Of a stretch of DNA of 64,000 bases, positions 1 through 64,000 are shown piece after piece. Source of the DNA: an uncultured Alphaproteobacteria bacterium (GTDB lineage Bacteria; Pseudomonadota; Alphaproteobacteria; HIMB59; GCA-002718135); the NCBI GenBank assembly GCA_902621725.1, contig CACNND010000001.1:83726-147725 (forward strand). Direction: 5' to 3'. A program made the translations under genes and the position numbers. Positions within the stretch are counted from its first letter, which is position 1; the number at the start of each line of letters is the position of its first letter. The notes below the pieces were generated by a model. The model saw nothing but the letters and a program-made list of their open reading frames with translations. It made no database searches and was not told the origin of the DNA.

Positions 1-433
1 CAAGCGCCCTACTTATGGTATCGATATCTTTAAGGGTATTATTTGAAAAGAAAATAAATTCTAGAACTTCACTGGGTTGTTCTAAATTTTTTCTAAGCTC
101 GATAATTTTATTAAATTTTTCTTCTTTATAAAAAGATGCAGCTGTAATTATAAGAGCTTCGGCATTGTTATTATCCCGAGTCAAAATATTATTGGCGATT
201 TTTGATGCCAAATCTATATCTTCAGTAATAATAGCGGCGATAGCTTTATCCAAAAGACTATCTTGTGATAAATTTGCTGCATCCATGTCAAAATTGAAAA
301 GAGATGAACTGTAATCGTAATTCTCATAAGCAGATTGAGAAATTAGAAAGGATGAGCTAGTTAGTGCAAAAGCGCTGGAGTTAAGTATTAAAATATATGA
401 GATGAATTGTAGTTTTTTAATTAAATTAATCAT
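1..433 (-). CDS. Hypothetical exported protein, N-terminal part only (ORF runs off the window start)
   Basis: Manual reverse-strand translation from the ATG at 433-431 gives MINLIKKLQFISYILILNSSAFALTSSS... (signal-peptide-like) and stays open to position 1. It is absent from the ORF track because it has no stop in the window. No family recognised. Confidence 0.4.
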   Translation of the reverse strand, partial: MINLIKKLQFISYILILNSSAFALTSSSFLISQSAYENYDYSSSLFNFDMDAANLSQDSLLDKAIAAIITEDIDLASKIANNILTRDNNNAEALIITAASFYKEEKFNKIIELRKNLEQPSEVLEFIFFSNNTLKDIDTISRAL

Positions 434-480
434 TTCAAAAATAGTAGAGTTACACTATGAATAGATAATTGTAATTTTCC

Positions 481-1191
481 ATGAATCAATCAAATAAAAA
501 AAATTTAGAATTTATAATTAATTCTGGGGTAAACTACTTTCTTCAGGATTCTCCAAGAAATTGGTTTGAACATGAGAAAAAATTAGAACAGTCTGATTTT
601 AACAAAAATACTGGGGATAAAAAAACTCAAATTGATGAAGTTATAAAAGATTTAAAGAAACATAATTCTTCTCTTCAAAAAATGGCGACGAAATTAGTAG
701 TTTATGATGGTAACTTAAACGCAAAAGTTATGTTAATTGGTGAAGCACCAGGTAGAGATGAGGATCAGCAAGGTATTCCATTTGTTGGAAGAGCTGGGCA
801 ACTATTAAATAAAATGCTTTTAGCAATTAATTTACAAAGAGAAGACGTATACATTACTAATGTTGTCAATTGGCGTCCACCTGATAATAGAACGCCAAAT
901 GATGAAGAAATTTTAGAATTTTTGCCTTTTTTACAAAGACAAATTGATATTATTAAACCAAAATTTATCTTCCTATTGGGAGGTGTTGCAGCAAAAGCTA
1001 TTTTATCAACTCCTCTAGCACTTGGAAAACTCAGAGGTAAATGGCATGAATATAAATCACTTAATTTAGAACAAGGTATTCCTACAATAGCTTCCTATCA
1101 CCCTGCTTTTTTACTTCGATCTCCTCAATATAAAAAACATTCTTGGGAAGATTTACAAATGCTACAAAAAAAATTGAAAAATGTATCATAA
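481..1191 (+). CDS. Uracil-DNA glycosylase, family 4
   Basis: GEAPGRDEDQQGIPFVGRAGQLLNKML and HPAFLLR match the family-4 UDG motifs (GEAPG..E..G.PFVG.AG; HPS.LLR). It has an N-terminal extension of about 70 aa. Confidence 0.85.
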   Translation: MNQSNKKNLEFIINSGVNYFLQDSPRNWFEHEKKLEQSDFNKNTGDKKTQIDEVIKDLKKHNSSLQKMATKLVVYDGNLNAKVMLIGEAPGRDEDQQGIPFVGRAGQLLNKMLLAINLQREDVYITNVVNWRPPDNRTPNDEEILEFLPFLQRQIDIIKPKFIFLLGGVAAKAILSTPLALGKLRGKWHEYKSLNLEQGIPTIASYHPAFLLRSPQYKKHSWEDLQMLQKKLKNVS

Positions 1192-2926
1192 AAAATTTTC
1201 AATTTTTTGTTTATTTATATTCTTTGTAATTTTTTCAAAACAAATCTATGCGTACCAACAGGAAATAGTCGACAAATATGATAATATATTCTCATCAAAG
1301 GTTCTAAGTGATGAAGATGTATATAATTATCAACAAGCATACAAGTTTCAAGAAAAATGCAAATGGAAAAGTGCAAACAATTTTATTTTAAAAATTAAAA
1401 ATAAATCATTACTAGGACACATATATGCTCAAAAGTTTTTGCATCCAAATTGTTATCGATCAAAATATTTAGAATTATATTATTGGCTTAAAAAATATAA
1501 TGACCACCCTCAAGCAAAACAAATTTATAAATTAGCTATTCGAAGAATGCCGGCAGGTTATAAAAGTCCAACTAAACCTGGTGCTCCTATTGGGATAGAA
1601 TCAGAACAGGTAGTCAGCAAAAAGACTAGTAAATATAAAAGTCAAAAAAAACTATCTAAAAACCAGAGAGCTGAAAAAAGAAAATTAATTAATGGCATCA
1701 AATCTAGAGTAAACAAAGGGTGGCCAACTGGGGCACTGCAATTATTAAATCAAAGAGATGTAGACTTATTATTAGATCAAGTTGAGATAGATCAACAAAA
1801 GGAATTAATCGCAAAAGGGTATTTCCTAGCAGATAAAAATGACTTAGCAATCAAATATGCTTCTGAGGCTCTGGTTAATTCTGCAAAATATGTTCCTTAT
1901 GCAGCTTGGACGGCTGGTCTATGTTCTTGGAGACTAGAAAAATATGGAGATGCTGCAAAATATTTTTCACTTTTTTCCATTAGCTTAAAAGATGATGCGT
2001 GGCACCAAACATCAGGTAGTTTTTGGACAGCTAGATCATATGCAAAACTTGGCCGTTATGATGATATTAATTTTTGGTTAAAAAGAGCATCAAATAATCC
2101 AAATAGTTTTTATGGTATGCTTGCACTAGAAATTTTAGGAGTAGATAAAAAAATTGAATGGGTAGAGCATACTGATCTTAATAAAAACAATAGTACTATT
2201 TTAAATATACCCGCAGGAAAAAGAATACAGACACTGATACAAGTTGGTTTTGCGGATGAATTAGAAAAAGAAATTGTTCATATCAATTCTATTTTAAATA
2301 GAGAAATAGCAAAGGAATCTATTCAAATTGCTGAAAACTTTGACCTTGCCTATACTCAATTAAAGATTGTCAATAAGTTAGAAAATTTTGGTATGGATGT
2401 TCCTACCTACCTCTATTACCCTACTAGTGTTTGGAAACCACGGGATGGTTTCAAATTAGAAAAAGAATTACTTCACGCTTTCATGCATCAAGAATCTATG
2501 TTCAACATAAAAGCAAAAAGTAAAGATGGTGCCATAGGGTTAATGCAAGTGTTACCTTCAACAGCAAAATTTATTACAACAAGTAAAGATGTTAAACAAA
2601 GCAATAGTAATATTCTTAAAAATCCAGAGATAAATTTAGAGGTTGGACAAGAATATTTAAGGTATCTTCTTGATCTAGAGCAGGTTTCAAGAAATCTTAT
2701 ATTTCTCGCAGCAGCTTATAATGGTGGTCCTGGAAATTTACAAAAATGGAAAAATGAAACAAATTATATGGAAGACTCACTCTTTTTTATGGAAAGTATT
2801 CCATCAAGAGAAACAAGGTGGTTCATAGAAAAGATCTTAACAAAATATTGGATTTACCAAAATAAAAATAATAAAGAAATGCATTCCCTTAAAATGCTAG
2901 CAAACGGAAAAGATCCACTTTATTAA
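1181..2926 (+). CDS. Soluble lytic murein transglycosylase (Slt-like), exported
   Basis: N-terminal signal peptide and a C-terminal SLT domain (HQESMFN..., GLMQVLPSTA, AAYNGGPGN). Overlaps the UDG gene by 11 nt. Confidence 0.85.
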   Translation: MYHKKFSIFCLFIFFVIFSKQIYAYQQEIVDKYDNIFSSKVLSDEDVYNYQQAYKFQEKCKWKSANNFILKIKNKSLLGHIYAQKFLHPNCYRSKYLELYYWLKKYNDHPQAKQIYKLAIRRMPAGYKSPTKPGAPIGIESEQVVSKKTSKYKSQKKLSKNQRAEKRKLINGIKSRVNKGWPTGALQLLNQRDVDLLLDQVEIDQQKELIAKGYFLADKNDLAIKYASEALVNSAKYVPYAAWTAGLCSWRLEKYGDAAKYFSLFSISLKDDAWHQTSGSFWTARSYAKLGRYDDINFWLKRASNNPNSFYGMLALEILGVDKKIEWVEHTDLNKNNSTILNIPAGKRIQTLIQVGFADELEKEIVHINSILNREIAKESIQIAENFDLAYTQLKIVNKLENFGMDVPTYLYYPTSVWKPRDGFKLEKELLHAFMHQESMFNIKAKSKDGAIGLMQVLPSTAKFITTSKDVKQSNSNILKNPEINLEVGQEYLRYLLDLEQVSRNLIFLAAAYNGGPGNLQKWKNETNYMEDSLFFMESIPSRETRWFIEKILTKYWIYQNKNNKEMHSLKMLANGKDPLY

Positions 2927-2932
2927 TAGATT

Positions 2933-3460
2933 ATGCCAATTGATACTACTCTAGATTTTGTTCCCATAAATATTGCTGTAATTACAATTTCTGACTCAAG
3001 AACAAAAGAAAACGATACATCTGGAGATACATTAGAAAAACGCATTACTGATGCTGGTCATAAAATGGTTAAACGTACAATTATACCAGATGATGTTTCT
3101 CAAATAAAAGATACCTTAGATACAATGTCAAAAGAAGAAAATATTGATTGCATTATTACAACTGGTGGAACTGGTCTAACAGGAAGAGATACAACACCAG
3201 AAGCTGTAAGTGCTATAGCTAGTAAACATATTGATGGATTTGGTGAATTGTTTCGCCAAGTTAGTTTTGAAAAAATTGGTACATCGGCTATTCAATCACG
3301 AGCTGTTGCAGCCTTAATAAATAGTACGTATGTTTTTTGTTTACCAGGATCAACAGGTGCGTGCAAAGATGGTTGGGATAAAATTTTACAATATCAATTA
3401 GACATTAGACATAAGCCCTGTAATTTTGTTGAAATCATGCCAAGATTAAATGAAAAATAG
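2933..3460 (+). CDS. moaB: Molybdenum cofactor biosynthesis protein B (MoaB/Mog fold)
   Basis: TTGGTGLTGRDTTPEA motif, about 175 aa, typical MoaB length and layout. Confidence 0.8.
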   Translation: MPIDTTLDFVPINIAVITISDSRTKENDTSGDTLEKRITDAGHKMVKRTIIPDDVSQIKDTLDTMSKEENIDCIITTGGTGLTGRDTTPEAVSAIASKHIDGFGELFRQVSFEKIGTSAIQSRAVAALINSTYVFCLPGSTGACKDGWDKILQYQLDIRHKPCNFVEIMPRLNEK

Positions 3461-4074
3461 TGACTGATTTTTCTATAGAGAAATCAATTGATGGACCTGT
3501 AATTGGTTTAGATGAAGTTGGTAGAGGTCCGTTGGCAGGCCCTGTGGTGAGTTGTGGATGTTATTTTTCTAATTATGATGATTTAGAAACAGAAATACCC
3601 ATAACTGATTCAAAGAAACATACAGCAAAACAAAGAGAAAAATTATTTTTATTTTTTAAAAAATTACAAAAAGAAAAAAAACTTCAATATTACTTAGGGT
3701 ATGCGAGTGTAGAAGAAATAGATACAATTAATATTTTGGAAGCAACAAAATTATCGATGAAAAGAGTAATAGATAAATTTAATTTTGAAAATCCCCATCT
3801 TATAATTGATGGTAATTTTTCACTAAATTATCAAAATGAAAAATCTATAATAGGCGGAGATAAAAAATCTTTATCGATCGCAAGTGCATCTATTATTGCA
3901 AAAGTTCACCGTGATCGACTGATGAAAATGCTAGATACTAAGTTTATATTTTATGATTGGAAAAAAAATGCAGGTTACGGAACTAAAAAACATATTGATG
4001 CAATACACAAACACGGTGTAACTCAATTTCACCGAAAATCATTTGAACCAATTAAATCGTTATTAAAAAAATAA
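3460..4074 (+). CDS. rnhB: Ribonuclease HII
   Basis: GLDEVGRGPLAGPVV active-site motif. GTG start overlaps the moaB stop by 1 nt (TAGTG). Confidence 0.9.
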   Translation: MTDFSIEKSIDGPVIGLDEVGRGPLAGPVVSCGCYFSNYDDLETEIPITDSKKHTAKQREKLFLFFKKLQKEKKLQYYLGYASVEEIDTINILEATKLSMKRVIDKFNFENPHLIIDGNFSLNYQNEKSIIGGDKKSLSIASASIIAKVHRDRLMKMLDTKFIFYDWKKNAGYGTKKHIDAIHKHGVTQFHRKSFEPIKSLLKK

Positions 4075-4197
4075 ATTACTCAAATTGTCCATGCAAAGAA
4101 TGCATACCAAATATTATTTTATTATGCTTCAAAAAGATGCGACAAACATTAAATATATATTATGTTTCATCATTCCTCCCATTTGATGAACAATTTC

Positions 4198-4228
4198 AGG
4201 GGTCTACGGACCCCTTTTTTTATTTTTT
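4198..4228 (+). terminator. Rho-independent terminator (GC hairpin plus T-tract)
   Basis: GGGGTC (4199-4204) pairs with GACCCC (4209-4214) around a 4-nt loop. It is followed by TTTTTTTATTTTTT. This is one of very few GC-rich hairpins in the window. Confidence 0.7.
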
Positions 4229-4260
4229 AATAAAGTTTTTTAAGGTTATCCCTACCTAAA

Positions 4261-4314
4261 GATTCCACCTGTTGATAACTCAATTGACCTGATTCCATAT
4301 CTGCTTAAAGATTC
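4261..4314 (+). promoter_or_regulatory. Cluster of three GANTC (GATTC) sites in the ccrM upstream region
   Basis: GATTC at 4261-4265, 4291-4295 and 4310-4314, all within 66 nt of the ccrM ATG at 4327. From base composition I expect roughly one GANTC per several hundred bp. Confidence 0.5.
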
Positions 4315-4326
4315 TTTTTATCAATT

Positions 4327-5397
4327 ATGAAGAAAAATCAAATTATATTAGGTGATTCTATTAAGGAATTGAGAAAATTTAAGGATCATTCAGTTGATCT
4401 AATCTTTGCTGACCCACCCTATAATCTTCAATTAAAAGATACGTTATACAGACCTGATCAAACAACGGTGGAAGCTGTAACACAAGACTGGGATAAATTT
4501 AGTACGTATAAAGAATATGATCAATTTACCAATGCGTGGCTTAGTGAATGTAAACGTGTTTTAAAAAAAGGTGGTGCGCTTTGGGTGATTGGAAGTTATC
4601 ATAACATTTTACGTGTAGGCTCCACAATTCAAGATGAGGGATTATGGATTTTAAATGATATTATTTGGCATAAAACAAATCCTATGCCAAATTTTCGTGG
4701 TACACGTTTTACAAATGCCCATGAAACATTATTATGGTGCACAACATCAAGAGAAGCGAAATACACATTCAACTATCAAAATCTCAAAGAACTAAATGAA
4801 GGAAAACAAATGCGTAGTGACTGGTATATTCCTATTTGTTCAGGGAAAGAAAGATTACGTAAAGATAATAACCAACGTTCACACCCAACACAAAAACCAG
4901 AAGCTCTTCTCTACCGAATTTTATTAGCCTCGACAAACAAAGGTGACCTTGTTCTTGATCCCTTTTCTGGAAGTGGAACAACTGCTGTTGTTGCAAAAAA
5001 ATTACAACGGAACTTTATTGGCATAGAAAAAGATAAAGATTACGTCAAACTTTCAAAAGAACGGTTAAAGAAAACAAAAGTATTAAAAGAAGATGTTGTG
5101 ACTATTGCAAAAAGTAGAAAAGAGTTACCAAAAGTTCCTTTTGGTGAATTAGTCGAGCAAGGAATTATTCCACCAGGTGCCGTATTAACAGATAAAAAGG
5201 AACGTTTTAAAGCAACGGTTAGTATTGATGGAACACTTAAAATAAAAGATTTAACAGGTTCTATTCATCAAATGGGAGCAAAGATACAAGGACTACCAAG
5301 TTGTAATGGATGGGATTTTTGGCATGTAAAGAACAAGTCTAAATCAATCCTACTAGATGAAATACGATCTAATTACCGTAAAGATAAACTAAATTAG
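4327..5397 (+). CDS. ccrM: CcrM-type N6-adenine DNA methyltransferase (GANTC-specific family)
   Basis: DPPY motif (FADPPYNL) comes before the FSGSGTT AdoMet motif (beta-class order). The C-terminal extension of about 80 aa is typical of CcrM. Confidence 0.9.
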
Positions 5398-5402
5398 TAT
5401 TT

Positions 5403-7889
5403 TTAAAAATTGTACGTGAGCATTAATTCTGCTTCTTGATTAGAATTATTACTAATAAACTGATTAGCATTAAACCCTAAATCAAAACCATATATATTTT
5501 TTGATATACCAAGTTTAGCCTCTGTGTTTTCATCACCAGCTAATGACAGACTGTATTGTGTCTCACGATTTGATATAAAGTTAATAGCAAAATCTATAGT
5601 ATCTCTACGTTCACTCCTGTTACCTTGAACCCTACTATAACTAGAGTTAATATTTAAATAATCTCCAGCAATAAATGTTAACCCAATCATAGAGCTGATT
5701 AAATGATCTGAATTAGCTTCTTGCGTATAAGTATAAATTGTTGAAGTGTCTGTTACATAATTGATCTTGGCATCAGATTTGTTACTAAAATCAGTAATAA
5801 ATTTAAGCGATCCAAATGGTTGAAATTTATTTTCATTAAACTGAATATTATCACTAACTTCAAAACCAAATGAGGCTAATCCACTCTCAATTCTCTGACT
5901 TGCATAATACAACGCATTTAATCCAGTCTCCTTGTAGTCATCAAGTTTAGTATAACCTAAATCAAGACGTCCAATTGGTGTTATATTAAAATCACCTTTA
6001 TCAATTGTTTTACCGTAATTAATAGAGCCAAATATTTGTGTTCCATCCCGCGTCCCAGTTAATACATTAGAATTATGGACTCTTTTCAAATCACTTTCTA
6101 TTAACCCTATGCCTAATAATGTTTCGATAAAATTATTATTATCAAGTGGCCTTGCTCGGTAAATAGAGAAATTTATATTTTCACTATCAACACTTGTTCC
6201 ATTTGTTCCAATATCCGTATCACTTTCACCATACTGAATAGCAAAACCAAGAAAATCACTATCACTTAATTTTTTATCAAATCCTAATGCTACTGCTTGA
6301 CCTTCAGTTTCTTGTTTTGATGAATTTATACTATCACCAATTTTTGATACATAAGTTGATCCAGATGTCCATGCAGACCAATTACCTGGCATAATGGAAT
6401 TGGTATTTTTTTCTATATTATCATTTGCTAATGAGGCAAGAATGTTATTATCAATATCTAATTGTAATCCTTGGCTCGACAAAGAATCACTTAATCTATT
6501 TTGTCTTAAAAATCGTAAACGATTTGAGACAGTATCAATAGACTGACTAATATAGTTTTTTGCTAATTCACTTTGCGCATCTATGGAGCCTACAACATCT
6601 TTAATTGTTGTTGGATCCAACCTATCATCGCTAACAGTAAAACTTAAAGTCGTTGTTGACGTTATACCAGCATAAGAAGCATCACTTCCATCATCAAAAG
6701 CTGTAGCATCAATTAATACATAATATTCAACATTATATTCAAAATCTGAGCTGGGATTAATTGTTATCGCTGTTGTTCCAGTACCAGTTACTTGACTACT
6801 GGTGACATCTATTGTTTCAACAAGAGAATTATCAGATGTTTTATAAATTTCTATATTACCACTTTCTACATCCATCTTTTCACTAAAGGTTAGAACTATA
6901 TTAGCATCTATTGAAACACCTGTAGCGTTATCCGCTGGTGAAGAAGAGCTTAGAGTCGGAACTGCTAAATTATAAGCTGCATTATTTAAGGTATATTCAT
7001 TAACTTCATCATTACTACCACCAGTTTTATCGCCATCAGTTCCCGTAATAAATACTTTACTACCATCATCATTAAAAGCTATACCTTCAGGTTGCACTTC
7101 CTCATCTGCTACACTATATTCATCAACGAGAGTTGCACTAGAAATATCAAAACCTGTTGTTAAACTATATTCATAAATCTTTCGTTCGATTCTATTCAAA
7201 ACAAATAATGTAGTTCCATCACTACTGAATGCCAACGATGATGCGCCAGAAGTTACAGTTAAACTATCCACATATGTTACTGTTGATGATAAATCAAATG
7301 CAGTTTCAACAGTGTATTCATCGATTTCATCGCCATCCTCAATAAACAACTTTGTACCAGTAGAATCGAATTCTATTGCCAAAAAATTTCCAGACTCGTC
7401 AGGATCAAAAGTATTAAGGTGAGTTGCCGATGATATTTCATAGGGTACGGTAAGCCTATATGTTATTACACCATGTTGGTTTACCGAAAGATACATTCTA
7501 TCGCCGTCTTCATTAAATCTTATATCATGAATTCTTGTACCTCCTCCATTTGTTGAAAATTTTAAATCTGTTATAACAGTCGTAGTAGCCTCACCATCAT
7601 CTGTATCTCTTATTTGTTTTTCAAAGCTTTTTGTTGATACGTCATATGAAGTAGTTAAATCATATTGAACTACAACATTTTTAAAGCCTGGGTCGGTACC
7701 AACAATATACATTTTATCACCATCATCATCGAATGTTATCCCGTAAGATAAACTAAATTCAGTATGAGTTGCTGCAGCATCCTCATGATTTATATCTGCT
7801 TTAAGAGAATTGATAAAAATACAATTGAAAAATAAGAAAATTAAAAGATAGATTAAATATTTTTTTATTTTGACCAAACTTACAAACAT
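5403..7889 (-). CDS. Autotransporter (type Va) outer-membrane protein with a beta-propeller-repeat and Ig-like passenger
   Basis: Signal peptide, then five or more repeats of F(N/S/D)xDG(D/T/S)(K/R)(M/L)(Y/F)(I/V) (YVTN-like blades). Next comes an SbsA/Big_5-like segment (PADNATGVSIDANIVLTFSEKMD). The C-terminal 280 aa or so have alternating beta-barrel character and end in ...LMLTYNF. Confidence 0.75.
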   Translation of the reverse strand: MFVSLVKIKKYLIYLLIFLFFNCIFINSLKADINHEDAAATHTEFSLSYGITFDDDGDKMYIVGTDPGFKNVVVQYDLTTSYDVSTKSFEKQIRDTDDGEATTTVITDLKFSTNGGGTRIHDIRFNEDGDRMYLSVNQHGVITYRLTVPYEISSATHLNTFDPDESGNFLAIEFDSTGTKLFIEDGDEIDEYTVETAFDLSSTVTYVDSLTVTSGASSLAFSSDGTTLFVLNRIERKIYEYSLTTGFDISSATLVDEYSVADEEVQPEGIAFNDDGSKVFITGTDGDKTGGSNDEVNEYTLNNAAYNLAVPTLSSSSPADNATGVSIDANIVLTFSEKMDVESGNIEIYKTSDNSLVETIDVTSSQVTGTGTTAITINPSSDFEYNVEYYVLIDATAFDDGSDASYAGITSTTTLSFTVSDDRLDPTTIKDVVGSIDAQSELAKNYISQSIDTVSNRLRFLRQNRLSDSLSSQGLQLDIDNNILASLANDNIEKNTNSIMPGNWSAWTSGSTYVSKIGDSINSSKQETEGQAVALGFDKKLSDSDFLGFAIQYGESDTDIGTNGTSVDSENINFSIYRARPLDNNNFIETLLGIGLIESDLKRVHNSNVLTGTRDGTQIFGSINYGKTIDKGDFNITPIGRLDLGYTKLDDYKETGLNALYYASQRIESGLASFGFEVSDNIQFNENKFQPFGSLKFITDFSNKSDAKINYVTDTSTIYTYTQEANSDHLISSMIGLTFIAGDYLNINSSYSRVQGNRSERRDTIDFAINFISNRETQYSLSLAGDENTEAKLGISKNIYGFDLGFNANQFISNNSNQEAELMLTYNF

Positions 7890-7996
7890 AAAACTTTTAA
7901 TAACATTTGGCCTTTTTTATTTTAAAATAGGGCTAGTGGCCGACCTATTTGAAAAACTCTTTGTCTTTTTACGTATTTTTCGAAAATTTAATAGAA

Positions 7997-9313
7997 TTAT
8001 TCTTGGATGCGGCCATAGATTCTAGGCATGTAGACAAACAGAGTGAGTGCTCTTGCAATAAAGAAAAGACAAAGAGATATCCATAATCCTGTATTCCCAA
8101 AACTTGCTATTAAAAAGAAAGAGACAACAATATAGATAGCGACAGAGATGATCATGGCATTTCGCAGTTCTCTTGTTTGTGAGGCGCCAATAAAAATACC
8201 ATCAAATAGAAAACAAAAAGAGGCTGCAAAAGGAATAATTATAGCCCAGTAAGAGTAAGAAAAACTAATCTCTCTTATTGCAGATAAATCTGTCATTAAA
8301 ATAATATAATAATTTTTAATTAAGAAAACGATTAAACAAATTACTAAACCTGTTGCTGTATTTAAAATAAAAGAGTTTTTTATAACATCTTTTAATAATT
8401 TTAGATTTTTTGACCCAATAGAATACCCAACAATACCCTCAGTAGAAAAAGCATAAGCATCAAGGATATAAGCAGATAGCATGATAAAATTTAGTAGTAT
8501 GGTATTTGCAGCAACTGTTTCTTCACTAATAGAATTGCCAAGATAGGTAAAATATACAAAAGAAAAGGCAAGAAGAATAGATCTAATAAATATATTAAAG
8601 TTGATATTAAATATATTTTTAACCTTATTGAGATTAAAAATTTTTTTTGTATTGAATTCTAATTTTACAATCTTGCTTAAGGCAAAAAAAGTATAAAATA
8701 AAAAAATAATCGATGTCAGTGTTGAAGCTACGAGCGTTCCTAACGCAACGCCTAAAACATTTAAATTAAAATATAAAACAAAGACCAAACTTAAAATTAT
8801 ATTCGCAACAGAATAAAACCCTACAACTAGGCTAGACGTTTTTGTTTTTTGTAAACCAATAAATAAACCGGTAATCACAAAAATCGTTAACTCGCCAAAA
8901 GAGGAGTAAATGCGTAGAATAAAATAATCTTTAAAATACTTTTTTGTTTCTTGAGATAAATCAAAAATGGATAAAGATATATTATATATGTAGGTTTGAA
9001 AAATAACTATTAGAAGCGAAATAATAATAACAAATGCAATGTTACGTAAAAAAATATTTATAATTTCTTTATAATCATTAGATCCATCTGCTTGTGCTAT
9101 CATTCCAACTGTTCCTGAACGTAAAAAACCAAAACTGCCAAAAAGAATGGAGAAGATACTTGCTGCAATACTAGTAGCTACTAAGTAACTAGTATTATCA
9201 AGATTACCCATTAAACCCGTATCAACAATAGCTACAAAAGGAACGACTAAATTTGCAAAGAATATAGGAATAGATAATTTAAAAATATTTTGAATGGATG
9301 ATTTCGATGACAT
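7997..9313 (-). CDS. MATE family efflux transporter
   Basis: 438 aa and about 12 predicted TM helices. The N-terminal IPIFFANLVVPFVAIVDTGLMG pattern is typical of the MATE/DinF-NorM family. Confidence 0.8.
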   Translation of the reverse strand: MSSKSSIQNIFKLSIPIFFANLVVPFVAIVDTGLMGNLDNTSYLVATSIAASIFSILFGSFGFLRSGTVGMIAQADGSNDYKEIINIFLRNIAFVIIISLLIVIFQTYIYNISLSIFDLSQETKKYFKDYFILRIYSSFGELTIFVITGLFIGLQKTKTSSLVVGFYSVANIILSLVFVLYFNLNVLGVALGTLVASTLTSIIFLFYTFFALSKIVKLEFNTKKIFNLNKVKNIFNINFNIFIRSILLAFSFVYFTYLGNSISEETVAANTILLNFIMLSAYILDAYAFSTEGIVGYSIGSKNLKLLKDVIKNSFILNTATGLVICLIVFLIKNYYIILMTDLSAIREISFSYSYWAIIIPFAASFCFLFDGIFIGASQTRELRNAMIISVAIYIVVSFFLIASFGNTGLWISLCLFFIARALTLFVYMPRIYGRIQE

Positions 9314-9430
9314 TTTTAATGTAGTAAGAATTTATATTAGTAAAACTTGATAATAAGTCCTTAAGTTGACTTTAATATCAAAATATTCACTATCTTTATT
9401 TATCAAATCTTATAAAGCAATATACTTAAA

Positions 9431-9910
9431 ATGAAAATTGGCAGATACAAATACGAGTTTGATTTCTTTAGTTGGATCAAAAAAACTGAGCTAGTTGAAC
9501 TAGATGGTGTTAACCCATCTGATGATCCGGTGCGCCCAGAACTGGATAATGATTTTCGTACATCAAAAGGAAGAAAAATTTTTGGCCTTAAATATAAAGA
9601 TGATATTGAAGGTATTGCCTGCTTTGCCTTTACAAATGAAATACCTGCAACCATTAAAGAAATGGATTTAATGAGCGTTGAAGAAGATCAAGCAACCATT
9701 CCTATTGCCTATACGTTATGGTCTTTTAAAAAAGGAGCTGGGAAAAAGATTATGAAAGAACTGCAAAAATATATCAAATCAAAAAAGCAGTTTGAGAGTA
9801 TTATTACCATTTCTCCCCTAACTCCTGTTGCTACTCATTATCATATTCGAAATGGAGCACGATTAATAAAAATTAATCCAACAACACAAAATTTTGAGTA
9901 TAAAATTTAA
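9431..9910 (+). CDS. Hypothetical protein, possible acyl-CoA N-acyltransferase (GNAT-like) fold
   Basis: 159 aa. Only weak support: KKGAGKKIM resembles the GNAT R/QxxGxG/A CoA-binding loop. The antisense ORF 9403..9654 is rejected. Confidence 0.35.
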   Translation: MKIGRYKYEFDFFSWIKKTELVELDGVNPSDDPVRPELDNDFRTSKGRKIFGLKYKDDIEGIACFAFTNEIPATIKEMDLMSVEEDQATIPIAYTLWSFKKGAGKKIMKELQKYIKSKKQFESIITISPLTPVATHYHIRNGARLIKINPTTQNFEYKI

Positions 9911-9916
9911 AAGTAA

Positions 9917-10600
9917 TTAGTCTGTTAAAGCAATACTGACTGTTGGTTCATTCGGCCACATTCTACAAGTTCCACCTGCATCAACTGCACCACCTACTGC
10001 TGTCGATACATCAAATGATACTTTTATTTTTGGAGATACAAGGCCAACTGTATAACTACTAGTTAAGGCGTAAATTAATTGCATTTGAGTAGCTGATGGT
10101 GAACCCACGCTCATAGACACTGCTGAACTTGGACTAGAATAGGCAATTTGAATATTGCTTCCAGAGCCATAATTACCGGCATCTACTATTTCAAAAGTTG
10201 TATTAGTTTTACCTGACGTATCGTCTTTTGTTCCTACATGCATAGTTGTTGCATTAGCCTCTGTACTTCCATCAGTAGTACATGTTCCATTTGATCCATC
10301 AGTAACAGTTCCGCTTATTGTAAATGTTCTATCAAGAGTAACTCTCAAATGACTGAAAGTTTGTCCAATTGGTAATCCAGATGTTGATCCAAATTTTGCT
10401 GCCTCAGCACCTGCTGAAAGATTTGCAATATTAACACTCTGCGAACCAGAAGCCACTTCCGTTGGCGAAGAACATGTCACTTCTCCACACAGTTCTACTT
10501 TTAACATAGTAACAGTGTAAGTATCTGCAGAACCAGAAGCTCCAAAAAGTTTAAAAGAAATTAATAACAATGAACAAAAAACTATTAGAAAATTTTTCAT
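9917..10600 (-). CDS. Secreted Thr/Ser/Gly-rich beta-rich protein of unknown function
   Basis: Clear signal peptide (MKNFLIVFCSLLLISFKLFGA) and three Cys-containing segments. Its start overlaps the stop of the upstream barrel gene by 1 nt (TAATG). Confidence 0.6.
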   Translation of the reverse strand: MKNFLIVFCSLLLISFKLFGASGSADTYTVTMLKVELCGEVTCSSPTEVASGSQSVNIANLSAGAEAAKFGSTSGLPIGQTFSHLRVTLDRTFTISGTVTDGSNGTCTTDGSTEANATTMHVGTKDDTSGKTNTTFEIVDAGNYGSGSNIQIAYSSPSSAVSMSVGSPSATQMQLIYALTSSYTVGLVSPKIKVSFDVSTAVGGAVDAGGTCRMWPNEPTVSIALTD

Positions 10601-11484
10601 TAATTTGACCTTGCCATTACTACACCTGATCCTTCAGACTCAATTATTTGTTTATTAGTTCTTCTAACAATACTAAGTAACTCCGTACTCATATCAAACT
10701 GAACAAAAGCTTTTTCACTTACAAATTCTGTTGAAGCAGTTGGTGTTTCTCTTGGAGGATAAATAAAAGTAATTTTTGCAAAATTATCAGTTCCAGAAAT
10801 ATTATTGTCATCAAAACCTACTTCGGCTATTAAATTTGGAGTTAAGGCCATTTCTAAACTAAATTTCTCACCCTTAGAATCTTTAGAATTCTTTTCAGCT
10901 TCCCAGTTATAAGAATTACCAATTACATTAACCCATGGAATATATGGAACTTGACCAACAACACTAATCTCATAACCGTCAAGTGTTCTTTCAGTATAAT
11001 CTCCAACAGTTTTATCTCCACTTATTGCAGAATAATAATTTGCTAAAGCATCAAAAGCAGATGATCGAAGTTCTAACCCAACACTAGCTCTAGCATTTCC
11101 TTTTTCATCGTAATCAAAGAAAAAATTTGCACCCGTCATAGAAGTTTTACTATCTGATAACTTTCTGTAACCAACTCCAATATTTCCAGCTAATCTACTA
11201 TCACCTCTTATTTTATGATCACTTAATTGTAATTGGATAAAGGTCGCATCAACACTATGATGTATTGCTATTGGTCTAACTGTAACAATAGAAAATTCAG
11301 GTTTGTAATCCTCTCCCATATCAATACGGACTTGTGTATCGCCCGCACCATCTAATATGTTTTCTACAGCATCAGATAATCCAGAGGTAAATCTTTCAAT
11401 TAATCCTTGTTTGACTTTTTGTTCATCACTAGCAAACAAATTTGTAGAAAATAAAAGGACAAAAAGGAGAGTTATTAATCGCAC
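10600..11484 (-). CDS. Inverse-autotransporter (intimin/invasin-type) beta-barrel domain protein lacking a passenger
   Basis: Signal peptide plus segments colinear with the intimin beta-domain as I remember it: GNIGVGYRKL (NLGLGYRYF), GANFFFDYD (GVNAFYDQD), ERTLDGYEISVVGQVPYIPW (ERPANGFDIRAEGYLPAWP), LEMALTPNLIAEVGFD (VGLNYTPVPLITLGVD). The protein ends about 50 aa after the barrel. Confidence 0.65.
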   Translation of the reverse strand: MRLITLLFVLLFSTNLFASDEQKVKQGLIERFTSGLSDAVENILDGAGDTQVRIDMGEDYKPEFSIVTVRPIAIHHSVDATFIQLQLSDHKIRGDSRLAGNIGVGYRKLSDSKTSMTGANFFFDYDEKGNARASVGLELRSSAFDALANYYSAISGDKTVGDYTERTLDGYEISVVGQVPYIPWVNVIGNSYNWEAEKNSKDSKGEKFSLEMALTPNLIAEVGFDDNNISGTDNFAKITFIYPPRETPTASTEFVSEKAFVQFDMSTELLSIVRRTNKQIIESEGSGVVMARSN

Positions 11485-11586
11485 AATTATTTATAACTGT
11501 ATTTAAAAAAATAATAAGCATTATTTTTAATTTATAATTTTGCACTATTTACTTAACAAATCGAGAGAAAATTCATAAATTCAGAA

Positions 11587-12693
11587 ATGGTTTATCATAT
11601 AAATACCAATTATTCCGTTACTTTTGATGATGTTCTGCTCTCACCAGCGTATTCGGAGATAAAACCAAAAGATGTAGATACATCGATTACCATTGGAAAA
11701 GTCAAATTACATATTCCTATACTTTCTGCTGCTATGGATACCGTGACAGAGAATAAAATGGCGATCAATTTAGCACTTAATGGCGGTCTTGGTGTTATTC
11801 ACCGTAATATGCCAATTGATAAACAAGCAAGTGAAGTCAAAAAAGTTCATAGTTTTAAAGTTAACGGTAAAAAATTTCAAAATGCTGTAATTAATTCTAA
11901 CAAACAAATTGCAGTAGGTGCTGCAATCGGTGTTGAAAACAATGCGTACTTACGACTATTAGAATTATCAAAAGCCGGCGTTGATATAGTCTTTATTGAT
12001 GTTGCTCATGCACACACAAAAACAACTTTACATTTTATTGAAAAAGCAAAAAAAGTTTTAAAGAAAACCCCTCTCATAGTTGGAAACATTGCTACAAAAA
12101 AAGCTGCATCAGATTTAATTAGTGCTGGTGTTGATGCTATCAAAGTAGGTATTGGACCAGGATCAATTTGTACTACAAGAGTTGTAACTGGTGTTGGTAT
12201 TCCTCAACTCTCAGCTGTGATGGATACATTTCAAGTTGCCAAAAAATTTAAAATTCCAGTAATTGCAGATGGAGGAATAAAAACATCAGGTGATATTGCG
12301 AAAGCTATAGCAGGTGGTGCAAGTGCTTGCATGATAGGCTCTTTATTTGCCGGCACTGAAGAGTCACCAGGGAAATTATTAACGATTAAAGGTAAAAAAT
12401 TTAAATCATATAGAGGTATGGGTTCTGTAGGAGCAATGCAAAAAGGGTCTTTTGATCGATACTCACAAGAAGAAACAAAGAATGCAAAAAAATTAGTGGC
12501 AGAAGGTGTTGAAGGGATGGTTCCATATAAAGGTAAAATAGAAGATGTAGCCTATCAACTTGTTGGTGGTTTAAAATCTTCGATGGGGTACACTGGTCAT
12601 AAAACGATTAAGAAAATGCAGGGTAACTGTAAATTTGTCTTTATTTCAAAAGCAGGAGCCCGTGAAAGTAATGTCCACGATGTCATTATGTAA
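11587..12693 (+). CDS. guaB: IMP dehydrogenase lacking the CBS/Bateman subdomain
   Basis: Colinear with bacterial GuaB ([27 protein letters not shown] catalytic Cys loop, ADGGI, YRGMGS, ESNVHDV). It is only 368 aa, with a linker of about 20 aa where the roughly 120-aa CBS pair normally sits. Confidence 0.85.
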
Positions 12694-12735
12694 TAATGTA
12701 TCGAATCATCATTGAATTGATACAATAAAAAAAAA

Positions 12736-13227
12736 ATGGTTTCAGCATCAACAAAACATAAAGTAGCAATTGTTATGGGTAGTAAGTCTGATTATGCTAC
12801 CATGAAAAATTGTGAAAAAATTTTAAAATTACTGAAAGTTAAGTTTGAAACCAAAATTGTTTCTGCACACCGTACACCAGAGAGAATGTTTAAATTTGCC
12901 AAAGAAGCTGAAGATAATAATATTTCTATCATTATTGCTGGCGCAGGAGGTTCTGCGCATTTACCAGGAATGATTGCATCATTGACAACTATACCTGTAA
13001 TCGGCGTACCAATAGAAAGTCGTAAATTAAAAGGATTGGATAGCTTATTATCAATAGTACAAATGCCAAAGGGTATTCCTGTTGGTAGTGTGGCAATTGG
13101 TGAGGACGGCGCAATGAATGCCGGTTTATATGCAGCCTCCATTATTGCTCTTACGAATAAAGAAATTAAGAAAAATTTAAAAAATTATCGAAGTAAACAA
13201 TCAAAAGCTGTTAAACAAAAACCATAA
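12736..13227 (+). CDS. purE: N5-carboxyaminoimidazole ribonucleotide mutase (class I PurE)
   Basis: [15 protein letters not shown] motif. Adjacent to purK. Confidence 0.92.
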
Positions 13228-13230
13228 GTC

Positions 13231-14274
13231 ATGAATACACCAACACTTGGCATTATCGGTGGTGGACAATTAGGAAGTCTTTTAGCAGATGCAGCAAAAA
13301 AAATAGATATACAAACCGTCATATTAAGTGATGATCCTGATTCACCTGGAAAACACTTTGCGACTAAATTTATTTTTGGTCAGTATAATGATGATACAAC
13401 GATAAATAATTTTATTAATGAAGTTGATCTTGTTACATATGAATTTGAAAATATTCCCTTCGCAATACTAAAAAAGATTAATGAAAAGAAACAAGTTTTA
13501 CCTAAACCAGAAATTAATCAACTCATTCAACACCGGGAAACAGAAAAAAAATTTCTCAATGATAATAATATAACAACTACAAAATATGTAATTGTCAAAA
13601 ATGAAAAAGATTTGAGTGAAAATGTAGACTTGCTTCCAGGTCTATTAAAAACAACAACGTTAGGATACGATGGCAAAGGTCAGTATAAATTAAACACTAT
13701 AGATGATATTACGAACGAGATTGATTTTACAAAAGAATACATTTTAGAAAAACTCATTCATCTTAAAAAAGAAATTTCAGTCGTCATTACTCGTTATGAT
13801 CAAAATAGTTATGAGATATATGATCCTATTGAGAATGTTCATGAAGAACAAATTTTAAAATATTCAACAATACCAAGTGATATTTCTGATGATATACGAA
13901 AAAAATCGATTGAGTGGGCAAAACACGTTGTAGAAAAACTAGATTATATTGGAACGTTATGTGTAGAATTTTTTATTGATACTGATGATAATTTATATGC
14001 TAACGAAATTGCTCCTCGTGTTCATAATTCTGGACATCTGACAATTAACTCTCATAATATTAGTCAATTTGAAAATCATGTACGAGCAGTATGTGGCTTA
14101 GAAAAGATTGAAACAAAAAAATTATATAATGCCAAAATGATTAATTTAATTGGTGATGAGATATCACCGTACCGAAATAAAAAATTTAAGGATAACGAAT
14201 TTTTTTATGATTATTTAAAAACAGAAATTAAACAAAAAAGAAAAATGGGTCATTTAACTATTATAGAAAAATAA
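13231..14274 (+). CDS. purK: N5-carboxyaminoimidazole ribonucleotide synthase
   Basis: ATP-grasp protein with an N-terminal GIIGGGQLG. It follows purE by 3 nt. C-terminal RKMGH motif. Confidence 0.9.
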   Translation: MNTPTLGIIGGGQLGSLLADAAKKIDIQTVILSDDPDSPGKHFATKFIFGQYNDDTTINNFINEVDLVTYEFENIPFAILKKINEKKQVLPKPEINQLIQHRETEKKFLNDNNITTTKYVIVKNEKDLSENVDLLPGLLKTTTLGYDGKGQYKLNTIDDITNEIDFTKEYILEKLIHLKKEISVVITRYDQNSYEIYDPIENVHEEQILKYSTIPSDISDDIRKKSIEWAKHVVEKLDYIGTLCVEFFIDTDDNLYANEIAPRVHNSGHLTINSHNISQFENHVRAVCGLEKIETKKLYNAKMINLIGDEISPYRNKKFKDNEFFYDYLKTEIKQKRKMGHLTIIEK

Positions 14275-14284
14275 ATTATTAACT

Positions 14285-15181
14285 TTAATTAAATTGATCA
14301 GTTAACTTTGTTACGAGTTGATATTTGTTAGCAACATTTGCTAAATCTTCTCCTTCACGAAAAGATTGCTTATCTAATTGTTTAGTGGGATCTCCACCAG
14401 GCCATATTCGCCAACTATCATTATCAACAACATCAGATAAAACTAAAGAATTGTCCGATACTTTAAAACCAAGCTCAAACTTAATATCAACTAAATGTAT
14501 AGGACCATCAATTGTCTTAATAGTTTTCCATTTGTCTTCTATAAGCTCAAAACTTGGAAGAATAATTTCATTAATAGCTGTTTCTAATTCTTGATCAGAC
14601 AGTAATTTTTTAGTTTTCATCAAGCTTTTGCTTGTTATAGGTTGTTTGGCAGAAAATAATTCCCACTCTTCTCCAGTTTTAACAAAAGGATCCGTAAATA
14701 CACCCTCTTCCCATTTTCCATCTTTTAAAAATTGTCTTCTCGCTTCACTCTCATCCATTTGAACAGGTTCTGGAACATGAGGTGGAATAACAACAGCTTG
14801 TTTATGAAATATTTCCCAAACTAAATTTTCAAATTGATGAGGATTGCTTTTGTCTTTTGCAAATTGTGTGTTTCTACTTAAATAACTTCCCCAAGCATAA
14901 CGTCTTACTACAAATTCTAAAGGAAGCATATTACAGTTGTAACTTAAAAGACTATTTGGAGAATCTTGTTCAATAAATGATGTTGCAATATCTGCATTCG
15001 TTAGCATACTAAAAACATTACTTGTTTGTTTTGTCTTTTGTATTCCAATATCTTTAATTTCCTCTTTCTTGGCTGCATCTCCACCTGTTAAAAAATCTTT
15101 TGTTACAATTCGAATGACATTTTGATCATTTGTTTTTTCAATAATTTTTGTTTTTCCTTCAACTAAAAAAGAATTACTCAT
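14285..15181 (-). CDS. purC: SAICAR synthetase (long form)
   Basis: SAICAR_synt signature region (LVLSDVVDNDSWRIWP). I prefer the ATG at 15181 (MSNSFLVEGKTK...), which overlaps the purD stop by 8 nt. The ORF track extends to 15223. Confidence 0.85.
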   Translation of the reverse strand: MSNSFLVEGKTKIIEKTNDQNVIRIVTKDFLTGGDAAKKEEIKDIGIQKTKQTSNVFSMLTNADIATSFIEQDSPNSLLSYNCNMLPLEFVVRRYAWGSYLSRNTQFAKDKSNPHQFENLVWEIFHKQAVVIPPHVPEPVQMDESEARRQFLKDGKWEEGVFTDPFVKTGEEWELFSAKQPITSKSLMKTKKLLSDQELETAINEIILPSFELIEDKWKTIKTIDGPIHLVDIKFELGFKVSDNSLVLSDVVDNDSWRIWPGGDPTKQLDKQSFREGEDLANVANKYQLVTKLTDQFN

Positions 15182-16451
15182 CAATATATCTCCAACCAAT
15201 ATCTTTTCGATAATATCCCTCATCCCAGTTAATTTGATTGATTATATTGTGAATATTCTCTCTAATAGTTTTTAAATCTTTACCCGTATTAGAGATATTT
15301 AATACGCGCCCACCATTAGAGAGCCATTTATTTTCTTTAAACATTGTTCCTGCATGAAATAGATAGTCATCTGTTGTTAAATTAAGATTTTCCAAATTAT
15401 TAATTGATGTTAATTTTTTATAATCCTCAGGATAACCATGAGCAGCCATTACTACTGTCATGGCATAATCATTTTTCCACTTAATTTTTTTTATTTCATT
15501 TAAGGTGCCTATTGCTGATGCATGAAGGAGTTCTAATAAATCTGTTTCTAATAGTGGAACAATTGCTTGTGTTTCAGGATCGCCGAAACGAACATTAATT
15601 TCGAGTAAATTTGGCCCCTTGTCTGTTAGAATTAATCCTGCATAAAACATTCCTTGATAGTTGATGCCTTGTTCAGCAAGATATTGAACAATAGGCTCAA
15701 CAAATGTTTTGGATAATTCATTCATTTTATTTGATGAAATAGAAGGAACAGGTGTGTAGGCTCCCATACCACCAGTGTTTAATCCTTTTTCTCCTTCCAA
15801 GATTTTTTTATGATCTTGTGCTGTTGTAAGTGGCAACACAAATCCATTTTTATCAACAAGTGAAAATAAACTTACCTCTTCACCAACTAAAAATTCTTCA
15901 ATAACAACAACTGAACCAGCATCACCAAAAGAATTATCTTTAAAACATTTAATCAGTGCATCTTTTGCATCTTCCATTGTTTGACAAATAATAACTCCTT
16001 TTCCAGCTGCTAAACCATCAGCTTTAATAACAAGAGGATAGGATTGGTTTTGACAAAAATTCAAGGCATCATCATAGTTGTTAAATACGTCATAAGCAGC
16101 TGTTGCAATATTTAATTTTTTACAAATATCTTTTGTAAACTTTTTTGATTTTTCTAACTCTGCTCCCATCTGATCAGGACCAAAAACTAATATAGAATTC
16201 TTCATTAAGAGATTCGATAAACCTTTAGTTAAAGGTAGTTCTGGACCAATTACTACAAGATCAATTTTACTTTCTAGACAAAATTGAAGAATAGCGTCAT
16301 GATCATCAACATCTGTGATAATCGAAGAAGCAATCTCACTGATACTATCACTTCCAGGAATACAATATAAATTAGAACAATTAGGAGATTGTTTTATACC
16401 ATAACATAGTGCGTGTTCTCTTCCACCATTACCAATTACAAGAACGTTCAT
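15174..16451 (-). CDS. purD: Phosphoribosylamine-glycine ligase
   Basis: MNVLVIGNGGREHAL start, ATP-grasp core, and the length are typical of PurD. Confidence 0.95.
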   Translation of the reverse strand: MNVLVIGNGGREHALCYGIKQSPNCSNLYCIPGSDSISEIASSIITDVDDHDAILQFCLESKIDLVVIGPELPLTKGLSNLLMKNSILVFGPDQMGAELEKSKKFTKDICKKLNIATAAYDVFNNYDDALNFCQNQSYPLVIKADGLAAGKGVIICQTMEDAKDALIKCFKDNSFGDAGSVVVIEEFLVGEEVSLFSLVDKNGFVLPLTTAQDHKKILEGEKGLNTGGMGAYTPVPSISSNKMNELSKTFVEPIVQYLAEQGINYQGMFYAGLILTDKGPNLLEINVRFGDPETQAIVPLLETDLLELLHASAIGTLNEIKKIKWKNDYAMTVVMAAHGYPEDYKKLTSINNLENLNLTTDDYLFHAGTMFKENKWLSNGGRVLNISNTGKDLKTIRENIHNIINQINWDEGYYRKDIGWRYIDE

Positions 16452-16471
16452 GAAAAAAAATAATTCATTTA

Positions 16472-17959
16472 TTAATTATTTGAAGCAAGACTTAAAAATG
16501 ATAGTTTTTTTAAGTTTTCGTCATTCAAGTAATCTAAAGGTCTGACTGGATAATCTCCTGTAAAATAATGATCAGTAAATTGAGGATTATCATTATCCCT
16601 CTTTTCATAGCCAAGTGCTTGGTAAAGACCATCTAATGATAAAAATTTTAACGATTTAGCTCCAATATATTTACACATTTCCTCTAAATTTTTGTTTGCG
16701 GCCAATAATTCTTCTTGGGTTGGAGTATCGACTCCATAAAAATCGGGATATTTAATTGCAGGTGAAGCAATACGCATATGGACTTCTTTTGCTCCAAAAT
16801 CATAAAGCATTTTTATTATCTTAGTGGATGTTGTTCCTCGAACCAATGAGTCGTCAATTAAAACTACTTTCTTTTTTTTAATAGAACTTTGGTTAGGATT
16901 TAGTTTCAACTTTACACCTAAGCTTCTAATTTGCTGAGTTGGCTCAATAAATGTTCTCCCCACATAATGATTTCGAATTAAACCTAATTCAAAAGGAATA
17001 CCAGATTCTTGACTAAAACCAAGAGCAGCAGGAACACCAGAATCTGGAACTGGTACAACTACATCAGGTTTTATATCGGTTTCTTTTGCTAAGTATGTAC
17101 CTAAATTTTTTCTATATTCATAAGCAGTTTTGTTTTTTAAAATACTATCTGGTCGAGAAAAATAAATATATTCAAAAACACATGGTTTAATTTGTTTCTT
17201 TGGAAATGGACGTCTACTTTCAATTTTGTTGTCTCTAATAACTACTACTTCTCCATTTTCTATTTCTCTAATAAATTTTGCACCAATAATATCTAAGGCG
17301 CATGTCTCAGATGCTAAAATAAATGCATTTTTTAATTTTCCTAAAATGAGCGGCCGAATACCTAATGGATCTCTTGCACCTATTAGCGTGCCATTCGCTA
17401 TTATAGAGAGAGAAAATCCACCTTGTATTTGCATCAATGCATCAATGATCTTATTTACTATTTCTCTTTTTCTCGAACGAGCCACAAGTTGTACTATTGT
17501 TTCTGTATCTGAAGTTGTTTGAAATATAGCTCCTTCCCTTACCATTTGTTCACGTAATAAAAGTGCATTTGTCAAATTACCATTGTGAGCAATACTTATG
17601 GCTCCTCCATGAAGGTCAGCATAAAATGGTTGTATGTTTCTTATTGTTTCGCCACCTGTTGTTGAATAACGATTATGTCCGATGGCAATTTTTCCTTTAA
17701 GTTTTTCTAGAGAATATTTTTTTGTAAAATTGTCACCGACTAAACCAAATCTTCTTTCAGAATGATATGATGTTCCATCATAACTTACAATACCACAACC
17801 TTCTTGACCTCTGTGTTGTAAAGCGTGTAATCCTAATGCAGTCAAAGCAGCGGCATCTTTTGATCCACTGATTCCAAAAACACCACATTCTTCATGAAAT
17901 CTTGGAAAATGAGATTGGCTAACTTTAATTTTTTTTTGGAAATTTAATCGATTTTTCAT
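16472..17959 (-). CDS. purF: Amidophosphoribosyltransferase
   Basis: CGVFGI N-terminal nucleophile after a propeptide, plus the PRTase motif VVLIDDSLVRGTT. Confidence 0.95.
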   Translation of the reverse strand: MKNRLNFQKKIKVSQSHFPRFHEECGVFGISGSKDAAALTALGLHALQHRGQEGCGIVSYDGTSYHSERRFGLVGDNFTKKYSLEKLKGKIAIGHNRYSTTGGETIRNIQPFYADLHGGAISIAHNGNLTNALLLREQMVREGAIFQTTSDTETIVQLVARSRKREIVNKIIDALMQIQGGFSLSIIANGTLIGARDPLGIRPLILGKLKNAFILASETCALDIIGAKFIREIENGEVVVIRDNKIESRRPFPKKQIKPCVFEYIYFSRPDSILKNKTAYEYRKNLGTYLAKETDIKPDVVVPVPDSGVPAALGFSQESGIPFELGLIRNHYVGRTFIEPTQQIRSLGVKLKLNPNQSSIKKKKVVLIDDSLVRGTTSTKIIKMLYDFGAKEVHMRIASPAIKYPDFYGVDTPTQEELLAANKNLEEMCKYIGAKSLKFLSLDGLYQALGYEKRDNDNPQFTDHYFTGDYPVRPLDYLNDENLKKLSFLSLASNN

Positions 17960-17960
17960 C

Positions 17961-18530
17961 TTATTTTTTTTTACTTAGAATTTTTTTTGCAACCATCTGT
18001 AATGCTTTTGGATATATTGTGTGTTCTTCTATCAATATTTTCTTTGAGAGTGATTCGGTATTATCTTTCTTCAAAATCTTTACTTTTTTTTGCAATATAA
18101 TCTTTCCGGAGTCAATTTTAGAGGTGACGTAATGTACACTACAACCAGAATAGGTTGCTTTAGCCTCTATTGCCTGATTCTGAGCATTTAAGCCTTTAAA
18201 AGCTGGGAGATAAGACGGGTGAATATTGATTAATCGCAATCTCCACTTTCTTACAAATTTTGAGTCTAAAACTTGCATAAAACCAGCTAAACAAATGATA
18301 TCAATATTTTTAAGATACTTGATGACTTTATTTTCAAAATTTTTTCTTTGAACACAATGTATAGATGGAATTTTATTTTTTTTGGCAATAACTAAACCTT
18401 TTGCTTTAGAATTATTAGATATGACTAATTGAACTTTTACTAAACTTTGTTTTTTATATGACGATTGAATAAGTGATTCTAAATTTGAACCTCTTCCTGA
18501 TATAAAAATAGCAACTTGTAATTTTTTCAA
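17961..18530 (-). CDS. purN: Phosphoribosylglycinamide formyltransferase
   Basis: SGRGSNL, NIHPSYLP and the formyltransferase core. Overlaps purM by 4 nt. Confidence 0.9.
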   Translation of the reverse strand: MKKLQVAIFISGRGSNLESLIQSSYKKQSLVKVQLVISNNSKAKGLVIAKKNKIPSIHCVQRKNFENKVIKYLKNIDIICLAGFMQVLDSKFVRKWRLRLINIHPSYLPAFKGLNAQNQAIEAKATYSGCSVHYVTSKIDSGKIILQKKVKILKKDNTESLSKKILIEEHTIYPKALQMVAKKILSKKK

Positions 18531-19561
18531 CTAATTGTACACCTTGATGATTTGTTTACTTCTATTTTTCCAATTTCAAAAATATCTAAACTTTCATCTT
18601 TTATTAATTGCTCAAATTCTTTGTAATTTTTTTTTGAAATAGTCATAATCAAACCCAATCCACAATTAAATGTCTTTAACATTTCTTCATCTGAAATATC
18701 AGCTAAATTCTGAAACCATTTAAATATTTCTTCAGTGTAAATAAATTTTTTATCAATTGTTGCTGAAAGGTTATCTGATAGCATCCTAGGAACATTTCCA
18801 ATAACACCTCCACCTGTTATATGTGAAATACCATTAATTAAATTTGTTGTTAGTATTTTCTTTAAAAAGGGAAAATATAATTTTGTTGGAGCCATTAAAG
18901 CTGCTGCATTTGTGTCGTAAGATGATTTAAATTCTGTTTTTTTATTTAGATCTATATTTTTATCTTTTAAAACTTTTCTAATAAGAGAGTATCCATTTGA
19001 ATGAAAGCCTGAAGATTTAATACCGTAAAGTAGATCTTCTTCTTTCATTACATCTCTTTTAGGTAAAATTTTTTTTCTCTCCACAGCACCAACACAAAAT
19101 CCAGCAAAATCAAAATCATCTTTTTTATATAGTCCAGGCATCTCTGCTGTTTCACCACCTATAAGAGAACAATTATTAATCTTACAAGCTTCAGTAATGC
19201 TTTGCATAATTTTCAAAAAAGAATTTTTATCAATTTTAGATGAAGCGTAGTAATCTAAAAAAAATAATGGCTCTGCACCATGACAAAGAATATCATTGAG
19301 ACACATACCAACAAGGTCATGACCTAAACCATCTAAAATATCAGTTTCAATACCGAGTAATATTTTAGTACCTATGCCATCTGTTCCAGACACTAATAAA
19401 GGATCTTCGTACCCACATTTTTTTAAGTCAAAAATTCCACCAAATCCCCCAATTTTATCAAAATTTCCACTTCTGTTCGTTGATTTGCTTAGTTCAGAAA
19501 TATTTTCGACAAGAGCATCTGTATTTTCTATATCAACCCCTGCTTCTTTATATGTTGTCAT
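18527..19561 (-). CDS. purM: AIR synthetase
   Basis: YKEAGVDI start and DGIGTK motif, PurM/AIRS family. Confidence 0.95.
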   Translation of the reverse strand: MTTYKEAGVDIENTDALVENISELSKSTNRSGNFDKIGGFGGIFDLKKCGYEDPLLVSGTDGIGTKILLGIETDILDGLGHDLVGMCLNDILCHGAEPLFFLDYYASSKIDKNSFLKIMQSITEACKINNCSLIGGETAEMPGLYKKDDFDFAGFCVGAVERKKILPKRDVMKEEDLLYGIKSSGFHSNGYSLIRKVLKDKNIDLNKKTEFKSSYDTNAAALMAPTKLYFPFLKKILTTNLINGISHITGGGVIGNVPRMLSDNLSATIDKKFIYTEEIFKWFQNLADISDEEMLKTFNCGLGLIMTISKKNYKEFEQLIKDESLDIFEIGKIEVNKSSRCTIS

Positions 19562-19634
19562 ATTTAATTAGTTTTAAACGAATCGTTAACGAGTAAACTA
19601 TTAATATAGTAAATTAAGTTGATTCGTACTCATA

Positions 19635-22565
19635 ATGACAAATACAATTCAAATTCTCTCAATTGAGAAGACAGGGAAAGAAAGTTCTCTGCAAAAAGAA
19701 CACAACAATAAATCTATCAAAATTATAGATGGATATTTCTTTTCTACAAATCTAGATGATCGAAAATTTAATAAGATAAGTAAACTTATATCTAATGAAG
19801 TTTCTCAAGTAATATTAACTAGAAAAAATGTAAATACAGTTTTATCTAAATATAGTAATTTTAACTGGGTCGTAGAAATAAAATATTTACCAGGTGTGAC
19901 TGATAATATTGCTACAACTGTAAAAGAAATAATTAATAATAATCTAAAAAATAGTTTTAAAAGCTTTGAACTTGGTTCAACAAAAATTATTTTAATAAAA
20001 GGACGAAAAGAAGATATTTCCAAAATATCCAAAAATGAAGCAAATCCATTAATTCAAACAATAAAGATTTATCCATTTAAAAAATATTTAAATAATTTCA
20101 AAAGAAATCAATTTAAAATAGAAAAGGTTAAATTGCCGAAAAAAAAATACACTAAAAAAGAAATTAATTTAGATATCTCTGATCATAATCTTAGTCTTAT
20201 TGGAAAACTTGGTATTGAAGAAAATGATAAATCTAGAAGAGGAACACTTGGTCTAGATCTAGAATCTTTAAAAGCAATAAGAAATTATTTTTCCATTATA
20301 AAACGTAAACCAACTGATATAGAAATTGAAACATTAGCACAAACCTGGTCAGAGCACTGTAAACACAAAATATTTTCAGCTAAAATTGATGATATTCAAG
20401 AAGGTATATTTAAAAGATACATTAAAGGTGCTACTGAAAAAATTATTCAATTAAGAAAAGATAATTTTTGTGTCTCACTTTTTACAGATAATGCTGGTGG
20501 AATAGAATTTAATAAAGATTGGATAATTTGTCATAAAGTTGAGACACATAATACGCCTTCAGCCTTAGACCCATTTGGAGGAGCAATCACTGGAATTGTT
20601 GGTGTTAATAGGGATTGTCTTGGGTTTGGAAAAGGAGCAAAACCTATAGCTAATACTTATGCATATTATTTGGCAGACCCGAATAAAAACTATCAATTGT
20701 ACCGTCAAAAAAATAATAAGGATCCAATGCTTCCAGCAAGTTTTATTGCTAAGGGCATTATTAGTGGTGTTAGAGTTGGGGGAAATTGTTCAGGTATTCC
20801 AACTCCACAAGGTAATGTGTATTTTGATGACCGATTTGCTGGAAAACCACTCGTATTTTGTGGAACAGTTGGGATTATTCCAAAAAAGATAAAAGGGAAA
20901 CTATCGCATAAGAAAAAAGCTAATCCTGGAGATATCATTCTCATGGTTGGGGGTAGAGTTGGAAAAGACGGTATTCATGGTGCAACATTTTCATCAGAGG
21001 AATTAGATCCTAATAGTCCAGTGACTGCTGTACAAATTGGTGACCCTATAACACAGAAGAAAATGTCTGATGTAATCATTAGAGAATTACGCGACGAAAA
21101 TCTGTACTCAAGTATAACTGATAATGGTGCTGGAGGATTATCATCATCAATAGGAGAGATGGCAAAAGAGAGTGGTGGTTTTATAGTTAACCTTGAAAAG
21201 GTTCCTCTAAAATATAAAGGATTATATCCTTGGGAGATTTGGATTTCTGAATCTCAAGAAAGAATGACACTAGCAGTACCCCCAGATAATGTTAATAAAG
21301 TTATAAAAAAATTTAATACAAGAGGTGTTGAAGCAACAATAATTGGTAAATTTATTAAAAAAGAAAAAGCCATAGTAAAATATAATAAAACTCAAATTCT
21401 CAATTTAGATATGGAATTTCTTCATGAAGGTTATCCTAAATTAAATTTAAAAACATCTTTTCCAAGAATTAATAAAGAAAAGAAAAAAATAATTAAAAAA
21501 AGTTCTTTAACTTATAAATTACATAAACTTCTCTCTAGTCCAAATATTGTATCAAAAGAATTTATAGCCACACAATATGATCATGAAGTACAAGCAACTT
21601 CTATTGTAAAACCATTACAAGGCGAAGGTAGAGTTTTTGGAAATGCTACGGCCATTAAACCTCTGTTTAATGATGAAAAATCAATTGCTCTTTCTCAAGC
21701 TGCTTATCCTCAATTCGCTGAAACAAATCCTTATGACATGGCTGGATGCTCTATTGATACAGCATTTAAAAATTTAATTGTAAGTGGTGCTAATTCGAAA
21801 AAAATTGCAATTCTTGACAATTTTTGTTGGTGTAGCTCTGATGAAACTGATCGATTGTATCAATTAAAAGAAGCTGCAAGAGGATGCTATGATTACGCGG
21901 TTGCCTACCAAACACCCTTCATATCAGGTAAAGATAGTATGTATAATGATTTTAAAGGTTTCGATAAAGATAGTAAGTCTATCAAAATTTCAATACCTCC
22001 TACATTACTAATTTCCTCGATAGGAGTAGTAGATAAAATTTCACATTTAACAAAAATAACACCAGATAAAGATGATAAGATTTTTCTATTAGGTAAGACA
22101 AACAATGAATTAAAGCATAGTGTTTACGATAAAATCATAGGAGTTAGAAAAACAAATTTACCAAATGTTGATAATAAAACTGCACTAAAAACTTATAAAA
22201 ATTTTGAAAAAGCTAACAAATTAAAAATTATTAATTCAGCAATTGGTGTCGATTTGGGTGGAGTTGGAATTGCAATTTCTAAGATGGCAATAGCTTCTAA
22301 AAAAGGTTTATTCATTGATCTAAAATCAAAAAATAAAAACTCTGTTGATCAATTTTTGTTTTCTGAAACTCAAAGTAGAATACTTGTTTCTATTAAAAAA
22401 AGTAAATTACAAAAATTTAAAAAGATATTTAAAGATTCAAATTATGTTTGTATTGGTAAATGTACTGGCTCAGATTTGATTGAATTTAAAAATGGAAATA
22501 AAATAATTAAAAGCAAAATTGAAGATTTATCAAAATCATATAAACAAAATATCAAAGGTCTATGA
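19635..22565 (+). CDS. purL: FGAM synthase, synthetase subunit with a large-PurL-type N-terminal domain (no glutaminase domain)
   Basis: 976 aa. The conserved AQTWSEHCKHKIF motif lies near residue 235 rather than near residue 40 as in small PurL. The N-terminal 200 aa or so are therefore extra, as in single-chain large PurL. Confidence 0.9.
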   Translation: MTNTIQILSIEKTGKESSLQKEHNNKSIKIIDGYFFSTNLDDRKFNKISKLISNEVSQVILTRKNVNTVLSKYSNFNWVVEIKYLPGVTDNIATTVKEIINNNLKNSFKSFELGSTKIILIKGRKEDISKISKNEANPLIQTIKIYPFKKYLNNFKRNQFKIEKVKLPKKKYTKKEINLDISDHNLSLIGKLGIEENDKSRRGTLGLDLESLKAIRNYFSIIKRKPTDIEIETLAQTWSEHCKHKIFSAKIDDIQEGIFKRYIKGATEKIIQLRKDNFCVSLFTDNAGGIEFNKDWIICHKVETHNTPSALDPFGGAITGIVGVNRDCLGFGKGAKPIANTYAYYLADPNKNYQLYRQKNNKDPMLPASFIAKGIISGVRVGGNCSGIPTPQGNVYFDDRFAGKPLVFCGTVGIIPKKIKGKLSHKKKANPGDIILMVGGRVGKDGIHGATFSSEELDPNSPVTAVQIGDPITQKKMSDVIIRELRDENLYSSITDNGAGGLSSSIGEMAKESGGFIVNLEKVPLKYKGLYPWEIWISESQERMTLAVPPDNVNKVIKKFNTRGVEATIIGKFIKKEKAIVKYNKTQILNLDMEFLHEGYPKLNLKTSFPRINKEKKKIIKKSSLTYKLHKLLSSPNIVSKEFIATQYDHEVQATSIVKPLQGEGRVFGNATAIKPLFNDEKSIALSQAAYPQFAETNPYDMAGCSIDTAFKNLIVSGANSKKIAILDNFCWCSSDETDRLYQLKEAARGCYDYAVAYQTPFISGKDSMYNDFKGFDKDSKSIKISIPPTLLISSIGVVDKISHLTKITPDKDDKIFLLGKTNNELKHSVYDKIIGVRKTNLPNVDNKTALKTYKNFEKANKLKIINSAIGVDLGGVGIAISKMAIASKKGLFIDLKSKNKNSVDQFLFSETQSRILVSIKKSKLQKFKKIFKDSNYVCIGKCTGSDLIEFKNGNKIIKSKIEDLSKSYKQNIKGL

Positions 22566-23326
22566 GAGTTTTAGTATTATCAGGTTATGGTATTAATTGT
22601 GAAGATGAAACAATGCATTCATTTGAAGTTGTAGGATTCAAAGGAAATATTGTGCATATTAATGATCTTATAAATAATCCAAAACAATTAGATAATTACC
22701 AAGTATTTGCTATTCCTGGAGGTTTTTCTTATGGTGATGATACAGGCTCAGGGAATGCAATGGCAAAAAAAATTATGATCAAACTCTATGATCAACTTAT
22801 AGAGTTCATATCAAAAGATAAGTTAATGATAGGAATTTGTAATGGATGTCAAATATTGATAAATCTTGGATTAGTGCCAGGCATTTACACAAATGATCCT
22901 GAAGTAGCGATGATTGAAAATAAATCTGGAAATTATGAATGTAGATGGATAGATGTAAAAGTAGCTGATAATAAATCACCATGGCTTAAAAATATTACTA
23001 CTTTAAATTTGCCAATAGCACATCAAGAAGGTCAATTTATGATACCCTTAAATGTACTTAAAAGTGTAAAAAATAAAAAATTGATCGGTTTACAATATAT
23101 TAATAAGAAAAAAAAATTAGCAAAAGGAAAATTTCCTTTTAATCCTAATGGATCTCAAGATGATATAGCTGCTCTAACTAATAAAAAAGGTAATGTTCTT
23201 GCAATGATGCCTCATCCTGAAAGAGCTTTTTATAACTATCATGTTCCTAATTGGCAAAATGACTCTTCAAAAAAATTTGGAGATGGATATGAAATTTTTA
23301 TAAATGCAAAGAAATACTTTTTATAA
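22562..23326 (+). CDS. purQ: FGAM synthase, glutamine amidotransferase subunit
   Basis: GICNGCQIL nucleophile elbow and MPHPER. 4-nt ATGA overlap with purL. Confidence 0.9.
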   Translation: MRVLVLSGYGINCEDETMHSFEVVGFKGNIVHINDLINNPKQLDNYQVFAIPGGFSYGDDTGSGNAMAKKIMIKLYDQLIEFISKDKLMIGICNGCQILINLGLVPGIYTNDPEVAMIENKSGNYECRWIDVKVADNKSPWLKNITTLNLPIAHQEGQFMIPLNVLKSVKNKKLIGLQYINKKKKLAKGKFPFNPNGSQDDIAALTNKKGNVLAMMPHPERAFYNYHVPNWQNDSSKKFGDGYEIFINAKKYFL

Positions 23327-24376
23327 CTATAGCGCCATTTCTACTATTTTTTTCATAACTGTCGGTAATCCAGATTTTAAATAAGTAGATTTTTTAATCC
23401 AAGTTGCTTTTGATAATTTTGCTTTTTTAACACAACCATAAAAAATTTCAGTTTCTAAATCAAAGTGACTAAATGAATATTCAAATGATCCTTTAGTTAT
23501 TAATTTAGATTTTAAATTTTTAATTATATGATCAGTAGACAATAATTTTTTATCTTCTACCCAAGTATCATTTGGGACCTCAAGCATTTTTGCCAACATA
23601 CCTTTATCAGATCTATTTCTAACTAGAATTTCATTATCCTCATTAATAATTACATAAGCACGGGTATATTTAATTGGTTTATTATTTTTCTTTTTTAATT
23701 TTACTGGAATTTTATTTTGTAGATTTCTTTTATAAGATTGACAAAATTTATTGATACCACAATCATAACATTTCGGGTTTCTAGGAAGACAAACTATAGA
23801 CCCATAATCCATAAAAGATTGAATTAGGTTAGAGGAATTGTTTTGTGACCTAAAGTTATTTGCTAAAATTTTAAGTTTTTTTTTTACTTGATTAATAGGG
23901 ATATCTATAGCGTATAGTCTTGCTAAAATTCTTTCAATGTTTGCATCAATTGGCATTACAGATTTATTAAAAGCAATACCAAGAATAGCGTTTGCTGTGT
24001 AATCACCAACTCCTGGGAGTTTAATTAGATCATTATATGATTGAGGTATTTTATTTTTGAAATTATTTTTGATCAATTTAGCTGATTTTAGTAAATTTCT
24101 AGCTCTTGAATAATAGCCTAGACCTGACCAGAATTTCAAAATTTGAGGTTCGTTTGCTTGAGCAAGATTATTTAATGTTGGCCACCTTAAAATAAAATTT
24201 TTAAACTTATTGTTAACTGTATTTACAGTAGTTTGTTGAAGCATATATTCACTAACAAAAACAAAATACGGATTTAGTAGATTATTTTTATTTACTTTTC
24301 GCCAAGGTAATATTCTTGCGTGTAATGAGTACCATTCTATTAAGAATTTTTTTACTTGTTTTTCTTGTTTAAACAT
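23327..24376 (-). CDS. mutY: A/G-specific adenine DNA glycosylase
   Basis: HhH-GPD motif (LPGVGDYTANAIL), LGYYSRARNL, a 4-Cys Fe-S cluster loop, and a C-terminal NUDIX-like domain. Confidence 0.9.
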   Translation of the reverse strand: MFKQEKQVKKFLIEWYSLHARILPWRKVNKNNLLNPYFVFVSEYMLQQTTVNTVNNKFKNFILRWPTLNNLAQANEPQILKFWSGLGYYSRARNLLKSAKLIKNNFKNKIPQSYNDLIKLPGVGDYTANAILGIAFNKSVMPIDANIERILARLYAIDIPINQVKKKLKILANNFRSQNNSSNLIQSFMDYGSIVCLPRNPKCYDCGINKFCQSYKRNLQNKIPVKLKKKNNKPIKYTRAYVIINEDNEILVRNRSDKGMLAKMLEVPNDTWVEDKKLLSTDHIIKNLKSKLITKGSFEYSFSHFDLETEIFYGCVKKAKLSKATWIKKSTYLKSGLPTVMKKIVEMAL

Positions 24377-24415
24377 ATTGCTTTCATAATTAGGTACTAT
24401 AAATTAATTATGTAT

Positions 24416-24937
24416 ATGAATAAAAAAAATAACAAGATAAAAAGGGGTTTTATTCCACAATCAATTGGAGATGTAGTCAAAAAAATAAACAAAAAATTTA
24501 CATCTAAATTTGGAAAGTACGAGTTTATAATTCATTCTAATTGGTCAAATATTGTTGGCATCTATTTTTCAAAATTTTCAGAGCCAAAAAGTTTAACTCG
24601 ACTACCTGATTTTGAAAATGAACATGGAGAGAAGGTTTATAAAAACTTACTAAATGTAAATGTTGCACCAGCTGCCGCACTCGAATTTCAACATTATAAA
24701 AATACAATTTTAGAAAAAATAAATAGCTATATAGGATATAAAGCAATTATAGACTTGAGAATTTATCAAAACTACATACCTAAAGTAAATGAAAATAATA
24801 AAATTTATTCAAAAACAATGCAATTGAATCAAAATGAGAAAAATTCTATTAATAATAAGGTTACAAAAATGAAAAATAATGATTTAAAATCATCTCTAAC
24901 TGATTTAGGTGAATATATTACAAAAAATACAAAATGA
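24416..24937 (+). CDS. DUF721 (DciA-like) domain protein
   Basis: IPQSIGDVVKKI...HSNWSNIVG matches the DUF721 N-terminal pattern. The position between mutY and dsbA-smc is conserved alphaproteobacterial synteny. I prefer the ATG at 24416 (or 24410) over the track start at 24356, which overlaps mutY. Confidence 0.6.
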   Translation: MNKKNNKIKRGFIPQSIGDVVKKINKKFTSKFGKYEFIIHSNWSNIVGIYFSKFSEPKSLTRLPDFENEHGEKVYKNLLNVNVAPAAALEFQHYKNTILEKINSYIGYKAIIDLRIYQNYIPKVNENNKIYSKTMQLNQNEKNSINNKVTKMKNNDLKSSLTDLGEYITKNTK

Positions 24938-25551
24938 TAGAAGCCGTAAGAAACATACTAATAACTATATTTGTTTTATCTTTTACTACGAGTATTTCAT
25001 CTAACGAACATTCTGAGTTAATTATTAAAGATAACGATTTTTTTATAGGCGATGAAGATGCGCCAGTAACCATCATTGAATATGCTTCCATGTCATGTAG
25101 TCACTGTGCTGATTTCCATAATGATACTTTAGACGAGCTTAAAAAAGAGTATATTGATACTGGAAAAGTCAAATTTGTTTTTAGAGACTTTCCTTTTAAT
25201 TACCCTGCATTAGCAGGGAGTATGATGATGAGATGTGTACCAAATGATGTAAGATATGATTATATGAATGCCTTGTATAAACTGCAGAAAAATTGGGTTG
25301 TAAGAGATAATACTAAGACAAAATCAGAATTATATAAAATTATGCAAAGTGGTGGAATGCTACAAGATGAATTTGATGCTTGTTTAAGCGATCAAAATAT
25401 GGAAAATGATATACTTGAAGGCGTTATGAATGCTCAAAGGGAATTCAATATTAGATCAACGCCAACATTTATCATAAATGGTATCATTTATTCTGGAAAC
25501 AAAAATATAAAAGAGTTTAGACAAATCATCGATAAAATATTATCACAATAA
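24934..25551 (+). CDS. DsbA-family thiol:disulfide oxidoreductase (periplasmic)
   Basis: N-terminal hydrophobic anchor or signal and a CSHC active site in a thioredoxin fold. Confidence 0.8.
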   Translation: MIEAVRNILITIFVLSFTTSISSNEHSELIIKDNDFFIGDEDAPVTIIEYASMSCSHCADFHNDTLDELKKEYIDTGKVKFVFRDFPFNYPALAGSMMMRCVPNDVRYDYMNALYKLQKNWVVRDNTKTKSELYKIMQSGGMLQDEFDACLSDQNMENDILEGVMNAQREFNIRSTPTFIINGIIYSGNKNIKEFRQIIDKILSQ

Positions 25552-25554
25552 TTA

Positions 25555-28200
25555 ATGATTAATTTTAGGACACTTAAAGTCAAAGGCTTTAAGTCATTTG
25601 TTGAACCAACTGAAATACTCATAGAAAATGGTCTAACCGGTATCGTAGGTCCTAACGGTTGTGGCAAATCTAATCTTGTTGAGGCATTTAGATTTGTTAT
25701 GGGCGAACTTTCTCCAAAACAAATGAGGGGAAGTGAGCTAGATGATGTTATTTTTAATGGAACTGACAATAGACCCGCTTGGGATATAGCTGAAGTTACT
25801 ATTGATTTAGATAATAAAGAAAGAAAGGCCCCAAGTATATTTAATGAAAATGACAATATAGAAGTTACAAGAAGAATATGGCGTGGAGAAGGTTCAGAAT
25901 ACAGGGTAAATGGTAAAGAAGTTAGATTGAAGGATGTTCAATTATTGTTTGCAGATGCAGCAACAGGTGCACGATCAACATCTATGGTTAGCCAGGGAAG
26001 GATAGGTGCAATTATAGCTGCTAAACCTGAACAGAGAAGAACATTGCTTGAAGAAGCAGCTGGTATAACAGGTCTTCATTCAAGACGACATGAAGCTGAG
26101 TTACGCTTGAATGCAACAGAAAATAATCTTGAACGTGTAAAAGATGTCTTAAAAGCTCAAGATGAACAACTTACAATACTAAAAAAACAATCTAAACAAG
26201 CTGAAAGATACAAATATATTCAAAAAGATATTACAAAAGCTAGAGCTAGATTGTTTTATAAGAAATGGATTGATGAGAAAGATCGATTAAAAAATGCAAA
26301 TGTAAAAATTGAAACTGAAACTAATTTGGTAAACGATCAAACACAAGTTGTTGCACAAATAAATGTAGATTTTGAAAAAGTTCAAGAAAGTCTTCCAAAC
26401 CTCCGTTTACAAGAAAGTAAAGTTGCAGCAGAATTACAAAAAAATTCTATTAGTCTAGAGAATCAGGAAAAGGAGATTGAAAGAGCTAATATTGCTGTAG
26501 ATGAAACAAAAGTAAGAATAGAACAAATAAAAAATGATATTGATAGAGAGAAGTTTTTATTTGAAGATGCAAAGCAAAATCTAGAAAGAGTAAGGGAAGA
26601 AAAATCTATTTTGCTAAAACAGCAAGGTGATCTTTTTTTACAATCGGATGATCAATTAGATAATGAAACGGTTTCAAATAAAAAAAACAACAATCCAATT
26701 ATAGATTACATAGATTTTGAAGATGGTCTTGAACAAGCAATTGCAGCAGTTTTTTCAGACGAATTAATTGCATCTATTGATGAGGAACAAATTAGTTTTT
26801 GGAGAAAATTAGATGTTGAAGAATCTTCCTTTAATTCTGAAATTATAAAATTCTCTTCTTTGATAAATGCTCCAGAAAATCTCAAAAAAAAATTAGAATT
26901 TGTTGGATTAATTGAAAATAAAGACAATATTTTAGAAATTCAGAAAAAATTAAAGCCAGGTCAAATAATAGTTAGTAAACTTGGAGAAATTTGGAGGTGG
27001 GACGGATATGTCTCCAAAGGTAAACAAAACAACTCAACTAAGGCTATATTAGATCAATTAAAGAATAGGCGAATAAAACAATTAAGTAATGAAGAAAAAC
27101 AATGGAACGATATTTCAGATAAAGCTAATCAAAGAATACAAGAGCTAAATTCAAGAGAAAATACACTTATAAGTGAATTATCAAATCTCCTAGCTATTCC
27201 AGATGATGTTTCGAATCAAAAATTAAAAATACAAAACATGATTGATGAAAATAAATTATCTTATGAACAAATAGCTGAAAAACTTCGTCAAACTGAACAA
27301 GATGCAAATGTAATAAATAAAAAATTAAAGTTAGAAGAAATTAAACTAAATGAACTTAGGGAAGAAAGAATTAGAACTGAGGGTCAAATTAATACAATTA
27401 AAGAAGCAATTAAATTACTTTCCACTCAAGTTAAAGAGAGGTTGGGAATTGAATTAGAAGAGCTTTATAATATTGGAGAAATAAATCCAAATAAAACTTT
27501 AAGTGAGATAGAGGATTTAGAAAAAAAACTAGAAAGACTTATTTCTGAACAAGAACGGCTTGGTGGTGTTAATCTTTTAGCGGAACAAGAAGCTAAAGAT
27601 CTAGAAGATAAAGTAAATACAATTAAAAAAGATCAAAATGATCTTATAAGTGCAATCGCTAAATTAAGAGAAGCTATTGATTCACTTAATAAAGAAGGTA
27701 GACAAAGATTACTTGCTGCTTACGGCATAGTAAATGAAAACTTCCAAAAATTATTTACTCGTTTATTTGGAGGAGGTAAAGCATATCTTAAATTTACAGA
27801 TGAAAGTGATCCATTGCAGGCAGGATTGGATATATTTGCAAGCCCTCCAGGAAAAAAATTACAAAACCTAAATTTATTATCAGGAGGTGAGCAGGCACTT
27901 ACAGCTTTATCACTATTATTTGCTGTTTTCTTATCTAACCCAGCTCCAATATGTGTACTTGATGAGGTTGATGCCCCTTTAGATGATACAAATGTTGATA
28001 GATTTTGTTCATTAGTTGAGGAAATAGCAAAAACATCTTCAACCAAATTCTTAGTTATTACTCACCATAGAATGACAATGGCCAGGGTAAATAGATTATT
28101 TGGTGTTACTATGCCTGAGAAAGGTGTATCACAATTAGTCTCCGTTGATCTTGAAAAAGCAATAGAGATAAAAGAACAAGATACTTCAAATGAACTATAA
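25555..28200 (+). CDS. smc: SMC chromosome partition protein (short form, 881 aa)
   Basis: Walker A GPNGCGKSN, signature LSGGEQAL, Walker B VLDEVDAPLD, and long coiled-coil-type heptad regions around a reduced central hinge. Confidence 0.9.
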   Translation: MINFRTLKVKGFKSFVEPTEILIENGLTGIVGPNGCGKSNLVEAFRFVMGELSPKQMRGSELDDVIFNGTDNRPAWDIAEVTIDLDNKERKAPSIFNENDNIEVTRRIWRGEGSEYRVNGKEVRLKDVQLLFADAATGARSTSMVSQGRIGAIIAAKPEQRRTLLEEAAGITGLHSRRHEAELRLNATENNLERVKDVLKAQDEQLTILKKQSKQAERYKYIQKDITKARARLFYKKWIDEKDRLKNANVKIETETNLVNDQTQVVAQINVDFEKVQESLPNLRLQESKVAAELQKNSISLENQEKEIERANIAVDETKVRIEQIKNDIDREKFLFEDAKQNLERVREEKSILLKQQGDLFLQSDDQLDNETVSNKKNNNPIIDYIDFEDGLEQAIAAVFSDELIASIDEEQISFWRKLDVEESSFNSEIIKFSSLINAPENLKKKLEFVGLIENKDNILEIQKKLKPGQIIVSKLGEIWRWDGYVSKGKQNNSTKAILDQLKNRRIKQLSNEEKQWNDISDKANQRIQELNSRENTLISELSNLLAIPDDVSNQKLKIQNMIDENKLSYEQIAEKLRQTEQDANVINKKLKLEEIKLNELREERIRTEGQINTIKEAIKLLSTQVKERLGIELEELYNIGEINPNKTLSEIEDLEKKLERLISEQERLGGVNLLAEQEAKDLEDKVNTIKKDQNDLISAIAKLREAIDSLNKEGRQRLLAAYGIVNENFQKLFTRLFGGGKAYLKFTDESDPLQAGLDIFASPPGKKLQNLNLLSGGEQALTALSLLFAVFLSNPAPICVLDEVDAPLDDTNVDRFCSLVEEIAKTSSTKFLVITHHRMTMARVNRLFGVTMPEKGVSQLVSVDLEKAIEIKEQDTSNEL

Positions 28201-28474
28201 AAATAAAAATTTAGAAGAATTAGGAAAAAAAATTAATAATTTAAACAATCAAAACAAACCTGATATCAAAAAAAAAGAGAGTGGTGCTGGTTTTGGATTT
28301 AAAATTAGTACTGAAATTATTGCTGCACTAGTTGTTGGAGTTGGAATTGGGCTTATTGTGGATAATTATTTTAATACTAAACCAATAGGGTTAATTATTT
28401 TCTTCATATTTGGCGCATTAGCTGGATTTTTAAACGTTTATCGTGTAATGCGTCGCATTGAAAAGCAAAGGTAA
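28190..28474 (+). CDS. atpI: AtpI/AtpZ-like F0F1 ATP synthase accessory protein
   Basis: 94 aa with two TM helices, and it is the first gene of the atp F0 operon. Overlaps the smc 3' end by 11 nt. Confidence 0.6.
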   Translation: MNYKNKNLEELGKKINNLNNQNKPDIKKKESGAGFGFKISTEIIAALVVGVGIGLIVDNYFNTKPIGLIIFFIFGALAGFLNVYRVMRRIEKQR

Positions 28475-28495
28475 TTTGAATATTCAATAACTATT

Positions 28496-29230
28496 ATGGC
28501 CGCAAAAGATAGTCCGCTTAAACAGTTCGAAATAGATCCAATATCTAATATTGAACTTGGTGGCTATAATATTTCATTTACAAATTCATCTTTTGCAATG
28601 CTAATTACAGTTCTAGTAATTACCCTTTTCTTAACATTAACAGTTAACACAAGATCAATAATTCCTTCAAGGATGCAACTTATTTCCGAATTGATGTATA
28701 ATTTTATTGCTCAATTACTCTCTGATACAGTTGGAGATAATGGAAAAAGGTATTTCCCATTTGTATTCTCTTTATTCATGTTTGTTTTAATTGGAAATAT
28801 GGTTGGTATGATACCATACCAATTTACTTTCACGAGCCACATTATTGTTACATTTGCTTTAGCAGCCGTTGTATTCATAGGTGTAACTATTCTTGGATTT
28901 ATCAATCATGGTATTAAATTTTTTACTTTCTTTTATATACCAGGTGTACCATTTTACATGCATCCACTCCTAATTCCTATCGAAGTAATTTCTTATTTAT
29001 CTAGACCTATAAGTTTATCAGTTAGATTATTTGCAAACATGCTAGCGGGTCACACACTACTAAAAGTATTTGCAGGCTTTGTTGTTTCAATGCCATTTTT
29101 TACGGGAGTTTTTCCTCTAGCTTTTATTGTAGCTTTAACAGGATTAGAAATTTTAATTGCCTTTTTGCAAGCATATGTGTTTGCAATACTGACGTGTTTA
29201 TATATTAACGATGCTTATCATTTACATTAA
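28496..29230 (+). CDS. atpB: F0 ATP synthase subunit a
   Basis: LSVRLFANMLAGH motif carrying the essential Arg. Confidence 0.95.
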   Translation: MAAKDSPLKQFEIDPISNIELGGYNISFTNSSFAMLITVLVITLFLTLTVNTRSIIPSRMQLISELMYNFIAQLLSDTVGDNGKRYFPFVFSLFMFVLIGNMVGMIPYQFTFTSHIIVTFALAAVVFIGVTILGFINHGIKFFTFFYIPGVPFYMHPLLIPIEVISYLSRPISLSVRLFANMLAGHTLLKVFAGFVVSMPFFTGVFPLAFIVALTGLEILIAFLQAYVFAILTCLYINDAYHLH

Positions 29231-29248
29231 TTTAAAATAGGAGGACTT

Positions 29249-29473
29249 ATGGAAATTGAAGCAGCAAAAGTAATCGGAGCGGGTCTAGCCGTTATCGGTG
29301 TTATTGGATCAGGTATTGGAATTGGGAATATTTTCTCATCTTTTATTCAAGCAGTTGGAAGAAATCCAGCAGCAAGAGGTGAGGTTTTTACAATGACAAT
29401 GTTAGGTTTTGCATTAGTTGAAGCAATTGCACTTTTCGCGCTAGTTATTGCGTTAGTTATTTTGTTTGGATAG
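29249..29473 (+). CDS. atpE: F0 ATP synthase subunit c
   Basis: 74-aa hairpin proteolipid with the GRNP loop and a carboxylate in helix 2 (ALVEAIALF). Strong AGGAGG SD upstream. Confidence 0.95.
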   Translation: MEIEAAKVIGAGLAVIGVIGSGIGIGNIFSSFIQAVGRNPAARGEVFTMTMLGFALVEAIALFALVIALVILFG

Positions 29474-29490
29474 AACGTAATAATTAATTA

Positions 29491-29982
29491 ATGCCTCAAT
29501 TAAATCCAGAGTTTTTTGTTTCACAGCTCTTTTGGTTAGCTGTATTCTTTACTTTTCTGTTTGTGTTTTTATGGAGGGTTTCTCTTCCAAGAATAGCTAC
29601 AGTTTTAGAGAAGAGACAAAATAAAATAGATGAGAATTTATCTTCAGCAAAAGAGCTTCAAGAACAGGCAATGGAAATTGAAAGAAAAATTAATGATCAA
29701 ATCAGTAAGGCTAAACTAGAAACAGATGAGAAAATTAAAGAAACAATCAATGCTTTACAAGAGGATGTTTCTTCTCAACTTTCTTCACTTGATAAAGATT
29801 TAGAAAAAAAAGTTTCTGATGCAGAAAAAGAAATTTTAAAAAGTAAAGATGATCAAATGAAAAATATTAACAATGAAATAGCTAACATTACAAAACTGAC
29901 TGTTGGGAAAATTACAGATGTAGAGTTGTCAGATAATGAAATTAATAAAGTTATTGAAACAAGTAAAGGTAGTTTTAACTAA
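29491..29982 (+). CDS. atpF2: F0 ATP synthase subunit b'
   Basis: Single N-terminal TM helix followed by a long charged helix. It is the first of two b-type genes, as in the alphaproteobacterial atpIBE(b')(b) order. Confidence 0.8.
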   Translation: MPQLNPEFFVSQLFWLAVFFTFLFVFLWRVSLPRIATVLEKRQNKIDENLSSAKELQEQAMEIERKINDQISKAKLETDEKIKETINALQEDVSSQLSSLDKDLEKKVSDAEKEILKSKDDQMKNINNEIANITKLTVGKITDVELSDNEINKVIETSKGSFN

Positions 29983-30467
29983 TGTTTTCTGATCCTCAGT
30001 TTTGGGTAGCAGTATCTTTTATTTTATTTATTGCAGCTATTTTTAATCCAGTACGCAAAATTCTTACATCTAGTTTAGATGCACAAATAAAAGATATAAA
30101 AAATAAAATAGATGAGGTTGAGAATTTAAAAAATGAGGCTCAAAAAGCTTTGGATGAATTAAAAGAAAGAGAAACTAAGGTAGAAAAGGAAATACAAAAT
30201 CTAAATTTGGAATCTCAAAAAAGAATAGCTGAATTGAAAGATATATCTACCACTAAATTAACTGATCAAATTGAAAAAAGAAAAATATTGGCTGAAAATA
30301 AGATTGAACAATTAGTTCGAGATACCAATAACTCTATAAAAAATTATATTTCAAGTGTTGCAATAGAGGCTACTAAAAATATTCTAATACAAAATCTCAA
30401 TAAGGATAAAAAGTCTGCTTTAATTGAAGAATCTATTACTGAATTTAACTCTGTTTTAAAGAATTAA
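29982..30467 (+). CDS. atpF1: F0 ATP synthase subunit b
   Basis: Same architecture as b'. 1-nt TAATG overlap with the preceding gene. Confidence 0.8.
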   Translation: MFSDPQFWVAVSFILFIAAIFNPVRKILTSSLDAQIKDIKNKIDEVENLKNEAQKALDELKERETKVEKEIQNLNLESQKRIAELKDISTTKLTDQIEKRKILAENKIEQLVRDTNNSIKNYISSVAIEATKNILIQNLNKDKKSALIEESITEFNSVLKN

Positions 30468-30578
30468 AAGTAGATTAATCATTTAAATAATTGAGTATAA
30501 TACTAAGAATTTAATATTAAAGGATTTGCAAAATCTATAGTATTATTAATTAACTGAAATTAATATTATCAAATTTAA

Positions 30579-31520
30579 ATGACTAAAAAACTTAATATCT
30601 TTCTTGCAGGACCTCGAGGTTTTTGTGCAGGAGTAGATAGGGCGATTGAAATGGTTAAGGGCGCTTTAAAAAAATATGGTGCGCCAGTATATGTTCGTCA
30701 TGAAATAGTTCATAATAAATTTGTTGTTGAAAATCTCAAATCGCAGGGAGCTATTTTTGTAGAAGAATTAAATGAGATTGAAGATAAAAGCAGGCCAGTT
30801 ATCTTTTCTGCACATGGTGTTCCAAAAGCAGTACCCGAGGAAGCATTAAGTTTAAATTTAATATATTATGATGCAACATGTCCACTTGTTAGCAAAATTC
30901 ATAAAGAGGTGGAAAATTTTGATAAAAAAAATCTCCCCGTAATTTTAATTGGTCATAGGAATCATCCTGAAGTTATTGGAACTATGGGTCAAACTAATAA
31001 AGAAATTCATTTGGTGGAAAAAGTTGAAGATGTAAAAAATTTACCCTTTGAAAAGAATGATAAGATTGCGTATGTAACCCAAACAACTCTTTCAGTAGAT
31101 GATACGAAAGATATTATAAAAGAGATAAAATTACATTTTAGTAATGTTATAGAGCCAAAAAAAAATGATATTTGTTATGCTACGACGAATAGGCAAGAGG
31201 CTGTTAAAAAAATAGCTAACCAATGTGATTATTTTTTAGTGATTGGCGCAAGTAACTCATCAAATTCTTTAAGATTAGTTGAAGTAGCAAAAAATTATGG
31301 TTCAAAAAAAGCTATTTTAGTAGAAGATGTTGATTCCTTAAATTTAAATATATTTCAAGAATCTGAAAATATAGGAATAACAGCAAGTGCATCATCACCA
31401 GAAGTACTTGTGAGAAAACTTCTTGATAATTTGAAAAAAAATTTTGAAGTTCAAGTAAATGAAGGACATTATCAAAAAGAAGATGTATTTTTTAAAGTTC
31501 CACAAAAGCTGAACGTATAA
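30579..31520 (+). CDS. ispH: 4-hydroxy-3-methylbut-2-enyl diphosphate reductase
   Basis: GPRGFCAGVDRAI with the first cluster Cys, plus the LytB family layout. Confidence 0.95.
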   Translation: MTKKLNIFLAGPRGFCAGVDRAIEMVKGALKKYGAPVYVRHEIVHNKFVVENLKSQGAIFVEELNEIEDKSRPVIFSAHGVPKAVPEEALSLNLIYYDATCPLVSKIHKEVENFDKKNLPVILIGHRNHPEVIGTMGQTNKEIHLVEKVEDVKNLPFEKNDKIAYVTQTTLSVDDTKDIIKEIKLHFSNVIEPKKNDICYATTNRQEAVKKIANQCDYFLVIGASNSSNSLRLVEVAKNYGSKKAILVEDVDSLNLNIFQESENIGITASASSPEVLVRKLLDNLKKNFEVQVNEGHYQKEDVFFKVPQKLNV

Positions 31521-31521
31521 A

Positions 31522-32478
31522 ATGGCGGTCTTTACTAAATTACTCAAAGAAGATATCGAAAACTTTATCTCTGATTACGAAATTGGAAATCTAGAAAGAT
31601 TTGAAGAAATTGTTGATGGTATAGAGAACTCAAATTTTAAAATTTTTTGTAACAATAAACCATATATTTTAACGATTTTTGAAAAAAGAGTGACTGAAGA
31701 AGAATTACCATTTTTTATAAATTTAAAAAACTTTTTAAATAAAAATAATTTTAAATGCCCTAAAGCTATCGTGGATAAAAATGGAAAGACATTAAAAAAA
31801 ATAAAAAATAAAACTGCTGTTATTATTTCTTTTCTAGAAGGTAAAAGTATTGAAAAAGCTAACTCTGAAATGTGCAAAGAAGTTGGAAAGATGGTTGCTA
31901 ACTTACATAATCTTACTGTAAATTTTGATGAAAAAAGACCTAACAGTTTAGACTTAAAAGATTGGAAAAATATTTACACAAAGTGTCTAAATAAGAAATC
32001 TGAAGAATATAATGAAACAATGTATTTGTTAAAAAACGAAATAGATTATTTAGAAAATCATTGGCCAAGCAATATTCCCTGTGGTGTTATTCACGCTGAT
32101 TTGTTTAGAGATAATATTTTTTTTAAAAATGAAAAAATTTCTGGGGTAATAGATTTCTATTTTTCATGTTATTATTTTTATGTGTACGATATAGCTATCG
32201 TTATTAATGATTGGTGCTTTAGTGAAAATGGAAAAAATTTTCACAAACAAAACTGCCTTACAATTCTTGAGGAATATCAAAAATTGAGAAAATTAAGTGA
32301 CCTTGAAAAGGAATCATTAAATATTTTATTAAGAGCTGCAGCTGTTAGAATACTTTCTACAAGAGTACATGACTATATTTTTCATCCACCTAATGCAATC
32401 GTTGTTAAAAAAGATCCATTTGAATATTTTAATATTTTAAAATGGCATCAACAAAATGATATTTTCAATAATGATTAA
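31522..32478 (+). CDS. thrB: Homoserine kinase, type II (aminoglycoside-phosphotransferase fold)
   Basis: APH-type catalytic loop HADLFRDNIFF and VIDFY. ispH-thrB-rnhA synteny is typical of Alphaproteobacteria. Confidence 0.85.
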   Translation: MAVFTKLLKEDIENFISDYEIGNLERFEEIVDGIENSNFKIFCNNKPYILTIFEKRVTEEELPFFINLKNFLNKNNFKCPKAIVDKNGKTLKKIKNKTAVIISFLEGKSIEKANSEMCKEVGKMVANLHNLTVNFDEKRPNSLDLKDWKNIYTKCLNKKSEEYNETMYLLKNEIDYLENHWPSNIPCGVIHADLFRDNIFFKNEKISGVIDFYFSCYYFYVYDIAIVINDWCFSENGKNFHKQNCLTILEEYQKLRKLSDLEKESLNILLRAAAVRILSTRVHDYIFHPPNAIVVKKDPFEYFNILKWHQQNDIFNND

Positions 32479-32899
32479 TATTTACACTGATGGTGCATGT
32501 TCTGGTAACCCTGGTATAGGTGGATGGGGAGTTGTAATTTTAATTAATAAGCAAGAGATTCTATTAAATGGCGGAGACCAACTTACAACTAATAATAAAA
32601 TGGAACTTACAGCGGCAATTAAAGCACTGGGGTATTTTGAGACAAAAAAAGATTTAACCATTTATACAGACAGCAAATATGTAAAGGATGGAATTGAATC
32701 CTGGATTATAAATTGGAAAAAAAATGGATGGAAGACATCAACAAAAAAAATAGTGAAAAATAAAGAATTATGGATTCAATTAGATAATCTGATGAATCAA
32801 CATAATGTAACTTGGAAGTGGGTTAAGGGTCACGCAGGTTTCGAATTTAATGAGAAAGCTGATGAACTGGCAAGGAAATATATTGAAAGTAATATTTAG
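32471..32899 (+). CDS. rnhA: Ribonuclease HI
   Basis: IYTDGACSGNPGIGGWG, TNNKMELTA, DSKYV. I prefer the ATG at 32471 (8-nt overlap with thrB). The track start is 32456. Confidence 0.9.
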   Translation: MINIYTDGACSGNPGIGGWGVVILINKQEILLNGGDQLTTNNKMELTAAIKALGYFETKKDLTIYTDSKYVKDGIESWIINWKKNGWKTSTKKIVKNKELWIQLDNLMNQHNVTWKWVKGHAGFEFNEKADELARKYIESNI

Positions 32900-33446
32900 T
32901 TTATTTTTTATTTTTCTGTATTGTAAACAGATTGTTGCAAATGATTTATGGACTATAGATAAAAATATTTCTAGTATAGAATTTGAAGTTCCAGTTTTGT
33001 TTGCAAAAAATGTTACTGGTAAATTCAATACATTTGATGGTTTCGTTTCATTGGATTTGTCTAATCAAAATAATAATAAAGCGCTTATAAATGTTGGTAT
33101 TGATAGTTTAGATTTAAATTATAAACGGTATAAAGATTTAGTTCTTAGTGAGGTTTTTTTTGATGCAAAAAAATTTCCTTTGGGACTGATTGATACAAAT
33201 AATTTTAAATTTAATTATGAAGATAATAAGATTAATTTAATAGGTGAATTGACAATAAAAGGTAAAAGTCAAAATATTCCTATTGATATTGAAGTAATAA
33301 AATTAGCTAGTGAGTTGGTTCAGGTAAAAAGTGAAATATCTTTTTCTAGAAATGACTTTGAAATTGGCACTGGTAATTGGAAAAATACATCAATTCTTAA
33401 AGATGAAATAAAAATAAAAGCAAATATTTTTCTTTTTAAAGAATAG
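32850..33446 (+). CDS. YceI-family periplasmic polyisoprenoid-binding-like protein
   Basis: Signal peptide and the YceI pattern (IDKNISSIEFEV....VTGKFNTFDG). The true start may be the TTG at 32883, preceded by AAGGAA, which would shorten the overlap with rnhA. Confidence 0.75.
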   Translation: MRKLMNWQGNILKVIFSLFFIFLYCKQIVANDLWTIDKNISSIEFEVPVLFAKNVTGKFNTFDGFVSLDLSNQNNNKALINVGIDSLDLNYKRYKDLVLSEVFFDAKKFPLGLIDTNNFKFNYEDNKINLIGELTIKGKSQNIPIDIEVIKLASELVQVKSEISFSRNDFEIGTGNWKNTSILKDEIKIKANIFLFKE

Positions 33447-33451
33447 TTAAT

Positions 33452-34228
33452 TTACCTAAGTGTATATCCTCCATCTATAACTAATACTTCACCTGTAATG
33501 TAACTTGAAGCAGGGCTACATAAAAAAAGTGCTGCAGATGCAATTTCACTTGGTTTGCCCATTCTTTTAAGAGGTGTCATGCTATTCCACGTTTCATACC
33601 AATGTTCATTTTCTTTAGTTAATTTAGTCATTTCTGTATCGATATAACCGGGTGCAATAGCGTTCACACGGATATTATTTTCAGCAAAATCACTTGCTAA
33701 ACTTTTTGTTAACATATGTACTGCAGCTTTTGATGCATTATAAGCCACTTGAGGCTGAGGAATATTTGATACTAATCCAGATATTGAACCTATGTTTAAA
33801 ATTGCTCCTTCACCTTGTTTTTTCATTTGTGGTAAAACAGAACGACACATCCTAAAAACAGAATCAACATTTGTATTCATAATTTTATCTAATAATTTAT
33901 CATCAAATTCTTCCATAGTACCATGTTGAGCAACACCAGCATTGTTAACTAATATATCAATTGAATTATATTTTTCTAAAACAAAATTTATAATTTTTTG
34001 AGGCTCATTAGGATCAGTAATATCACCTTGTAAGAAAGAAACATCATAATTTGCATCTTTAAGACTTTTGAGTCCAGAATATTTATCTGTTCTACTAGTG
34101 ACAATTATCTTTGCGCCAGCCTCTCCAAGAGCGTGTGCAATAGATAGACCAATTCCTCTTGTTCCACCTGTTACAATAGCAACTTTATTAGTTAATTTAA
34201 AATGATCAAAAATCATCAATACATACAA
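33452..34228 (-). CDS. Short-chain dehydrogenase/reductase (sugar or polyol type)
   Basis: TGGTRGIG, NNAG, and the YxxxK triad (YNASKAA). Confidence 0.85.
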   Translation of the reverse strand: MYVLMIFDHFKLTNKVAIVTGGTRGIGLSIAHALGEAGAKIIVTSRTDKYSGLKSLKDANYDVSFLQGDITDPNEPQKIINFVLEKYNSIDILVNNAGVAQHGTMEEFDDKLLDKIMNTNVDSVFRMCRSVLPQMKKQGEGAILNIGSISGLVSNIPQPQVAYNASKAAVHMLTKSLASDFAENNIRVNAIAPGYIDTEMTKLTKENEHWYETWNSMTPLKRMGKPSEIASAALFLCSPASSYITGEVLVIDGGYTLR

Positions 34229-34302
34229 TATGTTAACAAAGTAGAAATTTCATTAAAAATTATAATAATTTACATTTAAAAATATGCTATTTATTAACAA
34301 AC

Positions 34303-35340
34303 ATGAAAGCATTAGTTTTAGAAAAAAAACTTGAATTGAATTTAAGAGATATAGATTTACCAAACAAGGTTGGTTCAAATGATGTAAAAATCAATATGCA
34401 TACTGTTGGTATATGTGGTTCAGATATTCACTATTATAAGCATGGAAAAATTGGGCAATGGCATGTTAATGCACCAATGGTTTTGGGACATGAAGGCTCA
34501 GGAACAATTATCGAAGTAGGTACAAATGTAAAAGATTTAAAAGTGGGTGACAGAGTTTGTGTTGAACCTCAGATTGTTAGTAAAAGTACAAAAGAATATA
34601 AACTTGGTATTTATAATTATGATCAAAAAGTAAAATTTTGGGCTACACCACCTATTCATGGTTGTTTAACACCTGAGGTTGTATTTCCAAGTGATATGGT
34701 TTTTAAAATACCAGACAATCTCTCTTATGCTGAAGGAGCAATGGTTGAGCCTTTAGCAGTAGGTATGCAAGGAGTAACAAAAGCAAAAATAAAACCTGGT
34801 CAAATTGGATTAGTAATGGGATGTGGGCCAATAGGATTGGTTACAGCCCTTGCCGCTTTAGCTGGAGGATGTGCAAAAGTTTATATTGCTGACATTTTAA
34901 GTGAAAAATTAAAAATGTGTGATTATTATCCTGATATTATTCCCATAGATATATCCAAAGAAAATTTAGAAACAAAAATTATGGATGAAACTAATGGATG
35001 GGGAGTTGATAGGTTTTTTGAATGTAGCGGAGCAGTAAAAGCATATGAAGCTATTTTTACTTGCTGTTCACCTGGCGCACATGTTGTCTTAATTGGAAAT
35101 AATGCTGAACCAGTACCAATGAATTGGGCTATACTATTTTCTAAAGGTCTTGAGTTTCAAACTGTGCATAGGTATTCACATCAATATGAACCATCAATAA
35201 GACTACTTGAACGGGGAAAAATTGATGTTAAGCCGATGATTACACATACCTTTAAATTTGAAGAAAGTGTTGAAGCATTTTTACGAGCAGCAGAACATAG
35301 ACCCACCGATGTAAAGCTTCAAATAAAAATTGATGAATAG
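34303..35340 (+). CDS. Zn-dependent sorbitol/L-idonate-type dehydrogenase (MDR family)
   Basis: GICGSDIHYY, VLGHEGSG, and the GxGxxG loop (GCGPIG). Confidence 0.85.
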   Translation: MKALVLEKKLELNLRDIDLPNKVGSNDVKINMHTVGICGSDIHYYKHGKIGQWHVNAPMVLGHEGSGTIIEVGTNVKDLKVGDRVCVEPQIVSKSTKEYKLGIYNYDQKVKFWATPPIHGCLTPEVVFPSDMVFKIPDNLSYAEGAMVEPLAVGMQGVTKAKIKPGQIGLVMGCGPIGLVTALAALAGGCAKVYIADILSEKLKMCDYYPDIIPIDISKENLETKIMDETNGWGVDRFFECSGAVKAYEAIFTCCSPGAHVVLIGNNAEPVPMNWAILFSKGLEFQTVHRYSHQYEPSIRLLERGKIDVKPMITHTFKFEESVEAFLRAAEHRPTDVKLQIKIDE

Positions 35341-36736
35341 AGGTGAACTAACTATTTCATCTTTTAATAGAGAAAATTGTAAGACAGGTATTGTTCATCT
35401 TGGTGTAGGAAATTTTCATAGAGCTCATCAAGCAAACTACATAGATGAATATCTTAATATATCTAATAATATAAATTGGGGAATATGTGGAATTAATTTA
35501 AGAAAAGAAGATAGCAAAAATTTTGAAAATCTAAAATTAAGAAAAGGGAAATATATCCTGAAAACAATTTCTACTTCAGGAGACGAAAAATATAAAGACA
35601 TCAATTCGATTATAAAATTAATAGACTGGAGTAAGGATAAAGATGAAGCTGAGGGTATTCTTTCAAATCCAGATATAAAATTAGTTACAATGACAATTAC
35701 CGAAAGCGGTTACTATATTAATGAAAAAAATAAATTAAATCTAAATTTAGAACTTATTAAGAATAATATTCAAGGAAAAGAAAACAATATAATTTACTCT
35801 TTTCTTATGGCAGCTTTAAAAAAAAGAATGCTATCTATAAATAAAAAAATCACTTTGCTATGCTGTGATAATATTAGAGAAAATGGAAAAATGTTACAAG
35901 ACTGTTTAAAACAATATTTATCAGCATCTAAAGAATTTGAACTTTTAGAATGGATAGAAGAAAATGTCAGTTTTCCTTCTTGTGTTGTTGATCGAATTAC
36001 TCCTAGAACACCTGAATTTTTAAAATCTGATATAATGGAAAAATTTAATTTGAAGGAAAATTGTGGTGTGATAGCTGAACCCTTTATTCAATGGATAGTA
36101 GAGGATAACTTCATAAATGAAAGACCAAAGCTTGAAGATGTTGGTGTGAAGTTTGTGAAGGATGTATTTCCCTATGAAGAAGCTAAGATTAGAATTCTAA
36201 ATGGAGCTCACTTAGCATTAAGTTATTTTGGAGCACTAAAAGGTTATACAACTTATGATGAAGCAATATCAGATAAAAATTTAGAACAATTTTTCTTTGA
36301 AATTCAACAAAAGGAAATATTACCAGCGCTTGTTCATAAACCCTTTGATTTAGAAGAATATATGATCACAATTTATGAAAGATTTAAAAATAAAAATATT
36401 GCTGATAAATTAGAAAGAATTGCAATGGATGGTGTAGGTAAATTTCCTATATTTATATTGCCAACTATACATAATTGCTTTGAAAAAAATATTATTCCTG
36501 AAAATTGTATTGATGCAATTGCAAGTTGGTATGTTTTTATGTTAAAAATTAAAGATAAAAAATTAAGTTTTGAATACTATGAACCAAGTTGGGAATGGAT
36601 CAAATATTATCTAGAAGAAAATAAAATTGTTGAATTTACAAATTGTGTAGAACTATGGGGCAACACACCAAAAAAATTTTCTTTGTTTTCTGAAATTTTA
36701 GAAAAAAAAATAAATTTTTTAAAAGATATTTATTAA
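35330..36736 (+). CDS. Mannitol dehydrogenase family oxidoreductase (long-chain polyol dehydrogenase)
   Basis: IVHLGVGNFHRAHQA N-terminal motif and CVVDRITP in the C-terminal domain. Confidence 0.8.
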   Translation: MMNRGELTISSFNRENCKTGIVHLGVGNFHRAHQANYIDEYLNISNNINWGICGINLRKEDSKNFENLKLRKGKYILKTISTSGDEKYKDINSIIKLIDWSKDKDEAEGILSNPDIKLVTMTITESGYYINEKNKLNLNLELIKNNIQGKENNIIYSFLMAALKKRMLSINKKITLLCCDNIRENGKMLQDCLKQYLSASKEFELLEWIEENVSFPSCVVDRITPRTPEFLKSDIMEKFNLKENCGVIAEPFIQWIVEDNFINERPKLEDVGVKFVKDVFPYEEAKIRILNGAHLALSYFGALKGYTTYDEAISDKNLEQFFFEIQQKEILPALVHKPFDLEEYMITIYERFKNKNIADKLERIAMDGVGKFPIFILPTIHNCFEKNIIPENCIDAIASWYVFMLKIKDKKLSFEYYEPSWEWIKYYLEENKIVEFTNCVELWGNTPKKFSLFSEILEKKINFLKDIY

Positions 36737-38217
36737 AAATTCAAATTTTGAGCAATTTTTTTGTTAATGTTGTATAAATCTTTCCAAATAGCATATCTTC
36801 GTAACAAAATATCCATATTATGTTTCTTCGGTTCATAAATTTTACTTATTTTTATTTCACTAACAATTTTTTCTTTATTATTCGTTGTATCATCCTGAAA
36901 CATTGCTAATCTTGCAACACCAAGTGCCGCACCAAATTCACTTTGATCACAAACACTTAGTTTTCTATTTAATAGTGATGCAAGCAATTCAATCCAGAAT
37001 GAACTTTTTGAACCTCCTCCGACCATGTATATGTTATCAAAGTTATTGTTAACTTTTAAAATAGAATTTACTCCATCTAATATACCAAAACTAATACCCT
37101 CAATTACTGCATACTGTAAATCTGTTGCATTTGTTGTTGTTTTAATAGAGTGAAATGATCCTCTAATATGTGGATCATTATGAGGAGTTCTCTCTCCAGA
37201 GAGATAGGGTAAAAAGTAGGAAGAATTATTTATAGTATCTCCATCTGCATAAAATTTTTCTACATTATTAAGTGTTTCTGCAATTGAAGTGTTTGTAACA
37301 GCACAGATCCAATCCAAACAATTACTTGCACTTAACATAACTGACATCAAATGCCATTTATTAGGTAAACAATGACAAAATGAATGTACTGCATCTCCGG
37401 TATTACTTAAAAAACTCTCAGTAGGCGTAAAAAAAACTCCTGAAGTACCAAGAGATATAAATGACTGATTTTTATTTGTTATGCCCATACCAGTTGCTGC
37501 AGCTGCATTATCACCCGCTCCACCAACAACTTTAACATTATTATTAAAATTAAATTTATCTTTTAACTCTTTTTTTAAATAACCTGTAAGCTCATTGCCT
37601 TCCACAAGATTGGGCATATGTTTTTCTTCTAAAAACGAGCATGATAAAAGTTTATTAGACCATTTCCTATGTTTTATGTCTAACCATAATGTGCCAGATG
37701 CATCTGACATTTCAGAAAAAAATTCACCAGTAAGAATAAATCTTAAATAATCTTTTGGTAATAAAACTTTGAAAATTTTTCGAAAATTATCTATTTCATT
37801 GTTTTTAATCCAATTTATTTTTGGAGCAGTAAAACCAGGCATAGTAATATTTCCTGAGATTGATCTTACATCAAAGTTTTGTTTTTCAAATTCTTCACAC
37901 TCTTGATGTGATCTAGTATCATTCCAAAGAATACATGGTCTAATAACATTTCCATCCTTATCAATTAAAGTAGCTCCATGCATATGTCCTGATATGCCTA
38001 GAGAAACTGTTTGCGAAAACTCATTTGGTTTTTTTAGTTTCAAAGCTTCAAAACATTTCATTGTCGAGTCAATCCATTCTTGTGGATTTTGCTCACTAAA
38101 ACCATCTTTTGGAGATTGTACTGTGAGACTTGAAGTAGCTGTAGCAAGGATTTTTTGGTTTTGATCAATTAAAATCATTTTAATTGAAGAAGTACCAAGA
38201 TCTATTCCAATAAACAT
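36733..38217 (-). CDS. xylB: Xylulokinase (FGGY family)
   Basis: MFIGIDLGTSSIK start and the GGGSKS motif. It sits in a polyol-dehydrogenase context. Convergent 4-nt overlap with the preceding gene. Confidence 0.8.
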   Translation of the reverse strand: MFIGIDLGTSSIKMILIDQNQKILATATSSLTVQSPKDGFSEQNPQEWIDSTMKCFEALKLKKPNEFSQTVSLGISGHMHGATLIDKDGNVIRPCILWNDTRSHQECEEFEKQNFDVRSISGNITMPGFTAPKINWIKNNEIDNFRKIFKVLLPKDYLRFILTGEFFSEMSDASGTLWLDIKHRKWSNKLLSCSFLEEKHMPNLVEGNELTGYLKKELKDKFNFNNNVKVVGGAGDNAAAATGMGITNKNQSFISLGTSGVFFTPTESFLSNTGDAVHSFCHCLPNKWHLMSVMLSASNCLDWICAVTNTSIAETLNNVEKFYADGDTINNSSYFLPYLSGERTPHNDPHIRGSFHSIKTTTNATDLQYAVIEGISFGILDGVNSILKVNNNFDNIYMVGGGSKSSFWIELLASLLNRKLSVCDQSEFGAALGVARLAMFQDDTTNNKEKIVSEIKISKIYEPKKHNMDILLRRYAIWKDLYNINKKIAQNLNF

Positions 38218-38266
38218 TATGAAATTTATAACATTAATATTTTAAATCATACAAAGAAAATTAGGG

Positions 38267-39127
38267 TTACTTGTAAGAATACCTAAATATAAATACACCA
38301 GATGCAACAATAATAATTGCTCCAATAATTGTAAATATATCTGGTATTTCTTTATATACAATTAGACCAAAAAATATTGCCCAAACTATTATTGTATAAT
38401 TATAGGGTGCTAATACACTTGCAGGAGTGATACTTAATGCCTTAATTTGTAAAAATAAACCCATACAAAAAAAGAAGCCTAAGAATATAAAGAATATAAA
38501 AGAAAATGAATGAAGAGGTTGCCAAAAAAATAGTGATAATATGGAAGTTATTATGACACCTATAAGACCGTTATAGAATAGCATTGTCTCGTTATCATCA
38601 TACTGAGCATTTAATCTTGTTGCTATTTGAAACAGTGAGTAGAAAAAAGCTGCAAGTAAGGGAATAACAAGATACGGATTAAATATTGTTAAGCCTGGGC
38701 GCATAATGAGAAGAACGCCAAAAAAACTAATTCCAATTGCTATCCAAGTAGCTAAATTGATTTTTTCTTTTAAAATTAGATAAGAAAAAAAGACAACTAA
38801 TACTGGTGATAATGATCCAATTGTGTGTGCATCTGCAAGAGCTAAATACCTAAATGATAATACAAAAAAACAAGCCTCACAAACAGATAGGACACACCTA
38901 GTAATTTGTATCTTATAATTATTTGATAGATAATATTTTTTTACATTATTTTTTTTTGCAATAAAAAAAGAAAAAATAAGACAAAAAGTATATTTTACAA
39001 ATAATAGCACAAAAACTGAATGATACTGAACAGCTGTTTTTTGAATTGTGTCTAAGATACCAAAAGATAAATAAGTTAAAAGTATTAAAATGATTCCATA
39101 GCTATATGGATTTGATCTGTTATTCAT
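38267..39127 (-). CDS. EamA/DMT family transporter
   Basis: 286 aa, 10 TM helices, two EamA-like halves. Confidence 0.8.
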   Translation of the reverse strand: MNNRSNPYSYGIILILLTYLSFGILDTIQKTAVQYHSVFVLLFVKYTFCLIFSFFIAKKNNVKKYYLSNNYKIQITRCVLSVCEACFFVLSFRYLALADAHTIGSLSPVLVVFFSYLILKEKINLATWIAIGISFFGVLLIMRPGLTIFNPYLVIPLLAAFFYSLFQIATRLNAQYDDNETMLFYNGLIGVIITSILSLFFWQPLHSFSFIFFIFLGFFFCMGLFLQIKALSITPASVLAPYNYTIIVWAIFFGLIVYKEIPDIFTIIGAIIIVASGVFIFRYSYK

Positions 39128-40317
39128 TTTATGTTTTTGAAAATGTTATTATAAAAGTCTTTTTTAATATTTTTCTCGGCATCTAAAATTTGCATCATTA
39201 AGACTGCAGATAAATCATTAATTGGATCAACTAAGAAATACGTAGCTGCGTATCCTGACCAACCAAATTCACCAATAACACCAAATTTGTTTTGTGGTGT
39301 GTTATTCATCAAAACTCTAAATCCTAGGCCCCATCCATATCCATCTAAATCATTTTCATAATTTTCATCTTTGATTGTATTTGTTGATGTTATTTCTATG
39401 GGCAATAAGTTTCTATTTAATGAATTACGACGCATAGATTGAAGAGTTTCCCTATTTACCAGTGGATTAGCATTTTTATCTTTGCCATTAATAAGCATGG
39501 TAGCAAATTTAATATAATCTGCAGCAGTTGAAAATAAACCATGTCCACCCCTACAGTAATTTTCATTATTTGCAGGGTATCCGTATAAAATTAGTTTTCT
39601 TGAAGCCAAAGTTAAGTCAGTTAATTTTGATTTAACACTATTATATTCAAAAGTTTCAACTAAATTTTTATTTTTATCTTCACTAATAGAAAAATTTGTA
39701 TCGTTCATTTCTAATGGATAAAAGATATTCTCTTTTAAAATATTTAATAACTTATCTTTTGTTACAACTTCTAGAATTCTGGCTAATATATCTATAGAAA
39801 TAGAATAATGCCATTCTAATCCTGGTTCATAAAGTAGTGGTAATCCAGAAATGTTATCAATTTCTTCTTCTAAACTTCTTGAAGATGAGTGAAACAACTT
39901 CTTTTCTTCATAAGCTTCAGCTAAAAAATTATTACTACTATTATAAGTAAAGCCTGCAGTATGTTGCAAAAGCTGTCTTACTGTAGGGGTTCTATCTATT
40001 TTTATAGTATCGTATAATTTACTTGTTAATGATTTTAGTTTTTTTAGATTTTTAAAATTTGGTAAATATTTATCTATAGTATCATCAAGAGATAAGAAAT
40101 TTTTTTCTATTAATTGCATTGCTGCAAAACCAACAATTGGTTTAGTCATGGACCAAATTCTATAAAATGAATGTTTATTAAGTTTATTTTTTTTAACTAA
40201 ATCATTAAATCCGATTGCTTCATGATAAATATTATTTTTATGATTTATTATCCATTCAGCACCATTACATCTTCCATCATCAATATGTTTTTGAAAATCT
40301 AATCTAATATTATCCAT
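39124..40317 (-). CDS. Beta-lactamase-fold serine hydrolase (class C/esterase-like)
   Basis: SMTKP (SxxK nucleophile motif) near residue 56 and YS (YxN-like) downstream. No signal peptide. Confidence 0.75.
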   Translation of the reverse strand: MDNIRLDFQKHIDDGRCNGAEWIINHKNNIYHEAIGFNDLVKKNKLNKHSFYRIWSMTKPIVGFAAMQLIEKNFLSLDDTIDKYLPNFKNLKKLKSLTSKLYDTIKIDRTPTVRQLLQHTAGFTYNSSNNFLAEAYEEKKLFHSSSRSLEEEIDNISGLPLLYEPGLEWHYSISIDILARILEVVTKDKLLNILKENIFYPLEMNDTNFSISEDKNKNLVETFEYNSVKSKLTDLTLASRKLILYGYPANNENYCRGGHGLFSTAADYIKFATMLINGKDKNANPLVNRETLQSMRRNSLNRNLLPIEITSTNTIKDENYENDLDGYGWGLGFRVLMNNTPQNKFGVIGEFGWSGYAATYFLVDPINDLSAVLMMQILDAEKNIKKDFYNNIFKNIK

Positions 40318-40324
40318 AAATGGA

Positions 40325-41323
40325 TTAGATTAAACTCTTAATTTTTTCTATGAGTTCTGAATTGATATTTCTTGGACCTTTATCTTCTCTATTAGTATGT
40401 CTTCTTTGTCCAGGTAAACGCACGCCGTCTAAGGATGTCATTTGTTCAAAAAATTTTTCGGCATGTTCGTTCCAATTTTTTCCTGCTATTAGTTCTGGAG
40501 ATAAAGCAATAATAAATTCACCTCCTCGTGCTGGGCCTCCATCATTATTATCCTCTTTTTTTGCTTCAAAACTAAATAAATCTCCAACTAGTCCAGCAGA
40601 TAGTAATTCAATCATCATAGCTATAGCGGAACCTTTATAATCACCAAAAGTCAGAAGCACTCCTCCATTTGCTATTTGATTTGGATCATCAGTTTTTTCA
40701 CCATCTTTATTTAATCCTGTTCCAAATGGTACTTTGTGACCATCTCTAGCTGCAACCTGAACCTCACCCATGGCCATTGTAGAAGTTGCCATGTCATAAA
40801 CGACAGGAGTATTATTTTTTCTTGGCCATGCAAATGAAATTGGATTAGTTCCAAATAGTGGTTTTTTTGCACCAGCTGGCGCTACGCTTGGTTTGTATGC
40901 CGTACAAGCAATACCAATTAAATTATTTTCAGCTAACGCTTCAGTCTCATGCCACAAGGCAGCAAAGTGATGAGTATTAGCAATTGTTAACACACCAACT
41001 CCATGTTTATTTGAAGTTTTTATTAATTCAGGTAATCCAACTTTTATTCCTACTGGAGCAAAACCATAATCCCCATCAACACGAATAGCATTTTGTGTAA
41101 GATATTTACTAGTAGGTCGAGAAACAGCATTTACTTTTTTACTTTTTAAAGAAGCTACATACCCTGGAATTCTAAATAAACCATGAGAAACACTTCCATC
41201 TCTCTCTGCATGAGTTACCGTTGTAGCAACACAATCAGCATTTAAATGATCACAGCCATGTTTTGTAAGTGCTTCATAAGCTAATTCATATATTTTTTCT
41301 AATTTTAAAGGAATTGTATTCAT
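40325..41323 (-). CDS. Ldh_2 family (malate/L-lactate/ureidoglycolate-type) dehydrogenase
   Basis: GSVSHGLFRIPGYV and the overall length of about 330 aa are typical of PF02615 enzymes. Confidence 0.8.
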   Translation of the reverse strand: MNTIPLKLEKIYELAYEALTKHGCDHLNADCVATTVTHAERDGSVSHGLFRIPGYVASLKSKKVNAVSRPTSKYLTQNAIRVDGDYGFAPVGIKVGLPELIKTSNKHGVGVLTIANTHHFAALWHETEALAENNLIGIACTAYKPSVAPAGAKKPLFGTNPISFAWPRKNNTPVVYDMATSTMAMGEVQVAARDGHKVPFGTGLNKDGEKTDDPNQIANGGVLLTFGDYKGSAIAMMIELLSAGLVGDLFSFEAKKEDNNDGGPARGGEFIIALSPELIAGKNWNEHAEKFFEQMTSLDGVRLPGQRRHTNREDKGPRNINSELIEKIKSLI

Positions 41324-41356
41324 TTACTTTTCTTTTATATTTAATATTATTAGTGA

Positions 41357-42727
41357 ATGGATAGAGGATTATTAGACAATTTGAAAGAGCTTTTACAAGA
41401 AAGAATATCATTTTCAGAAAGTGTTAGAAATAATCACGCTAAAGGTGAAGATGCCTATGATCCTATCTTACCCAGAGCAGTTTTATTTCCAAAAAATAAT
41501 GAAGAACTTTCAAAAATATTAAAAATTTGTAACGAATTCAAGGTACCAGTAACTGCCTATGGAACAGGAACATCACTAGAAGGTCATGTAGTAGGTAATG
41601 AAGAAGGTTTTACAATATCAATGGAAAATTTTAATAAAATAATTTCAATCAATGAGCAAGATTTTGATTGTCGGGTTCAGGCCAATGTATCTCGTGAACA
41701 ACTTAATGAAACTCTTAAAGATAAAGGAGTATTTTTTCCAATTGATCCTGGTGCTAATGCATCTTTGGGTGGTATGACTGCTTGCTCTGCATCAGGAACA
41801 ATGGCTGTAAGATACGGAACAATGAGAACAACCGTTCTAGGTCTAACTGTAGTTTTAGCAAATGGAGATATAATAAAAACGGGTACAAGAGCAAAAAAAA
41901 CTTCTGCAGGATATAATTTGACCAATCTTTTTGTTGGTTCTGAAGGTACACTAGGAATAATCACTGAGATTCATCTTAGATTATCACCTGTTCCTGAAAG
42001 TATAATGAGTGCCGTATGTCAATTTCCAGATCTTGATTCAGCTGTTTTAACTGCTCAAGAAATTATTCAATACGGTGTACCAATTGCTAGAGTAGAGTTG
42101 TTAAATAAAGATCAGATGGATATTAGTATAAAGTATTCTAAACTAGAGAATTTAGAAAGTTTACCAACACTTTTTTATGAATTTCATGGAAGTGAAATTT
42201 CAAATAAAGAATCTATTGATGTAGTTGAGGAGATATCTAAAAATAATAATGGTAGTGAATTTAAGTGGGCAGCAAACACGGAAGAAAGAAATAAGATTTG
42301 GAAAGCGAGACATAATGTTTATTATTCAGTTAAAGCGCAAGGGGATAATATAAGAGTTTACGCTACTGATGTTTGCGTGCCTATCTCAAATATTGTTGAG
42401 TGTATTAAATTTGCAGAAAACGAACTTCAAGGTACTGGGCTGAAAGCTCCTATGGTTGGTCATGTAGGTGATGGAAATTTTCATGTAACTATTGTCTATG
42501 ATCCTAACAAAGATAATGAATATCAATACATAAGAAAATTTAGTGATAAATTAATTGATAAAGCACTAAAAATGGATGGAACAATAACAGGAGAACACGG
42601 GATAGGTCTTCAAAAAAAGGAATATTTATTAAGACAACACCCAGATAATATTCCTTTAATGAAATTAATTAAGAAAAGTTTTGATCCAAATAATATTTTA
42701 AACCCAGGTAAAATATTTGATATTTAA
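41357..42727 (+). CDS. FAD-linked oxidase (D-lactate dehydrogenase/GlcD-like)
   Basis: FAD_binding_4 pattern (AYGTGTSLEGH) and a C-terminal GEHGIG motif. Confidence 0.85.
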   Translation: MDRGLLDNLKELLQERISFSESVRNNHAKGEDAYDPILPRAVLFPKNNEELSKILKICNEFKVPVTAYGTGTSLEGHVVGNEEGFTISMENFNKIISINEQDFDCRVQANVSREQLNETLKDKGVFFPIDPGANASLGGMTACSASGTMAVRYGTMRTTVLGLTVVLANGDIIKTGTRAKKTSAGYNLTNLFVGSEGTLGIITEIHLRLSPVPESIMSAVCQFPDLDSAVLTAQEIIQYGVPIARVELLNKDQMDISIKYSKLENLESLPTLFYEFHGSEISNKESIDVVEEISKNNNGSEFKWAANTEERNKIWKARHNVYYSVKAQGDNIRVYATDVCVPISNIVECIKFAENELQGTGLKAPMVGHVGDGNFHVTIVYDPNKDNEYQYIRKFSDKLIDKALKMDGTITGEHGIGLQKKEYLLRQHPDNIPLMKLIKKSFDPNNILNPGKIFDI

Positions 42728-42772
42728 AATATAAAAATTAAATTAATTCTAAATTTTTTATTATAATAATAA

Positions 42773-43816
42773 CTACTTTGGATTATTGATATCTTCGTTA
42801 TACGCAAATACTGCTGGGCTTCCGCCTGTATATATAAATATTACATTATCACCTTTTTTAATAATACCTTTTTCCACATAATCTATAAGAGCAGCAAAAC
42901 CTTTGGAAGTATAAACTGGGTCTAAAATTATAGATTCTTTATTTGCTAAAAGCTTCATAGCCTCTATTCCTGCTTTTGTAGTAGCACCATATTTTTCACC
43001 TACATAACTATTATCATGATTGATCATTTCGTGATTAAATTTTACATTTACATCAAGTAACTTAGCTCCTTCATTGCAAATCCTGGCAATATCTTTTTTA
43101 ATATCCATTTCCCAATAAACAGGAGAAATACCTTGAATACGAGTTGGCCAATTTAATATTTTTGCCCCTAACACACATCCTGCTTGTGTCATATTAGCAG
43201 CTGTAACAAATAAATGATCTGCCATAAAATTTTGTTCTTTCATTTGCAAATCAATTTCAGCCATAGCATTTGCATAACTAATTCCAGCAAGAGTTGTATC
43301 CTCTTTTCCAAATCCACCATATATTATTAAAGGTTTGCGACCCTCCTTTATTAACTCTTTATATTTTCTATCTAGATGTTTTGGTATTTCTTCTAAATTT
43401 TCTCCATCAACTACCTCAACGTTTGCTCCCAAGATGTTATATAATAAAAAATTACCTTGCATTAACTTACCTTTTATTCCATGCATCAATACTAAATAAC
43501 TATCTAGATTTAATTTATTAGCAGCAGCTACTGCTTGACGACAAAAGTTTGATTGAGAGGCGGCTCCAGTTAAAATACAATCAAACTCTCCAGATAAAGT
43601 TTTAGCCATTATAAATTCTAGATGCCTTGTTTTATTCCCTCCGAAAGCTAGAGCAGTACAATCATCTCTTTTTATATAAAGATTTATATTTAACTCTTTA
43701 GAAATATTAGGGGCATATTCAAGAACAGTTGGTAGTTGTGCTAAATGAATTTTTGGAATTTTATTTATTCTTGAAACTAATTCTTCAGCAGATAACGGTT
43801 TAAAATTACTATTCAT
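42773..43816 (-). CDS. PLP-dependent ACC deaminase/D-cysteine desulfhydrase family enzyme
   Basis: GGNKTRHLEF (PLP-Lys region of the family), tryptophan-synthase-beta fold. Confidence 0.8.
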   Translation of the reverse strand: MNSNFKPLSAEELVSRINKIPKIHLAQLPTVLEYAPNISKELNINLYIKRDDCTALAFGGNKTRHLEFIMAKTLSGEFDCILTGAASQSNFCRQAVAAANKLNLDSYLVLMHGIKGKLMQGNFLLYNILGANVEVVDGENLEEIPKHLDRKYKELIKEGRKPLIIYGGFGKEDTTLAGISYANAMAEIDLQMKEQNFMADHLFVTAANMTQAGCVLGAKILNWPTRIQGISPVYWEMDIKKDIARICNEGAKLLDVNVKFNHEMINHDNSYVGEKYGATTKAGIEAMKLLANKESIILDPVYTSKGFAALIDYVEKGIIKKGDNVIFIYTGGSPAVFAYNEDINNPK

Positions 43817-43846
43817 TTTACAAATGACATTAAAAATTTTTAAAAA

Positions 43847-45580
43847 TTAATGACTATGTCTTTTTACCTCTGAGCCTCTTTTACCAATCAGAAAATCAAG
43901 ATCTGCACCTTTATCAGCTTGCATAACGTGATCTATATACATTTTTTGATAACCACCAGAAATCTCAGGTAAAATTGGATTATAATTATCTAAACGATTT
44001 TTAATTGTTTCTTCGTCAACTTTTAAGTCCATAGCACCTTTATTGACATCTATTTCTATTAGATCACCATTTTGAACCGCTGCTAAAGGGCCTTTTACTG
44101 CTGCTTCAGGAGCAGTATGAAGGATTACTGTTCCATATGCTGTTCCACTCATTCTAGCATCAGATATCCTAATCATATCCCTTACACCTTTCTTTAAAAG
44201 TTTTTGTGGAAGACGCATATTACCAACTTCTGCCATACCTGGATAACCTTTTGGTCCACAATTTTTCAAAACTAATATAGATTTTTCGTCTACCTCTAAA
44301 TTTGGATCATCAATTTTTTCATGAAATTCTTCTACACTTTCAAAGACAACCGCTTTTCCAATATGTTTCATTAATTCTGGTGATGCAGCAGATGGTTTAA
44401 TTATTGCGCCATTAGGTGCAATGTTTCCTTTAAGAATTTTAATGCCTCCATTTTTTGTTAATGGATTATCAAATTCTTTTATAACTTCATTATTCCAACA
44501 TTTAGCGTTTTTGTTATTTTCACCAATAGTTTTTCCATTTACTGTCAATGCATTCTCATCTAATAATTTTTTTTCAAGTAATCTTTTTATTACAACAGGA
44601 ACTCCACCTGCATAATAAAAATCTTCCATTAAATATTTTCCAGAAGGCTGAAGATTTACAAGTGTCGGAATTCCCTCTCCACACTTATTCCAATCTTCTA
44701 AATCCAAATCTATTTCCATTCTTCCTGAAATAGCTGCTAAATGAATAACAGCATTTGTTGAACCGCCTATAGCGCCATTAACTTTTATTGCATTTTCAAA
44801 TGATTTTTTTGTTACAATTTTTGACATATTTATATTTTCTTTAACCATCTCAACAATTCTTTTTCCTGACATATGAGCTAATGTGTATCTTCTTGAATCA
44901 ACTGCTGGAATTGCTGCGTTTCCAGGAAGAGACATTCCTAATGCTTCCACCATTGAACCCATTGTTGATGCTGTACCCATAGTCATACAATTACCTTTTG
45001 ATCTGCTCATTGAAATTTCTGCATTTATAAAATCTTCTTCTGTAATTACACCTGCGTTTAAATCAGCATCAAGTTTCCAAACTCCTGTTCCAGAACCTAT
45101 AGTTTCTCCCTGATGATGACCATTCAGCATTGGACCGCCTGAAACTCCTATTGTTGGAAGGTCAACACTTGCTGCACCCATCATTAATGAAGGTGTTGTT
45201 TTATCACAACCCATTAATAGTACTACACCGTCTATTGGATTACCCCTTATTGCTTCTTCAACATCCATACTTGCCAAGTTTCTAAACAACATCGCTGTAG
45301 GTCTTAAGTTAGATTCACTTGCTGAAAATACAGGAAATTCAAGTGGGAAACCACCAGCTTCATAAACACCTTTTTTAACAGACTCTGCTATCTCTCTAAA
45401 ATGACCATTACATGGTGTCAGTTCTGACCAAGTATTACAAATTCCAATTACAGGACGTCCATCAAATAGGTGATTGGGATGCCCTTGATTTCTCATCCAG
45501 CCTCTATGAATAAATGTATCTCTTCTATGTGTTTTAGAATTATACCAATTGGAAGATCTAAATTTATTTTTTTTATTCAT
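43847..45580 (-). CDS. IlvD/Edd family dehydratase (sugar-acid dehydratase type)
   Basis: CDKTTPS cluster-ligand motif, 577 aa. The context with a lactonase suggests an aldonate dehydratase rather than biosynthetic IlvD. Confidence 0.85.
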   Translation of the reverse strand: MNKKNKFRSSNWYNSKTHRRDTFIHRGWMRNQGHPNHLFDGRPVIGICNTWSELTPCNGHFREIAESVKKGVYEAGGFPLEFPVFSASESNLRPTAMLFRNLASMDVEEAIRGNPIDGVVLLMGCDKTTPSLMMGAASVDLPTIGVSGGPMLNGHHQGETIGSGTGVWKLDADLNAGVITEEDFINAEISMSRSKGNCMTMGTASTMGSMVEALGMSLPGNAAIPAVDSRRYTLAHMSGKRIVEMVKENINMSKIVTKKSFENAIKVNGAIGGSTNAVIHLAAISGRMEIDLDLEDWNKCGEGIPTLVNLQPSGKYLMEDFYYAGGVPVVIKRLLEKKLLDENALTVNGKTIGENNKNAKCWNNEVIKEFDNPLTKNGGIKILKGNIAPNGAIIKPSAASPELMKHIGKAVVFESVEEFHEKIDDPNLEVDEKSILVLKNCGPKGYPGMAEVGNMRLPQKLLKKGVRDMIRISDARMSGTAYGTVILHTAPEAAVKGPLAAVQNGDLIEIDVNKGAMDLKVDEETIKNRLDNYNPILPEISGGYQKMYIDHVMQADKGADLDFLIGKRGSEVKRHSH

Positions 45581-45612
45581 GAATGAAAGTTTTAGCTAAT
45601 TAAAGTAAAAAA

Positions 45613-46500
45613 TCAAATTTTAAATTTATAATCTTCAACTCCTGGTACATTTACATTTAATGCGAATAAACTGCCATCATATTGATTTTTGCCAGAATTA
45701 TTTGCAGTAGTAATGAATAATGTCTTAAGATCAGTACCACCAAAAACACAATTAGTGACATTTTCTACAGGTAGCTCATAAATTTGATCGACTCTTCCTT
45801 TAGGGTCAATTCTCACTAAACATGATCCACCCCAACGACAATTCCAAATAAAACCATCACTATCAATAGTTGAACCATCTGGAGCTCCTCTATCAAAATC
45901 AAATAAAATTTTTTTATCTGATAAACTGCCTTTGTCTAGATTAAATTTATATTCAAGTAATGATCCTTCAGTTGAGTCAGCAAAATAAAATTTTGTATTA
46001 TCTGGACTCCAAACAAATGTATTAGGTATACCAAGATTTGTTTCAACTATGTTTAATTTATTTTCCGATAAACAATATAAAGTTCCAGATTTAGTATTTA
46101 AAGTCTTTGCACTTCCATCCTGATTAATATTATTTTGCATTGTACCAAACCAGAGCCTTCCTTTTGCATCGGATGCACCGTCGTTTGATCTATTAGTTAA
46201 AATATTTTCTTCTACCTCTTTAATTATTTCATATTTTTTGGTTTGAAAATTAAATTTGTTTACTCCGTTGTTTGAAACTAGAGCAATTTCACTGTTTGAA
46301 ATTGTTGATGATGCTGTTACAAATTCAGGTAATTCAAAAGTTTCTAATTTTTCACTTTGAAAATTTATTCTGAATAAAACTGTTTTTGGTTTTATATCAA
46401 GCCAAAATAAACTTTGATTAATTGAAGACCAAGTTATACCTTCACCTAAACTGTTTTTTACATCTTTATATAATTCAACCTTACTCACCGAAAGGATCAA
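45613..46500 (-). CDS. SMP-30/gluconolactonase/LRE-like lactonase
   Basis: GEGITW, LFWLDI, and six-bladed-propeller-type repeats. Confidence 0.85.
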   Translation of the reverse strand: MILSVSKVELYKDVKNSLGEGITWSSINQSLFWLDIKPKTVLFRINFQSEKLETFELPEFVTASSTISNSEIALVSNNGVNKFNFQTKKYEIIKEVEENILTNRSNDGASDAKGRLWFGTMQNNINQDGSAKTLNTKSGTLYCLSENKLNIVETNLGIPNTFVWSPDNTKFYFADSTEGSLLEYKFNLDKGSLSDKKILFDFDRGAPDGSTIDSDGFIWNCRWGGSCLVRIDPKGRVDQIYELPVENVTNCVFGGTDLKTLFITTANNSGKNQYDGSLFALNVNVPGVEDYKFKI

Positions 46501-46532
46501 TATAATAAAATTTAAAATTTATGAAGATAAGA

Positions 46533-47537
46533 TTAAAGATAATGCGCTTTGTCTTTGATACGAGCCATTACTTCTTTTGTTGCTTCTTCAGATCCATCAT
46601 GAAAAGTACCCATTAGTTTATCTAAAAAACTAGTGTTTCCTCCTGAGTAATTACATTCAAAGTATTTGTGATGAATATAGTGCATATAATCACCTGTGGG
46701 TATTGATACACCATTTTTGAAAGTCATCTTTTCATATCCTGTATGTCCAGGTGTAGGGGCTAGTCCAGCATGAAAAACATGATACATCGCAACAAGAGGG
46801 TGAGAAGGAATAATCCAATGTACTAAAATACCTGAAAAATATAATAGATGCTCTATTGGGTGCATAGACATACCAGACCAAGCACCTGTATTTGTATTAC
46901 GGTGATGAACTTTATGAGCAATTTTATAAAGTGGTGCCCAGTGCAATAGTCTATGAGTTAAATAAAAATGTGCGTCTCTTATAAATGGAACAAGAAAGAA
47001 CATAAAACAACAATATATTGGATAAGCCTCCCAGCTTACATAAGGGATTATTTGATTTGCGAATGCCCAAAATGTAATTACTTCATAAGCTGTCCATAAT
47101 GGGATAGCACTACAAAAAGTATAGAATAGGTTATCTTTAGTCTGATCATTGAATAAAAATGTTGAGTTATTTTTTTCTAAAGGTCGTGGATTATATTTAA
47201 ATGAAGTTCCTTGTGTCTTCAGTCTTAAATGAAAGAAGCCTGTCCAAAGCAAAATAATAAGTGCATTTCTAAAGAATATGTAGGATATCCATCCTATTTC
47301 AAAAGTCTTCATTGTCTCTAAAGAAGGAGTCAAAAAAAGATATGTAGCAACTGTTATCGCTGCAAATACGAAAGTCCATGGGAAAAAAATTCCTGGGAAT
47401 TTAAAAAAATACTTTAAAAATTTTATTGGGTTGAAAAATATATCTTTAGGTGGGTTAATACTTATTGTACCAAATGGTTTCCAATGACCCCGTTTATCTC
47501 TTGTACCAAAATCACTGTCATTTAATTGATTTCCCAT
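46533..47537 (-). CDS. Fatty acid hydroxylase/sterol desaturase family membrane di-iron enzyme
   Basis: His boxes HRLLH, HKVHH and HYIHHKY, with several TM helices. Confidence 0.8.
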   Translation of the reverse strand: MGNQLNDSDFGTRDKRGHWKPFGTISINPPKDIFFNPIKFLKYFFKFPGIFFPWTFVFAAITVATYLFLTPSLETMKTFEIGWISYIFFRNALIILLWTGFFHLRLKTQGTSFKYNPRPLEKNNSTFLFNDQTKDNLFYTFCSAIPLWTAYEVITFWAFANQIIPYVSWEAYPIYCCFMFFLVPFIRDAHFYLTHRLLHWAPLYKIAHKVHHRNTNTGAWSGMSMHPIEHLLYFSGILVHWIIPSHPLVAMYHVFHAGLAPTPGHTGYEKMTFKNGVSIPTGDYMHYIHHKYFECNYSGGNTSFLDKLMGTFHDGSEEATKEVMARIKDKAHYL

Positions 47538-47575
47538 AATGTATTTATAATATATTTTGAGTAAAAAAAAAGAGA

Positions 47576-48592
47576 CTAAATTGTCGTATCTGGAACCTTC
47601 ACATCAATAAAATAATTTTTATCTTTAGATTGCTTAAATATTGCTGGGATTATTGATCTATAAGCAGAAATTATTCCGTTATGAGGTTCTGGCATTTGAT
47701 TTTTAACTATTTTGTGAAATTTTTTTAAATTATGACATGGGATTTTTGGGAAAATGTGATGCTCAATATGATACTCCATATTTGAATACAAAAAACTAAA
47801 AAAAGGATTCATAATAACGGTTCTTGTACTTTTTCTATGGTCTTTAATATTATCAGCTAGTCCAGCATGTTGAGTCATGCCACAAATCATTAATATAGTA
47901 TTTCCATAAAATGGAGGTAAAATTATCATTATGATTGGTAGCCATGATTGTAATAAAACTGAGGATAGAATTACAAGTAACCAAAAACCTAGATATAATC
48001 TGGAACTATTAATAATTTTTTTTATCTCCTTTTCAGGTACAGTAACTTTTACTACAGGAGTGATTATTCCAAATGAATGTTTAATAATTTCAAAATGTGT
48101 AAAATGTCTTATTTTTTGAATATTAATTATTGGACCAAATGGTAAAAAATTTAAAAGAAATCTAATAGGTTCTGTTGGTTTCGGACTATTGTTTTCGTAA
48201 TCATACACTTCGTCATGTGTAAATATTGTGTAAGTGTGATGATGAAAATGACTCCATTTCCATCTAACTGCCTCAAAACCTCCAAGCAAAGAAGTTATAT
48301 GATAAAAAAATTTATTTAACGCTCTTTTTTTAAAATATGTTTCGTGATTTGTTTCATGTTGAATACTAATGATTTTACAATAAAAAATATTTCCATAAAG
48401 TAGAAAAGCAGGAATTGACCATAAAGTGCCCCAACTTACAATGCATAGATATCCACTTAATACTAGGGCAATGACAAATAATGATATATCTATTATGCCT
48501 TTTAAATCAGATCTCTTAGATAGTTCTTTTAAAATTTTCTTATCTATATTTGGCTTGTACCAATTTTTTAAATCTACTTCGCCTGCGAACAT
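47576..48592 (-). CDS. Fatty acid desaturase family (FADS-like) membrane di-iron enzyme, copy B
   Basis: His boxes HETNH, HFHHH and HIEHHIFP. Paralog of 51053..52039. Confidence 0.8.
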   Translation of the reverse strand: MFAGEVDLKNWYKPNIDKKILKELSKRSDLKGIIDISLFVIALVLSGYLCIVSWGTLWSIPAFLLYGNIFYCKIISIQHETNHETYFKKRALNKFFYHITSLLGGFEAVRWKWSHFHHHTYTIFTHDEVYDYENNSPKPTEPIRFLLNFLPFGPIINIQKIRHFTHFEIIKHSFGIITPVVKVTVPEKEIKKIINSSRLYLGFWLLVILSSVLLQSWLPIIMIILPPFYGNTILMICGMTQHAGLADNIKDHRKSTRTVIMNPFFSFLYSNMEYHIEHHIFPKIPCHNLKKFHKIVKNQMPEPHNGIISAYRSIIPAIFKQSKDKNYFIDVKVPDTTI

Positions 48593-48595
48593 TAA

Positions 48596-49423
48596 TCAAA
48601 ATTTTTCTGAAAGTTTTAGGAATTTTTCAAATTCAGCTTCGTCGATGTTTACTGTGATTTTAGGGTCATTAAATTTTTTGTTTACTGTGTCATCGTGAAA
48701 TTCTTTAAAAGCACTAATTCTTTCAGCTTGTAGTTTTGCAAATTCTTTTTTAAAATCTCTATAAATACGTGCATGTCTTGGAATTTTTCCTTGAGTATAC
48801 CCAAGAACATCATTAGCAAATAAATATTGCCCATCACATCCAGAACCACTTCCCATTGAGAGAGTCATGATATCAACTTTTTTTGTAATAATTTCTGCAA
48901 CTTTTGGTGGAACTACTTCGAGTTCAACTCCGATAGCCCCCGCTTCTTGTAACTCAAGAGTATGTTCTAAAATTCTGATGGCTTTATTAGCAGTTTTACC
49001 TTGCGCAATAAATCCTCCAATCCAAGTAGCATTTCCTGGAACTAATCCAACATGACTGTTAATTGGAATGTACTCATCTCTTAATGCTCTAATCCATTTG
49101 TAGCTCCAATTACCACCATAGATTACATCTGCACCAATATCTAAATACTTATGTGATAGTTTCATTGCTTCATACTCAGAAGCTACTCTTACTGCACCTC
49201 CAGATTGCATAAAGCAAGTTGGCGCAGCCTCACGAATTCTCTTAAGTTCATCAAAAGAATTATAAATACCAAATTGTGGAGCATCATGAGAAGTACAAAT
49301 CATATCAATGCCTGCCTCTTCAGCTGCTGCAGCTTCATCAGCATTATGCACAAACATAACACTTAGTTGTCTTTTACCTTTGCATTGCAAATAATCATAA
49401 ACTGTAAGTTTTTTTCTGCTCAT
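48596..49423 (-). CDS. PanB-like (3-methyl-2-oxobutanoate hydroxymethyltransferase family) enzyme, divergent
   Basis: Colinear with PanB (HVGLVPGNATWIGGFIAQGKT vs [21 protein letters not shown]; LEVVP vs LECVP; MGSGSGCDGQYL vs IGAGNVTDGQIL). The GDSLGM segment is not recognisable. Confidence 0.7.
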   Translation of the reverse strand: MSRKKLTVYDYLQCKGKRQLSVMFVHNADEAAAAEEAGIDMICTSHDAPQFGIYNSFDELKRIREAAPTCFMQSGGAVRVASEYEAMKLSHKYLDIGADVIYGGNWSYKWIRALRDEYIPINSHVGLVPGNATWIGGFIAQGKTANKAIRILEHTLELQEAGAIGVELEVVPPKVAEIITKKVDIMTLSMGSGSGCDGQYLFANDVLGYTQGKIPRHARIYRDFKKEFAKLQAERISAFKEFHDDTVNKKFNDPKITVNIDEAEFEKFLKLSEKF

Positions 49424-49441
49424 AAAATCTCCAAAAAATAT

Positions 49442-49759
49442 TTAATCTATTTTAATGAAAATTTTGTCATTATCAACTTTAACTGGATATGTTTTTAAAT
49501 CCTCACACGCTGGTGGGCTTAAAGCTTCGCCAGATTTAATATTAAAAATTCCTTGATGCATTGGACATTCAATTTCATCATCCATAACCAGGCCATCTTC
49601 AAGATGTACTGCCTCGTGTGTACAAATTCCATCAGTAGCATAAAAACCATCTGCTAATCTATACACGCAAAATGTTTTATCTTGATGATCAAATCTTATG
49701 AGATCCTCTTCTTCAATACTATCTGTAGACCCAACTTCAATCCAATTTTCTTCAGACAT
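49442..49759 (-). CDS. Rieske [2Fe-2S] ferredoxin
   Basis: CTHE...H and CPMHQG (CxH...CxxH) in a 105-aa soluble protein. Confidence 0.85.
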   Translation of the reverse strand: MSEENWIEVGSTDSIEEEDLIRFDHQDKTFCVYRLADGFYATDGICTHEAVHLEDGLVMDDEIECPMHQGIFNIKSGEALSPPACEDLKTYPVKVDNDKIFIKID

Positions 49760-49811
49760 AGATTGTATATAATATCTATTTTATGAAAATAAATACAAAA
49801 TAATTAATTTA

Positions 49812-51047
49812 TTATTTTTGTATAAGTTTATTTAATTTTTGATTTTGATCTGAAAGAATTTGTTTATCTACAATGGTATTTTTCTCAGTTAATTTAGAAG
49901 TTATTCTAATGTCACGACCAATTTTTCCTGCAATTCCTAGACCACATGCACCTCTTATTATTTTATCTTTTAGAAAAAAATAAATTACACCATTATTAAT
50001 CTCATTTCCTCTTTCAATGATTTCATCATAATCATCACAAATACCAGTCAGTTGGAGATTCAAATTAAATTGATCAGACCACATCCAAGGAATTGAGGTA
50101 TATTCTGTTTTTACTCCAGCAATATTTTTTCCAGCACATATTCCATGATTTTGTGCATGTTGATAAGACTCAAGTCTCATATATCTTTCATATAATGGAT
50201 GATAAAAATTAGATACGTCACCAGCTGCATAAACATCTTTAATAGAAGTTTCACAAAATTGATTAGTAACTATACCATTATCAAGCTTTAAATTTGTATT
50301 TTCAAATAACTTTACAGATGGGTTTGAGCCTATACCTGCAATTACAAAATCTGTTTCTATTAAAGAATTATCATTTAATAAAATTTCATAGATGCCATTT
50401 TTTTTAGTTATTTTATCTATTTGTTTATTTAATATTATTTCATTTCCTTGTTCTATATGAGTGTTTTGAACCAAATCAGCAATTTGTTTGGGTATAATTC
50501 TTCCCATAAGTTGATTGCCAATTTCGATAACAGTAACTTTCTTTTGAAGCTGAGATAAAGATGAAGCAATTTCTAAGCCAATGAAACCACCGCCAATAAT
50601 AGTTATTTTATTTTTATTTTTATTTGCAACTATTTCTTTAATTATTTTGGCTTCTTCTAAATTTCTTAGATAATAAATATCATTGTTTAAATTATTATCT
50701 AAACTAAGTTTTTTATTTTCAGAACCTGTTGAAATGAGCAAAATATCATAAGAATAAACATTATCGTTTTTTGCAACAAGTTTTTTATTTTCAAAATCAA
50801 CTTTATTAATTGATATATTTTCAAAATCTATGTTTTCATTTTTTAGTACATGACTAGAATGAAAATAAAGATCTTCTTCATTTTTTTTATCTAACAAAAA
50901 ATCTTTAGATAAAGGAGGTCTTTCATAAGGTAATAAATTTTCTTCACCTAAAATTTTAATATTTGATTCAGAATCATTTTTTCTAATCTCTCTAGCAGCA
51001 TAAATTCCGGCTTGACCACCGCCTAAAATTATAATGTTATTTTTCAC
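49812..51047 (-). CDS. FAD-dependent ferredoxin-NAD(P)+ reductase (pyridine nucleotide-disulfide oxidoreductase family)
   Basis: Two Rossmann GxGxxG motifs (ILGGGQAG; IIGGGFIG). The length is typical of ferredoxin/rubredoxin reductases. Confidence 0.85.
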   Translation of the reverse strand: MKNNIIILGGGQAGIYAAREIRKNDSESNIKILGEENLLPYERPPLSKDFLLDKKNEEDLYFHSSHVLKNENIDFENISINKVDFENKKLVAKNDNVYSYDILLISTGSENKKLSLDNNLNNDIYYLRNLEEAKIIKEIVANKNKNKITIIGGGFIGLEIASSLSQLQKKVTVIEIGNQLMGRIIPKQIADLVQNTHIEQGNEIILNKQIDKITKKNGIYEILLNDNSLIETDFVIAGIGSNPSVKLFENTNLKLDNGIVTNQFCETSIKDVYAAGDVSNFYHPLYERYMRLESYQHAQNHGICAGKNIAGVKTEYTSIPWMWSDQFNLNLQLTGICDDYDEIIERGNEINNGVIYFFLKDKIIRGACGLGIAGKIGRDIRITSKLTEKNTIVDKQILSDQNQKLNKLIQK

Positions 51048-51052
51048 TTAGT

Positions 51053-52039
51053 TTAAGCGTTACCGGGAATAGATAATGGGATTTGATAATCTGGATTTTT
51101 TGCTTGTTTTATGAGTGCTGGAATAATTTCTTTATAAGCCCCAAGAAGACCTTTTCTGGCAGATGGTAATTGATCTTTAATTATAGCATGAAGTTTAGGT
51201 AAATTATGTGAGGGAACTTGAGGGAACATATGGTGCTCAACATGATATTCCATATGCCAATATAAAAAACTTAAAACTGGATTTAAATATACTGTTCTGG
51301 TTGTATACCTGTGATCTCTTTTATCTTCTCTAAGTCCAGCGTGCTGAGTAAGACCCATTAGCATGACGAGTGTCTTTCCATAAAAATTAGGTAATAAAAC
51401 ATATAGAACTGGAAGCCAGCTTTGAAAGTATACTGAAGAAGCAATACTTATAATCCAAATAGAGAGATGACTCCAAGCGGATAATCTACATTTCCATCTT
51501 TCGTTTTCAGGGATACAAACTTTCATTACATCTGTAGTCACACCAAATGCATGTTTTATAGTTTCCCATTGAAGAGAATTTTTAAAAAAAATAAAACCAG
51601 AGAATGGAATGTAGTGAGAGAAAAACACAATTAAATCAGTTGGTTTTTTTACATGAATTTCAAAATCCACAGGATCATTGAATTGGGTATAAGTATGATG
51701 ATGATAATGAGAATATCTCCATCTTATAGGCTCGAAATTATCCATGAAACTTGCAATGTAATAAAAGAAATCATTCCAGAATTTTGATTTAAAAGCTGTT
51801 CTGTGACCAGTTTCATGCCAAATAGCATCACTACATCCCCATATATTTCCATATATTAGAAAAAATAATAAAGACCACCAAGTGCCCCATGTGACATATG
51901 CAAGATACCCAAAAAGAAATAGAGATGAAAAATAAATTATCATATGCTTAAAACCCTGCCAATCAGATTTCTTGCATAACTTCTTAAATTCTTTTTTATC
52001 TATATTTGCTCGATACCATTTACCTAAATCTACTTCCAT
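51053..52039 (-). CDS. Fatty acid desaturase family (FADS-like) membrane di-iron enzyme, copy A
   Basis: His boxes HETGH, HYHHH and HVEHHMFP. First gene of the co-directional operon. Confidence 0.8.
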   Translation of the reverse strand: MEVDLGKWYRANIDKKEFKKLCKKSDWQGFKHMIIYFSSLFLFGYLAYVTWGTWWSLLFFLIYGNIWGCSDAIWHETGHRTAFKSKFWNDFFYYIASFMDNFEPIRWRYSHYHHHTYTQFNDPVDFEIHVKKPTDLIVFFSHYIPFSGFIFFKNSLQWETIKHAFGVTTDVMKVCIPENERWKCRLSAWSHLSIWIISIASSVYFQSWLPVLYVLLPNFYGKTLVMLMGLTQHAGLREDKRDHRYTTRTVYLNPVLSFLYWHMEYHVEHHMFPQVPSHNLPKLHAIIKDQLPSARKGLLGAYKEIIPALIKQAKNPDYQIPLSIPGNA

Positions 52040-52229
52040 AATTAAAAAATAGCACTTTTTAATAACCTTATAAATATAAAAATTACTATAAATTAGGAAT
52101 TAAGTGCGACTATTTTATCTAGCTAACGTAACTCGAATTTAATTTGTAATAAACCCTTTAATACTTTAATTTAATTGTAATATTGATTTATTTACTTATA
52201 AATTGAGTCATAAATTATTTGGAGGAATT

Positions 52230-53210
52230 ATGAAAAAAATCTTTGCAATCATTGCTCTATTTTTTGCTTTTGCATCTACTTCAGCAGTAGCAAAAAATGA
52301 TTATAGCTGTGATAAGAAATTTATATTTTTCCCAGGCGGACCTGAAGGTGGTCCATTTGGAACTATTGTTTATAATGGTGCAGTAGCTGCTGCTGAACAT
52401 ACTGGTTGTGACGTAGACTATTACTGGTCACAATGGAACTCAGAAATCATGATTAAACAATTCAAAGAGGCTGTTGCTTTACAGCCTGATGGAATTGCAA
52501 TCTATGGTTTTCCAGGTGACGCTGCAATGAGACCTATCATTCAAGAAGCTAGAGAAATGGGAATAGTTATTACTACTATGAACACGCCTCTTCCTGACCT
52601 TGAGTCAGAGTATAAAACTGAAGGATTTGGTTATGCAGGCGCAGATTTATTTGATGCTGGATTTAATCTAGGTAAAAAAGCTGTTGAAGTTTGTGGTCTA
52701 CAAGCTGGAGACAAAGCTTTTATCTGGGGTCTTGCAAGTATGCCAAATAGAGGAGAAAGAACTAAAGGTGCAATAGCTGGTGTTGAAGCAGCAGGTGTTG
52801 AAGTAGTTTATCAAGAAATTCCTGATAACGTAAACTCTGATGCATCACAGGGAACTCCTATGTATGTTGCAACATACAGTGCAAATCCTGATATTAAATT
52901 AGCTATTACTGATCATGGTGGATTAACTGCAAGTTTACCAACATATATGAAGGCTGCAGGTCATGGTACTGAAGAAGTATGTGGCGCTGGATTTGATTTA
53001 TCAGCTCCAATTGTTGATGGAATTAATTCAGGTTACATTGATGTAGTAATTGATCAACAACCATTTATCCAAGGATATATGCCAATCGTTCAATTATTCC
53101 TAAGTACAAAGTATGGAATGGCTGGATTAGCTATGGATACTGGTGCTGCATTTGTTACAGCTGATAACGTAGATGCTGTTGCTCCATTAGCAGCAGTACA
53201 AATCAGATAA
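52230..53210 (+). CDS. Sugar-type ABC transporter periplasmic substrate-binding protein (PBP type I)
   Basis: Signal peptide MKKIFAIIALFFAFASTSAVA preceded by a GGAGGA SD. RbsB/FrcB-like fold pattern. The track start at 52203 (TTG) is rejected. Confidence 0.85.
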   Translation: MKKIFAIIALFFAFASTSAVAKNDYSCDKKFIFFPGGPEGGPFGTIVYNGAVAAAEHTGCDVDYYWSQWNSEIMIKQFKEAVALQPDGIAIYGFPGDAAMRPIIQEAREMGIVITTMNTPLPDLESEYKTEGFGYAGADLFDAGFNLGKKAVEVCGLQAGDKAFIWGLASMPNRGERTKGAIAGVEAAGVEVVYQEIPDNVNSDASQGTPMYVATYSANPDIKLAITDHGGLTASLPTYMKAAGHGTEEVCGAGFDLSAPIVDGINSGYIDVVIDQQPFIQGYMPIVQLFLSTKYGMAGLAMDTGAAFVTADNVDAVAPLAAVQIR

Positions 53211-53222
53211 ATTAAATTTTAT

Positions 53223-53255
53223 AACCTGCCTTAATTTAAGGCAGGTTAAATTTTT
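53223..53255 (+). terminator. Intra-operon hairpin (attenuator or partial terminator) after the binding-protein gene
   Basis: AACCTGCC (53223-53230) pairs with GGCAGGTT (53240-53247) around a 9-nt loop. It is followed by AAATTTTT immediately before the ATPase ATG. Confidence 0.5.
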
Positions 53256-54023
53256 ATGGCAGAAGAACTCTTAAAATTAGAAAATATTTATAAAAACTTT
53301 GGAAATGTCAAAGTTTTAAAAGATGTAAATATCAAAATAAATAAAGGTGAAGTAGTAGCTTTAATTGGTGATAATGGTGCTGGCAAATCAACACTTATAA
53401 AAGTTATAACTGGAGTTCACAGCCCAAACTCAGGAAAAGTTTTTTTTAAAGAAAAAGAAGTTCAAATTAAATCAGTCGCCCAATCAAGAAAAATGGGGAT
53501 TGAAGCTGTATATCAAGAGAGAGCACTTTGTGATCAACAAGAATTGTTTAGAAATATTTTTGCAGGAAGAGAAATTACAAACTCATTTGGTTTTTTAGAT
53601 ATCAAAAAACAAAGAAAAGAAGCAGAAAAAATTTTACGAGATTATATAGGGTTTACTTCTAAGGCTATAACTGTGGACTCACCAGTAATGGGTCTATCAG
53701 GCGGAGAAAAACAAGGCGTTGCTTTTGGTAGATCCTTATACTTTAATTCTGATTTGATTGTATTAGACGAACCTACTATGGGTTTATCAATTCAAGAAAC
53801 AGAAAAAGTACTTAACTTTGTAAAGGGTTTAAAAAATGAAAATAAATCAGCTATTTTTATCGATCACAATATAATACACGTTTACGGTGCTGCAGATAGG
53901 TTTATCATTTTAGATAGAGGAGAAGTTGTTGGAGAGTTTAACAAAGAAGATATTTCAAGGGAAGAGCTTGTTAAAAAAATGATCCAACTTCATGAGTCAG
54001 GAAAAATTAAGGTAGAAAATTAA
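53256..54023 (+). CDS. ABC transporter ATP-binding protein (single NBD)
   Basis: Walker A GDNGAGKST, signature LSGGEKQ, Walker B LIVLDEPT. Confidence 0.9.
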   Translation: MAEELLKLENIYKNFGNVKVLKDVNIKINKGEVVALIGDNGAGKSTLIKVITGVHSPNSGKVFFKEKEVQIKSVAQSRKMGIEAVYQERALCDQQELFRNIFAGREITNSFGFLDIKKQRKEAEKILRDYIGFTSKAITVDSPVMGLSGGEKQGVAFGRSLYFNSDLIVLDEPTMGLSIQETEKVLNFVKGLKNENKSAIFIDHNIIHVYGAADRFIILDRGEVVGEFNKEDISREELVKKMIQLHESGKIKVEN

Positions 54024-55001
54024 ATGAGTAGTTTATTAAATAGTTATTTTGTAAAAACACACAAACTTGAAATAAGTATTACAATAATTGCCATAGTGCT
54101 TTTCTTAATTTACTTCTTGGGTGCACCACATGTATTTACAAGATTTCCAATTTACAGAGCTTTCATGCAATCAATGCCTTTTTTTGGCATTATTGCTATA
54201 TCAGCAACATTTGTTGTTACACTTGGTGAAATAGATCTGTCATTCCCATCTATAGTTGGAATTACATCTCTCATATTTGGAATCATAATGACATCAACAG
54301 ATGGTAATTTTTTTATAGCATTTATCTTGGCGACTTCACTTGGAATGTTTGCTGGATTAGTAAATGGATTACTTGTTACTAAAATTGGTATACCTTCAAT
54401 AGTTGCAACTATAGGTACTTTATTTTTTTGGCGTGGATTAGTTAATGTTATTTCCCAAGGTAGTGGTATTGCAATCGTCGATGTGGCAGATGGAACCTGG
54501 CATCATATGATATTTGTAGAAAAATTATTTGGGAAAATTCCAATGCAATTTATTTGGTTCATTGTATTAACAGGTTTGATGCAGTGGGTTTATCGTTACC
54601 ATAAATTTGGAAATCACATCCACTTTGTAGGTGACAATAAAGCAAGTGCTCAAATGATGGGAATTAATGTTGATAATGTAAAAATTATTGCTTTTGTTCA
54701 ATTAGGTTTTTTCTCCGCTTTAGCGGGAATTTTTACAATGTATGAAATGTTATACTTCTGGCCTACACAAGGTGAGGGCTTAATGTTAACGACATTAGCA
54801 GCTGTCTTTGTTGGTGGGACCTCAGTATTTGGTGGTAAGGGTACTATTTTTGGAACCTTTATTGGAGTATTAATTATAGGTTCATTGGAATCAGGTATAG
54901 TTGCTTTAGGATTATCTGGTTTTTATGTAAAATTTATCAATGGGCTCATGATTACAGTTGCCGTGACAGTTTACGCTCTTATACAAAGAAGAAAAAATTA
55001 A
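54024..55001 (+). CDS. ABC transporter permease (ribose/fructose-type, BPD_transp_2)
   Basis: 325 aa, about 9-10 TM helices. Follows the ATPase gene with no gap. Confidence 0.85.
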   Translation: MSSLLNSYFVKTHKLEISITIIAIVLFLIYFLGAPHVFTRFPIYRAFMQSMPFFGIIAISATFVVTLGEIDLSFPSIVGITSLIFGIIMTSTDGNFFIAFILATSLGMFAGLVNGLLVTKIGIPSIVATIGTLFFWRGLVNVISQGSGIAIVDVADGTWHHMIFVEKLFGKIPMQFIWFIVLTGLMQWVYRYHKFGNHIHFVGDNKASAQMMGINVDNVKIIAFVQLGFFSALAGIFTMYEMLYFWPTQGEGLMLTTLAAVFVGGTSVFGGKGTIFGTFIGVLIIGSLESGIVALGLSGFYVKFINGLMITVAVTVYALIQRRKN

Positions 55002-55735
55002 TAAGTAGCTCGACCTCCACTTAAATCAAAAGTTGAGCCTGTGGTATAAGAATTTTCTTCAGAAGACATCCATGCAACTAAAGAGGCTAATTCTTCAACT
55101 AAAACAAATCTATTTCTAGGAATTTTTGATAACATATAATCAATATGTTCTTGCGTAATTTGATCAAAAATCCGTGTCTTAGCAGGTGCAGGGGTAACAC
55201 AATTCACTGCTATATTATTCTCAGCTAACTCTTTTCCTAAAGATTTAGTAAGTGCAATAACTCCTGCTTTTGCTGCACTATAAGGCATTGCATTAGGATT
55301 ACCTTCCTTACCAGCTATCGAGGAAATATTTACGATACGTCCATAATTATGTTTGATAAAATGAGGTACTATAGTTTTACAGCAATAAAATACTCCGCTT
55401 AGATCTATATCGATAACTTTTTGCCATTCCTCAAGTGGATAATCCCAAGTCTTAAAGTTTGGTCCAGCTATTCCTGCATTATTTACTAAAATATCAATTT
55501 TACTTTCATATGTAAGACTTTCAGCAAATGCATTCTCTACATTTTTATAATTTGACACATCAACTTCGATTTTTTGGGTATTTTTTAAATCAACTTTATT
55601 TAAATATTCTTGATCATTGTCCCATATTAATACTCTTGCACCTGATTCTAAAAATCTTTTTGTAATTGCTAAGCCAAAACCTTGTGCTCCACCCGTTACA
55701 ATCGCTACTCTATTTTCTAAATTAATTTTATTCAT
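54998..55735 (-). CDS. Short-chain dehydrogenase/reductase
   Basis: TGGAQGFG, NNAG, YSAAKAG catalytic motif. Confidence 0.85.
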   Translation of the reverse strand: MNKINLENRVAIVTGGAQGFGLAITKRFLESGARVLIWDNDQEYLNKVDLKNTQKIEVDVSNYKNVENAFAESLTYESKIDILVNNAGIAGPNFKTWDYPLEEWQKVIDIDLSGVFYCCKTIVPHFIKHNYGRIVNISSIAGKEGNPNAMPYSAAKAGVIALTKSLGKELAENNIAVNCVTPAPAKTRIFDQITQEHIDYMLSKIPRNRFVLVEELASLVAWMSSEENSYTTGSTFDLSGGRATY

Positions 55736-56208
55736 TAGATTTTTTCTAAAATATATTCAGCTGAACTAACACGGAATTCACCATCTTTTTCAATAAACTT
55801 ATTTATAATCACATTATTCTCAATGATCATGGCAAATCTTCGACACCTAAAGCCCATGTAATTTTTCGTCTTATCAGACATCAGGTCAAAATACCCTGTG
55901 ATCTCAGCATTTCCGTCTGCAATCCCGTTGATCTTTTCTCCCTCTGTATAACTTACTAACCAAGATTTCATCACATGTTCATCGTTTACAGAGAGACAAT
56001 AAATTCCATCAATTTTTTTATTAATAAATGAATTATATAATTTTATATAACCTGGAAGATGTTTCTCAGAACAAGTTGGTGTAAATGCCCCTGGAACACC
56101 AAATAGAATAATTTTTTTATTTTTTAATTCATTTTTTAATGAAGTTACAGATGATACACCTTTTTTAATAATAGGTACTTTAAAATCATCAATAATCATA
56201 TTTTTCAT
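55735..56208 (-). CDS. Peroxiredoxin, Prx5 (type 5/PrxD) subfamily
   Basis: PGAFTPTCS peroxidatic-Cys motif. 157 aa, no signal peptide. Confidence 0.85.
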   Translation of the reverse strand: MKNMIIDDFKVPIIKKGVSSVTSLKNELKNKKIILFGVPGAFTPTCSEKHLPGYIKLYNSFINKKIDGIYCLSVNDEHVMKSWLVSYTEGEKINGIADGNAEITGYFDLMSDKTKNYMGFRCRRFAMIIENNVIINKFIEKDGEFRVSSAEYILEKI

Positions 56209-58262
56209 TTAACTTTATTATATGTTTCAAGTATTTGTTTCTCAGTTAATATTTCATTCATTACTATGCCTTCAGGAAACTTTGAAGAGTAAAATGCATT
56301 AAAAGGTATGCCAAATTTATTATATTTTTTTAAAAATTTATTTATTTCTTCATTTGGCTGTGTCCAATCAGCTTTTATTAATATCACTTCTTGAGAATCA
56401 AAAAATTCTGAAATTGTTTCTGAATTTAAAACATTAATTTTATTAAACTTACAGGTTATGCACCAATCTGCTGTTATATCTAGAAAAATAATTTCATTAT
56501 TAGCTATTATTTCAGAGATACTTATTGAATTAAAATCTAACCAATTGTTACTTTTATAATTTTCTTCATTAATTTTTTGAAAAGAATTTAAGTAAGGGGT
56601 TAAAAAGAAAATAATTATTAAAGAAATAATTAAAGGAAATTGGAAAAATCTAAATTTTAAAACTGCTGATATTAAAGTTAATAAAATAGTAAATGTGACT
56701 ATAAAAAAATAATTAAAATAATTATTTAATATACTTAATAGCCAAATTATTGTTATTAGTAATAAAATAGATAAAAAATATTTAAAATACATCATCCATT
56801 TTCCAGATCGAGGTAAGAAGGAAATTAAGCCTGGAAAAAAAGCTATAACCAAATAAGGTAAGCTCATTCCTATACCCATAAAACAGAATATTAAAAATAG
56901 ATACGTTGTTGATTGGGTAAATGCAGCAGTTACAGCTGTTCCCAAATAAGGGGCAGAACAAGGTGTAGCAAGTAGTGTAGCAAAAAAACCATTAAAAAAA
57001 TTCTTTGTATAAAAATTATTTCCTGAATTTAAAATATTATATGAATGTAAAAAACTTGGTATATTTATTTGGAAAAGACCAAGTGTATTCAAAAAGAACA
57101 TAGATATAATAATCAAAATGAACATTAAAAAATAAGGTTCTTGAAATTGCATACCCCAAGATATTGAAATATTGATTTGTTTCAAAATAGCAAAAAAAGT
57201 GCCAAGTATTAAAAAAGAAGTAATAATACCGAATACAGTAATAAAAAAACTACTTTTTATCTTTTTATCTTGAGTATTAATAACAGATAATAATTTTAGA
57301 GATAATACAGGAAATACACATGGCATAAGATTCAAGATAAAACCACCTAGTAGTGAAATTAAGAGTAAGTATGCAAGATTATTGTTTATAGTAATATTTT
57401 TATCTACATTTTTAATTTCAATATTTTTTTTAACTTTAAAACTGTGATTATTGTCATAAAAAAATATTTCTATTGGAAACTTTTTTTCATTAAATTGATC
57501 TGTGCTAAAATTAAATGAGGTATTCAATTTTTGAAAATCAAATGAATAATTATTTATTGGTTCTACAACTGGTAATCCAAATGGTGTGTGAATAAAAATT
57601 TTTGGATCGTCAAAAAAAGAACTGGTTGATATTTCTATATCAAAAGTAACGTTATTATTATTTTCAATAGCCTTAAATGAGAAATTAGAAATAGGTGTAA
57701 AATCGATATTATTGTTTAGTGTAGTAGATAAAACTTTTTCGATTTCAAAAAAATAATCTGTGTAAGTACCATTTCCAGATGGTAAGTTTAAAAATATATC
57801 CGCATTACCTGGAATGCAAACATCTTTACAAACTAAATAATTAATATTTAAATTTAAATTTGTTGTTTTTTCGTTGTCATCAATATCTACAATCAAAGGA
57901 AAGATAACTTTATCTTTGTATCCAATTGATTTTAAACCTAGTATTTCAAATTCTATTGGCTCTGGCCATAATATTTTAATATCTTTCACATTAGAGGAAT
58001 TATTCCATATAATTTTTTGAGGAAAACCTCCCCCTCCAGGCGATTTCCAATATGTTTTCCATTCCTCTTCTAGTTCATATTCTAATGCTAAAATTAATTG
58101 GTTATTATTATTTGATGTAGTTATTGGTGAAATCAATCTAACTTTTGATTTTTCACCAATTGCCCAATCTGAAGATAAAGAATATCCAGCTGTGCTAAAT
58201 AGCCCAAGTGCAAGTATTATTGCTATTTTTAGAAAATTTTTAAATTTTATTACCTTGTTCAT
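56205..58262 (-). CDS. DsbD/ScsB-family membrane thiol:disulfide electron transporter
   Basis: N-terminal DsbC/ScsB-type periplasmic domain (YWKSPGGGGFP; LVCKDVCIPG). TM core with Cys in LMPCVFPV and TPCSAPY. C-terminal thioredoxin domain (WCITCK). I prefer the start MNKVIKF at 58262; the track start is 58304. Confidence 0.8.
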   Translation of the reverse strand: MNKVIKFKNFLKIAIILALGLFSTAGYSLSSDWAIGEKSKVRLISPITTSNNNNQLILALEYELEEEWKTYWKSPGGGGFPQKIIWNNSSNVKDIKILWPEPIEFEILGLKSIGYKDKVIFPLIVDIDDNEKTTNLNLNINYLVCKDVCIPGNADIFLNLPSGNGTYTDYFFEIEKVLSTTLNNNIDFTPISNFSFKAIENNNNVTFDIEISTSSFFDDPKIFIHTPFGLPVVEPINNYSFDFQKLNTSFNFSTDQFNEKKFPIEIFFYDNNHSFKVKKNIEIKNVDKNITINNNLAYLLLISLLGGFILNLMPCVFPVLSLKLLSVINTQDKKIKSSFFITVFGIITSFLILGTFFAILKQINISISWGMQFQEPYFLMFILIIISMFFLNTLGLFQINIPSFLHSYNILNSGNNFYTKNFFNGFFATLLATPCSAPYLGTAVTAAFTQSTTYLFLIFCFMGIGMSLPYLVIAFFPGLISFLPRSGKWMMYFKYFLSILLLITIIWLLSILNNYFNYFFIVTFTILLTLISAVLKFRFFQFPLIISLIIIFFLTPYLNSFQKINEENYKSNNWLDFNSISISEIIANNEIIFLDITADWCITCKFNKINVLNSETISEFFDSQEVILIKADWTQPNEEINKFLKKYNKFGIPFNAFYSSKFPEGIVMNEILTEKQILETYNKVK

Positions 58263-58319
58263 ATAAAATAAATCAATAAAATATTGAAAAATATAAATTA
58301 ACACGAATATATATACTAT

Positions 58320-58871
58320 ATGAATTTAACTGGTCAGTTCTTAATTTCAATGCCTTCATTAGAAGATTATAGATTTGAAAAAACAGTAATATATATGTGC
58401 GCTCACTCAAAGGATGGCGCGATGGGTATAATAATTAACAAGAAAATTGACTACGATCTTTACCCTGATTTGTTAAATCAGCTAGGAATAGATAAGCCAT
58501 TAGAGGGTAAAAAACTTTACATTCGTTATGGCGGACCTGTTGAAAGTGGTAGAGGATTTGTTTTACATTCTGATGAAGTGATTCAAAAAGAAACACTAAC
58601 AATAGATAAAGGTGTTGCGTTAACTAGTACTTCCGAATTTTTTGATGATCTATCCAAAGGTAATGGTCCAAAGAATAGCATCCTAGCTCTTGGATATGCA
58701 GGATGGGGTCCAGGACAAATTGAAAAGGAATTAGCGTCAAATAGTTGGATGACGCTTAAAACAGATAGTGATTTTATTTTTGGCGAAAAAGTAAATAATA
58801 AGTGGAACGATGCATTTAATTTATTAGGAATAGATGCGAGTAAACTTTCATTATTCTCTGGAAATTGTTAA
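58320..58871 (+). CDS. YqgE/AlgH family protein (UPF0301)
   Basis: LTGQFLISMP...F.KTVIYMC.H..DGAMGIIINK pattern. Confidence 0.85.
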   Translation: MNLTGQFLISMPSLEDYRFEKTVIYMCAHSKDGAMGIIINKKIDYDLYPDLLNQLGIDKPLEGKKLYIRYGGPVESGRGFVLHSDEVIQKETLTIDKGVALTSTSEFFDDLSKGNGPKNSILALGYAGWGPGQIEKELASNSWMTLKTDSDFIFGEKVNNKWNDAFNLLGIDASKLSLFSGNC

Positions 58872-59063
58872 TTATAGAATAATCTCAAAAACTCTTTCCT
58901 TATCTTTTTCTAAAACCTTTTTTATTTTAAACTTTGCAGTTTTTGTAAGTTTGATTCCTTTATTTGTCACAAATGATTTCATTTTAATTACTTCTTTTTC
59001 AGGCATTTTTCTTTCATATTTCAATATATGTTTCTCTCCACTGATAATAAATGCAGTTTTCAT
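58872..59063 (-). CDS. Small basic hypothetical protein (63 aa)
   Basis: Lys-rich ORF preceded by a good SD (AAGGAGA, 6 nt before the ATG). No family recognised. It competes with the antisense ORF 58834..59094. Confidence 0.4.
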   Translation of the reverse strand: MKTAFIISGEKHILKYERKMPEKEVIKMKSFVTNKGIKLTKTAKFKIKKVLEKDKERVFEIIL

Positions 59064-59083
59064 AATTTATCTCCTTTATATTC

Positions 59084-59117
59084 AAGAGAGGTAAAATTAC
59101 CTCTCTTAATTTTTTTT
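59084..59117. terminator. Strong 10-bp hairpin just downstream of amt-1; the T-tract is on the plus-strand side
   Basis: AAGAGAGGTA (59084-59093) pairs with TACCTCTCTT (59098-59107) around a 4-nt loop. AATTTTTTTT follows on the plus strand. On the minus strand the A-tract precedes the hairpin. Confidence 0.55.
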
Positions 59118-59124
59118 ATAAGTA

Positions 59125-60411
59125 TTAATCTCTTATTGAATAAGCTACAACTCCTACCTCAGCCTTATCAGTTCCAAGTTTTTCAGCTTCTTCACTAATT
59201 CTTAATCCCATAATATTTTTAATTAAATATATTACAATATATGAGAAAACAAAAACAAAGATACATACTGATGCAACACCTAATAACTGAATTGCGTATG
59301 ATGCATCAGGATTAGTTAGAGGGACAACTAATGTTCCCCAAATTCCAGCAAACATATGTACAGGTATTGCACCAACAACATCGTCTAGTTTTAATGAATT
59401 TAAGAAGTTAGTTCCATAATACATTATAATTCCTCCAACTACTCCAATTCCAATTGCAAGCAATGGACTAGGCATTAATGGCTCAGCTGTTATTGAAACT
59501 AGACCAGCAAGAGCTCCATTTAGCATCATGACAATATCGGTTTTACCACCAATCAATCTTGTTATTGCTGCACCAGCCATACATCCACCACAAGCTGCAA
59601 GTTGAGTGTTCATAAAAATTTTAGACATTGCTGTTGCATCTTCATAAGAACCTAATGCAAGTTGTGAGCCACCATTAAAACCATACCAACCCATCCATAA
59701 AATAAATGTACCTAGAGTAACTAATGGAATTGATGATGGAGCAAATGGAGCCATATTAGCTGGTTCACCACTTGCGCTAAATCTCCCAAGTCTTGGACCT
59801 AAAAGAATTACACCAGCCAAGGCGGCTGAACCACCACAAGCATGAACTAATGTTGAACCTGCAAAATCCGCAAATCCAAGGGCGTCTAACCATCCTCCAC
59901 CCCATTCCCAACCCATTTGAATTGGATAAATCACTCCTCCAAGAACTGCTGCAAAAGTAAAGAAAGGCCAAATTTTTATTCGCTCTGCGACCGCACCCGA
60001 TACAATTGAAACAGTAGCACAAACAAATAAAGCTTGAAAAAACCAGTCGGAAGCATCTGAGTAACCTGTTTCCATTGATGTATTGTCAGTCCATATGGAT
60101 GGTATACCAATATAACCTCCTTCAGGGACAGAATATCCAAGATTATATCCTATTAAATAGAAAACAATTGAAACTATTGCGAACTTTCCAATATTTTTAG
60201 CAGCAATAGTTGATACACTTCTGGTTGTAACAAGACCTGATTCTAAAAATAGAAAACCTGCAGCCATCCACATGACTAAAAATCCACATACTAGAAAAGA
60301 AAATGTATTAAATATATATGCTACTTCTGCGTCAACCTCTGCCCTCACAGATGAACTTAGCAACAAAATAAATGAGAGTATTGTAAAAAGACTAAAAAAT
60401 TTTTTATACAT
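59125..60411 (-). CDS. amt: Ammonium transporter (Amt family), copy 1
   Basis: Signal peptide, MWMAAGF..LESG, SIVSGAVAERIK, DFAGSTLVH, 428 aa. Confidence 0.95.
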   Translation of the reverse strand: MYKKFFSLFTILSFILLLSSSVRAEVDAEVAYIFNTFSFLVCGFLVMWMAAGFLFLESGLVTTRSVSTIAAKNIGKFAIVSIVFYLIGYNLGYSVPEGGYIGIPSIWTDNTSMETGYSDASDWFFQALFVCATVSIVSGAVAERIKIWPFFTFAAVLGGVIYPIQMGWEWGGGWLDALGFADFAGSTLVHACGGSAALAGVILLGPRLGRFSASGEPANMAPFAPSSIPLVTLGTFILWMGWYGFNGGSQLALGSYEDATAMSKIFMNTQLAACGGCMAGAAITRLIGGKTDIVMMLNGALAGLVSITAEPLMPSPLLAIGIGVVGGIIMYYGTNFLNSLKLDDVVGAIPVHMFAGIWGTLVVPLTNPDASYAIQLLGVASVCIFVFVFSYIVIYLIKNIMGLRISEEAEKLGTDKAEVGVVAYSIRD

Positions 60412-60501
60412 TATTAAACTCCATATAAAATTATAAACACATAACTACCCTTTAGTTATGCATTAAATCATGCGTAGCTATGGAAATTAATTACTAAGAT
60501 C

Positions 60502-60552
60502 CGCGTTCCTTCGGGTATACCTACTTCCGATTTGCGAACTGCAAATTGAACG
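60502..60552 (-). promoter_or_regulatory. Glutamine riboswitch aptamer (glnA RNA motif), gene-proximal, amt-1 leader
   Basis: Minus strand: CGUUCAAUUUGCAGUUCGCAAAUCGGAAGUAGGUAUACCCGAAGGAACGCG. It has the CGUUC/GAACG closing helix, an internal hairpin, and the conserved GGAAGUAG and GAAGGAACGC strings. Confidence 0.8.
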
Positions 60553-60568
60553 ATTAATAACTTTGCAT

Positions 60569-60619
60569 GCGTTCCTTCGACTATCGTCTACTTCCGTCAC
60601 TCTAATTGAGTGATGAACG
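60569..60619 (-). promoter_or_regulatory. Glutamine riboswitch aptamer (glnA RNA motif), distal, amt-1 leader
   Basis: Minus strand: CGUUCAUCACUCAAUUAGAGUGACGGAAGUAGACGAUAGUCGAAGGAACGC. Same architecture, 16 nt upstream of the proximal aptamer. Confidence 0.8.
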
Positions 60620-60688
60620 TGAATTGAGTTATAGCTATAATTTGAAAACTATCAAGAAATAGTATTAGATTTAGTTAATAAAATCTGA

Positions 60689-61114
60689 TTAATTTTCTAA
60701 ACTCATCTTACTAAAAAATGAACCTTCTTTTCTTAACCATGTATTAATCATATCGAGAAAATTATTGCTTAAATAATAATTTTTAATTCGTTTGTCTGAC
60801 TTACTTTGCTCTTTAATAAAAATATTTTTTTCTAAAGCTTCGTTTAAAATAGATTGAATAGATGATCTAGATCCAATTGACTTAGGTATATTTGCGCAAA
60901 TTGTTTCAAATGAAATTCCGTTCAATTTATTATTTTCATATATTTCAAGAGAGATAACATGGTGTAAAATTGATTTAAATAAAAATTTAGAGACGTAATC
61001 TTCTGAAAAGAAGCTAGAATATATGTTTCTTTTTTTCTCTTTAATTATTTCTGCTTCAGTCATTAAATATCTCAATAATATTTTGCTATTTTGGGAGAGC
61101 AAATGCTCTCCCAT
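60689..61114 (-). CDS. Small winged-helix (MarR-like) putative transcription regulator
   Basis: ISFETICANIPKSIGSRSSIQSILNEALEKNIFIKEQSKSDKRIKNYYLS reads as an HTH recognition helix plus a beta-wing with the D(K/R)R typical of MarR-type wHTH proteins. An alternative start at 61063 (MTEAEII...) would avoid the hairpin at 61093-61112. Confidence 0.55.
   Translation of the reverse strand: MGEHLLSQNSKILLRYLMTEAEIIKEKKRNIYSSFFSEDYVSKFLFKSILHHVISLEIYENNKLNGISFETICANIPKSIGSRSSIQSILNEALEKNIFIKEQSKSDKRIKNYYLSNNFLDMINTWLRKEGSFFSKMSLEN
61093..61112 (-). other. GC-rich 8-bp hairpin between amt-2 and the wHTH gene
   Basis: GGGAGAGC (61093-61100) pairs with GCTCTCCC (61105-61112) around a 4-nt loop. There is no clear U-tract on the minus strand. 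It overlaps the ATG at 61114-61112. Confidence 0.45.
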
Positions 61115-61162
61115 TCTTTAGTGACCAACTATAAGGAGTTGATGTGCTAATCACTAAATTCA

Positions 61163-62449
61163 TTAGTCTCTGATGCTGTAAGCCATTACACCTACTTCAG
61201 ATTTATCAGTACCAAGTTTTTCAGCTTCTTCACTAATTCTAATACCAAAGAGCATTTTCATGATGTACCAAATAATAAATGATACAACAAAAACGAAAAC
61301 GTTAATTGCCACAATTCCGTAAAGTTGTGCACCAAAACTTGCTGCTGTGTTTGAAATTGGAACTACTAATGTTCCAAAAATTCCAGCAAAACCATGTACT
61401 GGAATTGCTCCAACAACATCATCGATTTTAAGTGATATTAAAAGTCTTGTTCCATAAAAAACGATTAATCCACCTATTGCACCAATAATTACTGCTAGGA
61501 AAGGAGAAGGAGCTAATGGTTCTGCAGTTATTGCTACAAGACCACCTAATGCCCCATTAAGCATCATTACAACATCTGTTTTACCCGTTACTAGTCTTGA
61601 AATAACAGCACAAGCCATTACACCTGCACCAGCTGCCAGGTTAGTATTAATATATATTGTTGCTACTGCTGTTACATCATCAAATGTACCCATAGCTAAT
61701 TGTGATCCGCCATTAAATCCGAACCATCCAAGCCACAGGATAAATACACCTAAAGTTGCAAGAGGAATTGATGAATTTGCAAAAGGCTCCATTGGAGCTG
61801 CTTCACCACTATCAGTAAAACGTCCTAATCTTGGACCTAACAAAATTGCACCAGCAAGTGCTGCTGCCGCTCCTGCACTATGTACCAGGGTTGAGCCAGC
61901 AAAATCTGAGAAACCTGCTTCTGCTAGGTATCCTCCACCCCATTGCCAACCCATTTCGATTGGATAAATGAAACCTGTTAACAAAGCACAAAAAATAAAA
62001 AATGGCCAAATTTTGATTCTTTCAGCTAATGTTCCAGATACGATTGAGCAAGTTGTTGCACAAAATACCATCTGAAAGAACCAGTCAGAACCATCTGAAT
62101 AACCTGTATCAAGAGCACTACCATCACTCCAAGGAAGCGGAGATCCGATAAAGCCACCTGCAGGAATGCCATATGCCATGTTATATCCAACTAACCAGAA
62201 CATTAAACCAGCTATAGAATATAAGCCTATATTTTTTGCAGCTATTGTTGCTACACTTTTAGACGTTACAAGTCCTGATTCAAGCATTGCAAATCCTGCT
62301 GCCATCCACATGACTAAGAACCCAGATACAAGAAATAGGAATGTATTTAAAATGTATTGCACTTCACCATCTACTTCGGCTCTTGCGTATGAACTAAAGA
62401 GCATAAAGACGGCAATAATGCTAATGAAATATATAGATTTTTTTAACAT
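61163..62449 (-). CDS. amt: Ammonium transporter (Amt family), copy 2
   Basis: Colinear with copy 1, and 428 aa if started at 62449. By eye about two-thirds of residues are identical. The ATG at 62449 has a GGAGGA SD 5 nt upstream; the track start at 62479 adds 10 aa. Confidence 0.95.
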   Translation of the reverse strand: MLKKSIYFISIIAVFMLFSSYARAEVDGEVQYILNTFLFLVSGFLVMWMAAGFAMLESGLVTSKSVATIAAKNIGLYSIAGLMFWLVGYNMAYGIPAGGFIGSPLPWSDGSALDTGYSDGSDWFFQMVFCATTCSIVSGTLAERIKIWPFFIFCALLTGFIYPIEMGWQWGGGYLAEAGFSDFAGSTLVHSAGAAAALAGAILLGPRLGRFTDSGEAAPMEPFANSSIPLATLGVFILWLGWFGFNGGSQLAMGTFDDVTAVATIYINTNLAAGAGVMACAVISRLVTGKTDVVMMLNGALGGLVAITAEPLAPSPFLAVIIGAIGGLIVFYGTRLLISLKIDDVVGAIPVHGFAGIFGTLVVPISNTAASFGAQLYGIVAINVFVFVVSFIIWYIMKMLFGIRISEEAEKLGTDKSEVGVMAYSIRD

Positions 62450-62540
62450 TAATCCTCCATTATAAATTTCACAGTACATGGCTCACATTGAGTCATGCGT
62501 TACTTTTCATGCTTAGCTATGGAAATTAATTACTAAGATC

Positions 62541-62591
62541 CGCGTTCCTTCGGTTTAACCTACTTCCGATTTGCCTAAGGCAAATTGAACG
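62541..62591 (-). promoter_or_regulatory. Glutamine riboswitch aptamer (glnA RNA motif), gene-proximal, amt-2 leader
   Basis: Minus strand: CGUUCAAUUUGCCUUAGGCAAAUCGGAAGUAGGUUAAACCGAAGGAACGCG. The hairpin differs from the amt-1 copy but stays paired. Confidence 0.8.
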
Positions 62592-62607
62592 ATTTATAAC
62601 TTTGCAT

Positions 62608-62658
62608 GCGTTCCTTCGACATTCGTCTACTTCCGTCACCCTAAAAGAGTGATGAACG
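62608..62658 (-). promoter_or_regulatory. Glutamine riboswitch aptamer (glnA RNA motif), distal, amt-2 leader
   Basis: Minus strand: CGUUCAUCACUCUUUUAGGGUGACGGAAGUAGACGAAUGUCGAAGGAACGC. Confidence 0.8.
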
Positions 62659-62763
62659 TATTAGATGAAATAGTTTATTATTAAATTTTAGTAAGAATAT
62701 TTAAGAGAATATTGGTATGCAATAATTGCATATATTAAAAAAACTACTAAATCTGCCAAAATA

Positions 62764-63909
62764 TCAATTTATTTCAGATAAATTTATCCACTTAGAATTT
62801 TTATTACTCGAATCCACAGTAGCATTAATAAATTTCATTATGTGCAATCCATCATCTATATTTGGAAGAACTTTTAATAATTCATCTTTATTGTCCTTAT
62901 TCTGAATGACATCTGCAGCGTCTGAGTAAATTTGTGCGAAAGCTTCAATAAATGCCTCTGGATGACCCGGCGGTATTCTTGTGTGCCCCATAGATTGTGA
63001 TGTTTGTATTACACTTCCTCTTGTAATTACTTTATCGAGTTCTCCTATTTGTGAAAATCTTGCATAATTAGGGTTCTCTTGTGCCCAATGCAAAGCTCCC
63101 TTTTCACCGTATATAGAAAGTGTAATATTATTTTCTTCTCCAATAGCTACTTGAGAAACACTCAAATTACCTTTTGATCCATCTTCCATTCTAATTAGAA
63201 TACTTGCATTATCATCAAGCATTCTTCCTTCAACAAATGTTGTTAAATCAGCGGCAACTTCTTTAACTCTTGTATTAGTAACAAATTCCGCAAGATGCAT
63301 GATGTGACTTCCTATATCTCCAACGCATCCTGCAACACCACTTCTTGCTGGATCTGTTCTCCACTGTGCCTGTTTATTAGATTCTTCTTCTTTAGATCCA
63401 AGCCATCCTTGCAAGTAACCTCCTCTAATCACTCTTATTTTGCCAAGTAAACCATCTTTGATAATTCTTCTCATTTCTCTAATTACAGGATAGCCACTAT
63501 AATTATGAGTTAAAAAAAAATGTGCATTTGATTTTTTGACAGCATTGTGTAAATCTGTAGCCTGATCCATTGTTGCAGTAAGTGGTTTATCGCATATTAC
63601 ATTAATATTTTTGGATAAAAATTTTATTGAAGGTTGTGCGTGTAAATGATTTGGAGTAACTATTGAAACAACTTGAATGCCATCTTCTCTCTCAGATTCT
63701 TTAGTAGCCATAGTTTCAAAATCTGGATAATTTCTAGATAAATCTATTCCTAATTCATTTGCTGAATTTATACCGTTTTCAACGTTTGAAGAAAAACATC
63801 CTGCTACAAGTTCATATTTATTATCTAAACTCATAGCATGCCTATGCCATTTACCTACCTGTCCACCAATTCCTCCACCAATCATTCCTATTCTCAGTCT
63901 CTTTTTCAT
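62764..63909 (-). CDS. Gfo/Idh/MocA family NAD(P)-dependent oxidoreductase
   Basis: N-terminal Rossmann LRIGMIGGG and a length of about 380 aa, the family-typical layout. Confidence 0.85.
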   Translation of the reverse strand: MKKRLRIGMIGGGIGGQVGKWHRHAMSLDNKYELVAGCFSSNVENGINSANELGIDLSRNYPDFETMATKESEREDGIQVVSIVTPNHLHAQPSIKFLSKNINVICDKPLTATMDQATDLHNAVKKSNAHFFLTHNYSGYPVIREMRRIIKDGLLGKIRVIRGGYLQGWLGSKEEESNKQAQWRTDPARSGVAGCVGDIGSHIMHLAEFVTNTRVKEVAADLTTFVEGRMLDDNASILIRMEDGSKGNLSVSQVAIGEENNITLSIYGEKGALHWAQENPNYARFSQIGELDKVITRGSVIQTSQSMGHTRIPPGHPEAFIEAFAQIYSDAADVIQNKDNKDELLKVLPNIDDGLHIMKFINATVDSSNKNSKWINLSEIN

Positions 63910-63918
63910 AAATTTTCT

Positions 63919-64000
63919 CTATATCCCTAATATTTTTTTATTTGCTTTTTCATCTGTTCCAGAACTTGCAAAATCATCAAATGCTTTTTCAGTAACTTCA
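63919..64000 (-). CDS. C-terminal fragment of an unidentified protein (ORF enters from beyond the window end)
   Basis: Manual translation of the minus strand from 63999 gives EVTEKAFDDFASSGTDEKANKKILGI, with a TAG stop at 63921-63919. It is too short to assign. Confidence 0.3.
   Translation of the reverse strand, partial: EVTEKAFDDFASSGTDEKANKKILGI

Follow-up and report, generated by a model that had tools for sequence, protein, structure and literature searches.

How does a bacterium control two ammonium transporter genes when neither has a PII gene beside it? This question is raised by a 3.7 kb locus, lying wholly on the minus strand, within a 64,000-nucleotide stretch of DNA (the window); the locus belongs to a Pelagibacteraceae (SAR11) lineage. 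All elements named in the original prediction (aptamers, amt-2, amt-1, two hairpins, a winged-helix gene and a 63-aa reading frame) were found on that strand at or near their predicted positions. Four glutamine aptamers (glnA RNA, RF01739) form two tandem pairs, each ahead of one marine-subtype Amt gene, which bears out the predicted sensors; they are the only Rfam matches in the window, with E-values of 3e-9 to 4e-11 and a family gathering score of 35.

62605-62660, minus strand: glutamine aptamer 1 of the amt-2 leader (RF01739, 60.8 bits; P2 and P3 covary, 63 leaders)
62539-62593, minus strand: glutamine aptamer 2 of the amt-2 leader (RF01739, 60.0 bits; P2 and P3 covary)
60566-60621, minus strand: glutamine aptamer 1 of the amt-1 leader (RF01739, 61.5 bits)
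60500-60554, minus strand: glutamine aptamer 2 of the amt-1 leader (RF01739, 54.7 bits)

The aptamer core nucleotides are intact, GAACG-C included, and a comparison of 63 leaders shows covariation in P2 and P3. We propose that the locus holds two old paralogous marine-type amt genes, each controlled by a glutamine riboswitch in which two aptamers serve one expression platform, and we give this explanation as a whole, including the OFF mechanism described below, an even chance of being right. The switch class, its tandem pairing, tandem glutamine aptamers ahead of amt genes and the PII-less state of SAR11 are already published; only the conserved RNA wiring 3' of the sensors and some neighboring control elements are new here.

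Searches for PII agreed with the predicted lack of a PII neighbor for either amt copy. No PII gene was detected in the window by tblastn with E. coli GlnB and GlnK sequences, and none lies within ~6 kb at any of 41 related riboswitch-bearing loci. A PII gene is present at 3 of 36 riboswitch-less SAR11 amt loci, which fits a complementary distribution. PII-independent nitrogen control in Pelagibacter, also invoked in the prediction, is indeed published (PMC3870248). The further suggestion that RNA sensing takes the place of GlnK holds insofar as glutamine aptamers are present and no PII gene is nearby, but the two controls differ mechanistically. We reject the RNA as a mechanistic stand-in because GlnK blocks AmtB post-translationally, acting on the finished transporter within seconds (PMC3870248), whereas a riboswitch sets synthesis.

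The two transporter genes are clear members of the marine Amt subtype.

61163-62449, minus strand: amt-2, marine-subtype ammonium transporter (PF00909 at 1e-97; TIGR03644 574 bits versus a cutoff of 514), paralogue group "amt2"
59125-60411, minus strand: amt-1, marine-subtype ammonium transporter (PF00909; TIGR03644 532 bits, above cutoff; SD GGAG at 60419-60422), paralogue group "amt1"

The amt-2 reading frame can be extended to 62479, and a GGAGG SD precedes the ATG at 62449. The locus had been described as a duplicated module, a description that fits some of its parts. Direct repeats are limited to a 153-nt leader (60468-60620 versus 62507-62659, 91% identity), which is a case of within-genome gene conversion, and the amt 3' end (74%). 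The Amt proteins share 67% amino acid identity, and their sequences place them in two ancient SAR11 paralogue groups, of which "amt1" is the sole amt at the equivalent locus in sister lineages. Comparison of the two small genes revealed no relationship between them, and the two hairpins originally noted are not homologous to each other. On these grounds, we reject a simple or recent duplication of the module.

The order gfo, two aptamers, amt2, MarR-like gene, two aptamers, amt1, p63, algH, dsbD recurs in ~30 Pelagibacteraceae species-level genomes. Single-copy versions of the locus occur in 12 further genomes, and the sister lineages carry a single copy. Two small genes are conserved passengers of the locus.

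60689-61063, minus strand: MarR/SarA-like winged-helix regulator, 124 aa (AlphaFold2 pLDDT 94; Foldseek against the PDB; family profile)
58872-59063, minus strand: p63, gene for a 63-aa basic protein (SD AGGAG; 71-98% identity without indels, in all locus types)

The 141-aa reading frame at 60689-61114 is probably an over-extension, with the real start at M18 (61063); among the 120 relatives listed, 72 have 124 aa and 44 have 141 aa. Modeling of the protein confirms a MarR-type fold: every top Foldseek PDB match belongs to the MarR family, and the family profile matches SarS (E 1e-5), while the Pfam MarR models gave no match to the 124-aa protein at threshold. The protein shares the MarR fold with MarR/SarA family transcription factors, down to a wing with a D-K-R motif, but its own family is a small one, with 128 clusters at 50% identity, and seems to be restricted to SAR11-like and phage-like contigs. 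The 63-aa reading frame is, on sequence grounds, a real and strongly conserved gene, with 1103 relatives. Pfam and NCBIfam assigned its product to no family, and its beta-rich AlphaFold2 model (pLDDT 70) found no fold match.

How might the sensors be connected to the genes? The elements of the upstream leader, and their counterparts ahead of amt-1, are as follows.

62596-62608, minus strand: linker CAUGC-AA-AGUUAU, 5' strand of the proposed helix P0, predicted with the aptamers enforced; invariant in 63 leaders
62521-62541, minus strand: hairpin P-H, GGAUCUUA-loop-UAAUUUCC, starting one base 3' of P1 of aptamer 2 and hiding UUUCC of the anti-RBS
62518-62530, minus strand: anti-RBS AUUAAUUUCCAUA, invariant, with a predicted 12-bp duplex with the RBS
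62508-62520, minus strand: trailer AUAGCU-AA-GCAUG, 3' strand of P0, an 11-bp helix enclosing aptamer 2 and P-H
62477-62497, minus strand: platform hairpin P-T, CAUGACUCA/UGAGCCAUG, with 4 of 8 pairs changed on both sides across leaders and no clear U-tract
62447-62460, minus strand: RBS of amt-2, AUGGAGGAUUAAUG (SD GGAGG 62454-62458, ATG 62447-62449), complementary to the anti-RBS
60440-60502, minus strand: amt-1 leader platform (P-H 60482-60502, anti-RBS 60479-60491, P0 3' strand 60469-60481 with its 5' strand at 60557-60569, P-T 60440-60460)

As part of the 153-nt repeat (91% identity), the amt-1 platform keeps the same register as its upstream counterpart. Upstream, downstream and single-copy leaders all share an invariant linker, P-H stems, anti-RBS and trailer, though the controlled genes share only 67% identity; the loops, including that of P-H (GUAAU, UUAUU, UAUAU, UAUUA), and the P-T stem vary or covary. 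P0 and P-H, having no variation, gain no covariation support, and since 10 of the 11 pairs of P0 never vary, there is no covariation evidence either way for this helix. The anti-RBS:RBS duplex has a predicted energy of -9.3 kcal/mol for amt-2 and -10.5 kcal/mol for amt-1; for comparison, the RBS regions of 54 long ORFs in the window average -5.9 (sd 2.3) kcal/mol. Such a 12-bp helix would cover the amt gene's SD and spacer, and P0 and P-H together would bury the anti-RBS. The first C of the linker is the base directly 3' of P1 of aptamer 1, and on the strength of the Rfam consensus and a review we take the C in this place, after GAACG, to be the probable linchpin position. Within a pair, the 17-18 nt linker that separates the aptamers contains no terminator and no SD, and it pairs with the trailer after aptamer 2, suggesting two aptamers that share one platform. 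Divergent tandem examples were also sought in metagenomes; the scan yielded just nine, and none has this architecture.

We then ask where transcription begins and ends, for which four further elements are relevant.

62716-62732, minus strand: palindrome TATGCAATTATTGCATA with the core ATGCA-N5-TGCAT, within the upstream leader's promoter region; sole exact match in the window
60628-60655, minus strand: promoter-like TTGATA-16-TATAAC before the second aptamer pair; among 31 downstream leaders, TTGATA never varies and TATAA hardly does
61092-61158, minus strand: two hairpins after amt-2, fold z -5.1, conserved in duplicated (type A) loci
59082-59109, no strand assigned: hairpin AAGAGAGGUA/UACCUCUCUU between amt-1 and the 63-aa gene, z -4.6, with a T8 run following on the plus strand; conserved, with one compensatory change (L026)

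All upstream and single-copy leaders have kept the palindrome, with a spacer that varies. Across 932 kb of SAR11 amt loci, ATGCA-N5-TGCAT occurs at 57 sites versus ~2 expected from a composition estimate, and the 23 inspected sites ahead of riboswitch-less amt genes are found 66-91 nt upstream of the first long ORF, also at loci that lack the MarR-like gene. We consider the motif a candidate operator, to which a nitrogen regulator of SAR11 would bind. Transcription of amt-2 would start at a weak promoter overlapped or preceded by this motif, which is general at SAR11 amt promoters, whereas amt-1 would have its own promoter-like element, although read-through may also reach it. The downstream consensus, TTGATA-16-TATAA(G/C), ends 6-7 nt before the aptamer; our consensus scan did not list it because the last base of the -10 element is not T, and all promoter calls here are at the consensus level only.

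Alternatively, the whole 3.7 kb could be one transcript from the upstream promoter, with the second aptamer pair acting as an internal checkpoint that uncouples amt-1 from amt-2. The intergenic gaps are short, terminator and fold scans found no canonical terminator (hairpin with U-tract) on the minus strand between amt-2 and amt-1, and a translational platform is workable inside a polycistronic mRNA. We nevertheless consider a single transcript improbable, given the invariant promoter-like element before the second pair, spaced from the aptamer as are the promoter-like hexamers of the upstream copy; given the sister lineages, where the equivalent leader plainly opens a unit that follows the gfo terminator hairpin; and given two strong hairpins 3' of amt-2. 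The first of these (61117-61158), missed in the original prediction, has a 13-bp stem and a loop holding ACUCCUUAU, and the second is the GC hairpin GGGAGAGC/GCUCUCCC (61092-61113, z -5.1); both have A-runs on their flanks and no U-tract on the minus strand. The hairpin AAGAGAGGUA/UACCUCUCUU likewise has no U-tract on the amt strand; it looks like an intrinsic terminator of plus-strand (algH) transcription rather than of amt-1. Translational control, as the platform suggests, would work in either a separate or a read-through transcript.

In which direction does glutamine turn the switch? Control by glutamine is likely translational, and we favor the OFF direction over ON. On binding glutamine, each aptamer would draw the C that immediately follows its P1 into the linchpin pair, and this pairing would melt the helix abutting that P1: aptamer 1 would open P0, and aptamer 2 would open P-H. 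Once freed, the anti-RBS would block the RBS and lower Amt synthesis at high glutamine, and two aptamers on one platform may sharpen the response. In published work, G23 inserts at the base of P1 and pairs with C60 (PMC11477058), and a passage of PMC6212724 citing Ren 2015 describes how glutamine binding melts a short P1-attached helix. The two platform states, modeled with both aptamers in place, lie within 3.3-3.8 kcal/mol of one another. When the 4-5 nt that follow each P1 were blocked, SD accessibility fell from 0.64 to 0.14, and all 71 of the 71 leaders showed this drop.

The same anatomy would have the opposite sign if glutamine stabilized both P1 stems and, through stacking, also P0 and P-H, so that the anti-RBS stays buried and amt is translated at high glutamine. 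Plain constrained folding points this way, as enforcing the aptamers raises the SD-unpaired probability from 0.46 to 0.64 (57 of 71 leaders), a direction opposite to the OFF reading, and the minimum-energy fold once the aptamers form is the state with P0 and P-H. Glutamine riboswitches characterized so far all turn expression ON (PMC6316151, PMC6212724), and in HTCC1062 the Amt SAR11_1310, detected in N-replete cultures only, is a proposed exporter activated via its leader RNA (PMC3870248). If ON were true, the Amts would serve N-replete cells, releasing ammonia, for instance, when these grow on N-rich organics. However, SAR11_1310 is described as a phylogenetic outlier (PMC3870248) and thus not close to the Amts of the window, and the published structural mechanism melts the P1-adjacent helix rather than stabilizing it. 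In addition, the Pelagibacter members of our genome set have a related amt that is likewise preceded by the ATGCA-N5-TGCAT palindrome and is 72-74% identical to amt-1 and ~70% identical to the window's Amts, and HTCC1062 AmtB (SAR11_0818) is detected under N limitation only (PMC3870248). If the palindrome-bearing gene is the SAR11_0818 orthologue, an OFF switch coheres with this expression, whereas an ON switch opposes the promoter logic. We therefore regard ON as unlikely, while keeping it in serious view, and retain the OFF reading.

It is very unlikely, in our estimation, that the riboswitches act instead on transcription, with P-T, before the RBS, serving as a weak intrinsic terminator or Rho-entry modulator whose formation the aptamers decide. 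Among the platform helices, P-T alone covaries clearly (4 of 8 pairs), and the downstream leader has a U-rich stretch, UGUUUAUAAUUUUAU, after it; upstream and single-copy leaders, however, lack a U-tract in that position, no conserved anti-terminator competing with P-T was found in the leaders, P-T is present in both modeled states, and the terminator scan reported it on the plus strand only, not on the amt strand.

Compared with known systems, the locus resembles the glnK-amtB operon, in which GlnK plugs AmtB, in that ammonium uptake is coupled to cell glutamine status, but it has no PII gene nearby and its RNA can only set synthesis. It shares with the tandem glycine riboswitch a dual aptamer with a single platform and an inter-aptamer linker helix that ties the domains together. 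The tandem glycine riboswitch has a leader-linker helix; here, by contrast, the linker would pair with the 3' trailer, not a 5' leader, the aptamer class and ligand differ, and the internal loop is a symmetric AA/AA with no K-turn signature; any cooperativity is hypothetical. Tandem glutamine riboswitches have been cataloged as 157 doublets and 4 triplets and treated as "pseudo-cooperative," and Table 1 of that catalog appears to file them with multiple expression platforms (PMC9481103). They likewise have two complete aptamers arranged head to tail, but in the other retrieved examples the linkers span 3-10 nt and are combined with a simple SD hairpin, unlike the leaders here. The Glutamine-I riboswitch (RF01739, for example the Synechocystis gifB leader) shares the aptamer consensus and fold, matched here well above the curated threshold, and placement 5' of nitrogen-metabolism genes; the original motif description already noted a tie to ammonium transporters in marine metagenomes and tandem occurrence (PMC2864571). 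Characterized members control small GS-inactivating factors and are ON with glutamine, whereas the targets here are Amt genes, and the host is a PII-less alphaproteobacterium, although a review calls the class "restricted but common to cyanobacteria," with amt ties in uncultured samples only. The platform here also differs, as an anti-RBS is held by two helices abutting both P1 stems, an arrangement by which the sign of the switch may be inverted relative to characterized Glutamine-I riboswitches.

The locus lies on the minus strand at 58.8-62.8 kb and carries two ammonium transporter genes, amt-2 upstream and amt-1 downstream, each behind a leader with two glutamine aptamers. From upstream to downstream, the elements are as follows.

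62764-63909, minus strand: gfo-type oxidoreductase gene (gfo), ending at 62764
62716-62732, minus strand: palindrome TATGCAATTATTGCATA (core ATGCA-N5-TGCAT)
62605-62660 and 62539-62593, minus strand: two glutamine aptamers of the amt-2 leader (RF01739)
61163-62449, minus strand: amt-2 (PF00909 and TIGR03644)
61117-61158 and 61092-61113, minus strand: two hairpins after amt-2
60689-61063 or 60689-61114, minus strand: MarR-like gene of 124 or 141 aa
60566-60621 and 60500-60554, minus strand: two glutamine aptamers of the amt-1 leader (RF01739)
59125-60411, minus strand: amt-1 (PF00909 and TIGR03644)
59082-59109: hairpin between amt-1 and the 63-aa gene
58872-59063, minus strand: gene for a 63-aa basic protein (p63), convergent with algH
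58320-58871, plus strand: algH

Every element named in the original prediction is found on this stretch of the minus strand, an observation far beyond chance given the Rfam scores of the aptamers and the Pfam and NCBIfam scores of the transporters. The interpretation placed on the elements is supported in part. The regulatory locus is real and well conserved; its main components are of kinds already known, and its variant of the expression platform is possibly new. The amt-1 and p63 genes are probably cotranscribed.

The four aptamers score 54.7-61.5 bits, compared with an Rfam gathering score of 35, each spans the full model (1-53 of 53), and they are the only Rfam matches in the 64 kb window. 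Across 63 leaders, the aptamer core (CGUUCA, CGGAAGUAG, and GAAGGAACG-C) is invariant, and the P2 and P3 helices covary, with both-side changes in 10 pairs. By score and conserved core, all four elements are assigned to the glutamine-I riboswitch aptamers and presumably bind L-glutamine. In one numbered comparison locus (L044, ~5860-5910), P1 of aptamer 2 in the downstream leader reads GAACA instead of GAACG; the resulting C·A mismatch reflects either natural loss of function or an error in single-cell sequencing. A 2010 paper (PMC2864571) described the glnA RNA motif, its tandem occurrence, and its link to ammonium transporters of marine metagenomes; 157 glutamine doublets have since been catalogued (PMC9481103). 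For environmental glnA-type aptamers upstream of glnA and amt, Klähn et al. stated that both the sign of regulation and the taxonomic affiliation were unknown (PMC6212724), and our literature search found no assignment of amt-linked doublets to a SAR11 lineage.

We scanned species-representative genomes with Amt-1 and mapped aptamers and neighboring proteins on each of the resulting 80 loci, all of which belong to Pelagibacterales/Pelagibacteraceae or to single-cell genomes labeled "uncultured Alphaproteobacteria." The duplicated layout of the window (type A) recurs in about 30 species representatives. Four loci have the order gfo, two aptamers, amt1, p63 (type B), and eight have gfo, two aptamers, amt1, a MarR-like gene, p63 (type C); in both types, the amt1 type is the only amt present. 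A pattern search found no aptamer at 36 further SAR11 amt loci, 11 of which had no match in an Rfam scan either. The locus assigns one large set of amt-linked glnA-type aptamers to Pelagibacteraceae.

The original prediction read the locus as a duplicated module of two aptamers, amt, GC hairpin, and small gene. What survives of this reading is the repetition of a 153-nt leader segment (91% identity) and, at 74%, of the 3′ ends of the two amt coding sequences, the only direct repeats in the locus; the two small genes are unrelated to each other, and the hairpins on the amt-2 and amt-1 sides differ in sequence and context. The Amt-1 and Amt-2 proteins share 67% identity, and clustering of the Amt copies from the 80 loci places them in two SAR11-wide paralog groups (70-85% identity within, 63-70% between), so the gene pair is old. 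Because of these two groups, and because high similarity is confined to the leader, we reject the idea that the module was recently duplicated in tandem. The upstream and downstream leaders of L016, L025, and L026 (also L018 and L009) carry the same variable P2/P3 loops, which differ between genomes; this sharing within single genomes points to homogenization of the leader copies by gene conversion. The gfo gene shows 66-69% identity in most genomes of the L001-L039 set in which amt, algH, and dsbD show 90-99%, and 97-99% in L009, L044, and L052. A variable or recombination-prone region may adjoin the locus.

Both transporters exceed the cutoff of 514 bits for TIGR03644, a marine subtype (574 bits for amt-2 and 532 for amt-1), with PF00909 matches of 1e-97 and 4e-96. 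That neither copy would have a glnK neighbor was borne out: across the 64 kb window, tblastn searches with Escherichia coli GlnB and GlnK gave no match with an E value below 2, and they found no PII gene at 41 riboswitch-bearing loci, and the locus lacks the glnK-amtB pairing in which a PII gene adjoins amt. The same queries do detect a PII gene in the Pelagibacteraceae loci L041 (3913-4230), L046 (4111-4428), and L047 (4109-4426), where a GlnK-like gene (55-57% identity to E. coli GlnK) is divergent from an adjoining riboswitch-less amt-amt pair. PII and a glutamine riboswitch never co-occur at one amt locus, PII being present at three of 36 riboswitch-less and none of 41 riboswitch-bearing loci. 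SAR11 is the most abundant heterotroph of the surface ocean, and its nitrogen sensing is an open question; a published genome survey describes Pelagibacterales as lacking the PII/NtrBC network, and a 2013 publication described PII-less nitrogen regulation in Pelagibacter and speculated that amt genes carry riboswitches (PMC3870248). By extension from that survey, the lineage of the window would likewise be PII-less.

Past the aptamers, all leaders contain the invariant sequence GGAUCUUA-loop-UAAUUUCCAUAGCUA(A/C)GCAUG. The linker between the two aptamers, CAUGCAAAGUUAU, does not vary either; it is 17-18 nt long, contains no SD, start codon, or terminator, and has the trailer as its predicted partner. 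Folding with the aptamers enforced yields an 11-bp linker-trailer helix that encloses aptamer 2 (P0) and a small hairpin after P1 of aptamer 2 (P-H), the stems of which are invariant and the loop variable. All pairs of P0 and P-H are invariant, so covariation neither supports nor refutes these helices; in P-T, a hairpin further downstream before the RBS, four of eight pairs covary. The segment AUUAAUUUCCAUA, termed here the anti-RBS, covers the 3′ half of P-H and extends into the beginning of the P0 3′ strand. Although the RBS regions of the two amt genes differ, it has 12 bp of complementarity to the SD and spacer of each. The anti-RBS:RBS duplexes have energies of -9.3 and -10.5 kcal/mol; for comparison, 54 long ORFs in the window have RBS regions with a mean value of -5.9 (SD 2.3). 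With the aptamers formed, the state containing P0, P-H, and a free SD differs from the anti-RBS:RBS state by 3.3-3.8 kcal/mol, and this small gap gives the leaders the bistability expected of a switch. Separate platforms, with a terminator or SD-sequestering element for each aptamer, were not found, and the architecture appears to be one of two aptamers and a single platform joined by the predicted P0. Our literature search found no one-platform architecture combining a linker-trailer helix with an anti-RBS. This concrete, mutable platform (P0, P-H, and anti-RBS) makes the sign of regulation testable with short RNAs.

We favor, with about as much confidence as doubt, a translational switch that glutamine turns OFF, with a single platform served by both aptamers. 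In the published structural mechanism, glutamine brings G23 to the base of P1 as the partner of C60 (PMC11477058), and ligand binding reportedly melts a short helix attached to P1 (Ren 2015, cited in PMC6212724). In the amt leaders, glutamine would recruit the C after GAACG into the putative linchpin pair at the base of P1; this conserved C is the first base of P0 in the case of aptamer 1 and the base just before P-H in the case of aptamer 2. Each binding event would melt the helix abutting its own P1, P0 for aptamer 1 and P-H for aptamer 2, and the two meltings together would release the anti-RBS. When the 4-5 nt after each P1 are made unavailable in folding, SD accessibility falls to 0.14 in all 71 of 71 leaders. 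This modeled melting speaks against the opposite sign, an ON switch in which glutamine raises amt translation, whereas plain constrained folding agrees with it, since enforcing the aptamers takes SD accessibility from 0.46 to 0.64 in 57 of the 71 leaders; moreover, every characterized glutamine riboswitch is an ON switch (PMC6316151, PMC6212724). We regard an ON switch as the less likely of the two directions. The glutamine-OFF direction is preferred on the basis of the P1-adjacent melting model, the published structural mechanism, and the physiology, as nitrogen limitation induces the likely relatives of these transporters.

The palindrome, with a variable spacer, is present in all upstream and single-copy leaders, and type C loci have a third half-site. 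Across 932 kb of SAR11 amt loci, the form ATGCA-N5-TGCAT is present 57 times, compared with ~2 expected from a composition estimate. The palindromes inspected at riboswitch-less loci, among them Pelagibacter genomes with neither riboswitch nor MarR-like gene, precede the first long ORF by 66-91 nt; in the Pelagibacter loci L058-L070, L074, and L079, this is the distance to the amt start codon. With or without a riboswitch, and with or without a MarR-like gene at the amt locus, ATGCA-N5-TGCAT is thus a SAR11-wide motif at amt promoters and a candidate operator; the palindrome was not found in our literature search. AmtB (SAR11_0818) of HTCC1062 is induced under nitrogen limitation (PMC3870248); provided that its gene is orthologous to the palindrome-bearing amt of the Pelagibacter loci, the palindrome is a good candidate for a nitrogen-responsive site. 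The riboswitch is layered on a putative promoter palindrome common to SAR11 amt genes. The downstream (amt-1) leader has no palindrome and carries an invariant TTGATA-16-TATAA(G/C) ending 6-7 nt before the aptamer, which is absent from a strict promoter scan because its last base is not T. We infer from these sequences a promoter for each leader.

A second near-exact copy of the palindrome, CATGCAAAGAATGCATACCAAATATT, lies at 4090-4106 on the plus strand with the same ACCAA(A)TATT flank, within an intergenic stretch (4090-4235) between the genes for RNase HII (3460-4074) and a CcrM-like DNA methylase (4327-5397). About 60 nt downstream of this copy is an sRNA-like element (~4163-4222; fold z -4.5), consisting of a hairpin with an 11-nt CU-rich, anti-SD-like loop, UUCCUCCCAUU, and a terminator formed by GGGGUCUACGGACCCC and U7. 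The element has no Rfam match, and an exact-protein look-up for the neighboring gene, used to assess conservation, found nothing. It could be a nitrogen-regulated sRNA of the same regulon as amt-2.

The gene after amt-2 was correctly labeled a winged helix-turn-helix gene. An alignment of 55 diverse relatives reveals a recognition helix of the MarR type and a wing bearing D-K-R, the family profile matches SarS, HpaR, and MarR among PDB chains, and the top 50 Foldseek PDB matches of the AlphaFold2 model (pLDDT 94) are all MarR-family proteins (probability 1.00). The predicted structure is a MarR winged helix-turn-helix fold with N- and C-terminal dimerization helices. In Pfam, the window protein has no match, failing to reach MarR or MarR_2 at gathering score, and the 55 relatives give weak matches only (SarA/Rot in 11, MarR_2 in two). 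With 128 clusters at 50% identity, this is a small family; it also occurs in phage-like and ROK-kinase (sugar-kinase) contexts, so it is not tied to amt. For this reason, and because the palindrome stands at amt promoters where the locus has no MarR-like gene, the MarR-like protein is unlikely to be the palindrome binder.

Among 120 listed relatives of the 141-aa ORF, 72 are 124 aa long, and in most type A genomes this shorter form starts at the window's M18 behind a GGGAGG SD, which makes the GC hairpin intergenic there. In the window (61064-61114), as in L005, L013, L018, and L052, AT-rich sequence replaces this SD, and an in-frame ATG lies within the GC hairpin instead; translation of the regulator may be different, or poor, in this lineage. 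A conserved 13-bp hairpin follows the amt stop (61117-61158, minus strand), with a 16-nt loop containing the anti-SD-like ACUCCUUAU, which complements the GGGAGG SD that precedes the MarR-like gene further downstream. The hairpin also follows amt1 in L030 and L038, and L027 and L028 have a looser version of it.

The predicted GC hairpins at 61092-61113 and 59082-59109 do fold strongly (z -5.1 and -4.6) and are conserved, the latter with a compensatory change in L026, but they are not homologous. We reject them as intrinsic terminators of the amt genes, as the minus strand is A-rich after both and has no U-tract. At the hairpin after amt-1, A8 precedes on the minus strand, and the plus strand, with the hairpin and then T8, reads as a canonical terminator for algH transcription. 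This plus-strand element (59082-59115) lies ~210 nt past the algH stop; with termination there, the entire 63-aa gene (58872-59063) would lie antisense to the 3′ UTR of algH. The 63-aa protein itself is conserved at 71-98% identity without indels across all locus types, compared with ~50% for DsbD in the same comparisons. It has no Pfam (E <= 0.1) or NCBIfam family, and a fold search with a beta-rich, moderately confident model gave no match. A cyanobacterial GS-inactivating factor (IF7, IF17, DUF4278) was rejected as its identity, there being no Pfam or fold match.

Read jointly, these features would describe a new two-aptamer, one-platform architecture built on a linker-trailer helix, in which melting of the P1-abutting helices frees the anti-RBS to give the first glutamine-OFF switch, layered on a palindromic operator that maybe also drives a small RNA with an anti-SD loop. 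We advance this combination tentatively and consider it rather doubtful as a whole. If it is true, PII-less SAR11 would have direct RNA-level glutamine feedback on ammonium-transporter synthesis. Current views are not overturned; a known picture is filled in.

A metagenome pattern scan for divergent tandem examples returned nine loci, none with a P0-like helix; seven have tandem aptamers with short linkers, and small ORFs lie downstream in the three examined. These three are marine tandem glutamine riboswitches with 3-10 nt linkers (L082, 3450-3850, minus strand; L086, 4330-4700, plus strand; L085, 770-1176, plus strand), and the downstream ORF of L082 and L086 encodes a basic protein of ~54 aa beginning MTNQNAQIKRAVKLALRRE. 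Unlike the SAR11 amt leaders, they place a simple SD-containing hairpin right after P1. In the cyanobacterial glutamine-I riboswitch, glutamine frees the RBS and turns expression ON; the SAR11 leaders come out ON in plain folding and OFF in the P1-melting model. Pseudo-cooperative tandem riboswitches have a platform for each aptamer, whereas the SAR11 linker holds neither an SD nor a terminator. Glycine-like riboswitches with dual aptamers and a single platform would be marked by a helix or tertiary contacts between the two aptamer domains, backed by covariation; in the SAR11 leaders, the candidate for such a helix is P0, which is predicted, 11 bp long, and invariant in its pairs.

Follow-up and report, generated by a model that had tools for sequence, protein, structure and literature searches.

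What does the long leader of an ammonium transporter gene in a marine alphaproteobacterium respond to, and in which direction does it act on the gene? The window that we analysed (a whole stretch of 64,000 nucleotides) contains a gene, amt-1, for a 428-amino acid Amt-family ammonium transporter whose N-terminus resembles a signal peptide (positions 59125..60411, minus strand; Pfam PF00909, E = 4.3e-96). Between the end of the preceding ORF at 60689 and the start of amt-1 at 60411 there is a gap of 277 nt, and an initial annotation had recognised in this gap two tandem glutamine-binding RNAs of the glnA motif, in a context of nitrogen uptake that the Pfam match bears out. On the minus strand we find the two 51-nt units that it described, 16 nt apart at 60619-60569 and 60552-60502, each with a CGUUC...GAACG closing helix and an internal hairpin of its own (UCACUC/GAGUGA in unit 1, AUUUGC/GCAAAU in unit 2), and both containing the conserved core strings GGAAGUAG and GAAGGAACGC. 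The range that was annotated spans both aptamers; the downstream platform (60412-60502) and a second pair of aptamers (62539-62660) fall outside it.

The covariance-model test that the annotation had proposed for its choice of RNA class was strongly positive. By Rfam cmscan of the whole window we found four matches to RF01739 (glutamine riboswitch, glnA motif or glnA leader; gathering score 35 bits), all on the minus strand and full length (model positions 1-53), with none truncated, and a permissive scan of the whole window (E up to 0.1) gave no further Rfam match beyond these four. In the amt-1 leader, aptamer 1 (60566..60621, minus strand) scores 61.5 bits (E = 3.7e-11) and aptamer 2 (60500..60554, minus strand) scores 54.7 bits (E = 2.9e-09). 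We also defined a sequence pattern for the tandem junction, GAAGGAACGC-N8-30-CGTTCA-N10-24-CGGAAGTAG, which occurs twice in the window compared to 0.00 expected occurrences from 100 shuffles. The cmscan scores and E-values, together with these pattern counts, place the amt-1 units far beyond chance.

Read on the minus strand, unit 1 (60619-60569) is CGUUC AUCACUC-AAUUA-GAGUGA CGGAAGUAG ACG-AUAG-UCG AAGGAACG C, and unit 2 (60552-60502) is CGUUC AAUUUGC-AGUUC-GCAAAU CGGAAGUAG G..CC GAAGGAACG CG. In all four aptamers of the window a P1 helix, CGUUC/GAACG, closes a three-stem junction (60619-60570 in aptamer 1 and 60552-60504 in aptamer 2 of the amt-1 leader), and the junction strands CGGAAGUAG and GAAGGAACGC, which carry the E-loop and the binding-pocket nucleotides, are exact in all four. 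Directly 3' of each P1 is a C, called the linchpin C (60569 and 60503 in the amt-1 leader, 62608 and 62542 in the leader of a second transporter gene, amt-2). For comparison we aligned 36 related leaders, at most 95% identical to each other, which belong to amt and glnA genes in genomes of SAR11 and SAR116 type. In this alignment P1 of both aptamers is invariant and 100% paired and the CGGAAGUAG and GAAGGAACGC columns are invariant, while P2 and P3 of both aptamers covary: changes on both sides are seen at 9 of the 9 pairs in the internal hairpins of aptamer 1, and at 6 of the 8 pairs in those of aptamer 2. We have very little doubt that the amt-1 leader contains a pair of complete type-1 glutamine riboswitch aptamers (glnA motif, RF01739), in a SAR11-like marine alphaproteobacterium, for which binding of L-glutamine is predicted.

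As there are four RF01739 matches, the window holds two tandem pairs and not one. The second pair belongs to a duplicated riboswitch cassette that precedes an amt paralog 2 kb upstream, amt-2 (61163..62449, minus strand; Pfam PF00909, E = 1.3e-97). The mechanically called ORF of amt-2 begins at 62479; because the ATG at 62449 has a GGAGG 5 nt ahead of it, we take 62449 as the likely true start. Aptamer 1 of the amt-2 leader (62605..62660, minus strand) is a paralogous copy scoring 60.8 bits against RF01739, and aptamer 2 (62539..62593, minus strand) scores 60.0 bits. The spacer between aptamers is 16-17 nt, and on the coding strand each pair lies 92-93 nt upstream of its Amt start codon. The Amt-1 and Amt-2 proteins are 65.4% identical, and their leaders are 91% identical from aptamer 1 as far as a GCAUGA motif downstream of aptamer 2, and 60% identical beyond it. 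The ORF that comes after amt is MarR-like and is not glnK.

Much of this was to be expected. Weinberg 2010 (PMC2864571) reported ammonium transporters among the genes behind glnA RNAs and already proposed that tandem glnA RNAs give a steeper response, and the tandem form and its link to ammonium transporters are attributed to Ames & Breaker 2011 by later papers that cite that work (PMC10265488, PMC11508383). The class, the tandem arrangement and the association with ammonium transporters were therefore already published in 2010-2011, and a response sharpened by the tandem arrangement at amt-1 is plausible. Tandem glnA RNAs from marine metagenomes share the aptamer class, the tandem layout, the genes (ammonium transporters and glutamine synthetase) and the habitat of the window, which is almost certainly an instance of the RNAs described by Weinberg 2010 and Ames & Breaker 2011. 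The difference is that the metagenomic examples are on taxonomically unassigned environmental reads, whereas the window has a SAR11-like carrier and a proposed platform. The finding thus mostly confirms textbook knowledge, with the amt-1 element as a textbook member of RF01739 in a reported context. Klahn 2018 (PMC6212724) called both the affiliation of the carriers and the direction of regulation unknown for elements at nitrogen-assimilation genes, and in the literature that we searched we found no assignment of amt- or glnA-linked elements to SAR11 and no description of their expression platform. What we add is the SAR11-like assignment, the size of the tandem regulon, and a testable model of the platform that would invert the known ON mechanism.

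The assignment of the window as SAR11-like (Pelagibacterales) is made by sequence comparison: Amt-1 shares 99.3% identity with the Amt of SAG AG-422-E02 and 83-91% with the Amt proteins of Pelagibacteraceae MAGs, a homolog of a neighboring small ORF is named 'Pelagibacteraceae bacterium', and the G+C content of the window is 30%. Looking up the exact Amt-1 sequence in the assembly index gave no entry. In GTDB, with one genome per species, the tandem-junction pattern is present at 119 loci or more. The loci listed come from SAR11-type single-cell genomes, Pelagibacteraceae, Pelagibacterales, SAR116 (Puniceispirillales) and SAR86, as well as Rhodospirillaceae, marine Beta- and Gammaproteobacteria and one Dehalococcoidales MAG; none of the loci listed from this pattern scan is cyanobacterial. 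Two pairs about 2040 nt apart, as in the window, occur at 13 loci or more. One relative (L120) has the same flanking genes as the window, with GFO/IDH/MocA on one side and DUF179, DsbD, Redoxin and SDR on the other, but only a single riboswitch-amt cassette.

Among the matches listed, an Amt gene is behind 69 of 128 tandem arrays. Other genes behind the arrays code for type-I glutamine synthetase and for a 468-aa circularly permuted (CP) ATP-grasp protein, and in SAR86 and other gammaproteobacteria for a type-II-like glutamine synthetase and a Gcw_chp porin-like protein. A separate class of arrays with a linker of only 9 nt precedes only ORFs of 30-65 aa, which have no Pfam match (for example to DUF4278, the GS-inactivating-factor domain); in this class a candidate anti-Shine-Dalgarno (anti-SD) sequence lies directly at the linchpin (CAUCU..AGGAGAUG). 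By pattern and gene content, the same tandem design precedes amt, glnA and the CP-ATP-grasp gene at 119 or more loci in marine proteobacterial genomes.

Apart from the aptamers, we found further elements that the related leaders have in common. The linker between the aptamers, CAUGCAAAGUUAU (60557..60569, minus strand), starts at the linchpin C of aptamer 1 and can pair with AUAGCUnnGCAUG after aptamer 2, in a proposed helix (LR) whose 3' strand, AUAGCUACGCAUG, is at 60469..60481 (minus strand) and which would enclose aptamer 2 and a hairpin, P4. Specifically, CAUGC-AA-AGUUAU in the linker is complementary to AUAGCU-nn-GCAUG in the platform (5 bp, a 2x2 loop and 6 bp), and both the CAUGC directly after P1 of aptamer 1 and the GCAUGA about 35 nt past aptamer 2 are invariant in the 36 leaders. 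Among 53 distinct pairs of linker and platform, the predicted duplex has an energy of -10.3 to -12.5 kcal/mol (mean -11.3), compared to a mean of -4.7 for shuffled linkers. RNAalifold recovered the CAUGC/GCAUG helix, and the minimum free energy (MFE) fold of the amt-2 leader includes LR. The linker, which we had not expected to be more than a spacer, is 17-19 nt long and nearly invariant in SAR11-type leaders. Pairing is kept when one side of LR changes–for example, A-U becomes G-U in L010 and in CP-ATP-grasp leaders–and the internal loops are 2x2 and 3x3, with the two sides growing together, as well as 1x2 and 3x2 in some variants. One type of glnA leader has an extended LR helix.

The P4 hairpin, GGAUCUUAGUAAUUAAUUUCC (60482..60502, minus strand), follows directly after the linchpin C of aptamer 2. 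In it, GGA pairs with UCC about 18 nt downstream (88% of cells paired in the 36 leaders), by eye we saw the variants GGAU:AUCC and GGAA:UUCC in relatives, and folding with both P1 helices imposed gives an MFE structure that contains P4. The 3' strand of P4 lies within a proposed anti-SD tract, UUUCCAUA (60479..60486, minus strand), which is common to P4 (the UCC) and to the 3' strand of LR (the AUA). Its candidate partner is the AUGGAG at 60424-60419 in the ribosome-binding region of amt-1 (60409..60424, minus strand; start codon AUG at 60411-60409). In the 36 leaders 93% of cells pair between UUUCCAUA and AUGGAG, and the duplex with the initiation region has a mean energy of -8.9 kcal/mol, compared to -4.4 for shuffles (median rank 2 of 100). 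Between the anti-SD tract and the ribosome site is a spacer hairpin, P5 (CAUAACUA-AAGGG-UAGUUAUG; 60440..60460, minus strand), which is variable in sequence and conserved in shape, with changes on both sides at 5 of its 8 pairs across leaders. The amt-2 platform (62447..62541, minus strand) has the same P4, anti-SD tract and LR 3' strand (62508-62541); its P5 differs (62477-62497) and is followed by AUGGAGG and the AUG at 62449-62447.

Taken as a whole, the tested structure has 93.4% of cells paired in the 36 leaders, compared to 25-39% with slid partners, and its covariation score was matched by 0 of 500 shuffles. The platform helices themselves rest on conserved complementarity, not on compensatory change. 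In the 36 leaders no LR pair has changed on both sides and LR-a never varies; LR-b and P4 vary on one side only or lose pairs, with no double changes in P4. Likewise, the pairing of the anti-SD tract with the SD shows no lineage-specific covariation: cognate pairs (-8.17 kcal/mol) and non-cognate pairs (-8.28 kcal/mol) are alike, 1430 of 2000 permutations are as good, and the AU-rich flanks pair promiscuously. In glnA-type and CP-ATP-grasp-type leaders the anti-SD complementarity at the main start is weaker or absent. We propose that these elements make up a conserved expression platform in which LR and P4 together would hold the anti-SD tract. We found no intrinsic terminator-like site on the coding (minus) strand of either leader (60412-60500 and 62450-62540), and no terminator-like site or ORF between the two aptamers; promoter-like matches were fewer than in shuffles and so say little. 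We also considered a mini-uORF at the invariant GCAUGA, which we rejected by eye, as it lacks an SD and varies in both length and frame.

We observe two-state behavior in folding models of these leaders. Under enforcement of both P1 helices, 7 of 7 diverse leaders have the LR+P4 junction as their MFE structure, mostly with an unpaired SD. When the 4 nt after each P1 are forced to be unpaired, all 7 flip to an extended helix between the anti-SD tract and the SD, at a cost of 0.7-7.1 kcal/mol. This release lowers the mean probability that positions -13 to +3 are unpaired from 0.62 to 0.30, with a drop in 63 of 64 Amt leaders; in the two window leaders the accessibility of the site falls from 0.66 to 0.39 and from 0.71 to 0.29, and none of 100 shuffles of linker and platform gave a comparable drop in either of them. 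Sliding the 4-nt block along the leader closes the site only when the block is in the strands of LR, in the CGGA after aptamer 2 or, more weakly, in the P5 stem. The flip depends on the extended pairing: the bare 6-bp helix between anti-SD and SD is about 12 kcal/mol less stable than LR+P4 (+1 vs -12 kcal/mol), and it takes the extended, AU-rich helix to narrow the gap between the two states to 1-7 kcal/mol.

To suggest how glutamine might act on these two states, we carried over a structural result from a cyanobacterial aptamer. Ren 2015, as summarized in PMC6212724 and PMC11477058, is cited for glutamine pulling the C after P1 into a linchpin pair and melting the helix attached to P1; the linchpin pair is G23-C60 and stabilizes P1 (PMC11477058, PMC6212724). 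In the gifB leader of Synechocystis the linchpin C and its neighbors pair with the ribosome-binding site, so that melting of this helix by glutamine turns translation ON (PMC6212724). In the window LR has the linchpin C of aptamer 1 (60569) as its first base, and the first base of P4 comes right after the linchpin C of aptamer 2 (60503). Because these clamp helices attached to P1 hold the anti-SD tract and not the ribosome site, the published action of the ligand would give an OFF switch.

In this model, without glutamine the linker CAUGC-AA-AGUUAU would pair with AUAGCU-nn-GCAUG after aptamer 2, and the GGA after aptamer 2 would pair with UCC in P4; the LR and P4 clamps would together hold UUUCCAUA, leaving AUGGAG open, and Amt would be made. 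With glutamine, the C after each P1 would be captured in a linchpin pair and both clamps loosened, and the released UUUCCAUA could pair with (U)AUGGAG and neighboring bases, blocking initiation. With two binding sites favoring one conformational flip, the response would be steeper than with a single site. We give this translational OFF switch, in which freed UUUCCAUA covers AUGGAG when glutamine binds, an even chance of being correct; which state glutamine favors is the part that we infer from the cyanobacterial aptamer. An OFF switch fits the physiology, in that the relay-type platform is found on the assimilation genes amt and glnA, which cells turn down at high glutamine, and also before the CP-ATP-grasp gene, and the direct anti-SD type (CAUCU...AGGAGAUG) only on small ORFs.

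Does the tandem arrangement matter to this switch? An alternative that we think rather doubtful is that the two aptamers act independently, as single riboswitches in series, with occupancy that is merely additive and no steeper response. The folding models lend it something, as freeing the tail of one aptamer already gives most of the closure (accessibility 0.36 or 0.46, compared to 0.30 for both and a baseline of 0.62), and in one review the glnA tandem domains are classed as ones that 'sense ligands independently'. However, the two aptamers share one platform with no ORF or terminator between them, and the linker that joins them is nearly invariant and complementary to the platform, which suggests that both are tied to one conformational switch.

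The polarity of the switch could also be the opposite. As a translational ON switch with the same tandem aptamers, glutamine would stabilize both P1 helices and a three-way junction of P1 (aptamer 2), P4 and LR stacked on P1 of aptamer 1, locking up UUUCCAUA and leaving the ribosome site open; without glutamine the junction would collapse and UUUCCAUA would cover the site. In that case Amt would be produced in times of ample nitrogen, to export ammonia or control a futile cycle, for instance. The glutamine riboswitches that have been tested in vivo are all ON switches (PMC6212724), which counts against our OFF model, and Smith 2013, who saw the Amt protein SAR11_1310 in nitrogen-replete cells alone, speculated that its translation is activated by glutamine. 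The models with P1 enforced also agree with it, since the LR+P4 junction is then the MFE structure with the SD mostly open, and imposing P1 slightly raises mean SD accessibility relative to the unconstrained fold (0.52 vs 0.40). In a cruder test, which compared enforced P1 with unconstrained or 'free' leaders (the 5' strands of P1 blocked), SD accessibility changed in no consistent direction. Against an ON switch, the first pair of LR takes up C 60569, the same base that the linchpin pair of the bound aptamer requires, and the other linchpin C is followed at the next base by P4. The same platform precedes glnA, and the rise of SAR11 type-I glutamine synthetase under nitrogen limitation (in protein more than in mRNA) fits OFF; and the split between relay platforms on assimilation genes and direct anti-SD sequences on small ORFs suggests that the two have opposite polarities. 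On balance we regard an ON switch as unlikely.

Least probable, in our judgement, is that genuine aptamers are read out in some other way (Rho-dependent termination, RNase access or mRNA stability), with the conserved linker and platform serving as tertiary packing or a protein or RNase site and not as the proposed helices: this would account for LR-a and much of the platform being invariant without covarying, as a sequence-specific contact would give, for the lack of lineage specificity in the anti-SD complementarity, and for CP-ATP-grasp-type leaders keeping the platform without complementarity to the main ribosome site, but we found no intrinsic terminator on the coding strand of either leader, the linker-platform and UUUCCAUA-AUGGAG complementarities are far above those of shuffles, and in most Amt leaders the start codon keeps a spacing of 86-96 nt from aptamer 2 (78-96 nt over all of them).

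The proposed OFF switch can be set beside several known systems. The type-1 switch in the 5' UTR that precedes gifB in Synechocystis (PMC6212724) is in the same Rfam family, acts on translation, and likewise has the linchpin C and its neighbors in a helix that the ligand probably melts, but it has a single aptamer, controls the gene for a glutamine synthetase-inactivating factor, and is an ON switch with direct pairing to the ribosome-binding site. The window differs in having two aptamers in front of assimilation genes, with the helices next to the linchpins holding the anti-SD tract, and this extra relay would invert the output to OFF. The tandem glycine riboswitch (RF00504) resembles the window in having two aptamers for the same amino acid, one platform, a structured and conserved linker, and a proposed steeper response. 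Its fold is unrelated, however, and its aptamers meet in tertiary contacts and in a kink-turn between leader and linker, whereas in the window we propose that coupling would go through the linker-platform helix and the shared anti-SD tract. The Glutamine-II or Downstream-peptide motif (RF01704) has a related glutamine-binding core and a marine distribution like that of our class; unlike the window aptamers it is pseudoknotted, confined to picocyanobacteria and located upstream of short ORFs, and RF01704 is unmatched in the window when E values up to 0.1 are admitted.

The closest functional counterpart is a protein system. AmtB-GlnK (PII) does the job that we propose for the window switch, throttling ammonium uptake according to glutamine and nitrogen status, but it is protein-based and post-translational, whereas the window would use an RNA sensor acting at translation. 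SAR11 bacteria are without PII, GlnD and NtrBC, and riboswitches on their Amt paralogs were speculated upon by Smith 2013. Our results touch on the question raised there, of how the most abundant marine bacterium senses nitrogen without PII or NtrBC, and on the two points in Klahn 2018, namely which organisms carry the elements in front of nitrogen-assimilation genes and in which direction these regulate. Tentatively, we suggest that in SAR11 and SAR116, both lacking the PII/NtrBC system, tandem glutamine riboswitches form a core nitrogen-status regulon (amt, glnA and the CP-ATP-grasp gene), with a new platform that would relay melting of the gifB type into a two-input OFF switch. The SAR11-like amt and glnA riboswitches, with a platform that can be mutated in its linker helix, its P4 clamp and its anti-SD tract, offer concrete constructs for the points in Klahn 2018 as well as for the question of Smith 2013.

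Four Amt paralogs have been described in the cultured strain HTCC1062; the adjacent pair SAR11_0049/0050 was unchanged under nitrogen limitation, which counts against the OFF switch if these genes carry such leaders. Meyer 2009 reported two 'novel riboswitch-like structures' in intergenic regions of 125 and 146 nt; because these regions are too short for a leader of about 215 nt, they are probably different elements.

Between amt-2 (61163-62449, minus strand) and the leader of amt-1 (59125-60411, minus strand), the two ammonium transporter genes that each lie behind a tandem glutamine-aptamer leader, there is a conserved minus-strand ORF of 124/141 aa at 60689-61114, with a probable start at 61063. 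Comparison of its sequence with Pfam and PDB gave no match, and every one of its 412 homologs is annotated as hypothetical. When an AF2 model of the ORF was used in a Foldseek search, the top 50 matches were solely winged-helix regulators of the MarR family, at a TM score of about 0.5 (the model is weak, with a pLDDT of 58.6). We found homologs of this MarR-like ORF, with identity as low as 42-51%, directly downstream of a riboswitch-controlled amt in many SAR11 loci. Its position beside amt is the one that glnK occupies beside amtB in PII-containing bacteria.

Close relatives differ in the number of riboswitch-amt cassettes (each a leader plus its amt gene). The window has two, at 59125-62660, whereas locus L120, one of the tandem-aptamer loci from GTDB species genomes, has a single amt-1-like cassette and lacks the MarR-like ORF. 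In L036, L053 and L060 the MarR-like ORF is followed immediately by a 63-aa ORF, so these loci lack the amt-1 cassette. The duplication that produced the two cassettes is old, as the Amt-1 and Amt-2 proteins have 65% sequence identity.

The 63-aa ORF is lysine-rich (MKTAFIISGEKHILKYERKMPEKEV...) and lies just downstream of amt-1 in the window (58872-59063, minus strand). It is kept in 33 related loci with 76-92% identity and is annotated as a gene in L120-L123; no Pfam match is on record for it. A palindromic GC-containing hairpin, AAGAGAGGTAAAATTACCTCTCTT, with T-runs on either side (59084-59107), is located between amt-1 and a convergent plus-strand ORF ending at 59094, and resembles a bidirectional terminator.

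The mechanically called amt-2 ORF begins at 62479, which is 30 nt too early; the ATG at 62449 is proximal to the Shine-Dalgarno sequence and aligns with the amt-1 start. The N-terminal extension (MYCEIYNGGL...) is also present in some 438-aa database entries. A three-codon frame, AUG-GAG-GAU-UAA, overlaps the start at 62449 (UAAUG).

Leaders whose platform, the segment between aptamer 2 and the start codon, is the same as in the amt leaders precede a 468-aa circularly permuted ATP-grasp gene (L002, L018, L021, L028 and L038, among others; for example, L028:5220-5476). By eye, they carry an additional uORF of 20 codons; its stop codon overlaps the start of the main gene (TGATG), and its start context, CUAUGG, is the perfect complement of CCAUAG in the platform. 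The overlap and the complementarity together suggest that this gene may be controlled by translational coupling.

Tandem glutamine riboswitches of a second class nearly all have 9 nt between their two aptamers, with two exceptions of 5 and 10 nt (L004, L009, L013, L033, L034, L037, L041, L049, L054, L062, L068, L073, L076, L080, L097, L101, L103, L107 and L114). Among the loci listed, the hosts of this class are SAR86, Beta- and Gammaproteobacteria, Rhodospirillaceae and one Dehalococcoidales MAG. At the linchpin C, directly 3' of P1, members have a hairpin CAUCU..AGGAGAUG, similar to the Synechocystis gifB leader, in which linchpin-adjacent bases pair with the ribosome site and glutamine turns translation on. 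Downstream lie short basic ORFs, 30-65 aa in length, some of which end in ...KKDVFFPYYL. They are candidate analogues of glutamine-synthetase-inactivating factors outside cyanobacteria, although Pfam gave no match for them, DUF4278 (the domain of those factors) included.

A third platform type lies before genes for a type-II-like glutamine synthetase and for a porin-like Gcw_chp protein in SAR86 and Gammaproteobacteria (L050, L020, L023, L066 and L108). By eye, its linker of 22-25 nt folds into a hairpin of its own (CGUUA..UAACG) adjoining the linchpin C, a second hairpin (GUUAAAC..GUUUAAC) lies 3' of aptamer 2, and UUAACUUCUAUU recurs immediately 5' of the ribosome site.

Follow-up and report, generated by a model that had tools for sequence, protein, structure and literature searches.

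The ammonium transporter gene amt-2 of the window (the entire 64,000-nt stretch of DNA analysed) is preceded by a tandem glutamine riboswitch, almost certainly so in view of the sequence matches, each aptamer being a standard member of Rfam family RF01739 (glutamine riboswitch, glnA RNA) with predicted glutamine binding; conservation runs about 95 nt past the aptamers, as a unit with them. The pair itself belongs to a known class and is known in this arrangement and before this kind of gene: the riboswitch class, its tandem layout and the association with amt were already published in 2010–2011, and calling the two aptamers of amt-2 as such is routine annotation. What is added here is a taxonomic assignment, evidence of orthologous, selected leaders and a testable model of the conserved expression platform. 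The platform is best read, with a probability of roughly 60 %, as a glutamine-OFF translational switch composed of a clamp, a decoy and an anti-Shine-Dalgarno (anti-SD) tract, a mechanism that we infer throughout.

Two full-model matches to RF01739 (cmscan; gathering score 35 bits) are located on the minus strand at 62660–62605 (60.8 bits, E 5.9e-11, model positions 1–53) and 62593–62539 (60.0 bits, E 9.3e-11, model positions 1–53 of 53), in agreement with the second tandem aptamer pair that the first-pass annotation had proposed upstream of amt-2. Together with the corresponding pair of the amt-1 leader (minus strand, full model; 60621–60566, 61.5 bits, and 60554–60500, 54.7 bits), these are the only matches returned by an Rfam 15 scan of the entire window (4 in total, all RF01739). 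Likewise, four copies of the core pattern GGAAGTAG-N6-12-GAAGGAACG are present in the window vs 0.00 by chance (none in shuffles). The RF01739 core nucleotides CGUUCA, CGGAAGUAG and GAAGGAACGC are all present in both amt-2 aptamers; in the relatives retrieved, invariance of the core segments is partly built in by the search pattern. The glutamine-II riboswitch (Downstream-peptide motif, RF01704) has a related core and the same ligand, but the window aptamers are not members of this family, reaching only 17.3 and 15.3 bits (gathering score 33). An E-value scan of the leaders yielded no further Rfam family over linker, block or hairpin. With the published RF01739 RNA, the window aptamers share the aptamer itself, the core CGUUCA...CGGAAGUAG...GAAGGAACGC, the three-stem layout, the marine habitat and the gene association; no difference is seen in the aptamers, and the addition made here is the ~95 nt that follow them (Table 1).

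The aptamer pair belongs to the 5' leader and lies 93 nt ahead of the Amt start codon (minus strand). Two aptamers, 17 nt between their P1 helices and a single ORF downstream correspond to the tandem form that Ames and Breaker reportedly described in 2011 (RNA Biol 8:82) along with glutamine binding by this aptamer class. The interaptamer distance is equal in both leaders, as had been stated before, and the 16 nt then given reflects a choice of boundaries: the distance is 17 nt from P1 to P1 (62608–62592, CAUGCAAAGUUAUAAAU) and 11 nt between the ends of the Rfam model.

Table 1 Features of the amt-2 and amt-1 leaders and of the genes behind them (positions in the window)
Feature	Position	Strand	Remarks
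Possible promoter, CTTACT-17 nt-TATTTC	62667..62695	-	CTTAC(A/T)A and TA-rich hexamers conserved in relatives
Distal (5') aptamer	62605..62660	-	RF01739, 60.8 bits; P2 and P3 covary in relatives
Distal P1	62658-62654 with 62613-62609	-	
Distal P2	62652-62647 with 62641-62636	-	loop 62646-62642
Distal P3	62627-62625 with 62620-62618	-	loop GAAU
Linker, proposed 5' clamp strand, CAUGC-AA-AGUUAU-AAAU (17 nt)	62592..62608	-	in MFE and centroid folds
Proximal (3') aptamer	62539..62593	-	RF01739, 60.0 bits; 6/7 P2 pairs with double changes
Proximal P1	62591-62587 with 62547-62543	-	
Proximal P2	62585-62579 with 62575-62569	-	loop UUA
Proximal P3	62560-62558 with 62554-62552	-	
Trailer and block, CGGAUCUUAGUAAUUAAUUUCCAUAGCUAAGCAUGA (36 nt)	62507..62542	-	amt-1 leader identical except for 1 nt
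Hairpin H, CAUGACUCA-AUG-UGAGCCAUG, between block and ribosome-binding site	62477..62497	-	6/9 pairs with double changes (39 leaders)
Ribosome-binding region AUGGAGGAUUA and AUG start (62449-62447)	62447..62460	-	GGAGG 4 nt before ATG
amt-2, ammonium transporter, controlled gene	61163..62449	-	PF00909, E 1.3e-97; TIGR03644, 574 bits
amt-1 leader	60409..60621	-	2 aptamers, same linker and block, hairpin 60460-60440, SD GGAG 60422-60419, ATG 60411
amt-1 counterpart of hairpin H, CAUAACUA-AAGGG-UAGUUAUG	60460-60440	-	
amt-1, paralogous ammonium transporter	59125-60411	-	PF00909, E ~1e-97; above TIGR03644 cut-off

The leaders of amt-2 and amt-1 are identical at 138 of 152 positions (90.8 %; 62659–62508 vs 60620–60469), and the near-identity over about 150 nt claimed from inspection thus holds, as does the estimate of roughly two-thirds amino acid identity for the coding regions: the two proteins (428 aa each) share 273 of 406 residues (67 %) without gaps, and the coding DNA is 67.0 % identical overall and 46.9 % identical at third codon positions. 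Identity between the two leaders amounts to 53 % in the 100 nt upstream of the aptamers and to 62 % in the stretch between the conserved block and the ATG. Some 50 nt that do not belong to the aptamers are also included in the near-identity, a fact left unexplained by the first-pass annotation.

Twelve of the 14 differences between the leaders are located inside the aptamers. Eight of these fall into hairpin loops (62646, 62645, 62622, 62621, 62578, 62576, 62557 and 62556), two (62579 and 62575) form a loop-closing C-G pair of proximal P2 that is absent from amt-1, one (62640, distal P2) yields U·G in amt-2 vs U-A in amt-1, and one (62554) converts a U-A pair of proximal P3 to U·C in the amt-1 copy. 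Outside the aptamers, a single difference each is present in the linker (62595) and in the downstream block (62513). Accordingly, proximal P2 reads AUUUGCC-UUA-GGCAAAU in amt-2 and AUUUGC-AGUUC-GCAAAU in amt-1, the distal P3 loop GAAU and GAUA, respectively, and proximal P3 (differences at 62557, 62556 and 62554) GGUUAAACC and GGUAUACCC. Three groups of differences (proximal P2, the A-U/G-U change in distal P2 and the distal P3 loop) had been listed before and are each correct, but this list was incomplete, lacking 62646, 62645, 62557, 62556, 62554, 62595 and 62513. The accompanying generalization that differences lie in loops or keep pairing intact is borne out in so far as 11 of the 12 aptamer differences are found in loops or loop-closing pairs (p = 1e-7); it does not extend to 62554, where a pair is removed. 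The GGUAUACCC form of proximal P3 is retained in amt-1 orthologues and therefore represents a stable property of this paralogue rather than decay. Overall, 8 of the 12 differences are confined to the 15 loop nucleotides among 99 (hypergeometric p = 1.4e-5), and none affects P1 or the conserved core.

Relatives were retrieved by scanning a single genome of each species for pairs of aptamer cores 30–60 nt apart, which revealed the tandem layout in at least 119 genome loci, mostly of SAR11, but also of SAR116, HIMB59 and Gammaproteobacteria. Most of the loci listed come from single-cell genomes labelled uncultured Alphaproteobacteria or Pelagibacteraceae, with Amt proteins 96–99.8 % identical to those of the window, which is accordingly assigned to a SAR11-type (Pelagibacterales) genome. 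Among the matches listed, 23 loci (22 plus the window) encode an Amt with more than 93 % identity and have a tandem pair in front of both amt genes, ~2040 nt apart. The gene order (GFO/IDH/MocA oxidoreductase, amt, small ORF, amt, 63-aa ORF, DUF179, DsbD), including both tandem leaders, is also found in a clade with 83 %-identical Amt.

Leaders of orthologous genes differ on average at 11.3 (amt-2 vs amt-2) and 10.0 (amt-1 vs amt-1) positions, whereas amt-2 and amt-1 leaders differ at 20.7 within one genome and at 22.3 between genomes. Since the leaders group by orthology and not by genome, the duplication is old and the similarity maintained by selection. The two leaders of the window, differing at 23 alignment columns, are about average for the set. 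In some genomes, the two leaders have undergone patchy gene conversion: those of L046 show only 7 differences, and the distal P2 hairpins of the two leaders are identical in L091 and L050. These cases, together with a one-amt deletion variant of the locus (L270), are what could be put forward for recent duplication or gene conversion, instead of selection on RNA structure, as the cause of the near-identity in the window. Such an origin is largely refuted by the grouping by orthology and the average divergence of the window leaders, by differences that avoid core and P1, by the retention of linker and block in other orders and before other genes, and by flanking leader sequence that is only 53–62 % identical.

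Selection for an RNA structure rather than a recent neutral copy, as previously suggested for the amt-2 leader, is supported by the comparison of sequences, i.e., by the orthologous leaders, the loop bias of the differences and covariation in P2 and P3. In 39 non-redundant leaders, standard pairs occupy 94.5 % of the pair cells vs 86.7 ± 0.4 % in shuffles and 24–36 % with slid partners; the proposed helices are thus kept in relatives rather than broken at a neutral rate. Double (compensatory) changes were counted for 22 pairs, mostly in P2 and P3 of the two aptamers (distal P2, 6 of 6 counted pairs; proximal P2, 6 of 7; each P3, 2 of 3), and aptamer stems and loops vary freely in the same leader set. 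P1 is invariant, partly as an effect of the locus search, and is therefore uninformative on covariation. RNAalifold applied to 121 unique leaders returned an uninformative consensus in which the P1 strands, being identical in both aptamers, were swapped; for this reason, structures were written by hand and pairs counted. A metagenome scan for linker variants (GAAGGAACGCBTGC...CGTTCA) retrieved 120 stretches, 4 of them true tandem riboswitches and the others chance matches, with no compensatory changes.

For the conserved stretch of ~95 nt after the tandem aptamers, no description was found in the accessible literature. Linker and block are present in all alphaproteobacterial tandem leaders retrieved (SAR11, SAR116 and HIMB59), and leaders with linker, block and hairpin H precede genes that encode Amt, a 476-aa type I glutamine synthetase (PF00120) and a 468-aa ATP-grasp protein of the circularly permuted type (PF14403). 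The 19-nt core of the block occurs only twice in the window. Gammaproteobacterial tandem leaders, located before a gene for a 336-aa glutamine synthetase-like protein, have different linkers and platforms. As in the window, 27 (cyano)phage-like contigs (IMG/VR) carry two RF01739-type aptamers, 11–20 nt apart, before one ORF, but they possess another linker and a very short platform, the aptamer tail CAUCU/CACCU pairing with AGAUG/GGGUG, which overlaps the ribosome-binding site ~20 nt downstream, and are devoid of the GCAUGC linker, the AUAGCUAAGCAUGA block and the hairpin H of the window leaders. In view of these other linkers and platforms in Gammaproteobacteria and phage-like contigs, the conservation is not forced by the aptamers.

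The modelled pairing of linker and block is suggestive of a clamp helix enclosing the second aptamer: 62608–62604 would pair with 62512–62508 (CAUGC/GCAUG; helix A) and 62601–62596 with 62520–62515 (helix B), the segment AUAGCU..GCAUG of the block (62520–62508) providing the 3' strand. Both the MFE and the centroid fold of the amt-2 leader contain the clamp. Helix A is paired in every one of 20 distinct linker/block classes and the four inner pairs of helix B form in 19 of them, and the internal loop between them varies in sequence and length (1–3 nt on each side). Changes observed in the clamp are A-U to G·U (helix A), U·G to U-A and one A-U to U-A (L275, 62601:62515); L278, the sister of L275, has an A·A mismatch at this very position. 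The clamp is otherwise invariant, and formal covariation is therefore thin.

Sequence-level conservation with little covariation could also be expected of a protein-binding site, and a putative winged-helix, MarR-like protein (124 aa) is encoded by the small ORF between the two amt genes, conserved and syntenic with them. The linker moreover contains the palindrome GCAUGC, of which the block has a copy matching at 5 of 6 positions (GCAUGA). That linker and block serve as a site for this or another protein is nevertheless highly improbable, considering that both also occur before glutamine synthetase, ATP-grasp and single amt genes (SAR116-type and related; L001, L271–L274), that no homologue of the MarR-like protein is encoded in the retrieved flanks of those loci, that MarR-type proteins bind DNA, and that variation preserves linker–block complementarity while the internal loop varies.

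The block was also considered as a degenerate third aptamer and rejected for want of a GGAAGUAG or GAAGGAACG core, and a AACGCAUG repeat near hairpin H was discarded as a trace of such an aptamer because it is not conserved outside one clade. The loop of hairpin H (often AAGG, AUGG or GAGG) was dismissed as an anti-SD decoy, having the wrong polarity relative to UUUCC and reading AAUGU in amt-2.

Within the block, the pyrimidine tract AUUUCCAU (62526–62519, minus strand) is complementary to the J2/3 segment GGAAGU of the aptamers (62567–62562, also 62634–62629) and to the ribosome-binding region AUGGAGG (62460–62454) as well. In the proposed glutamine-OFF switch, pairing of the linker with the block downstream of the second aptamer would place AUUUCCAU beside this aptamer. 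At low glutamine, the disordered GG of CGGAAGUAG would pair with AUUUCC, leaving AUGGAGG free and allowing Amt to be made. At high glutamine, the GG would be drawn into the ligand pocket and the released AUUUCCAU would pair with AUGGAGG, shutting off translation; in several lineages, this pairing would extend to the start codon. With the decoy GGAAGU present in either aptamer, full repression would require occupancy of both, and two decoys may thereby make the response sharper with no need for cooperative binding. Hairpin H may function as a spacer of constant structure, bringing the two pairing partners together.

The decoy pairing GGAAG/UUUCC is present in the centroid fold, stacked on the clamp. 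G22 and G23 of J2/3 are described in the review PMC11477058, citing Ren et al. 2015, as disordered without ligand and recruited to P1 with ligand, a behaviour of the GG of CGGAAGUAG that fits the decoy model. The anti-SD helix UUUCCAU/AUGGAGG is paired in 91 % of cells vs 37–47 % in slid controls, with one-sided changes only and no double changes. For most Amt leaders, trailer–SD duplexes are predicted at −7 to −12 kcal/mol, and these often extend as far as the start codon. The complementarity is weak in the leaders of glutamine synthetase (−3.3 kcal/mol) and in SAR116 leaders of the L001 type (−4.9 kcal/mol), and AUGGAG is absent nearby in the ATP-grasp leaders, which keep block and hairpin H. 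Cognate trailer/SD pairs are slightly more stable than non-cognate ones (−8.71 vs −8.10 kcal/mol; permutation p = 0.02, p = 0.04 in an earlier run), providing weak support, and the whole leader folds no better than shuffled sequence (z = −0.8). On balance, the chances that translation is controlled through the pyrimidine tract are rated as even.

The OFF direction by itself is considered likely. It is favoured by the presence of the same platform before glutamine synthetase and amt genes, both of which are induced by nitrogen limitation, and Klahn et al. (2018, PMC6212724) likewise consider it reasonable to expect negative control by marine glnA leaders. Against it counts that the only glutamine riboswitch tested in vivo, that of gifB of Synechocystis, is an ON switch (PMC6212724).

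With the opposite logic, glutamine-stabilised P1 helices would favour the clamp, which, aided by a small trailer hairpin (GGA with UCC), would lock the anti-SD tract away and keep the ribosome-binding site open. Folding with both P1 helices enforced indeed forms the clamp (probability 0.8–1.0 in most Amt leaders) at the expense of trailer–SD pairing, which collapses, and raises the predicted SD accessibility of the two window leaders from 0.43 to 0.79 and from 0.37 to 0.68, with the same trend in most modelled Amt leaders. The clamp strand follows directly upon the 3' strand of distal P1 (GAACG, then CAUGC), making coaxial stacking plausible, and the cyanobacterial precedent is a further point in favour of glutamine-ON control. 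However, the alternative constraint scheme gives the opposite result, predicted SD accessibility of amt-2-type leaders falling from 0.43 to 0.21 with the aptamers masked, and nested-structure folding cannot represent the clamp together with anti-SD:SD pairing, which would be an H-type pseudoknot. One SAR11 Amt was found only in nitrogen-replete cells, and glutamine-activated translation was speculated upon (Smith et al. 2013, PMC3870248), yet this paralogue resides in a different genomic context, and a hupA-linked amt of this kind (L280) has no glutamine aptamer. Moreover, the same platform precedes glutamine synthetase, whose induction by its own product would be physiologically implausible. 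A glutamine-ON switch is therefore regarded as unlikely.

Outside the aptamers, no structure is better supported than hairpin H, with double changes in 6 of its 9 pairs; it might instead act in transcription control, as a weak intrinsic terminator or a Rho/RNase entry site set by the state of the block. A U-rich stretch (UGUUUAUAAUUUUAU) after H in the amt-1 leader would agree with this, as would the ATP-grasp leaders with their block and H but no AUGGAG nearby. In amt-2 (ACUGUGAAAUUUAU) and most other leaders, however, no U-tract follows H, and a terminator scan of the minus strand detected none in either leader. Since hairpin H is in addition poor in G-C pairs and no alternative partner for its arms was found to be conserved across lineages, control at this level appears improbable, more so than the glutamine-ON logic.

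Returning to the glutamine-OFF switch, tandem aptamers and platform may tentatively be viewed as a single module of ~215 nt, comprising the linker–trailer helix, the toggling pyrimidine tract and the covarying spacer hairpin. The linker–trailer helix would enclose the second aptamer and abut P1 of the first, and the pyrimidine tract would pair by turns with the SD-like purine core of aptamers free of ligand and with the actual ribosome-binding site. The linker of the tandem glycine riboswitch forms a kink-turn upon pairing with the 5' leader, unlike the window linker, which would pair with the 3' trailer across an internal loop of 1–3 nt. For glutamine aptamers, we know of no tertiary contacts between the two domains. 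Two like aptamers, one platform and a linker helix tying the domains together are shared by the glycine system (PMC5066625) and the model proposed for the window, fold and ligand being different. The gifB (IF17) riboswitch of Synechocystis (PMC6212724) belongs to the same aptamer class and also acts post-transcriptionally on a nitrogen-assimilation gene, but has a single aptamer, controls a glutamine synthetase inhibitor and is switched ON by glutamine, as compared to two aptamers, an uptake gene and presumably the opposite logic in the window.

Previously, glnA RNAs were reported upstream of genes for ammonium transporters, glutamine synthetase and PII, some of them in tandem (Weinberg et al. 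2010, PMC2864571), and tandem arrays of two or three glutamine aptamers are frequent (Ruff et al. 2016, PMC5066625). The expression platform and the purpose of the tandem arrangement were described as unidentified (PMC5066625, PMC6212724), and glutamine effect and taxonomic origin of the marine glnA-associated copies were stated to be unknown (Klahn et al. 2018, PMC6212724). Tandem glutamine riboswitches of the "marine metagenome" can now be assigned to genomes of SAR11, SAR116 and HIMB59. If the module is real, it would supply the missing platform, explain the tandem layout (with two decoys, the response would be sharper and would not depend on cooperative binding) and turn the cyanobacterial ON logic into the OFF logic that amt and glnA require in the PII-less SAR11. 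SAR11, the most abundant heterotroph of the ocean, lacks PII and NtrBC, and RNA control of its amt genes has been suspected (Smith et al. 2013, PMC3870248). Given this lack and the presence of an RNA sensor before both Amt paralogues and glutamine synthetase, an RNA glutamine sensor may plausibly be the chief route of nitrogen control there. The comparative data provide a concrete model of expression platform and tandem purpose that can be mutated, and the pairs of paralogous leaders, for which many single-cell genomes provide orthologues, represent a natural data set on selection vs gene conversion in regulatory RNA.

Both Amt proteins of the window pass the cut-off (514 bits) of TIGR03644, "probable ammonium transporter, marine subtype". 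The possible promoter upstream of the amt-2 leader was not called by a consensus promoter scan; its sequence weakly suggests a transcript start at ~62660–62658, which would be the first base of the distal aptamer. SD-like motifs are scarce in the window, a crude scan detecting them in front of 7 of 54 long ORFs. The start codon of amt-2 is conserved in relatives.

The platform in front of the two ammonium transporter genes of the window (amt-1 and amt-2) is also present upstream of another kind of gene. In the homologous loci L006, L036, L041, L059, L063, L200 and L202, the same succession of (i) tandem glutamine aptamers, (ii) an intervening linker, (iii) the conserved block after the proximal aptamer and (iv) the hairpin between block and ribosome-binding site precedes a gene for a 468-aa circularly permuted ATP-grasp protein (PF14403/PF04174), with the start codon located about 126 nt downstream. 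These leaders lack AUGGAG, and their linker reads CGUGC, which would place a G·U pair in the clamp, i.e., the proposed helix between linker and block. The ATP-grasp gene is not a nitrogen-assimilation gene of known function.

Tandem glutamine aptamers also occur in other architectures. In gammaproteobacterial MAGs (L013, L015, L029, L040, L089, L107 and L109) they are located 5' of a GS-like gene (326-336 aa, PF00120/PF03951). Linker and trailer differ in these leaders, each aptamer being followed by CG(A)CCGUUA and then a hairpin of its own; judged from these sequence features, they are a separate platform type. In twenty-seven viral contigs from IMG/VR (L120-L146), small ORFs are preceded by glutamine aptamers in tandem, with the aptamer tail joined to the ribosome-binding site by a short hairpin that covaries (CAUCU...AGAUG, CACCU...GGGUG, CACUC...GAGUG). 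Only two phage examples were reported by McCown et al. 2017 (PMC5473149).

In the proximal aptamer of some lineages (L267:4831-4938, L273:1334-1441), the otherwise invariant GAAGGAACG is replaced by AAAGGAACG or CAAGGAACG. The linker of L267 comprises only 13 nt, yet retains exactly the clamp-forming bases.

A crude scan of all long ORFs in the window (at least 150 aa) detected a Shine-Dalgarno-like motif at a distance of up to 18 nt from the first ATG in only 7 of 54 cases. Against this background, both the strong GGAGG preceding amt-2 and the GGAG preceding amt-1 are unusual in this genome. An amt paralogue in L280, which is hupA-linked and shares the context of amtB (SAR11_0818) of HTCC1062, has a 136-nt leader devoid of a glutamine aptamer, in which a CUCCU-N7-AGGAG hairpin covers the ribosome-binding site.

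Exchange between the duplicated leaders is indicated in several relatives. The two leaders of L046 (543-756 and 2581-2792) differ at only 7 positions compared to about 21 usually, and in some SAR11 genomes (L046, L091 and L050) the variable hairpins are identical between both leaders, pointing, on the basis of these sequence patterns, to patchy gene conversion between paralogous leaders. The metagenome contig L270, belonging to the clade with 83 % Amt identity to the window, has the same flanks as L267-L269 but a single amt gene; compared to these loci, it lacks both the second amt and the small ORF. Such a single-amt state fits a deletion in which the duplicated leaders or genes recombined with each other.

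Further elements adjoining the amt genes of the window
Feature	Position	Strand	Location
G+C-rich 9-bp hairpin GGGAGAGC-AUUU-GCUCUCCC	61092-61113	minus	50 nt past amt-2 stop codon
124-aa ORF	60689-61063	minus	between the two riboswitch-controlled amt genes
63-aa ORF	58872-59063	minus	directly 3' of amt-1

The G+C-rich hairpin, which is not followed by a U-tract on the minus strand, probably marks the 3' end of the amt-2 transcript or stabilises this RNA. As listed, the small ORF extends to 61114, and in this long version its first codons share sequence with the hairpin; the conserved start is M18, yielding the 124-aa product. Gene calls in the 83 %-identity clade include the 63-aa ORF in the corresponding position, and a Pfam search with this ORF returned no match.

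A Pfam search with the 124-aa ORF was likewise without match, and all of its database relatives (412 of 412) are labelled "hypothetical". Its position is conserved in SAR11 (73-98 % identity), and in HIMB59 as well as further SAR11 clades, homologues with 46-56 % identity lie 3' of amt. In NCBIfam, the winged-helix portion of MsvR was matched weakly (E 0.004), and the best PDB matches of a low-confidence AF2 model (pLDDT 62) are exclusively MarR-family regulators (E 0.008-0.1, TM ~0.27). The product may be a small DNA-binding regulator tied to amt in the PII-less SAR11.
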